Shown here: one piece after another, positions 1-64,000 of the stretch
Position numbering within the stretch: the first letter of the stretch is position 1
Layout of the letters: every line of letters starts with the position of its first letter
The notes under the pieces: generated by a model
Databases searched by the model: none
What the model was told of the DNA's origin: nothing
What the model saw: the letters and a program-made list of their open reading frames with translations, nothing else
Assembly: GCA_943704425.1 (NCBI GenBank)
Contig: CALSCP010000733.1
Location: 1 to 64,000 of the forward strand
Direction of reading: 5' to 3'
DNA length: 64,000 nt
Source of the DNA: Ministeria vibrans ATCC 50519
Taxonomy: Eukaryota > Protista > Filasterea
Program-made: the position numbers and the translations under genes

Positions 1-55
1 TTTTTTTTTTTTTTTTTTTTTTTTCATTCATCATGGTCGCCTCTTCTCCTCGTAG

Positions 56-260
56 GTGTTCACACGATTCGTTCAAGTTGGCCGTGTGGCTTTGATCAAC
101 GCAGGCCCGTGCGAGGGCAAGCTCGCCGTCATTGTCGACGTCATCGATCAGAACTCGGCGCTCGTCGCTAACCCGTGCACTGGTGTCAAGCGTCAGGCCG
201 TCAACTTCCGACAGCTCTCTCTCACCGACTTCACCGTAAGCCGACATCGCTCTCACTCAC

Positions 261-291
<31 letters not shown>

Positions 292-306
292 CACTCAATT
301 TTTCTT

Positions 307-361
<55 letters not shown>

Positions 362-466
362 CTNNNNNNNNNNNNNNNNNNNNNNNNNNNNNNNNNNNNN
401 NNNNNNNNNNNNNNNNNNNNNNNNNNNNNNNNNNNNNNNNNNNNNNNNNNNNNNNNNNNNNNNNNN

Positions 467-561
<95 letters not shown>

Positions 562-838
562 CGGTTTTTTCTGCCCCATCGTCTCATCATTTTTTCTCTT
601 CATGTGAATTCAGATCAATGTCGGTCTCAACGCCGGTCCGGCCAAGCTCACCAAGGAGTGGGAGGCTGCCGAGATTTCGAGCAAGTGGGAGGCGACGCCC
701 TGGGCCAAGAAGCTCGCTCAGCGCAAGCGACGTGCGACTCTGACTGACTTTGAGCGCTTCCAGGTTATGGTTGCGCGCAAGCAGCGCTCCAAGATTGTCC
801 ACACTGAGCTCAAGAAGCTTAAGAAGACTGCCAAGTAA
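56..838 (+). CDS. RPL14: 60S ribosomal protein L14 (eL14); 5' exon lies outside the window
   Basis: Exons 56-235 ([33 protein letters not shown]...) and 614-838 (...[29 protein letters not shown]...TAA). GTAAG...CAG intron with CA/CT repeats and an N gap. Confidence 0.96.
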
Positions 839-1087
839 ACGTACCCTCTACTGTCTTATGTTCAAAAAAACCCCCTCCCCCCGTACACACACACACTCAA
901 AAGAAGCAGAATCAAGAAACTTTCATGTCGTATTGTAAGGATTTTGAAGTTTTTTGTGTGTATTTTTTTCAAAGAGTTAGGAATAGTGTACAATCGCTCG
1001 CCTTTGTCTATGTCTCTCTCCTCTCCGTCTCTCGGTTTATCTTTCTTTCCAGTTCTGCATTCTTTTCATAAGAATGAGAACGTGGCT

Positions 1088-3204
1088 TTACGTTGGACGC
1101 TGCTGGCTCTGCAGACGACGCATGCTCTGCTCCAGTTCACGCGACTGTCCACGTGCAAACGCCAAGTCTTGCGACATATTCTTGAGCTTTAAAGAAGAAG
1201 GCATAATGGGGGATGAGGAAGGGGGAAGGAGGGAACATGTGGTTTAGAGTACCTCCGTGGTGAGCTGACGGATGCGCTCTTGGGCAATCATCAGCTGCTT
1301 ATGCAGCTGCTGTACCTGCGTCTCGTTGCTTGGGCCCTTGGCCGCGACTTCGCTCGAGCGACGCTCCAACTGATACACCGCTACACAAGCAGACAACGGG
1401 GACCGTCATATATCAATGTTTTTCTTTATTTTATATTGTTATTTTTGGTCTTTACCTCTAAGAATTTCACGGCCAAGTTCTGTGCGAGGAATGGGCGTGT
1501 CAGAGTCGGAGGTAACAGACTTGGTGGCATTCAAAAGAGGAGGGGTGACGCTCATGGGTACGGAGGGGTCGCGCGAGAAAGCCGAGACGGGAGGGGCACG
1601 CGACTGCGATTGGGTCGCCGCTGCTGACGTCGTCGTCGTCGTCGACGGAGCGCTTGCCGCTGATACTGGCACGACTGCTGACATTGCTGTTGGTGCTGTT
1701 GTTGGTGTTGTTGCTGAGAATGATGACGAGGGTGTGCCTGTTGTTGAGGCGGGACTGGGTGTGGAAGTCGCGGCAGCTGGCGTGTCTTCGGAGCCTGGTT
1801 CACTCTTGGCGCTCAGAGACGATGTCTTGTACTGCTGGAAGAGTTGTTTGATGGGAGGAGAGGCAAAGTCAATGGGGACGTCGCCCTTGTTGTTGCGAAT
1901 GGTCGGGTCAGCGCCGGCGTCAAGCAGCTTCTTGACAAAGCCAACGTTGGTGGACTCGGCGCAGATGCCGATGACGGTGTCGCCGTCGGGGTCCTGCTGG
2001 TTGAGCTTGAGATCGACAAGGCCGCCGCGGTGCAGGTCAAGCAGCACGTCAATGTAGTAGTCGGCCGGCTTGTGGTACGTGGGATCGCTGAGGTTGTATG
2101 CGAGGTCGTGCAGAGCTGTGTGACCGCTGACGGAAACAATGCCAACACAGTGCAGGCCAATGAGACAGAGAATCTCATAGAAGTTGCGATTGCGGTAGCA
2201 ATAGTCAAACTGCAGCATGCGATGGAGCGCCGACTCGCCATGGCTGTTGAGCGCATCTTGCTTGAAACCGTTGTTTACCAACAGCTTCACAATCTCCGCC
2301 TGCCCGTACACCGCCGCCCAGTGCACCGGTGTGTGTCCGCTGTGGTCCAGGACAAGCTGACAAAACTGTTCCGCTGTGTAATAATAACACAAACAAACCA
2401 AAGAAAGGAAGAAAGAAAGAATGCAACGTGGGTCAAGTCATTGTGTTCTACCAGGCGTTTGAGTTTCATTTAGTTGGTACCGTCAGGTTGACCAATGTGG
2501 AGCAGGCGGGCAGTCTCGGCGGCATTGCCCATGCGAATGGCATCTATGACAAGCTCTTCAAAGTCGCCGACGGGCACGTTACCCTGGTCCGACGCCCGCT
2601 GCGGTGCAGACGTCTTGTGTGCGGCGCGCCGGTGCGCTTGTGCTTGTGCGTGCAAAAATTTCTTGCCACGACGACTAGTGAGCATTGATGCGTGGTTTTG
2701 CGTAGCGCCCAAGGCAGGTCCGGCAGTCGCGCCAATGGCCGAAACCGGTGTCGCTGCCGCGCCACTTGGCGGAGCACCCTCGTCGTCTTTGCGCTTGCGC
2801 TTCTTTGCATGTACATTGTTGCCAGTGCCATTGTTGTGCCAAGTGAGTCTGAGTAGAACGAGTATGAGACAAAAAGCAAAGCTACTGTTCCTATACGTGT
2901 GTGTGTGTGTGCATCTTACTTTCGCGTTGAAAACCATCGTCTTACAGCGTCTGGTGTCGCATCGACTTGCTTCGCAAGCGTCGCAGTCTCCTCATCGGTT
3001 AGGTATGGATTTACTTTGAAGGTTGCCGACATGATATCCTCTTGATCGCGCGTGAATGTCGGTTGCTAGATAATGTGTATTGCTCGATTGAGTGAATGTG
3101 CTCTCTTGATTGTATCGTCCATCAGCGCCCCAATGCCAACCTCCTCTGCGTTGGTCAATGTGTAACAGGGGTTGTCCAGACAGTTGGCGACTGCGATTCC
3201 CATA
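1088..3204 (-). CDS. Homeodomain + Swi6/Mbp1/Cdc10-type ankyrin repeats + C-terminal coiled coil; 5' end uncertain
   Basis: Exon 3065-2920 translates QPTFTRDQEDIMSATFKVNPYLTDEETATLAKQVDATPDAVRRWFSTRK (homeodomain). It splices in frame to an exon with the NLS-like KKRKRK, then to the ankyrin exon (GHTPVHWAA..GESALHR..GHTALHDLA..QDPDGDTVIGICA..GADPTIRNNKG). Two 3' exons encode heptads; stop TAA at 1090-1088. Confidence 0.8.
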
Positions 3205-4566
3205 TGGTGCGCCGGCAGCGACGGCAAAGCGAGTACGAATAAAACGTATAATTGTCTTGTGCTTTCACATTGCTGTCACACGACGGTTGAGTTGAAACTC
3301 TCCTTTGTGGCCGATAGCGACAAGCGCGGCGGGGATTATAAACGAGTGGTGGGTGTTGGGAGTCGTTGAATTTGAGCATTCATTCGAGTGGCGACCGAGA
3401 AGGAAAACAGAATAAGAAGCGCAAGGAAAAAAAAGAAAAGAAAAAGGAAAACGCGATGGGCTGGTGTTGGAGCAGGCGACGTTAGGCATGGCTGGCATGT
3501 GCGAAGGAATCGAAGGCGTATCGACTTACCGGAGTATCATCAGAGGCATTGGAAGATTGGGCAGCCTTTGGCTTGGCAGTGGGTTCGGCAACGCGACAGC
3601 GCATCGCAGTGCACGTCTCGTCGTCGCTCTCGTCATCGCTGTGCGGCGCCGTGATTACCATTGCCGTCCAAGGCAATTTGTCACCTTTTAAAACATACGA
3701 TTCAGCACAGCGCAACGGTTCGCAAGGGTGTGCATTGCCACGCACACGCGGCCAACAACGCCCCATTGCCAGTTGCAACCCCCCAAGAACCCCCACCGTC
3801 CTGCCTCACACCCTTTCCCCCAACCGCCCCGCCCTCCCCCTTCCCTTCCGACCTCGCCACCCCCTNNNNNNNNNNCCCCCCCCTCCGCCCATCCTCTTTT
3901 AACCACAAAGAAAATCGCCCGACCCCCCCACACACACCTTCCCCATAGTAGCCCATAAAACGTTAACGGCTCACCCCCCAATGTCACGCGTGCCATATGC
4001 TATAGGTTTCGCGCCCAAAAATTGAAGCCCGCGAAGAAATCCAAAAAAAGAGACCGGCGCAGTCACTCATAGCCTCACACCCACACGCTCTTACCGTCGC
4101 TGCTCATGGTACCAAGAGAGTGGCAAAGAATAGAATTTTTTGACGTTTCAGGAAACTGGAAAATTCAATAAAAACTGTGTGATGAAATGATCACTTTGCC
4201 GGAAAGCGACAAGCGTGCACGCGGCTCGCACACAGACCGCACTTGCTCTGACAGACAGGCTCACAGACTGACACAGTGACACTCACTGACTCGAAGAGGG
4301 CGCAGAAGGAATTAGTATCGTTTGTTGAGAAATGAAAGGAAATGAAAAAGTATATCCAAAGTATTCCTCCAATTCAGCAGGCTCGGTTGGGGCTGCAATT
4401 GGCAAGAGGGCGTGGCAGTCTGGCTGTGTCTAACATTTCACGGTGACTGGGCTGACTGGCAGGACCGTATCGTGAACAAATTGGTTGCAATGAGGTTCGG
4501 TTCATCTTCGTAATGTGAAACGGAAGTGAAGTGAAGCGTTCTGTCAAAAATAGAGGCTTCATCACA

Positions 4567-4647
<81 letters not shown>

Positions 4648-4736
4648 CATGAAGAGTGTTGAAAGGTCAAAGGCGCGCTGATTGTTGATTACGCGGGTAT
4701 ACATTATATATCTACAGTGTGTCTCGCGCGCTCTGT

Positions 4737-6007
4737 TCATGTGAAAGTGCTCGTGAGCTCGGCCACCCGACGTGCGTGTTCGTCCTGCGCCAGCTTCTCA
4801 ATGAGCGTGTCCAGCAGTCTGTTTTCAGCGTCAAAGAAGGCAGTTACTCCCGTCACCGACGCACCCACACGGTGGTCCGTTACGCGATCTTGCGGAACGT
4901 TGTACGTGCGAATGCGCTCACTGCGCTCTGCAGTGCCAATCTTAAGACGAAAGGCAGAAAAAAAAAGGAAAAAAAAAAAACAGAGACACAAAAATAATGA
5001 AATGACATCACTCTGTTGCAAGCTACTAACTTGAGAGTTCCTCAATTCTCGCCGTTCGGAGCGCAGTCGCTGTTGCTCGGCATCATAGAGACGGGCGTGG
5101 AGTACCTCCAAGGCACGCGCCTTGTTCTGGGAGAGGCGCAAGACAGAGAGAGATAGAGAGAGAGAGAGAGATTACGTAGAGAGAGAGAGTAACAAAGTGA
5201 TAAAGAGAGTGACAAAGTGATAAAGAGAGTAACAAAGTGATAAAGTGATGGAAATTGATAGAGAGAGAGAAACAAAGTGATAGGGAGAGAGATCGGTTTG
5301 AGATTGAATGTGTGTATGTGTGTCATAGTGTGTGCTTAGTGTGTGGAGGTGAAATAGTCGGTGTGAGTGTCTGGGTGTGATATGTGTGTGCTGTTAGTAT
5401 ATATAAGGCGTACGGCATGTTGGGAACGGCCCTCCTGACACTCTGCAACGACTCCCGTCGGCAGATGAGTAATGCGCACCGCACTATCCGTCGTATTGAC
5501 GTGCTGTCCTCCCGCACCTGTTGCACGGCACGCTTCAATCTTCAGATCCCGTGCATTAATCTGCAGAAAAGAAAGAAAGAAAAAAAAAGAAACCCTTGAG
5601 TCCAATGCAAATGTGTGGCACTCAATCACCCACATTAATGACTGCCTCGGTGGGCTTTGGCAGAAGAGCCACCGTCGCCGTCGACGTGTGCACGCGTCCC
5701 TGCGTCTCCGTCTTAGGCACTCGCTGAATACGGTGCACGCCCGTCTCATGCTTCATCAATCCAAACACCCCAGTACCCTTAATCGTCGCACTCATTAGGC
5801 CTCGAGCGCGTGACGACACATTCGCTTGCCACCCGTGCGACACCGCAAACATCTGGTACATTCGGAAAAGGTCCTCTGCAAACAGTCCTGCTTCTGCACC
5901 ACCCACACCTACACCCAGCAACTCATTCAGTCTAACGGGTTTTTCTCCAACATCATTCACTAACATAATGTAGCAAAAAGTACCACACAAATCAAACTAT
6001 AATAATG

Positions 6008-6041
<34 letters not shown>

Positions 6042-6809
6042 CACTCACTGATCACTCACTCACTCACTCACTCACTCACCCACCCACTCACCCACTCACT
6101 CACTCACTCACTCACTCACTTCACTCACAAATAAACGTCATACCGGGTCGAACCTCCACGACGGCGTCCATGGAGTCCTCATCAAGAGGTGGTAAGAGCG
6201 CGTCGAAAATGAGTTTCTGTACGACACAGGACGAAAAGGGTCACGCAATAAAACAAACTCAAAGTAAGACTACCTCTCGTTCTTTCAACAAGTCGTGTGC
6301 CTCAACCAGCTCGGCAGAGGCCAGCTCCTGAAGATCAGCATCATTCGACTGCTTCGCCTCCAACAGCACTTCGTTGAGCTCCACAATGCCCTGTGTAGCA
6401 ATCACCAACCACCACATGAGCCACTCTCTGGCTGTGATTCGTTCAATCCAGTAGACCTACCTGCTGCGCTGCTCGGTACTCGTGGTAGGCAGACGTGAGC
6501 GGCTCGACCTTGGCAATGGCACGCGACAGAGCATCGTACTTTTGTCCGTCGACAACCTACGCAGTCAGTGGTGTGGTTTGCGACCGCCAATCACCGTGCC
6601 TCCTCGCACCCCCTTACGTCTTCTTGCTCAACCACTCTCAGCTCTTCCTGGATTTTGGCCTGATCCACAACCATCGACTCAAGATGCTTCACAATTCCTT
6701 TTGACAATTCTGCTTCGCGACGAGCCGTCACCGACAACGCTCGCCACCCACAGACACCGCCACCTACCCGCCAACCCACATGTGCATGCCGACACGCCCT
6801 TAAAAGCAT
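4737..6809 (-). CDS. MRF1: Mitochondrial/organellar peptide chain release factor 1 (RF1/PrfA type), multi-exon
   Basis: [22 protein letters not shown] (GGQ motif), [18 protein letters not shown] (PxT motif), [20 protein letters not shown]. Arg-rich N-terminus MLLRACRH... resembles a presequence. Confidence 0.92.
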
Positions 6810-7004
6810 GACGTCAAAAATATTTCTAGTCGCATTGATCGTTCATCGTATCATTCGTGAATGTGACTTACGTGGTTTGCGAAATGGCTCAAAGCTCATT
6901 TTTCTCAAAATCTGACAAAACACAAATCTGAAATCTGACAAACATTAATCAATCACGTTCTGTCTTTGTCCGTTTCCCTCGCGACCTCCCTGTATCTGTA
7001 GCAA

Positions 7005-10000
7005 ATGCACGCTCTCGATGGCGGCGCAGCGTCGCCCGACGAGGTCGCGCCAGCCAGCGACGAATCTTCCCCCGTGCACGCCAACGCCGACCCCCCGACA
7101 GCGCCCGACGCCCTTGTTGGTCCCCATCCTCGTACGTGTCATTCATGCACGCGCAGTCGTCTGGCGTCTGTCGATCTCTCGCCCCACAACCAATAATATA
7201 ATATTCTCTTTTTGCTCTGTGGCATTTTCGGTCGAATTTAAAACTCACATCATATCTCACTTGCCCTTTCTTCTTTTCAGCATCCATCGCCGAATTACCA
7301 ACCTACCGCGAGCAGGCTGCCTGGTACAAGGAAGCGGAAGCGTCCAATCAGATGAAAGAAGGCGACCATTGGTAAAAAGAATTCATATCACAGTCACATT
7401 TTTGTTATACAATTATTAATTTTAATTAATAACGGTTGAGTATCTCGCCTATTTTTTTTGTTTTGTTTTTTGTTTCCTCCGTCGCATCTGACTCCATCTT
7501 GATTCCCGTCCGCTCATCGGCCCTTACCGTTCCGTGTAGGTATCTCGTTGCGCAAAAATGGTTCGACGGGTGGCGGCGATTCAGTCGGAGCGGCGGCGAC
7601 CGTCCAGGACCCATCGACCAGAGCACCATTCTTGATGCACACACAGGCCAGCTGCTGGAGGGGCTCTTTGAACACCTAGAGGTTGCATATGTGTGCGAGC
7701 CCGTCTGGCTTATGCTCCTCGCGTGGTACGGCCTCGACGTCGATTCACGTCCTGTCCGCCGTCGTGTCTCACGCAACAGCCGTTTGAACAACACACTCAT
7801 CATCGCCGTTTACAAGAAGGTCGTCAGCGTATTCCACACGTCGCACCCCAGCACCAGCGTTGCCGTACGTGTCCACATCTACGAGACTATGGGACATGTC
7901 AAGAAACTGGCGCTCGACGCGCTCGCCCAATCGCCGCAAATCACGTCGATTACCCCCGCAACGTTGCCAGCGCTCGTCGACACACGCCTCCTCAACGGCA
8001 ACGTCGTTGTCAAAGAATCCGACAAATTTATTGACATACCGGACACAGCGGTGTTTGTCCTCGATGTGCGCGAGCCTGGCCAAGAGTGGTCCACTCCAAG
8101 TTTGTCGTCGACTAACCTCGCGGCCAAAAGCGCCCCCGTCTGGCCAGCACGCATGGACACTGCAATCACTACAACTTCAACAGCATCGACAAACACCGGC
8201 ACGAGCACCGCTCTTGCGCGTCCCAAGCCCCTCTACTCAACAGCGGGCTCGGGCTCGGCTCTTGGCTATGGCGCGTCGTCATCATCCACCACCTCTTCTT
8301 CTGGCCTTTCGTCGCTCTACGGCACAGGCACATCGTCGTATGCCAACCGAACCCAATCACCGCCGGGCGTCACGGGTCTGTCCAACCTTGGCAACACCTG
8401 CTTCATGAATGCGGCGCTGCAATGCCTGAGCAACACGCGAGCGCTCCGCGACTTTTTTATCAACGACACCTTCGTCGAGCAAATCAACCGCGACAATGTC
8501 ATGGGCACCAAGGGTGAGCTTGCGGAAGCATTTGGCGAGCTTCTCAAGCGCATGTGGACCGGGGGCTACTCGTCGGTGTCGCCGTCACACCTTAAGACAG
8601 CCATTGGCCGCAAGAACACCGCCTTCTCAGGCTACCAGCAGCACGACTCGCAAGAGCTCCTCTCCTTTGTGCTTGACACCCTCCATGAAGACCTCAATCG
8701 CGTGCTGGTCAAGCCCTACATTGAGATATCCGACTCGGGCACACGCCCAGATGCCGAAGTTGCCGCCGAGCAGATTGGTGCGCATCAGAAGCGCAACGAT
8801 TCGATCATTTGCGATATTTTCCAGGGTTTCTACAAGTCGCGCATTGTGTGTCCCGATTGCAACCGTGTCTCCGTCGTCTTCGACCCCTACTCGCTGCTTT
8901 CTGTACCTCTGCCTGGGCTTGGCAAGACCAACATTCAAGTGACGCTTATCCGTCGTGACCCAATGCAGCTGCCCACGCGCTTCCTTGTACAAGTGTCCAC
9001 GGGCGCCGGAACGCTCCGTAACGTCTACAAGGCTCTCGAGTCTGTGGCCATTGTCGATGCTGAACGCCTGGTGTGCTTTGAAGAGCACCGCGGGCGCCTT
9101 TGCAAGGTGTTCAAGGAGTCGGAGTCGGTGTCGGACACACGCGAGACGGACCATCTCGTCGTTGTCGAGGTCGAGGCCAAACCTCGGCTGCCGCCGCCCG
9201 TTCCCAAGTCGTCGTACAGCAGCAGTGGCTACTGGAGCTCCAATTACTACGGCGGTGGCAGTTCTGCCGCCGTCAAGGAGGAGCCTGTTGTGCCCGATGA
9301 CCCCGCCAGTCTACCTGTTGTTTTTCTCAGTCACGAATTTTACACGACACACTACTCCTACGCCACCTACTTCTTTCCGTCGGCCTTGTCCCTCCCACGC
9401 ACCTGCTCATTTGCCGAATTTTACCAGCGTGCTTACGAGTCGGTAAGCACTTTATTGTTGTGGTGTGAGAGATGTGTGTATGTGTGAGTCTCTATTTTTT
9501 CGTTATTTTGATGCGATAGTCAAAAAAAAAATATTGTTTGTGTTCTTCTTCGTTTCATTTTTGTTTTTTGAACTTTTTGTTTCTTAGTGGGCGAAAACAA
9601 TGTGCATTTCGCCGGAGGTTGAGGAGTATTTGCGCGAGGCAGGGTACTGGGTACCGCCATGGACTAACGATGAGGAGCCAATGGAGGAGCAGGTGGAAGT
9701 AGAAGAGATTATGGCACAAGGCTGTGCGAGCGACACTGTCCACTATGAGGGTTCGCTGGTGGACTATGCTGTGAGCGAGGCAGACACGTGTGCGGGCGAG
9801 ACGCAACCCATGGATCTCGACGACGACGATGCCTTGGAGCGGGCGTACCGTGAGAGTGCGCCTGCGGCCACTGACGACACCCAGAGCAAGAAGATGTCTG
9901 CCGATGGTCTGGATGAGAATTACGACAACAGCGACGACGGCGCCAACATAAGCAACACGACGAAGAAGAACATGGCTCGCGTCCTGCCACCTTCGCTGAC

Positions 10001-11435
10001 CAGCAGTCTATCGTCTGTGGCGGCCGCAGCAAGCCTCGCAACCAATTTTACTAGCACCGCCACTCCCAGCAACAACGGTGCGGCGCTGACCTCTGCCTCG
10101 ATTGAGGACGAAATTGACGAGGACGACGCGAATCACGACTCTCTGTTGGACACAGGCGCTGCAAGCGTTGCTGTCGATGACTATTCGAGCGCGCAGTCGT
10201 CGACGTCGATGGTGACTGTGACCCCACCCGACTCGCCCGTGGTTGGGAACCACGCATCGTCACCATCGTCCAGCCGCCGAGTTGATACAGTACCGCCCAT
10301 GCGCAAGCTGCTGTTTCACATTTTCAACGACGATTATTCCAAGAAAAAGCTGTTGGCTACTGACGTGGTCGAGGCGAAGCCCAACTCGCGCTACATGTGC
10401 GAGTGGGATGCGTCGCTTAAGGACAAGCTCTCTGCGTTACCTCTTCCCGATGTGGTTGAAGATGCGAGTGTGGCCGAGGCGAAGGCGCGCCGCTCGAGTT
10501 CCGTGTCGGTACATGATTGCATTGAGCGCGCGCTGGTGGAGGAACAGCTCGACGACGACAACATGTGGTACTGTTCGCAGTGCAAGGAGCATCGTCGTGC
10601 CTTCAAGAAGTTTGATATTTGGACGTTGCCACGCGTACTTGTGATTGCTCTCAAGCGCTTCTCCTACTCGACCTACCGACGCAGCAAGATCAACTCGCCC
10701 GTGGACTTTCCCCTGCGTGGCCTCGACATGTCGCGCTACCTGTCTGGTCCGCGCACGGACGCACAAGGCCGCCCTGTACCCACCGTTTACGACCTGCAGG
10801 CGATCAGTAACCACTATGGAGGTTTGGGTGGCGGTCACTACACGGCGTGTGCTCGCAACGGCTCGCAATGGTACAACTTTGATGATTCGTACACGACGAA
10901 GTTGAGCGAGGCTGATGTGCGCGCACGCGACGCTTGCGGCGCCGCCTATGTTCTTGTGTACGTGCTGCGTGACGAAGAGCAAGAAGCTTTTGATCGTAAG
11001 AGAGGGGAGGAAGAGGAGGCGGAGGCGGCATCAGTAGGCGAGGATACCGGTCGCGACATGGACACGAGCGATGACGATGACTTTGGTGATTCGCGCAACA
11101 CGCTCCATTCCCCACAGGGTGCTTCGACAACGACAACTACTACTGCAACAACATCATCAACCGCAGCATCAACCGCAGTCGCATCATCACCGCTTTCAAG
11201 TGTGGCTACTGGTGGGGCTCCTGCTGTTCACACAGTACCTCCATACGAGGACGACGACGACAGCGACGACGATGATTTGACGCACCCCACTTTGGTGCAC
11301 TTTCCCTCGGCCAACACCCATGGCACCACCACCACCACCACTACTACTACTACTGCTCCGGCTGCGCCCATGGACACCATCCGTGCCACTCCCGCTGACG
11401 ACGATGATGATGAGGGTATCGTGCTTATCACTTGA
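7005..11435 (+). CDS. Ubiquitin-specific protease, USP4/11/15-like (DUSP-UBL-split catalytic domain)
   Basis: DUSP-like W|YLVAQKWFDGW..PGPID; Cys box GLSNLGNTCFMNAALQCL; QQHDSQELL; EEQLDDDNMWYCSQCKEH; His box HYGGLGGGHYTA..WYNFDDS. Introns near 7132-7280, 7372-7539 and 9443-9587. Confidence 0.93.
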
Positions 11436-11630
11436 TTCCTTCTTCAGTTTTTTTTTTCTATTTTCTTTTTCTTTTTTCTCTTCTTAATACTCTTTTTGTG
11501 AATATACACCATCTTTTTTGTTTCTATTTTTTTTCTCCAGTTGTGAGGGGGAAAGGGCATGATATGGTGAGACTTTATTAGACTTTTTCTGGGGAGTTGA
11601 AACGGGAAAGAAAAGAAAAAGGTTTGGGGT

Positions 11631-13752
11631 TTAGCCGAGAATGGAGGAGCCGAAGTTGCCCTCCATCTTCTCCTTGAGGAAGGACTCATAGATGCCCTGG
11701 ATGGTGGTGACGGCAAGGAGGATGCCGGTGCCAGTGCCGTAGACGCCAAGAATGTCAGCGACGATGGTGAGGGCGCCAATGCAGAAACCACCAAAGGCCG
11801 CGGCGACGGGAATGTAGCGGTCGAGGTATTCAGCCATGTCGCGTTCGTCGCTACGGCGACCCTGGATGACCATCTGCTGCTTGTGGAGCGTCTTAGCAAT
11901 GTCGCGCGAGGATTGCTGCGAGACAAGGATCCAGAGACGCGAGAAGAGGGCGCAGGTGGTGAGGATGAAGAAGCAGTAGAGGATGGCGTGGAGCGGGTCG
12001 GCGGCCATCTGCGCGAAGGTCTGCGGAGGGGTCAGGTAGTAGCAGAGGCCCGAGATGGGCTGAGTGTGCGCGTAGTTTCCCTGACCCACGTCCTCCCAAG
12101 CGCCCAGGAGCGACACGAGGAAGTTGCCGCGGAAGCGCGACCAGAGCAGCTGCGAGATGAGGAACATGTTGGAGACGAGCGCCGACTGAAGAATAATCGG
12201 GATGTTGCTCGTGTAGAACAGCTTGATGGGGTAGGGCTAGAAGGGAAAGAAAGGAGAGGGATGGTTTAAGCATGCAATGAGAGTGAAGAGTGATGCGAAT
12301 GCGGAGCGACAGGCGCGTTTTTGAGTCGTTGACGTGGTGTACCTGGGCGTCGCCGCGCATACGGTTGGACTTGACAGGGAGGTCGACACGGAAGCCCTGG
12401 AAGTAGATGACAAGGCCGAAGACAAGGGCGGTCGAGAGCAAGCCCATGAGATTGGGCAGCTGCGCGCGGTAGAATGCCTCCTTGAGGGCAGACATTTTGT
12501 GCGAACGGGTGGAGAGCAGATGGAACAGCGCAATGATGGAGCCCTCAAACTCGGTACCGCGGCCAATGTTGTACGTGTTGGGGCTGAATGCCTTCCACAT
12601 GATCGTCTCGCAAATGTTGGTGGCAATCAAAAGGGAAATGCCGGAGCCAAGACCCCAGCCCTAGCGAGAGAAACACCGAGAGAGCACAGCATGAGAGGAG
12701 AGTTGATGGAAGAGTTCGGGGAATGGTGACGCGAAAGGGGAAGAGAAAGTAAGAGTATAATAAGAAGAAAGAAGGGAAAGAGGTGAAACGCTGCCTGTGG
12801 TGACTTGGCTACCTTTGAGAGCATCTCGTCGAGAAGCATAATGGCAAAGCCAGCGACAACCAGCTGAATGACAAGGAGAGCACAGATGCCAATGCCGATG
12901 TCGCTGGGATCACCGTACATGCCTGTCCATACGTACACAACTGCCTGAACAACGGTGATCATAAGACCGAAGACTAATAAGAAGAGGAAAAAGGAAGAAA
13001 AATAATTTAAAAAAAAAAGAAGTAAGAAGAGGCTCGATTGCTTTTGAGGGACGTACGGTTTTGCATGCCGGAGAAGGCAGCGCGCTCCTGGGGATCGTTC
13101 TGGTCGACGTCGATGAACTTAAGGCCGTTGAGCAGCTGCATGATGAGACTGCTGGTGACGAGCGGCGAGATGCCGAGCTCCATGAGCGTTCCGCGGTTGG
13201 ACGCAAGAATGGCACGCATCCAGTAGAAGGGATCCGCACTCTCGCTCGACATGATGCCGAACAGCGGGATCTGGCCCATGACAACCAGAACCATGATGCA
13301 CACGGACGTCCACATGATCTTCTGCTTGAACGTAACCTACGCCAGACCAGTTGGGGCGTTCACGACACGACGACACAAGAAAAAAAANNNNNNNNNNAAA
13401 AAAACGGAGAGAAAAAAAAACGAAAAAGAAAAAAAGAAAAAAAAAAGTAGAGCTCCAAAGAGCACATCGAAGACGGATCAGGCAGCTGTAAGATGCCGAC
13501 AGCCAAGTGTGGCGCGCGATGGGCTCGCCAGCGACAGAGATTTAGCAGACGCCACGTTGGCAGGTTCAAAAAAGATTTACTGCACTCGCAAGAGACCAGA
13601 CGCAGCGCAGCGTACCTTCTGGGTGGGCTGGTTCACCTCGGGGACAAGCACCAGGAATGGCTTGACATACTGAGTCAGTTTGACTGGGAGGGAGTGAGAG
13701 AGAGAGGAGAAAGAGAGAGAGAGAGAGCGAGACAAAGAGAGAGACACACACA

Positions 13753-13783
<31 letters not shown>

Positions 13784-13918
13784 CAGTCAGTGTTGGTGGT
13801 CTGCTGAGTGCGTCGGCGTATGTGTGGGTTTCGGGGAAAGGGGACGTCGGAGGAAGGGAGGGAGGGAAGGGGCGTCGTGGAGCGCCGGTGCCAAGGCGAT
13901 CAAGTTACCTCCTCCCAT
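11631..13918 (-). CDS. SEC61A: Protein translocon subunit Sec61 alpha, multi-exon
   Basis: [86 protein letters not shown] at 13918. Confidence 0.97.
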
Positions 13919-14533
13919 GGTTTTACGATGTACAAAAAAAGTAAAATTTCCTTGAATAATGATTGAATGAACAGAAGCAAGAATATGATGGGAATGAGGT
14001 GTTCAGCAGGGTGGACACCCACGTTAACCTTTACATATGTATCATGTGACTGGTGACACGTGTGGTGGAGAGACACACGAAGGTAAGCGATCACGATCAA
14101 AGATCAACTTCAAACTTGTCTTTCAATTTTCATTTTCGACCTTTTTTTTTTGGCTCTTCACCGGGTAAGTTGTGACGCGTCGTCGGGTGCCGACCACAAA
14201 CGCATTGCGGGCATGATGGGAGACGCGTCCGTTGCGCGCATGGCCGTTCCTCATTTGCTGAACGATGAAAAAAAAAAAAAAAAAAAAAAGGGAAAAAAGT
14301 CCTGATGGGTTGCGTGTAACGTACAATGGACGCGTTCAATTGGGTGTGGGGGGTGTGCGTTGACAGTAGAAACGATGTCGTTGCGACAGCGGCACGCGTG
14401 GGTGTGCGATTGGCGCACAGTGGAGAGTCGCACGCAGAACATTAAAAAAAAAATGATGAAAAAAAAAATACTCACCGACTCTCGCTCTCTCTCGTGCTGC
14501 TGTGACCGCTTCTCCTGACGTGTAGGTTTCACT

Positions 14534-15842
<1,309 letters not shown>

Positions 15843-16136
15843 GTACATCAATAAAAAAACACACACACCCCCAACCTTGTTAGCATACTTGAGATCAAGA
15901 CAGTTTACGTTTCTTTTTGCTGAATGATTCTGTTGATTCAAGACAGTTTACGTTTCTCTTTGCTGAATGAGTCGAGCTGTTGTTCTATTCGTTTTTCCGC
16001 CCTGTTAAAAATCAAAAAATGATACCACAGCGACTGTGTGGCGAATCTGTTTATTAATTTGACTACTATCGTGTTCTAAGATGGCCAAAAAATACTATGA
16101 AAAAGTAAAGTGTACGTATTAATAATTAATTTATTG

Positions 16137-17033
16137 CTAAGACTGGGGCGAGTGGGGACTGGCGGTGGCAGTGATCACGTGGTAGGGTGTGCCGTTAGGC
16201 AGTTTGAAAGGATTGGCGTCGCGCGAGAGTCCATCTTTCGACAGGGCGTTGGCTGTGTGTGATGCGATGTGTACTGCAACAAAACAAAACATGCAAGTCG
16301 ACTTCAGAGGATATTACACTTATGAAAATATATAAACAGAGCGCATACCAATTTCGCCAATGACATACTCCTTGGGATGGACTTGCAGATCAAAGGCGAG
16401 GAAGGCCTCGCGTGAGAGAAAGGCATTTGCTGGTGAGCCAAACAAAACAAAATTGCCGGTTGTGGTTGGGAAAAACAGAGCTGTGTCGCCGGGACGGACG
16501 TCTTTGAAGGAGATGCAGGGGCGCTCGTGGGCACGATCAAGGGTGCGTGCGCTGAGCAGGTCGAGGAGCTCCCTCTGCCGCTCCGACAGCCCTTGCGCGC
16601 CCTCACCGCCCGCACTCACCAGCTCGTGTGTCGCCATAGGCAGACGGGAGGTAAGCGCCTCCAGACCAGCCTTGAGGCTCACTGAAAACGTGTGCAGTTG
16701 CGTTTGAAGCGCGGCCGTCTGCGTAGCGGAGGATGAGGAGGAGAGAGTCAATGCGTTCGACCAAGCAAAGGAATTTCCCGAACAAAAATCAGAAACCCGA
16801 AAAAAATCACCTCCTGCTGTGACGACGCGAGTTCAGCTGATTTCTCTTCTAGAGAGGCTTTCAACTGTGCAATTTCGGCCTCCAGCTAAGTAGAGAGTGT
16901 TAGAGAACTCAGCAAAATTGATTCGACGACTGACGAGCGATTCCATGTCGTGCTCCTGCTCGTCATCGTTGGCATCACGGGGGGTGACCACCTGCCACTC
17001 GGCGTGCGTGGAGGCTGAGAGGTCGTCTTCCAT
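16137..17033 (-). CDS. Short coiled-coil + Atg11/FIP200 C-terminal (Claw) domain protein, 4 exons, ~225 aa
   Basis: CISFKDVRPGDTALFFPT...FLS...EYVIGEIVHI...ANPFKLPNGTPYHVITA matches the Atg11 C-terminal pattern. Exons join in frame through GT-AG introns. Confidence 0.75.
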
Positions 17034-17523
17034 TGAGAGAATTAGTTTGAACTTTGAACTTTGATCAAAGGAATCCTGGGGTGTGCTGCTTCACAGTTCA
17101 CAAATACCACTCAAGTGAGTCGAGTGGGCTGAGCGCCAAGTAACTCAAGTAAGTTACCGTAGTTACGTCACTTGCGTGAGTGATGAGTCGAGTGGGCTGA
17201 GCGCCAAGTTCAAGTGGAGTCGAACATTATTAAGAATTCAAGTTTCAACAATCAGTCAAAAATAACTCAAAATTATTATTCATGTACGCCCCTTTTGGTC
17301 TTCTCTCCGTCTGTGCATCGTGTCGAGTCTTGAGACCAATTGCTAAGCGGGCTGCCCCCTTCTTTTTTTGTCTTCGTGTTGAAACCGACCAAAACAGTCT
17401 TGTCATGGTGCGCAAACGGTTGTGACTGACTTGGTTGCCACNNNNNNNTTGAGACCAATTGCTAAGCGGGCTGCCCCCTTCTTTTTTTGTCTTCGTGTTG
17501 AAACCGACCAAAACAGTCTTGTC

Positions 17524-17970
17524 ATGGTGCGCAAACGGTTGTGACTGACTTGGTTGCCACGTCGCTCTGTTCGTGGCCCATGTTGTTCTCCAAACTCATT
17601 CGTATCTGCTGTCTGTGTGTAGGGCCGCGATGCACGCACCAAGAGAACGCGAAAGGTACGAAACAGCCGTTGCTAAGGTTTCGGTCGTTTGTGACAGCTT
17701 ATCGTTTCTCATCTCTCACTGAAAGACGGTGGAGCCCTTTGTGATTCCCGGCTATGATTGTGTGCGACCATCAGAGTATGTGGGGCTGCCGGGTGCAGGA
17801 GCGCCCTTTTCGGAATTTCCTGTGATTGAAAAGTACATCAAAGACGCACAACCAGGTTCGTACACACGCGCTCAGCACGCGCTCAACAGTGTGTGTGTGT
17901 GGAGAGAGAGGACGGGTTGCAGGGAGAAGACAGTGCATAATAAGTATTATATATGATTCTATGTTAATAT

Positions 17971-18022
<52 letters not shown>

Positions 18023-19273
18023 GCCAGTCAAAGTTTGGCATGAGTCTAAACATGGGGCTCCGACTGCTTAGCGCTTGTGCTGAGACCACTGCACCAGTTG
18101 CTGTACAACACGGCGGGCACTGCACACGAGATCAAGAGCAATCTGCAGCAAGTTTTCGGGCTTTGTCCTTATCAATCTGGGGGACAAGGAGCGTCGTCGA
18201 GAGAAGCTGCACAGGAAACCCATCGGGGAATTGCGGGCGTACGCCAAAATATTTGGACTGGGAGCGCACGGAGAGCACAATGAGCTTGCTGAGCGCGTCT
18301 TCAAGTTCTGTCTCTGTCCAACGGTACGAACCTGAGTGGCTGTGAGTGGGTAATAGTGCCCATGACCTACCGACTGGTGTTTATATAACTTAATAATAAT
18401 TATTCTATATTAAATATTATATTTTGTGTGTACAGCAGACATATTTGCAGAAGAATGGGTCATTTTCCACCAGCCAAAACGAAATTCACATCAACACACC
18501 TGACAGAGCACAAGAAACAACGGAAGGAGGTGCTGCAGAAGACACTACCAAGCAAGAGCAAGAACGCGAATAAGAAGCGCAAGCGACAAGAAGAAGAGGA
18601 AGAAGAGGAAGAAGAAGAAAAAGAAGAGTATGAGGGAAGTGAGAGCGATGAGGACAGTAGTGAGAGCGATGAGTCTGTCTCGCACTCTCGCGGCAGCACG
18701 CGCACAGCATCCCCCACCAAAAAGAAGAAGACGACGACGACGAGAACAACGACAACGACTGGTGCTGTTGCTGCTGCTACTACTACTACTGACAAGAGAG
18801 CACCAGCGGGCACCAAACAACGCAAGAGTGACCCGCCACAGACGGCGCTGTCAACGTTCGCCCGCCGCCAGAGTCCTCTTCCACCCGCACCCCGGCGCCC
18901 CTCCCGCAAGGCCTCCGCCGCCCACATCTCATCCGACAAGCTCTTTCCCGTCCTGCCTGCCCTCAACATCTCATCAAAGTACACAAAGTGAGAGAGGAAG
19001 GAGAAAGAAACCAATTGATAGAGAGAAATGACACTCACACTCTCTCTCACACCCACTCACAGTGACGACCCCGAGATTGTCTCGGGGCTCAGCAATGCGT
19101 CACTGCGCACTGCAATTCTCAGCATCCTCCACACTGTCGAGCTCGCGTCCACTTCGCGTCGCAACGTCCGACAGCGTCTGATGGAGGACTATCGCTCCTT
19201 TGACTTTGAGACACCGAAGAAGCCCCTTAATGCACTCATTGGTGAGCTTGCACAGGAGCTCAGTCCCAAATGA
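17524..19273 (+). CDS. DEK-like chromatin protein (central SAP-like region + DEK_C) with an apparent frameshift; possibly a pseudogene or an assembly error
   Basis: RTKRTRKTVEPF..PGAGAPFSEFPVIEKYI..LRPLHQLLY..EIKSNL/KFSGF..LAERVFKF; acidic/basic linker; DEK_C SNASLRTAILSILHTVELASTSRRNVRQRLMEDY..LNALIGEL. Confidence 0.75.
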
Positions 19274-19571
19274 GAAACGTAACAACGTCTCATTTACCCT
19301 AATAACCCGGATATTATTCACCCGATCCTTTCATCAGTACTTGAGTCAGGCATGCGAGCAATATGGATGCTTTTTTGGCATCCATAGACTCAACATCAGT
19401 ACATAGGACTCATTAAGCTAAATGTTAAAACCGACAATTGCAACACAAATAACTCATGATCAGTACCACTTTGTAAGCGACAAGAACGGTGAAAGGGAGC
19501 GGAAACAGGTTGACTAACGCGTACATCATAATACTTTTCTCTTGACTTACGAATTCCTTACGAATCCTCTT

Positions 19572-20504
19572 TTATTCACCTAAGAATATCATATGGTCGT
19601 CAAAATCGCTGAAATCATCGTCATCGTCAACACCGCTCCCCCCGCCGTCGTCGTGATTTAAATTGTCGTCATCATCATCGTCACGACCGATAATACTGGC
19701 CTGCAAGGGCGTGTTGAGGTCGACGTCGACGTCTGATTTGCCTTCGACAGCATAGGTGTGCGCTGTGCTGTAATCAGTGTCAGATTGATGAATCGGACGG
19801 GACGTGTCAGTTGTCTTTTGTCTTGTGGGAATCTGGATCCTCTCCATGAGTTCTTTTTTTAGTCGTTGAGTTTCGCGCTCCAAATTCTCGACTTGGAGTG
19901 CTATAGAAAGTTTATGATAAACATAGAAAAAAAAAATTAACAATGATGCAAATTGGGAGTCATGATCATGATTCGATACTAAGCAAGATGTTGCGCTCCT
20001 GCTCGACTGTGATGCTCCTCAGTGCCTCATCGCGCTCCCTTCTTAATACTGTAATGCAGGCTATTCAGGATAACGGATCAAGTGAAGAGAAAAACATCGT
20101 ACGTTTGAGATCCGCTTCGAGTGTCTCCGTGTCGTCCTGTGCTTCACTGAGCTCTGCGCTCAGTCGTTTTTTTGTAACTGCATGAAACGCCCTACGTATA
20201 TTACACATGCGCACACACGCACCCAAATATTATAAACAATATATTATTAGAGAGAGTGGCATTAAATGGGGTGCGCACATGAGTTGGTGGCAGAGCACGG
20301 TGAGAGCGTCCACCGTGACCGGCAGAGCACCGAGGGGAATGGCAAAGGGGTCCGACTGCGCCGCTGTATCTGCATGTGTGCGTTCGTCCTCGGGCACACG
20401 TGCCGCATCGGGAGCAGGATCGGCATCGCCTGAGTCCTCTGCGCTAAATACCCGCACTTGGCTTTGAGTTTGTTGCGCTGCCTTGCGCTCTCTCTAATGT
20501 ACAT
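19572..20504 (-). CDS. Hypothetical coiled-coil protein with acidic C-terminus, multi-exon; boundaries approximate
   Basis: GC-rich exon-like blocks (RLSAELSEAQDDTETLEADLK; LQVENLERETQRLKKELMERIQ) separated by AT-rich GT-AG introns. Confidence 0.5.
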
Positions 20505-20548
20505 GTGTGGTCGTCAAACCATGGACGTTACGTATGACATTGCTAATA

Positions 20549-21978
<1,430 letters not shown>

Positions 21979-22438
21979 GGATACTGAGTAAAAAAATGTG
22001 CGTGAACTATCAAATCAAATAATTCAACAGGCAACAAGTTCATTCGACTGATTAAAATTAATATTATTATTATAAAAGAGGATCGTGAGGGGCGGGACTC
22101 ATGTGGCGGGATTCATGATCAGGTTATTCAGGAGTCATGATGACTTGATCAGGAGTGAGAGTGTGAGACAGACTCACTGACTTACTCACTTGCTCGAATG
22201 AGTCACTGACTGACTGACTCTCTTTCTCTCTTTAATGATCATGACCCGGGGATCTTTAGGTGCTTTGTGAATTAATAGTATAATATACGATTCGCCCTTT
22301 CCCGTTTCCAACTTTGGCGTCGATATCGCCAAAATTGACATCACATGTACAGCATTGACAGCAACCAAATGCTGGTCACCACTTAGTAGTAGCGAATTAG
22401 TAGCCGGTGTTTTTAAAACGACCATGACTCAAATAATT

Positions 22439-22439
<1 letters not shown>

Positions 22440-22517
<78 letters not shown>

Positions 22518-22565
22518 CATAATCATAATAATAATAATAAAATAATAATTATAATAATAATAATC

Positions 22566-22641
<76 letters not shown>

Positions 22642-22678
22642 GAATAATAATAATAATAATAATAATAATAACGAAAAA

Positions 22679-22727
<49 letters not shown>

Positions 22728-22730
22728 CTT
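22440..22730. repeat. (TAA)n microsatellite
   Basis: Long intergenic AAT run. Confidence 0.95.
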
Positions 22731-22902
22731 AATAATATTAGCAGAGAATCGAGATCTGGAGTCTTTACTCAATGTCAAAATAAGACATTGTACAAAACAT
22801 AAGAGCACTTATTATTATTATTATTATTATTAATCGTTATAGTCATGATAGAAATAATATTAAAAATAATTTTTACTACAATCAAACATCCACATAAAAA
22901 TA

Positions 22903-24014
22903 TTAAACCCGGGTCCCGATCTCGGGGGAGTGCACCAGACGATCAACATCGAGTACGTAGGGATGGGTGTGGGTAAGCTGGGCTCGTGAGAAGGTGGGTG
23001 AGGAAGAAGTGCTGAGCTTGGACGGCTCATTCAGTTCAGCGTGCGAAATTGAACTCTGTGTGTGGGTGGGAGGGTGCCGTGACGTAGAGCTGCCGGGTGC
23101 CAACAGATCTTCTTTCTTCTGTTGTTGCATTGCTCGCATACGGTCGTGTGTGATTTTGACTGAGCTGCGGAGCTGTCGGCGCTTGCGCATCGACATGGGC
23201 GACGCATTGGACGGGGAATCGGCGGAGGACGAGGCGTCTGCAGAGGGTGATTGATGTTGATGGTGGGATTGATGCGGCTGCGAGTCTTCGGGCAAGTCCA
23301 AAGTGGGGGTTCGTCGTGGTGGAAGTACAGAGCCTTCGAGACTGGTGAGAGAGTCCTCACGGGGGCCTAGCAAGCGACACTTGTATGCGGCGGGTGGCGA
23401 ACCATAGCGAAACTTGACGGGAGCAGAGCGTCCTGTGGGCGACGTGGGTGCAGAGTGGCTGGTTCGTGTGACTGTTGTGGCCACCCCGAGGAGCGCCTGG
23501 GCCGTCGTGGCGGCCGTGGCGGTGCTCGTTGAGCTCGCTGTGCTCGTTGTGCTTGTTGTGCGCGCTGGCTTTGAATTGGCCGTCTGCTCTGCTTCGTCCG
23601 CCACAGTCTTGTTGAGATTCGTGACGCTTCGGGTGTGCGTGCGGCGCTTTCGCCGTACAATGGTCGACTGACGGCGCTTAAGGACGCTAGGATGCATGCA
23701 CGACTGGGCGGATGAAAGAACATAATTGTAGTCAGTGATAACACGAAAAAAAAAAAAAAAAACTTTGAACTTGTTTGATGGCACCACACCTGGTCAACGG
23801 TACCCTTTTTGCCAGCGGAGGCCTCCACCAGAACAGCACGACGAGTAAAACACTTGGACAGGCGCGCGGTGAGGCTGGCAATGGCGCTCGGAGTCGGAGG
23901 CGTTGCTGACGTCTCTTTGTGACGTTCGCTCGGTCGCTCGGGAAGTAGGCGTCGCGCCCGCTCTGGCGACGATTCGGGGGATTCCAAATGGCAAGGGTTA
24001 GCTACGTCGCACAT
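22903..24014 (-). CDS. Hypothetical Ser/Thr/Pro/Arg-rich low-complexity protein; 5' end approximate
   Basis: Long GC-rich open frame (ORF 22903-23787) plus an upstream exon ending at a GTGTGG donor near 23790. Confidence 0.55.
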
Positions 24015-24203
24015 ACGAGGAAATGTATATGAATAATATTAATTTTTGAAAGCAAAGAAGGTTCGGAGTTGAAACCTATGACATGACTGTGTGACACTGC
24101 GACTGAAATGAGTCATGAGTGAGTGAAATCTTCACTTTCACTCTTCTGTTCACTAATACCACATCGGGGAATCTTTGCTGCTAAATACCTGCTTCGACTT
24201 GTT

Positions 24204-24612
24204 ATGGACGTGCCTCCTACGACTCCGCCATCGGCGCCAGACGCAGCGACGACTGCCAAATATGTTCCGCCGAAACGGTTTTATCACGGTACACGCTTAT
24301 GCAGCAAACGTGCAGGAAATGGCGTTGTGTGGTGCGTGGTGTGACAGTCAACTTTGTCGCCACTCGTACGATGAGTGCGCCTGGCATCTGGCTATAGAAA
24401 CTGAAACAAGCGAGTCCCAAAAATTCACTCCTCTCTCCTCTCCAGGACAACCGACGTATGTGTACGTGTACTGGGGGATTGCAGGGTTTGCCCTTGCCTT
24501 GTATGGCGTCCAGGCGTTCCGGGACTACCGCCGCGACAAACGCGACCTCCAGAGTGCGCAGGAGCGGTGGGCGGCCGGCGACGAAGCACCGCCCCGCACC
24601 AAGTGGGACTGA
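24204..24612 (+). CDS. Small (~80 aa) single-pass membrane protein, 2 exons
   Basis: MDVPPTTPP...KRFYH|GQPTYVYVYWGIAGFALALYGVQAFRDYRRDKR...; GT-AG intron ~24289-24445. Confidence 0.65.
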
Positions 24613-25181
24613 CGCGTATGAGCAGCACCGCCGCCATCCGCCCACCTCCGACCTCCACGCCACCCCTGTACCACTCCATGAGTTATTGTTACTTTGTTAT
24701 CTATCCAGTATTCCTAACGTCTGAATGAACGACTCAAGTGTATCATAATTGTGAAGTTACACACTCTCAGTGCCACCTACTCCCTACCTAGTGCATTCAT
24801 TGTCGTTTAGGCCGCTCTCGCTTGACGCTTTGTCCTTCTCCAGACTCCAGTCCTTCGTGATCTTGCAAAAGTCAATCACAACAAGCAATTTTTCGCTGTG
24901 CCTGTCGCTTGAGAGAGATAAATGAGATGTAGAATGAATGACGATACTGATAATAAATGATTATCGTCATTCAGTCGACGCAAGCCAAGTTAGCCAAGGT
25001 GCTAATAAAACTACTCAGTACTCATGTAACTTGTAAGTGATGTACTCATGTAAATAAATGATGTTATTACTTCTTAACAACTCTTCTTTACTTGTATGTC
25101 CGCATTATATGATTGGAAATGTCTTCTATATTATTACAGTTTTATTTGAACACAATTTTAATTTTTATTCATCATTTTGAA

Positions 25182-27165
25182 ATGTACCCTCCAAAGGGCC
25201 TCTGGCCCCTCGTACAAACCGATTTATGCCGCGATCAGACTGCACCTCTTGTGACTTCGCCACTCACAATCGATATTGACCAGAGTGGACCGCTGCCCAT
25301 TTCCTTCCGCCCTGACACCGCCACCGACATCCTTCACCCACTCTGCCTCCATGCGCAAGCTCTACTTGATCAGTCCGCCCTTGCGGTCTCTCCTTCCCAC
25401 CGGATTCTGATTGGCATTGCTGGCTGTGGCGCCTCAGGCAAATCGGTGTTTGCCGAACTTTTGCGTGCAGCGTTAGAGGCGTCAAAACTTGCGGCCCAAA
25501 CTCTCTCCATGGACGCCTTCCACCTCCCCAATTCAGTACTGGACACGTCGACTGTCACTCTTGACAATGGCTCACAAGTATCCATGCGATCCGTCAAAGT
25601 AGGCTCTCCCTCTGCCCCCTCGCCCCGTTCACCCACCCTCCTCCTCTCTCCTTTCGTAGGGCACGCCACCGACCATTGACGTCGACGCCTTTCTTCACAC
25701 CCTTCAACAATGTCGCCATTCCAATACACACGTCTCTGTGCCCGTCTACAATCGCACGCTGCACGATCCCGTCGCAGACGCAAAGGCGATCGACGCCACC
25801 ACTCGCATTGTCGTTGTCGAAGGCCTCTACCTGCTGCACGAAGACGCCCAGTGGGCCAACGTACTACCGCTTCTCGACTTTTCGCTTTACCTCGATGCAG
25901 ACCTGGCGCAAGTGTGTCGACCTCGCCACATATCTCGTCAGATTCGTGGCGGACGCACTCCCGAGGCAGCCGAGGCACACTTTGTCGCCGTGGACGTGCC
26001 CAACGCAGAGCTCATTGCCCGTGGACGGTCTCGTGCACATGCTGTTTTGAATGTCAACGAAGAAACACAAGGAGAAGAAGTCGACACGACTAGCACCATT
26101 ACGGTGTACACAGTGGACGGGGTCCACTTGTACGAGCGCTCCTTTCCGCCTCTTTTACTTGCCATTGGACCCAATCCTGCACTGCAAAAGAGCCTCACCT
26201 TTGACGCAACGCCGCTCCGTCTTGGCGAAGTGAACCGCGCAAGTGCACTGAGCGTCTCCTGTGGCGGCAAAGGGGCGCACTTTGCACGCGCCGCCTCGCG
26301 ACTCGCGCGTGGCTGTGTCGCAGTTGCCCACTTTCTGGGCACACGGGGCTCGGCTGAAGCGGACTTTGTTGAGCGCACGATGCTCGCCGATGGTGTCACC
26401 CAGCTCATCGGTCGCTTTACTGGACGCACGCGTACCTGCACAACGCTGTTGTCCAAAGAGGACGCATCCATGACCGAACTGATTGAGCCAAGCGACCTCG
26501 TCTCATCCGACTGTGTGGAGCAGCTCACACGCGACATCGCGACTGTGCTGGCTACACCGCGGGCGCCACATCCTCTCACGGGCTCGTGTGCACGTGGCGT
26601 TGCCATTTGCGGAACCTATCCACCGGGAGTCACACCGTCCTTCTATGCCAATGTTGCTCGCGCACTTGATACCTCTGCCGTGCTTCTCCTCGACGGCTAC
26701 AAGGGCGTTGACGAGCTACTGGCCACACGTCGCGTCAACATTCTCAAGGTCAACGAGGAGGAGATTGCGCGTCTTACCGACACTGTACGCGGCCATGCCC
26801 ATCACGACAGGGCCGCCGCCATTCTCTTTGACAACCACTGGCTTGCGCCCAACGGCGCACTTTGCATCACTGCCGGTGCCGATCGCGCTGCCGTGTACAC
26901 CGAAGATGGCACGTGCTGGGAGGCAGCACTGCCTCGCATCAACTGTGTCAATCCCATTGGCGCCGGCGATACGTGTAGTGCCGTTGCGCTGTACCGCCTT
27001 GTTGCCCACGACGATCCTATTCACATGGCCTTCTTCCGTGGCGTCGCTGCCGCCACTGCAAGCTGCCTGCACATGGAAGGTGCTCGTTTCTATCTTCACG
27101 ATGCCAACCGGTTTCTCTCGCAGATGGCGCTTGTGCAGCGAACGTGGAAGCAAGCAAATCGGTGA
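25182..27165 (+). CDS. Fusion of a YggC/FrcK/YFH7-like P-loop kinase and a PfkB-family (1-phosphofructokinase/LacC-like) sugar kinase
   Basis: N half: IGIAGCGASGKS, LSMDAFH, GTPPTID, PVYNRTLHDP, IVVVEGLYLL. C half: PNPALQKSL, GEVNRA, GGKGAHFARA, TRTC, LKVNEEE, NPIGAGD. One intron at 25599-25659. Confidence 0.85.
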
Positions 27166-27317
27166 TAATCATATATAAAAAGTAAACAAGTAACCCAAAT
27201 CCAAAACTTTGAATTTTTAATTTTAATAAGTACTTCTTTTTCTGTTCTTTTTCAACGCTTGAGCATTGTGGTTTGTATCGAACGCCCTTCATCTCTTTTA
27301 TTGTTTTTGCTTTCCAA

Positions 27318-27910
27318 ATGAGTGTTCAGGTATAAAAATGAGGTTTGCTTCGCTCAACGCTCGCTTCTCACCGATGCAGACTGTTATCATATTATTGGTC
27401 TATTATGTATGGTGTTTCTGAACGGCTCGCCGATGCGCAAACGTCAAACGTTTTTTTTTTTTTTATTGTTTTTGAAAATGGCGTTGCGATAGGCGACCAC
27501 CCAACTTGGCAATGTAGGCGTTTTCCTGCTGATCTGATTGCGTCATGTAGGCAGCCGAGTCGAGGAAGGACGAGTTCCGTGCCTATCTAGAGAAGAACGG
27601 TGTTGTGGACACGCTCACCAAGGTGCTGGTTGGCCTGTACGAGGAGCCTGACAAGCCGTCTGATGCGCTCGACTTTGTCAAGCGCTACCTGGGCGCGCCG
27701 GTTGGAGTCGACGTCGAGCAGCTCAAGGAAGACAACGAGATGCTGCGTGCCGAAAATGAAGCCCTCAAGAGCGAAATTGCGACGCTGAAGGAAGCTGCGC
27801 AGGAGACGCCGAACAAGGACGAAGGAAAAGTCGAGGAGGAGAAGGAGGAGGAGGAGAAGGAGGAGAAGGAGGAGGAGAAGGAGAAGGAGGAGGAGGAGGA
27901 GGAGGAGTAA
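27318..27910 (+). CDS. MYCBP: c-Myc-binding protein (MYCBP/AMY-1) homolog
   Basis: MSVQ|AAESRKDEFRAYLEKNGVVDTLTKVLVGLYEEPDKPSDALDFVKRYLG followed by a coiled coil and a Glu-rich tail. Confidence 0.88.
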
Positions 27911-28288
27911 CGAGCACTGATGGCCCAGACTTTGAATGTACAGTAGTAATTTTCGTTAACAGTCATTGTAGACGGTTCATTCCGTCACAGTCTAGCTAAG
28001 TAGCTAACCTCAGCAGCTGCTCTTTTTTTTAATGATCTTTGTTTGCGTTGGTATGAAGCAAGTGTGTAGTCGTGCGATCTTGGTAACACCGGTTGTAGCT
28101 GTCACTGTCGTGACACATTGGCGTCTTCCGAATCCTTAGTTCAATTTGTTTACAATCATAATGGTGTAAAAGTCGACATACCATCGTGTTTGGTCAAGTA
28201 TAGTGTTATCGCACTTGTAAACGTAACAATACATTCGAAGCATCAACCAAAATATCAAGATTAAAGGATAGTACAGTTTACTTACAGG

Positions 28289-29059
28289 TTAGATGTCTCC
28301 AATGGCGAGTAGCGCACGCTGCGCTTCTTCCACCGTCTCCTCCGTTTCCTCCTGTACACCGTGTTGTGAATCACTTGAATTAGATGTCTCGTGTTGAGCG
28401 GATCTGCTCCAGAACGAAGGAACAGTGTGTGGCTCGGGCGCGACGTAACCCGTCGAGCGATCGCATTTGTAGAAGAAGAAGGCAAATGAGTCGCCAAATT
28501 CGGTCCAGGTCGTGGACCAGGCGAGTTCGGGAAGCAATTGAAGGTGTCGTCGACGAAAGTGAGGCTGTGCAAAGGTGATGGAGAGGAAACGGCCGGAGGG
28601 ACGCAAGACGCGCGACGCCTCACGCAGCGCCGTTTCAATGCTCGTCTTGGCGGCCTCAGCGACATTCCAGGGATCGCCAGCGTCCACCATTAGCGTGTCC
28701 AGGGAGCCCTTTTCAACAACAACGTCAAAGGAGGCGTCGTCGAGCGGGAGCGCAAGCATGTCGCCGACAATCCACTCTTGCTTGTGCGCGTCGCGTTGGC
28801 GCATCTTCTCAATCACCACCGGCGAATAGTCAAGGTTGGAAACGTGCTCTACACCATCTTCACGCAGACATGCCCCAAGTGCACTGTTTCCACAGCCGAG
28901 AATGAGAACGCGGTCGCCCGGACGTATCTCAGGACGGAGCAAGTGCCGGAAATTCTCATACGCACCACACCACTCAAAAGCATCTTCCTCTTCAAAACGG
29001 CGATCCCAATATGCCTGATGAAGAAAATCACGGTTGTGAAAGGTCGAAGAAGACGCCAT
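28289..29059 (-). CDS. Class I SAM methyltransferase, EEF1AKMT4/METTL13-N-like
   Basis: YWDRRF..FEW, VLILGCGNS, DYSPVVI, FDVVVEKGSLD, SRVLRPSGRFLSITFAQPHFR. Confidence 0.85.
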   Translation of the reverse strand: MASSSTFHNRDFLHQAYWDRRFEEEDAFEWCGAYENFRHLLRPEIRPGDRVLILGCGNSALGACLREDGVEHVSNLDYSPVVIEKMRQRDAHKQEWIVGDMLALPLDDASFDVVVEKGSLDTLMVDAGDPWNVAEAAKTSIETALREASRVLRPSGRFLSITFAQPHFRRRHLQLLPELAWSTTWTEFGDSFAFFFYKCDRSTGYVAPEPHTVPSFWSRSAQHETSNSSDSQHGVQEETEETVEEAQRALLAIGDI

Positions 29060-58900: not shown

Positions 58901-61323
58901 GCCGGCGTGTGCCGAAGAGCACACTACAATGGAGGTGTTTGTCCGAGGCGACTGAGGAGCGAGTGAAACGACACATTGGGGACGGTACGATGGTGACGTT
59001 GCTGCTGCACTTGTGTAGCGAGTCGGCGGACGGCAAAGCGGTGTGTGTACTGACCAGTACGCTCTCGCCGGTCACTTTTCGCCTGTTGTGCGATTCTGTT
59101 GCGGGCAGTCGACGCGGTGAGGCAAATGTTGTGCGGGTTGACGGTCACTGGAGTATAATTACTATATGTGCCGAATTACCATCTACGAGTCTTGGTGGTG
59201 GACAGGAGAGGGTGTGTGCATACAGTGACACAATATCAAGTGAACCAGTGACACTTTCGAGTCAATCTGTGCCGCGCGAGATTGGACAACTGGCACTGCG
59301 CTGGATATGGGACGTGTGTAACTCACAGGGGTATACACTGCGCCCTCGACTGTGCACGACGGTGGCGATGCAGGCTGGGGGGTCGAAACCTGTGTCCGAT
59401 AAACACGGCGGTGTGATGGCAAACGCGTCGGAGAAGAGTGAGCTGGTACAAATACATGTGGAATGCTGCGGAGCGCAGGGGAGAGAGAGGGCTTTTTCAT
59501 TGCTCGCTGCAATTCATCACTTTGTTCGACGAGTGGAGGTGGTGGACGAGCGCACGCTTCATCTGTTGCAGGAGCGTGAGGTGTTCAATCGACTTATCTT
59601 TAGGGGTGTGCTGGACGCATGCGGGACACCAGTGGCTGACTTAGCGGCCTGGTGCAAGAACAAGGAGCACTGCCAGATGCAGGTGTTGTCATCGGGCACA
59701 ATCACCGTTGAGGGACCCACTTCTGCGCTGGTGGACGACTGCATGCGCAAGATCGCCTTGGTTTTGGAGCATCTGGCGACGACAAAGCAGCAGATTGACT
59801 TGTGGGCTTTGACACAGCAACGAGGCTACGCATCAGAATGTGGGACTCGTTCCAAGGGTGGCACGTTTGCGGATGGGTGCGAGCAGCGAGTGTTCAAGGT
59901 TCTGGTGAGAGAGGTGCCTTTTGCGCATGTACGTGGCTCATTTGAAGTGACAGATGGCGACGGTGAGGGTGTGTTGGCGACGCTCACGTGCCGTAAGATT
60001 TTTTTCGACGTTTTGCGCGATGCAGTGTACGAGCATGTGGCACGACTGCGCAAGCAACTGTGTTTCCGTGTGTCAACACAACCCAGCATGTATTGTCGTC
60101 AATTACATGACACTGGACGGACCCATTCAAAGCTGGCGGCTGTGCAGATGGCCGTGACGGATCACTTGACGCCCATTGATCACGGCGTGAAGCTACTTGA
60201 GACAGATTTGCGCCAGGAGAGCCATCGTGAGAAGACTATGTTGTCTCTGTTGGCTCAGTTGCAGGTAGCAGCGGAGGAAGCGGATGGGGCAGGTCGCGGC
60301 GGCGACGGCGACATGCTCAGCGTGAAGCAAGCGGCGGAGATCCTCTCGGAGAGGCTGGAGTGGGGGGCGACCACACCGGAGAATGACGACGAGGAGGGTG
60401 TTGTGACGGTGAAGATGGTGCACAACCAAAAGGTCGCGCGTGAGGTGCGATTACAGAAGGAACAAGGCTTGAAGATGTGCGCGGTGCTCATGTGGGGGAC
60501 GCATGAGGCGCTGGAGCAAGCAGAAAAGGAACTGGCGAAATTCATTGATGGTATCTCACGGGATTTGTGCTGTCTGTGCTTCGTTCGCAAGCCTGTCGAC
60601 GTCTTGATTGCCTGTCCAAAGGGAGAGAAGGAACACCAGATGTGTACAGATTGCTTTGTAGCCGGAGCCAAGGTGCAACTGAAGAATCATGCATTGTTGA
60701 CGACGCGACTGTCTGCGTCACAACAGGTCCAGATTGTGTGCACCATTTGCGGTGTAGGGAAAGATGAACGTCTGCCCGCATACGCAATGACAACAGTGGT
60801 GGGTGTGGGTGACGAGTCACTGCTGACGGCCCTGAGTGAGGCGCAGAGGCGTGTGACGGAACAGATTGTTACGGAAGAAGTGCGGAAGCAGGTGCAGGCC
60901 GAGTATGATCGAGAGCTGGAGCGAATACGCAACATGGACACGGTCGATCGAGAGGTGTTTCAGCTGTGTCGCGAGGTGGAGAACATGCTGAATCTCGCGT
61001 GTCCACGGTGCAAAGTAGCCTTTGTAGACTTTGATGGCTGTCTCGCCCTCAAGTGCAGCAACTGTCCGTGCGGATTCTGTGCATTGTGTCTCAAGGATTG
61101 TGGCGGCGATGCCCATGCGCATGTGCTCCGTTGTCCCAAACGGAATGGCGCAGATTCGTATGGTAGGGCAGGAGAGTTTGAGGAAGTGCACCGGCTTCGT
61201 CGCACGCGCGAACTGGGGCGCATTCTGGGGAACATTACCAATGTCACAGTTTACAATCGCGTACGAACAAGCGCACTAAAATTTGTCGAGGGCCAACATA
61301 TCGCCGTACCTCCTCCACGATAA
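49644..61323 (+). CDS. RNF213/mysterin-like giant AAA+ ATPase with C-terminal RING + RBR-type RING2 (Rcat), ~3,860 aa, 2 exons
   Basis: Exon 1 49644-49861, GT-AG intron, exon 2 49953-61323. Motifs PLVLEGETGEGKT/IVFIDEINC/SACNPYR/YTVLPLPHSL/VSLRELDR; PVFLVGPPGSSKSL/QCSKS/VVLEELGLA..LKVIHSLLD/VGFVALSNSLVDAAKMNR; C-terminal CCLC..C..H..CTDC..CTIC and CPRC..FDGCLALKCSNCPCGFCALC..HAHVLRC. Confidence 0.88.
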
Positions 61324-61737
61324 GACAGACAGCGTGTGTGTAGTGTATTAAGAAGTACAATGTTTGTGATTTGAGTGCATTCGTGGCGATCTGTGAGTTG
61401 CTCAAATGAGCCGAGTCGACTTAGTTGGACAAGGAGCGGATATTGAGAAGAAATATACAAAGTGATGAGGAAGAGAAGAACGTACAAACTGATAGCTATT
61501 AGAGCGACGATTTTTTAACCGCACGTTCCGTCAGACTGACACGGGTTGGACATACTCAAGTAACACATATGAAAACATGCCGTTTAATTATCTTCCTTCT
61601 TTGATGAATAAACATGTAAACTCACTTCACTTGCACTTACAATCTATCGTTCTTTCTCTCTCTATCACTTTGTTTCTCCCTCCTCTCTCTCTATCACTTT
61701 GTTTCTCCTTTCTCTTTTACTTTGTTTCTCCCTCTCT

Positions 61738-61786
<49 letters not shown>

Positions 61787-61796
61787 NNNNNNNNNN

Positions 61797-61859
<63 letters not shown>

Positions 61860-61862
61860 TCA

Positions 61863-63998
61863 TCACATTGTCGACATAGCCTGCTGTGCGATTCCACCAA
61901 TCTTCTGCACCAAAGCATTGTAGTCGCTCACATGGATCACAAGATCCTCCTTGTAGAACCCGTTGCGGTTATCATAATCACCCGCATAGCCAACGACAAG
62001 CGACACCATACTCTTCGCCATCTCCGAATTCTCCGTCACTACAACTCCAACTACAGTTGCATGGGCCTCGTTCACCAATTCACGAGCTACATGGGGAAAT
62101 CGCGAACGGTCATCAGCATTGGGATACCCATCCGTCTGAAAAATGACGAGGCGACGGGCTGCTTCTTTCGGACGCCAGTGAAGACTTGAAATTGCCATTT
62201 TAAGCGGTTTCGAGTACGCCGTCAAACCGAACGAGTGCCTCAAGTTGCGAATCCGGTTGGCACCTTCATCAAACGTCGTAGAGCCGCACTGAAAGTGTGC
62301 AAACACTTCAGAGTCACTCCCAAATGGAATGAGCGCCATCCGGTTGTCTGGGTTCCGCTTCAATGTGTCCTGGCACAGCTGCTGAGCAAACCGCACCGCT
62401 TGGTCTTTGTAACTCCACATGGAGCCACTCAGATCGAGAATCACACACACATCGCTTGGTGGGGTCAGCGTCACTTTGTTCAGCAGCTGGGGAAGCGGTA
62501 TGGATGATAGGCTAGGAGCAAGTGCCAGTTTTCTCAGCGACTCCGACGACGGCCCAGGCGCATCTGCCTTCAGACCCACAAAGTGCATGTCGACGCCTGT
62601 TAGCCAGGCTGTTGCGTTGGCCACGTAGCGGTCTGTGCCACCCTTCTCCCACTCCAACCACAACTTGGTAAAGCCCACATCGACTACCACACGGCCACGA
62701 TGGTCTCCAAAGTTTCCCTCGTTCACCACCACAAGAGACTTTGCTTCTTTTGGGCCTTTGTTAGCGGGAAAGCCTCCAGTCACCACCGTCTTCCAGTTCC
62801 GTGGAATATTCTGCGGCACAGCCACGGTCTCACCCTCATACAGCACTTGAATGCCCGTCATCAGGACGTGGTCGGGCGTTACGCTAAATTGCCCGCATGA
62901 CTGCATTGTGCCATCGGGAGCGGTTACTCCCTCTGCCGCCACAAAACTCCCGCCAGGAATGTTTCCCGCCAAATGCATCTTCCCGCCGGTAAGGGCACGC
63001 AAGACCACATTCGCATGCCAAAAGTGTGGATCATTCTCGCCAAACACAAACAGCCCACCTCGCTGCCGGTTGAAAGACAAGCACGCGCTCGCCAGTGTCT
63101 CTGCCAGCACCTCCACGCGTCTGGCTTGATTTTCGCATCGCCGCACCACGTCAACCTCAGGCCCACTAATCACCCAGGCCACTTGGAATTTACCGCTTTT
63201 CAACTTGTTCACAAACTCCATCTCATCACACACAATGTGCAACTGGAAGCCCTTGAGACCCAAGCGTGATTCGATGTTTTCTTTCAGGTTCTTAGTTTTC
63301 AAGTGACGTCGATACACAACCGGATCCCACAAAGTATCAGAGGGAAACAGCGTGCGACATTCTTGTCGTCGATGATGCTGCGGACTTAACCCAATTTGGA
63401 GGCCGTCGCGGACATAATCAAAGTCACGCATCATGTCGCCCTTCTTGCGCAAATTCTCCAAAATGAAGTTTGCCTCCTTGTCGCTGCGGCACTTCATCAT
63501 CAGGAAGCCGTATTCCACCGAAAAGTCGCCCAGAAGCACATGAAAGCCATCAAAGGCCTTCTCCCGTGCCAAGTCAAAGTGCGCCCCTCGCGGATTCTTG
63601 TACTCGTCCTGCACCACAGTCTTCTTCTTCAGCTCCTCACGCAAAGCCGCCGCCCCCAGAGTTTGATTGTAGTACGCCAGAATGCCCGGATGCTCCACTC
63701 GAAGCAAACGAGAGACCACTTTCAAGCTCGCGCGTCGGCGCTCCTCAAGCTCTGCCTTGGCACGCTCCATCATCAGAGTTGTCGCATCGCGTCGTGTCGA
63801 CCGATCATCACACCCGTGCAAATGGCGAAAGTGGTCTTGCAACACTTTACGCGCCTCGATGTCATGCCACGCCGCTCCAGGCCAAATCTCGTTTGACTTT
63901 CGAAGGGTGCACAAACCGTCGAAAAACGTGCGCTTTAGAAAGTCTGGCGATTCCAACAGCTGCTTCACCTTGATCGGCGCCAGCCATGGCTTATGCAA
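61863..63998 (-). CDS. GATase1-like (class I amidotransferase-like fold) domain + C-terminal VWA domain; runs off the window edge
   Basis: 711-codon uninterrupted frame. VWA with intact MIDAS (DVCVILDLSGSM..TAY..LVIFQTDG). Middle domain DEYKNPRGAHFDLAREKAFDG..VAWVISG..GGLFVFGENDP..GRVVVDVGFTKL..RYVANATAWL. Confidence 0.75.
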   Translation of the reverse strand: MHKPWLAPIKVKQLLESPDFLKRTFFDGLCTLRKSNEIWPGAAWHDIEARKVLQDHFRHLHGCDDRSTRRDATTLMMERAKAELEERRRASLKVVSRLLRVEHPGILAYYNQTLGAAALREELKKKTVVQDEYKNPRGAHFDLAREKAFDGFHVLLGDFSVEYGFLMMKCRSDKEANFILENLRKKGDMMRDFDYVRDGLQIGLSPQHHRRQECRTLFPSDTLWDPVVYRRHLKTKNLKENIESRLGLKGFQLHIVCDEMEFVNKLKSGKFQVAWVISGPEVDVVRRCENQARRVEVLAETLASACLSFNRQRGGLFVFGENDPHFWHANVVLRALTGGKMHLAGNIPGGSFVAAEGVTAPDGTMQSCGQFSVTPDHVLMTGIQVLYEGETVAVPQNIPRNWKTVVTGGFPANKGPKEAKSLVVVNEGNFGDHRGRVVVDVGFTKLWLEWEKGGTDRYVANATAWLTGVDMHFVGLKADAPGPSSESLRKLALAPSLSSIPLPQLLNKVTLTPPSDVCVILDLSGSMWSYKDQAVRFAQQLCQDTLKRNPDNRMALIPFGSDSEVFAHFQCGSTTFDEGANRIRNLRHSFGLTAYSKPLKMAISSLHWRPKEAARRLVIFQTDGYPNADDRSRFPHVARELVNEAHATVVGVVVTENSEMAKSMVSLVVGYAGDYDNRNGFYKEDLVIHVSDYNALVQKIGGIAQQAMSTM

Positions 63999-64000
63999 CT

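Follow-up and report, generated by a model that had tools for sequence, protein, structure and literature searches.

A divergent homeodomain joined to an SBF/MBF-type ankyrin block in a predicted nuclear regulator from a probable unicellular holozoan

The gene described here lies near the start of the window, i.e. the whole 64,000-nt stretch of DNA that was analysed, and is composed of six exons on the minus strand, to which all coordinates below refer. It runs from an ATG at 3203-3201 to a TAA stop at 1090-1088 (the span given earlier began at 3204). Its introns measure 66-107 nt, every junction is GT-AG and in phase, and an in-frame stop occurs 1 to 6 codons past each donor. The encoded product displays, in order, a homeodomain, a KKRKRK basic stretch, a five-repeat ankyrin domain, a Ser/Thr/Pro-rich linker and a heptad coiled coil. 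The model derives from the genomic sequence, and the searches associated with it were run exon by exon.

Putative exon 1 (3141..3203) has 21 codons and is uncertain, with a weak GTTGGC donor; no other coding-like frame was found between it and the next gene upstream (ca. 4700). It ends in Ala-Glu-Glu, and acidic residues also occur directly before the homeodomain in P0134, a protein of Chromosphaera perkinsii (see below). The homeodomain exon (2920..3065) encodes 48 residues and lies between an acceptor AG (3067-3066) and a donor GTAAG that starts at 2919. Exon 3 (2481..2848) corresponds to a basic, disordered linker followed by the first, capping ankyrin helix pair, which is completed in exon 4. 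Scanned alone against Pfam, exon 3 matched no family; P0134 possesses a cap segment equivalent to that of exon 3, located directly N-terminal to a GHT.VHWAA motif. The KKRKRK cluster (2788..2805) is found in exon 3 shortly after the homeodomain and is a likely nuclear localization signal according to the classical monopartite pattern.

Exon 4 (1456-2373) encodes ankyrin repeats 2-5, a capping helix and a low-complexity linker, and matches Ank_2 (Pfam E 1.3e-13). Its codons 1-185 (1817..2373) form the SBF/MBF-type ankyrin block, with repeats 2 to 5 and the C-terminal capping helix, and include a non-canonical middle of 92 residues (1967..2242) that carries the family-specific signal. The translation of exon 4 contains every ankyrin motif string quoted in the preliminary description of this DNA. 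The rest of the exon (1456..1816) encodes a low-complexity linker that is rich in Ser, Thr, Pro and Ala and has seven minimal Ser/Thr-Pro sites; Pfam returned only a weak, compositional Mucin-like match for it. The heptad region starts in exon 5 (1253..1380), with hydrophobic residues at exon positions 22, 25, 29, 32, 36 and 39, and continues up to the TAA stop in exon 6 (1088..1186), with the register at 1, 4, 8, 11, 18, 22 and 25. Judged from the exon 5 and exon 6 translations taken separately, the 3-4 hydrophobic spacing stays in register over the exon 5/6 junction, in agreement with the C-terminal coiled coil that had been proposed to follow the ankyrins. Upstream of the gene, one MCB and one E2F-like site were detected, neither above chance.

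The homeodomain exon might instead represent a separate small gene or a relic, with an ankyrin/coiled-coil gene starting downstream of it. Such an artefact would be compatible with the weak support for exon 1 and with an exon 3 that has no family match of its own. It is nonetheless scarcely credible, given that the introns are short with canonical sites and all junctions in phase, that the ankyrin cap repeat is itself divided between exons 3 and 4, and that the Chromosphaera model unites the two domains in a single protein, identically ordered and similarly spaced. The preliminary description had the homeodomain exon at 2920-3065 spliced in frame to the ankyrins; these coordinates proved exact, the splice sites are canonical and in phase, and the fusion is independently present in P0134.

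The homeodomain exon matches the Pfam Homeodomain family (PF00046) with 34.3 bits (E 2.1e-8; cut-off 22.9) and its best PDB matches are homeodomains, Engrailed and POU. Residues of the fold are kept (Phe8, Phe20, Trp48, Phe49, Arg52 and Lys53). The profile match and hydrophobic core of a homeodomain are both present; the canonical DNA contacts Asn51 and Arg5 are not. In helix 3 (WFSTRK) the residue at position 51 is Thr (codon 2927-2925), as had been noted beforehand; position 5 is Gln and not Arg, exon 1, if correct, puts Glu at positions 3-4, and the basic N-terminal arm is absent. Asn51 is highly conserved across the homeodomain family (PMC3460184). A genome-wide scan found nine homeodomains including that of the window, which is the sole one without Asn51, the other eight having retained it. 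The residue is also lost in P0134, whose homeodomain has Lys51, Ser5 and the helix 3 WFSKRK. BLASTP does not align the homeodomain of the window with that of P0134, and their orthology is therefore based on the architecture and on the common loss of Asn51. Overall, the exon encodes a divergent but genuine homeodomain that lacks Asn51.

These substitutions raise the question of whether the homeodomain has lost DNA binding altogether, in which case the protein would be a non-DNA-binding regulatory subunit or adaptor that reaches chromatin via partners, through its coiled coil or its ankyrins. Positions 51 (Thr/Lys), 5 (Gln/Ser) and 3 (Glu) are indeed non-canonical in the window protein and in P0134, the N-terminal arm is acidic, the eight other homeodomains of the genome keep the highly conserved Asn51 (PMC3460184), and Swi6/Cdc10 offer a parallel in which the same scaffold has no DNA binding of its own. 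We regard this as a serious but rather unlikely alternative, since the fold residues listed above and the adjacent basic stretch have been retained in two distant lineages, and since a second protein with this ankyrin block, which could act as a DNA-binding partner of the Swi4/Mbp1 kind, was not found in the genome.

Searches with the ankyrin domain point to a specific relationship with fungal SBF/MBF proteins. When compared to 1.84e9 proteins, the 92-residue middle block had five matches at E<1e-3, namely the organism's own twin, P0134, P0135, P0136 and P0137. BLASTP of the ankyrin block gave 127 bits with P0134 (36% identity), 102 bits with P0136 (34%) and 92 bits with the fungal P0137. Metagenomic relatives of the block amounted to 253, and ca. 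70 of the best 80 have an APSES domain 0.5-1 kb upstream; no homeodomain was seen beside these best 80 of the 253. P0137 comes from a glomeromycotan, Entrophospora sp., and represents the ankyrin part of an APSES/KilA-N gene; it shares one 610-codon open frame with an APSES C-terminus and a coiled coil, and the gene model upstream matches KilA-N. A single alignment of 120 residues links P0137 to Swi6 (E 2.6e-18).

Whole-block scores do not discriminate between SBF/MBF blocks and other ankyrins, and the case consequently rests on the 92-residue middle block. In tblastn, the whole block gave 68 bits with L092, a consensus-like generic array. In favour of a specific kinship, ankyrin paralogs from the genome of the organism itself gave 53 bits at most, versus 93 for the fungal locus. 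Single fungal sequences scored mostly only ca. 8 bits each against the middle block, and tblastn with the latter missed most fungal loci through seeding; it was replaced by HMMER, using a profile of 95 positions built from the middle blocks of those fungal loci only. With this fungal-only profile the window protein scored 36.9 bits (E 1.3e-9, positions 2-94 of 95), P0136 42.4 bits and P0134 30.6 bits, and every generic ankyrin control remained at or below 10.6; the 80 loci are those most similar to the window, which slightly favours the test. A scan of viral contigs produced four weak matches, all at or below 10.6 bits on the same profile, and no viral source of the ankyrin block was found.

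Not all comparisons single out the SBF/MBF family. Protein-language-model neighbours of the block are generic ankyrin clusters only. Among PDB sequences, whole-block searches and a 3-sequence profile were dominated by multi-repeat, designed and giant ankyrins, Swi6 being ranked 36th, 28th and 11th, and in Foldseek several five-repeat ankyrins were about equal to Swi6. A word-index protein search restricted to lengths of 183-581 aa found nothing beyond generic ankyrins and the organism's own twin, but that range excludes fungal SBF proteins and makes the blank uninformative; a second such search, with the P0134 middle block as query, returned P0134 alone. The language-model neighbours, the whole-block PDB searches and the Foldseek ranking would suit an unremarkable Wariai-like protein with homeodomain and ankyrins, whose likeness to SBF/MBF is convergent or reflects the ankyrin consensus. 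That explanation is already largely refuted and very improbable: the middle block has no generic ankyrin match among the 1.84e9 proteins at E<1e-3, and it matched no ankyrin protein among PDB sequences, Swi6 included; the fungal-only profile separates the window from every generic control; and the window aligns colinearly with the fungal blocks over ca. 165 residues with few gaps.

Structure prediction further supports this assignment. AF2 modelled the ankyrin block with a pLDDT of 96 and a pTM of 0.90 from an alignment of 39 sequences that is dominated by fungi (A3), the single-sequence prediction being unusable (pLDDT 41). When the predicted block was compared to 997 ankyrin chains, Swi6 (1sw6_A) came first with a Z score of 20.5, an rmsd of 2.1 A and 30% identity over 171 aligned residues, a lead of only 1 Z unit over the next ankyrin protein. 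The preliminary description had made its proposal depend on the ankyrins grouping with SBF proteins, and this grouping is borne out by the middle-block matches, the APSES-linked relatives, the fungal-only profile and the Swi6 structure. The ankyrin domain is therefore homologous to the SBF/MBF block and is not merely a generic ankyrin array.

Outside this genome, the same architecture is found in the ichthyosporean Chromosphaera perkinsii. P0134 corresponds to Nk52_evm50s266 (EukProt), an uncharacterised predicted protein of 727 residues, and carries a precomputed PF28422 annotation. BLASTP of exon 3 and of exon 5 against P0134 yielded no alignment. Together, the window and Chromosphaera genes define a small class of homeodomains without Asn51 in two distant lineages. 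The third non-fungal block, P0136, comes from a TARA ocean metagenome (L030). In an unrooted tree, the blocks of the window, P0134 and P0136 lie on one side of a branch supported at 99/97, and the 36 other rows lie opposite; all of the latter are fungal-type blocks except L092, and most have APSES upstream.

Taken together, these data indicate, with a probability of roughly 0.78, that the locus represents a single gene for a nuclear regulator in an organism that is probably a unicellular holozoan, its product having the layout of an SBF/MBF subunit with a divergent homeodomain in place of KilA-N/APSES. The KKRKRK cluster would bring the protein to the nucleus, and the coiled coil would make it a dimer, likely a homodimer because the genome has no second copy of this ankyrin block. 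The Swi4 ankyrin repeats bind Clb2/Cdc28 (PMC5448814), and by analogy the ankyrin domain may serve as a docking surface for regulators, with the Ser/Thr-Pro-rich linker as a possible kinase target. The homeodomain may either bind a non-TAAT site or have become a protein-contact module. Fungal SBF/MBF drives G1/S-specific transcription through SCB/MCB sites and is controlled by Whi5/Nrm1 and CDK. For the window protein, a role at G1/S is conjectural.

SBF/MBF is a well-known instance of a regulator at the core of the cell cycle arising abruptly in a single lineage. A published analysis detected SBF homologs in fungi only and could trace just one part of the protein, the KilA-N DNA-binding domain, to viruses or phages (PMC4862756), which leaves the remainder to be accounted for. 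The present data place the SBF-type ankyrin block outside fungi with other N-terminal modules, in the window, in Chromosphaera and in the marine Chromo/Bromo relative P0136, which provides a concrete candidate for the host scaffold. The ankyrin-plus-coil scaffold may have existed before KilA-N became attached to it, with different modules for chromatin or DNA joined to it in different lineages: a homeodomain here, KilA-N in fungi, and Chromo and Bromo domains in a marine eukaryote. We tentatively propose, as a scenario that falls somewhat short of even odds, that the SBF/MBF ankyrin-plus-coiled-coil scaffold predates Fungi and belonged in the opisthokont ancestor to a homeodomain- or otherwise chromatin-linked regulator; that the viral KilA-N was grafted onto it in the fungal stem, replacing the original N-terminal module; and that the holozoan homeodomain-ankyrin proteins are the surviving pre-graft host factor. 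The unrooted tree is consistent with this scenario and does not prove it.

The opposite direction also has to be considered, namely an ancient transfer in which the whole of a fungal SBF/MBF gene, or just the part for ankyrins and coil, entered a holozoan lineage where a homeodomain then replaced KilA-N, the scaffold being fungal in origin. The earlier report of SBF homologs in fungi only (PMC4862756) and the rarity of non-fungal members in the middle-block search would fit with it, and so would a tree that has no root. However, the three non-fungal blocks fall outside every sampled fungal subclade, beyond the 99/97 branch, and at least three divergent organisms possess them, in two architectures and with only 34-38% identity among the blocks, which makes such a transfer improbable. 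The presence of the block outside fungi renders the grafting scenario testable by phylogeny and domain swaps.

Among known systems, Dictyostelium Wariai and its amoebozoan homologs are described as having a homeobox plus ankyrin repeats (Han and Firtel 1998, as cited in PMC4053784). The window gene model, supported by P0134, likewise has a homeodomain and then ankyrin repeats along a single chain. The five middle-block matches obtained from 1.84e9 proteins at the strict threshold of E<1e-3 did not include Wariai. A close counterpart is P0134, which has the same succession of homeodomain, basic linker, SBF-type ankyrin block, low-complexity linker and coiled coil, the same helix 3 pattern (WFS.RK, without Asn51) and acidic residues ahead of the homeodomain. 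It differs by a much longer N-terminus and coiled coil, by one more residue between homeodomain helices 1 and 2, and by a homeodomain too divergent for BLASTP. P0136 shares the SBF-type ankyrin block and in the tree clusters with both homeodomain proteins, but its block is flanked by a Chromo domain on the N-terminal side and a Bromodomain on the C-terminal side; neither a homeodomain nor a coiled coil was detected.

When compared to SBF/MBF proteins (Swi4, Mbp1, Res1/Res2 and Swi6/Cdc10), for which a "ball-and-string" layout and functions for the ankyrin repeats and C-terminus have been described (PMC5448814), the differences concern both ends of the protein and the host. The N-terminal domain is KilA-N/APSES in the fungal proteins (degenerate in Swi6/Cdc10) and a homeodomain here; a six-frame, exon-by-exon scan of the fragmented 29.7-Mb assembly gave no KilA-N (PF04383) candidate. 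The heptad coiled coil occupies a position equivalent to the SBF/MBF C-terminal region, which is conserved and mediates subunit pairing, and the fungal gene L029 has a coiled coil as well, but no sequence similarity is detectable in this region. The host, a probable holozoan and not a fungus, keeps E2F/DP, with four matches in the genome, in which T-box and Runt are also present. The placement as a probable unicellular holozoan follows from T-box and Runt together with the lack of a KilA-N candidate; the HSP70 homologs are ca. 72% identical to those of animals. What is shared is the homologous ankyrin block, its non-canonical middle included, set within the same overall arrangement of an N-terminal DNA-binding-type domain, a disordered linker, the ankyrins, a second disordered linker and a C-terminal coiled coil (compare L029; PMC5448814).

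The window is eukaryotic in character: its spliceosomal introns are short and dinucleotide microsatellites are numerous. It belongs to an assembly of 29.7 Mb in 2860 contigs. Its minus strand can be read from 3203 to 1088 as a single gene of six exons (3203-3141, 3065-2920, 2848-2481, 2373-1456, 1380-1253 and 1186-1088), the second of which encodes a homeodomain. All five introns are GT...AG, measure 66-107 nt and have in-frame stops within or right after them, and the exon phases are compatible (0, then 2+1, 1+2, 1+2 and 0). A preliminary description had placed the gene at 1088-3204 and the homeodomain exon at 2920-3065; the exon coordinates are exact, as is the end at 1088, and the start codon lies at 3203 rather than 3204. 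The in-frame splicing of the homeodomain exon to ankyrin repeats, also proposed there, is supported by canonical GT-AG junctions with matching phases and by a protein of the ichthyosporean Chromosphaera perkinsii (Nk52_evm50s266, hereafter P0134), an independent gene model that carries both domains. Exon 1 is the weak point of the model, encoding just 21 residues and ending at a GTTGGC donor; no alternative coding-like frame was found between it and the next gene upstream, a mitochondrial-type release factor gene (~4700-6000). Exons 5 and 6 encode a 3-4 hydrophobic repeat, and the unbroken heptad register over their junction supports that junction. Searches were run with each exon separately.

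Assembly gaps (N runs) occur at ~370-480 and ~3860-3875, with (GA)n and (CA)n microsatellites on their flanks; the gap at ~3860-3875 is intergenic and upstream of the homeodomain-ankyrin gene. A 2774-nt sequence from an ENA metagenome (SCHR19-1_SAMN09406007, scaffold_4092) is 99% identical to 885-3674, indicating that the same organism occurs in that metagenome. On the plus strand, two neighbouring long ORFs at 7436-11435 each cover a portion of the UCH ubiquitin hydrolase profile, and the first matches DUSP as well. The pair probably forms a single USP-type gene interrupted by an intron. The same strand carries an ORF with a terminal SUEL-type rhamnose/galactose lectin domain (37188-38081), a bZIP protein ORF (47918-48898) and a single open frame of 3786 codons (49963-61323) with dynein-type AAA_5/AAA_7 matches, a giant AAA protein that may be midasin-like. 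The genome encodes E2F/DP, T-box and Runt, while no KilA-N, light-harvesting protein or Rel homology domain was found in the 29.7-Mb assembly, a gene content consistent with a unicellular holozoan.

The 48 residues of the homeodomain exon match Pfam Homeodomain at 34.3 bits (E 2.1e-8; cut-off 22.9), have Engrailed and POU homeodomains as top PDB matches and, read from the translation, fit the 60-residue homeodomain frame without gaps. If exon 1 is taken as modelled, the N-terminal arm is acidic and position 5 is Gln. Helix 3 had been singled out as atypical, and it does read WFSTRK, with Thr at position 51 and Lys in place of Arg53. Asn51 is highly conserved among homeodomains (PMC3460184), and of the nine found in a genome-wide scan the other eight all keep it. 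P0134 is likewise without Asn51: its homeodomain (89-137) has acidic residues ahead and WFSKRK in helix 3. The window homeodomain may bind a non-TAAT site or may have lost DNA binding; the latter, under which the protein would act as a cofactor like Swi6, is considered less likely than not.

Encoded in exon 3 are a KKRKRK cluster, low-complexity sequence and the helix pair that opens the ankyrin domain; exon 4 supplies four further repeats (Ank_2 E 1.3e-13) followed by ~120 Ser/Thr/Pro/Ala-rich residues with seven minimal Ser/Thr-Pro sites. In whole-block searches any multi-repeat or consensus ankyrin scores high on the two canonical repeats, a generic metagenome array (L092) reaching 68 bits, and since such searches lack discriminating power the 92-residue middle block between the canonical repeats (1967-2242) was isolated. 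No PDB ankyrin protein matched it at E<10, and HMMER, run exhaustively against 1.84 billion representative proteins, gave only five matches at E<0.001, namely a metagenomic twin belonging to the organism itself, P0134 (E 1e-9), a fragment (P0135), a TARA ocean protein (P0136, E 9e-5) and a protein of the glomeromycotan fungus Entrophospora sp. SA101 (P0137, E 1.7e-4). An HMM built solely from the middle blocks of 35 fungal sequences out of the metagenome scan described below scored P0136 at 42.4 bits, the window protein at 36.9 bits (E 1.3e-9, covering positions 2-94 of a 95-position profile) and P0134 at 30.6 bits, versus 10.6 bits or less, in partial matches only, for all generic controls (own-genome paralogs, a tankyrase-like protein, top generic protein-search matches, a consensus-like array and viral ankyrins). 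The ankyrins are therefore of the SBF/MBF kind, as first described. A pattern scan of metagenome contigs yielded 253 relatives; of the best 80 loci, ~70 are preceded by a same-strand APSES domain at a distance of 0.5-1 kb, and a homeodomain occurs at none of the 80. The APSES-less loci include eight with too little upstream sequence and L092.

P0134 shares 36% identity (127 bits) with the window protein in the ankyrin block. In P0134 a basic linker lies between the homeodomain and this block, and a low-complexity linker and ~250 residues of coiled coil follow it; the protein also has a precomputed match to PF28422.1. The contig of P0135 represents a further relative, whose copy of the block is rich in introns. 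P0136 (L030:160-3195), an intronless protein of 1011 residues from a GC-rich marine eukaryote, presents a third architecture, in which a Chromo domain precedes the block and a Bromodomain follows it. P0137 aligns with the window block at 32% identity over 188 residues (92 bits, versus 53 bits at best for own-genome ankyrin paralogs by the same method) and with yeast Swi6 in a single 120-residue alignment (E 2.6e-18). It comes after a gene model matching KilA-N; L029:4771-7221 (GCA_958305575.1) is publicly annotated as two 227-residue CDS, and one 610-codon open frame (5389-7221) runs through the end of the APSES domain, the block and a coiled coil, so that, judged by its reading frame, this locus is an Mbp1/Res-type gene split by annotation.

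An AF2 model of the block (39-sequence alignment) has a pLDDT of 96, and when it is compared with 997 ankyrin chains its best match is 1sw6, the ankyrin fragment of Swi6 (Z 20.5, rmsd 2.1 A over 171 residues, 30% identity). The modelled match supports SBF/MBF kinship short of being decisive, since 1sw6 leads the next chain by just one Z unit and the AF2 alignment is mostly fungal. We conclude that the window protein is a homolog of the non-DNA-binding scaffold of SBF/MBF. In a maximum-likelihood tree of 39 blocks, unrooted and with fungal rows picked by similarity to the window, a 99/97 branch sets the three non-fungal blocks apart from the other 36 rows, of which 35 are fungal-type. A pre-fungal origin of the scaffold is given a probability of roughly 0.4, and its ancient transfer from fungi is considered distinctly improbable.

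SBF/MBF subunits have DNA-binding, ankyrin and C-terminal structured domains connected by disordered strings; Clb2/Cdc28 binds to the ankyrin repeats, and subunits pair through the C-terminus (PMC5448814). The window protein, a nuclear-type regulator, has its parts in the same order. The KKRKRK cluster may direct nuclear import, the ankyrin domain could serve as a docking surface for regulators, and the Ser/Thr-Pro linker is possibly phosphoregulated. The coiled coil would mediate dimerisation, self-pairing being probable because no second copy of the ankyrin block was found in the 29.7-Mb assembly. Nothing computed here supports a G1/S role: one ACGCGT (3986) and one TTTCGCGC (4007) lie within 3986-4014, ~800 bp ahead of the ATG, which at window-wide densities of 0.41 and 0.08 per kb, respectively, is within chance expectation.

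A published survey encountered SBF homologs in fungi alone, and the KilA-N domain was the sole part that it traced to a viral or phage source (PMC4862756); a non-fungal ankyrin scaffold joined to other chromatin/DNA modules is therefore new relative to that survey. The window gene is a candidate, open to testing, for what the host contributed to the SBF chimera. The window protein lacks KilA-N/APSES, which comes first among the defining features of SBF/MBF, and is thus not a member of that family. Its layout of homeodomain and ankyrins is shared with Dictyostelium Wariai (cited in PMC4053784).
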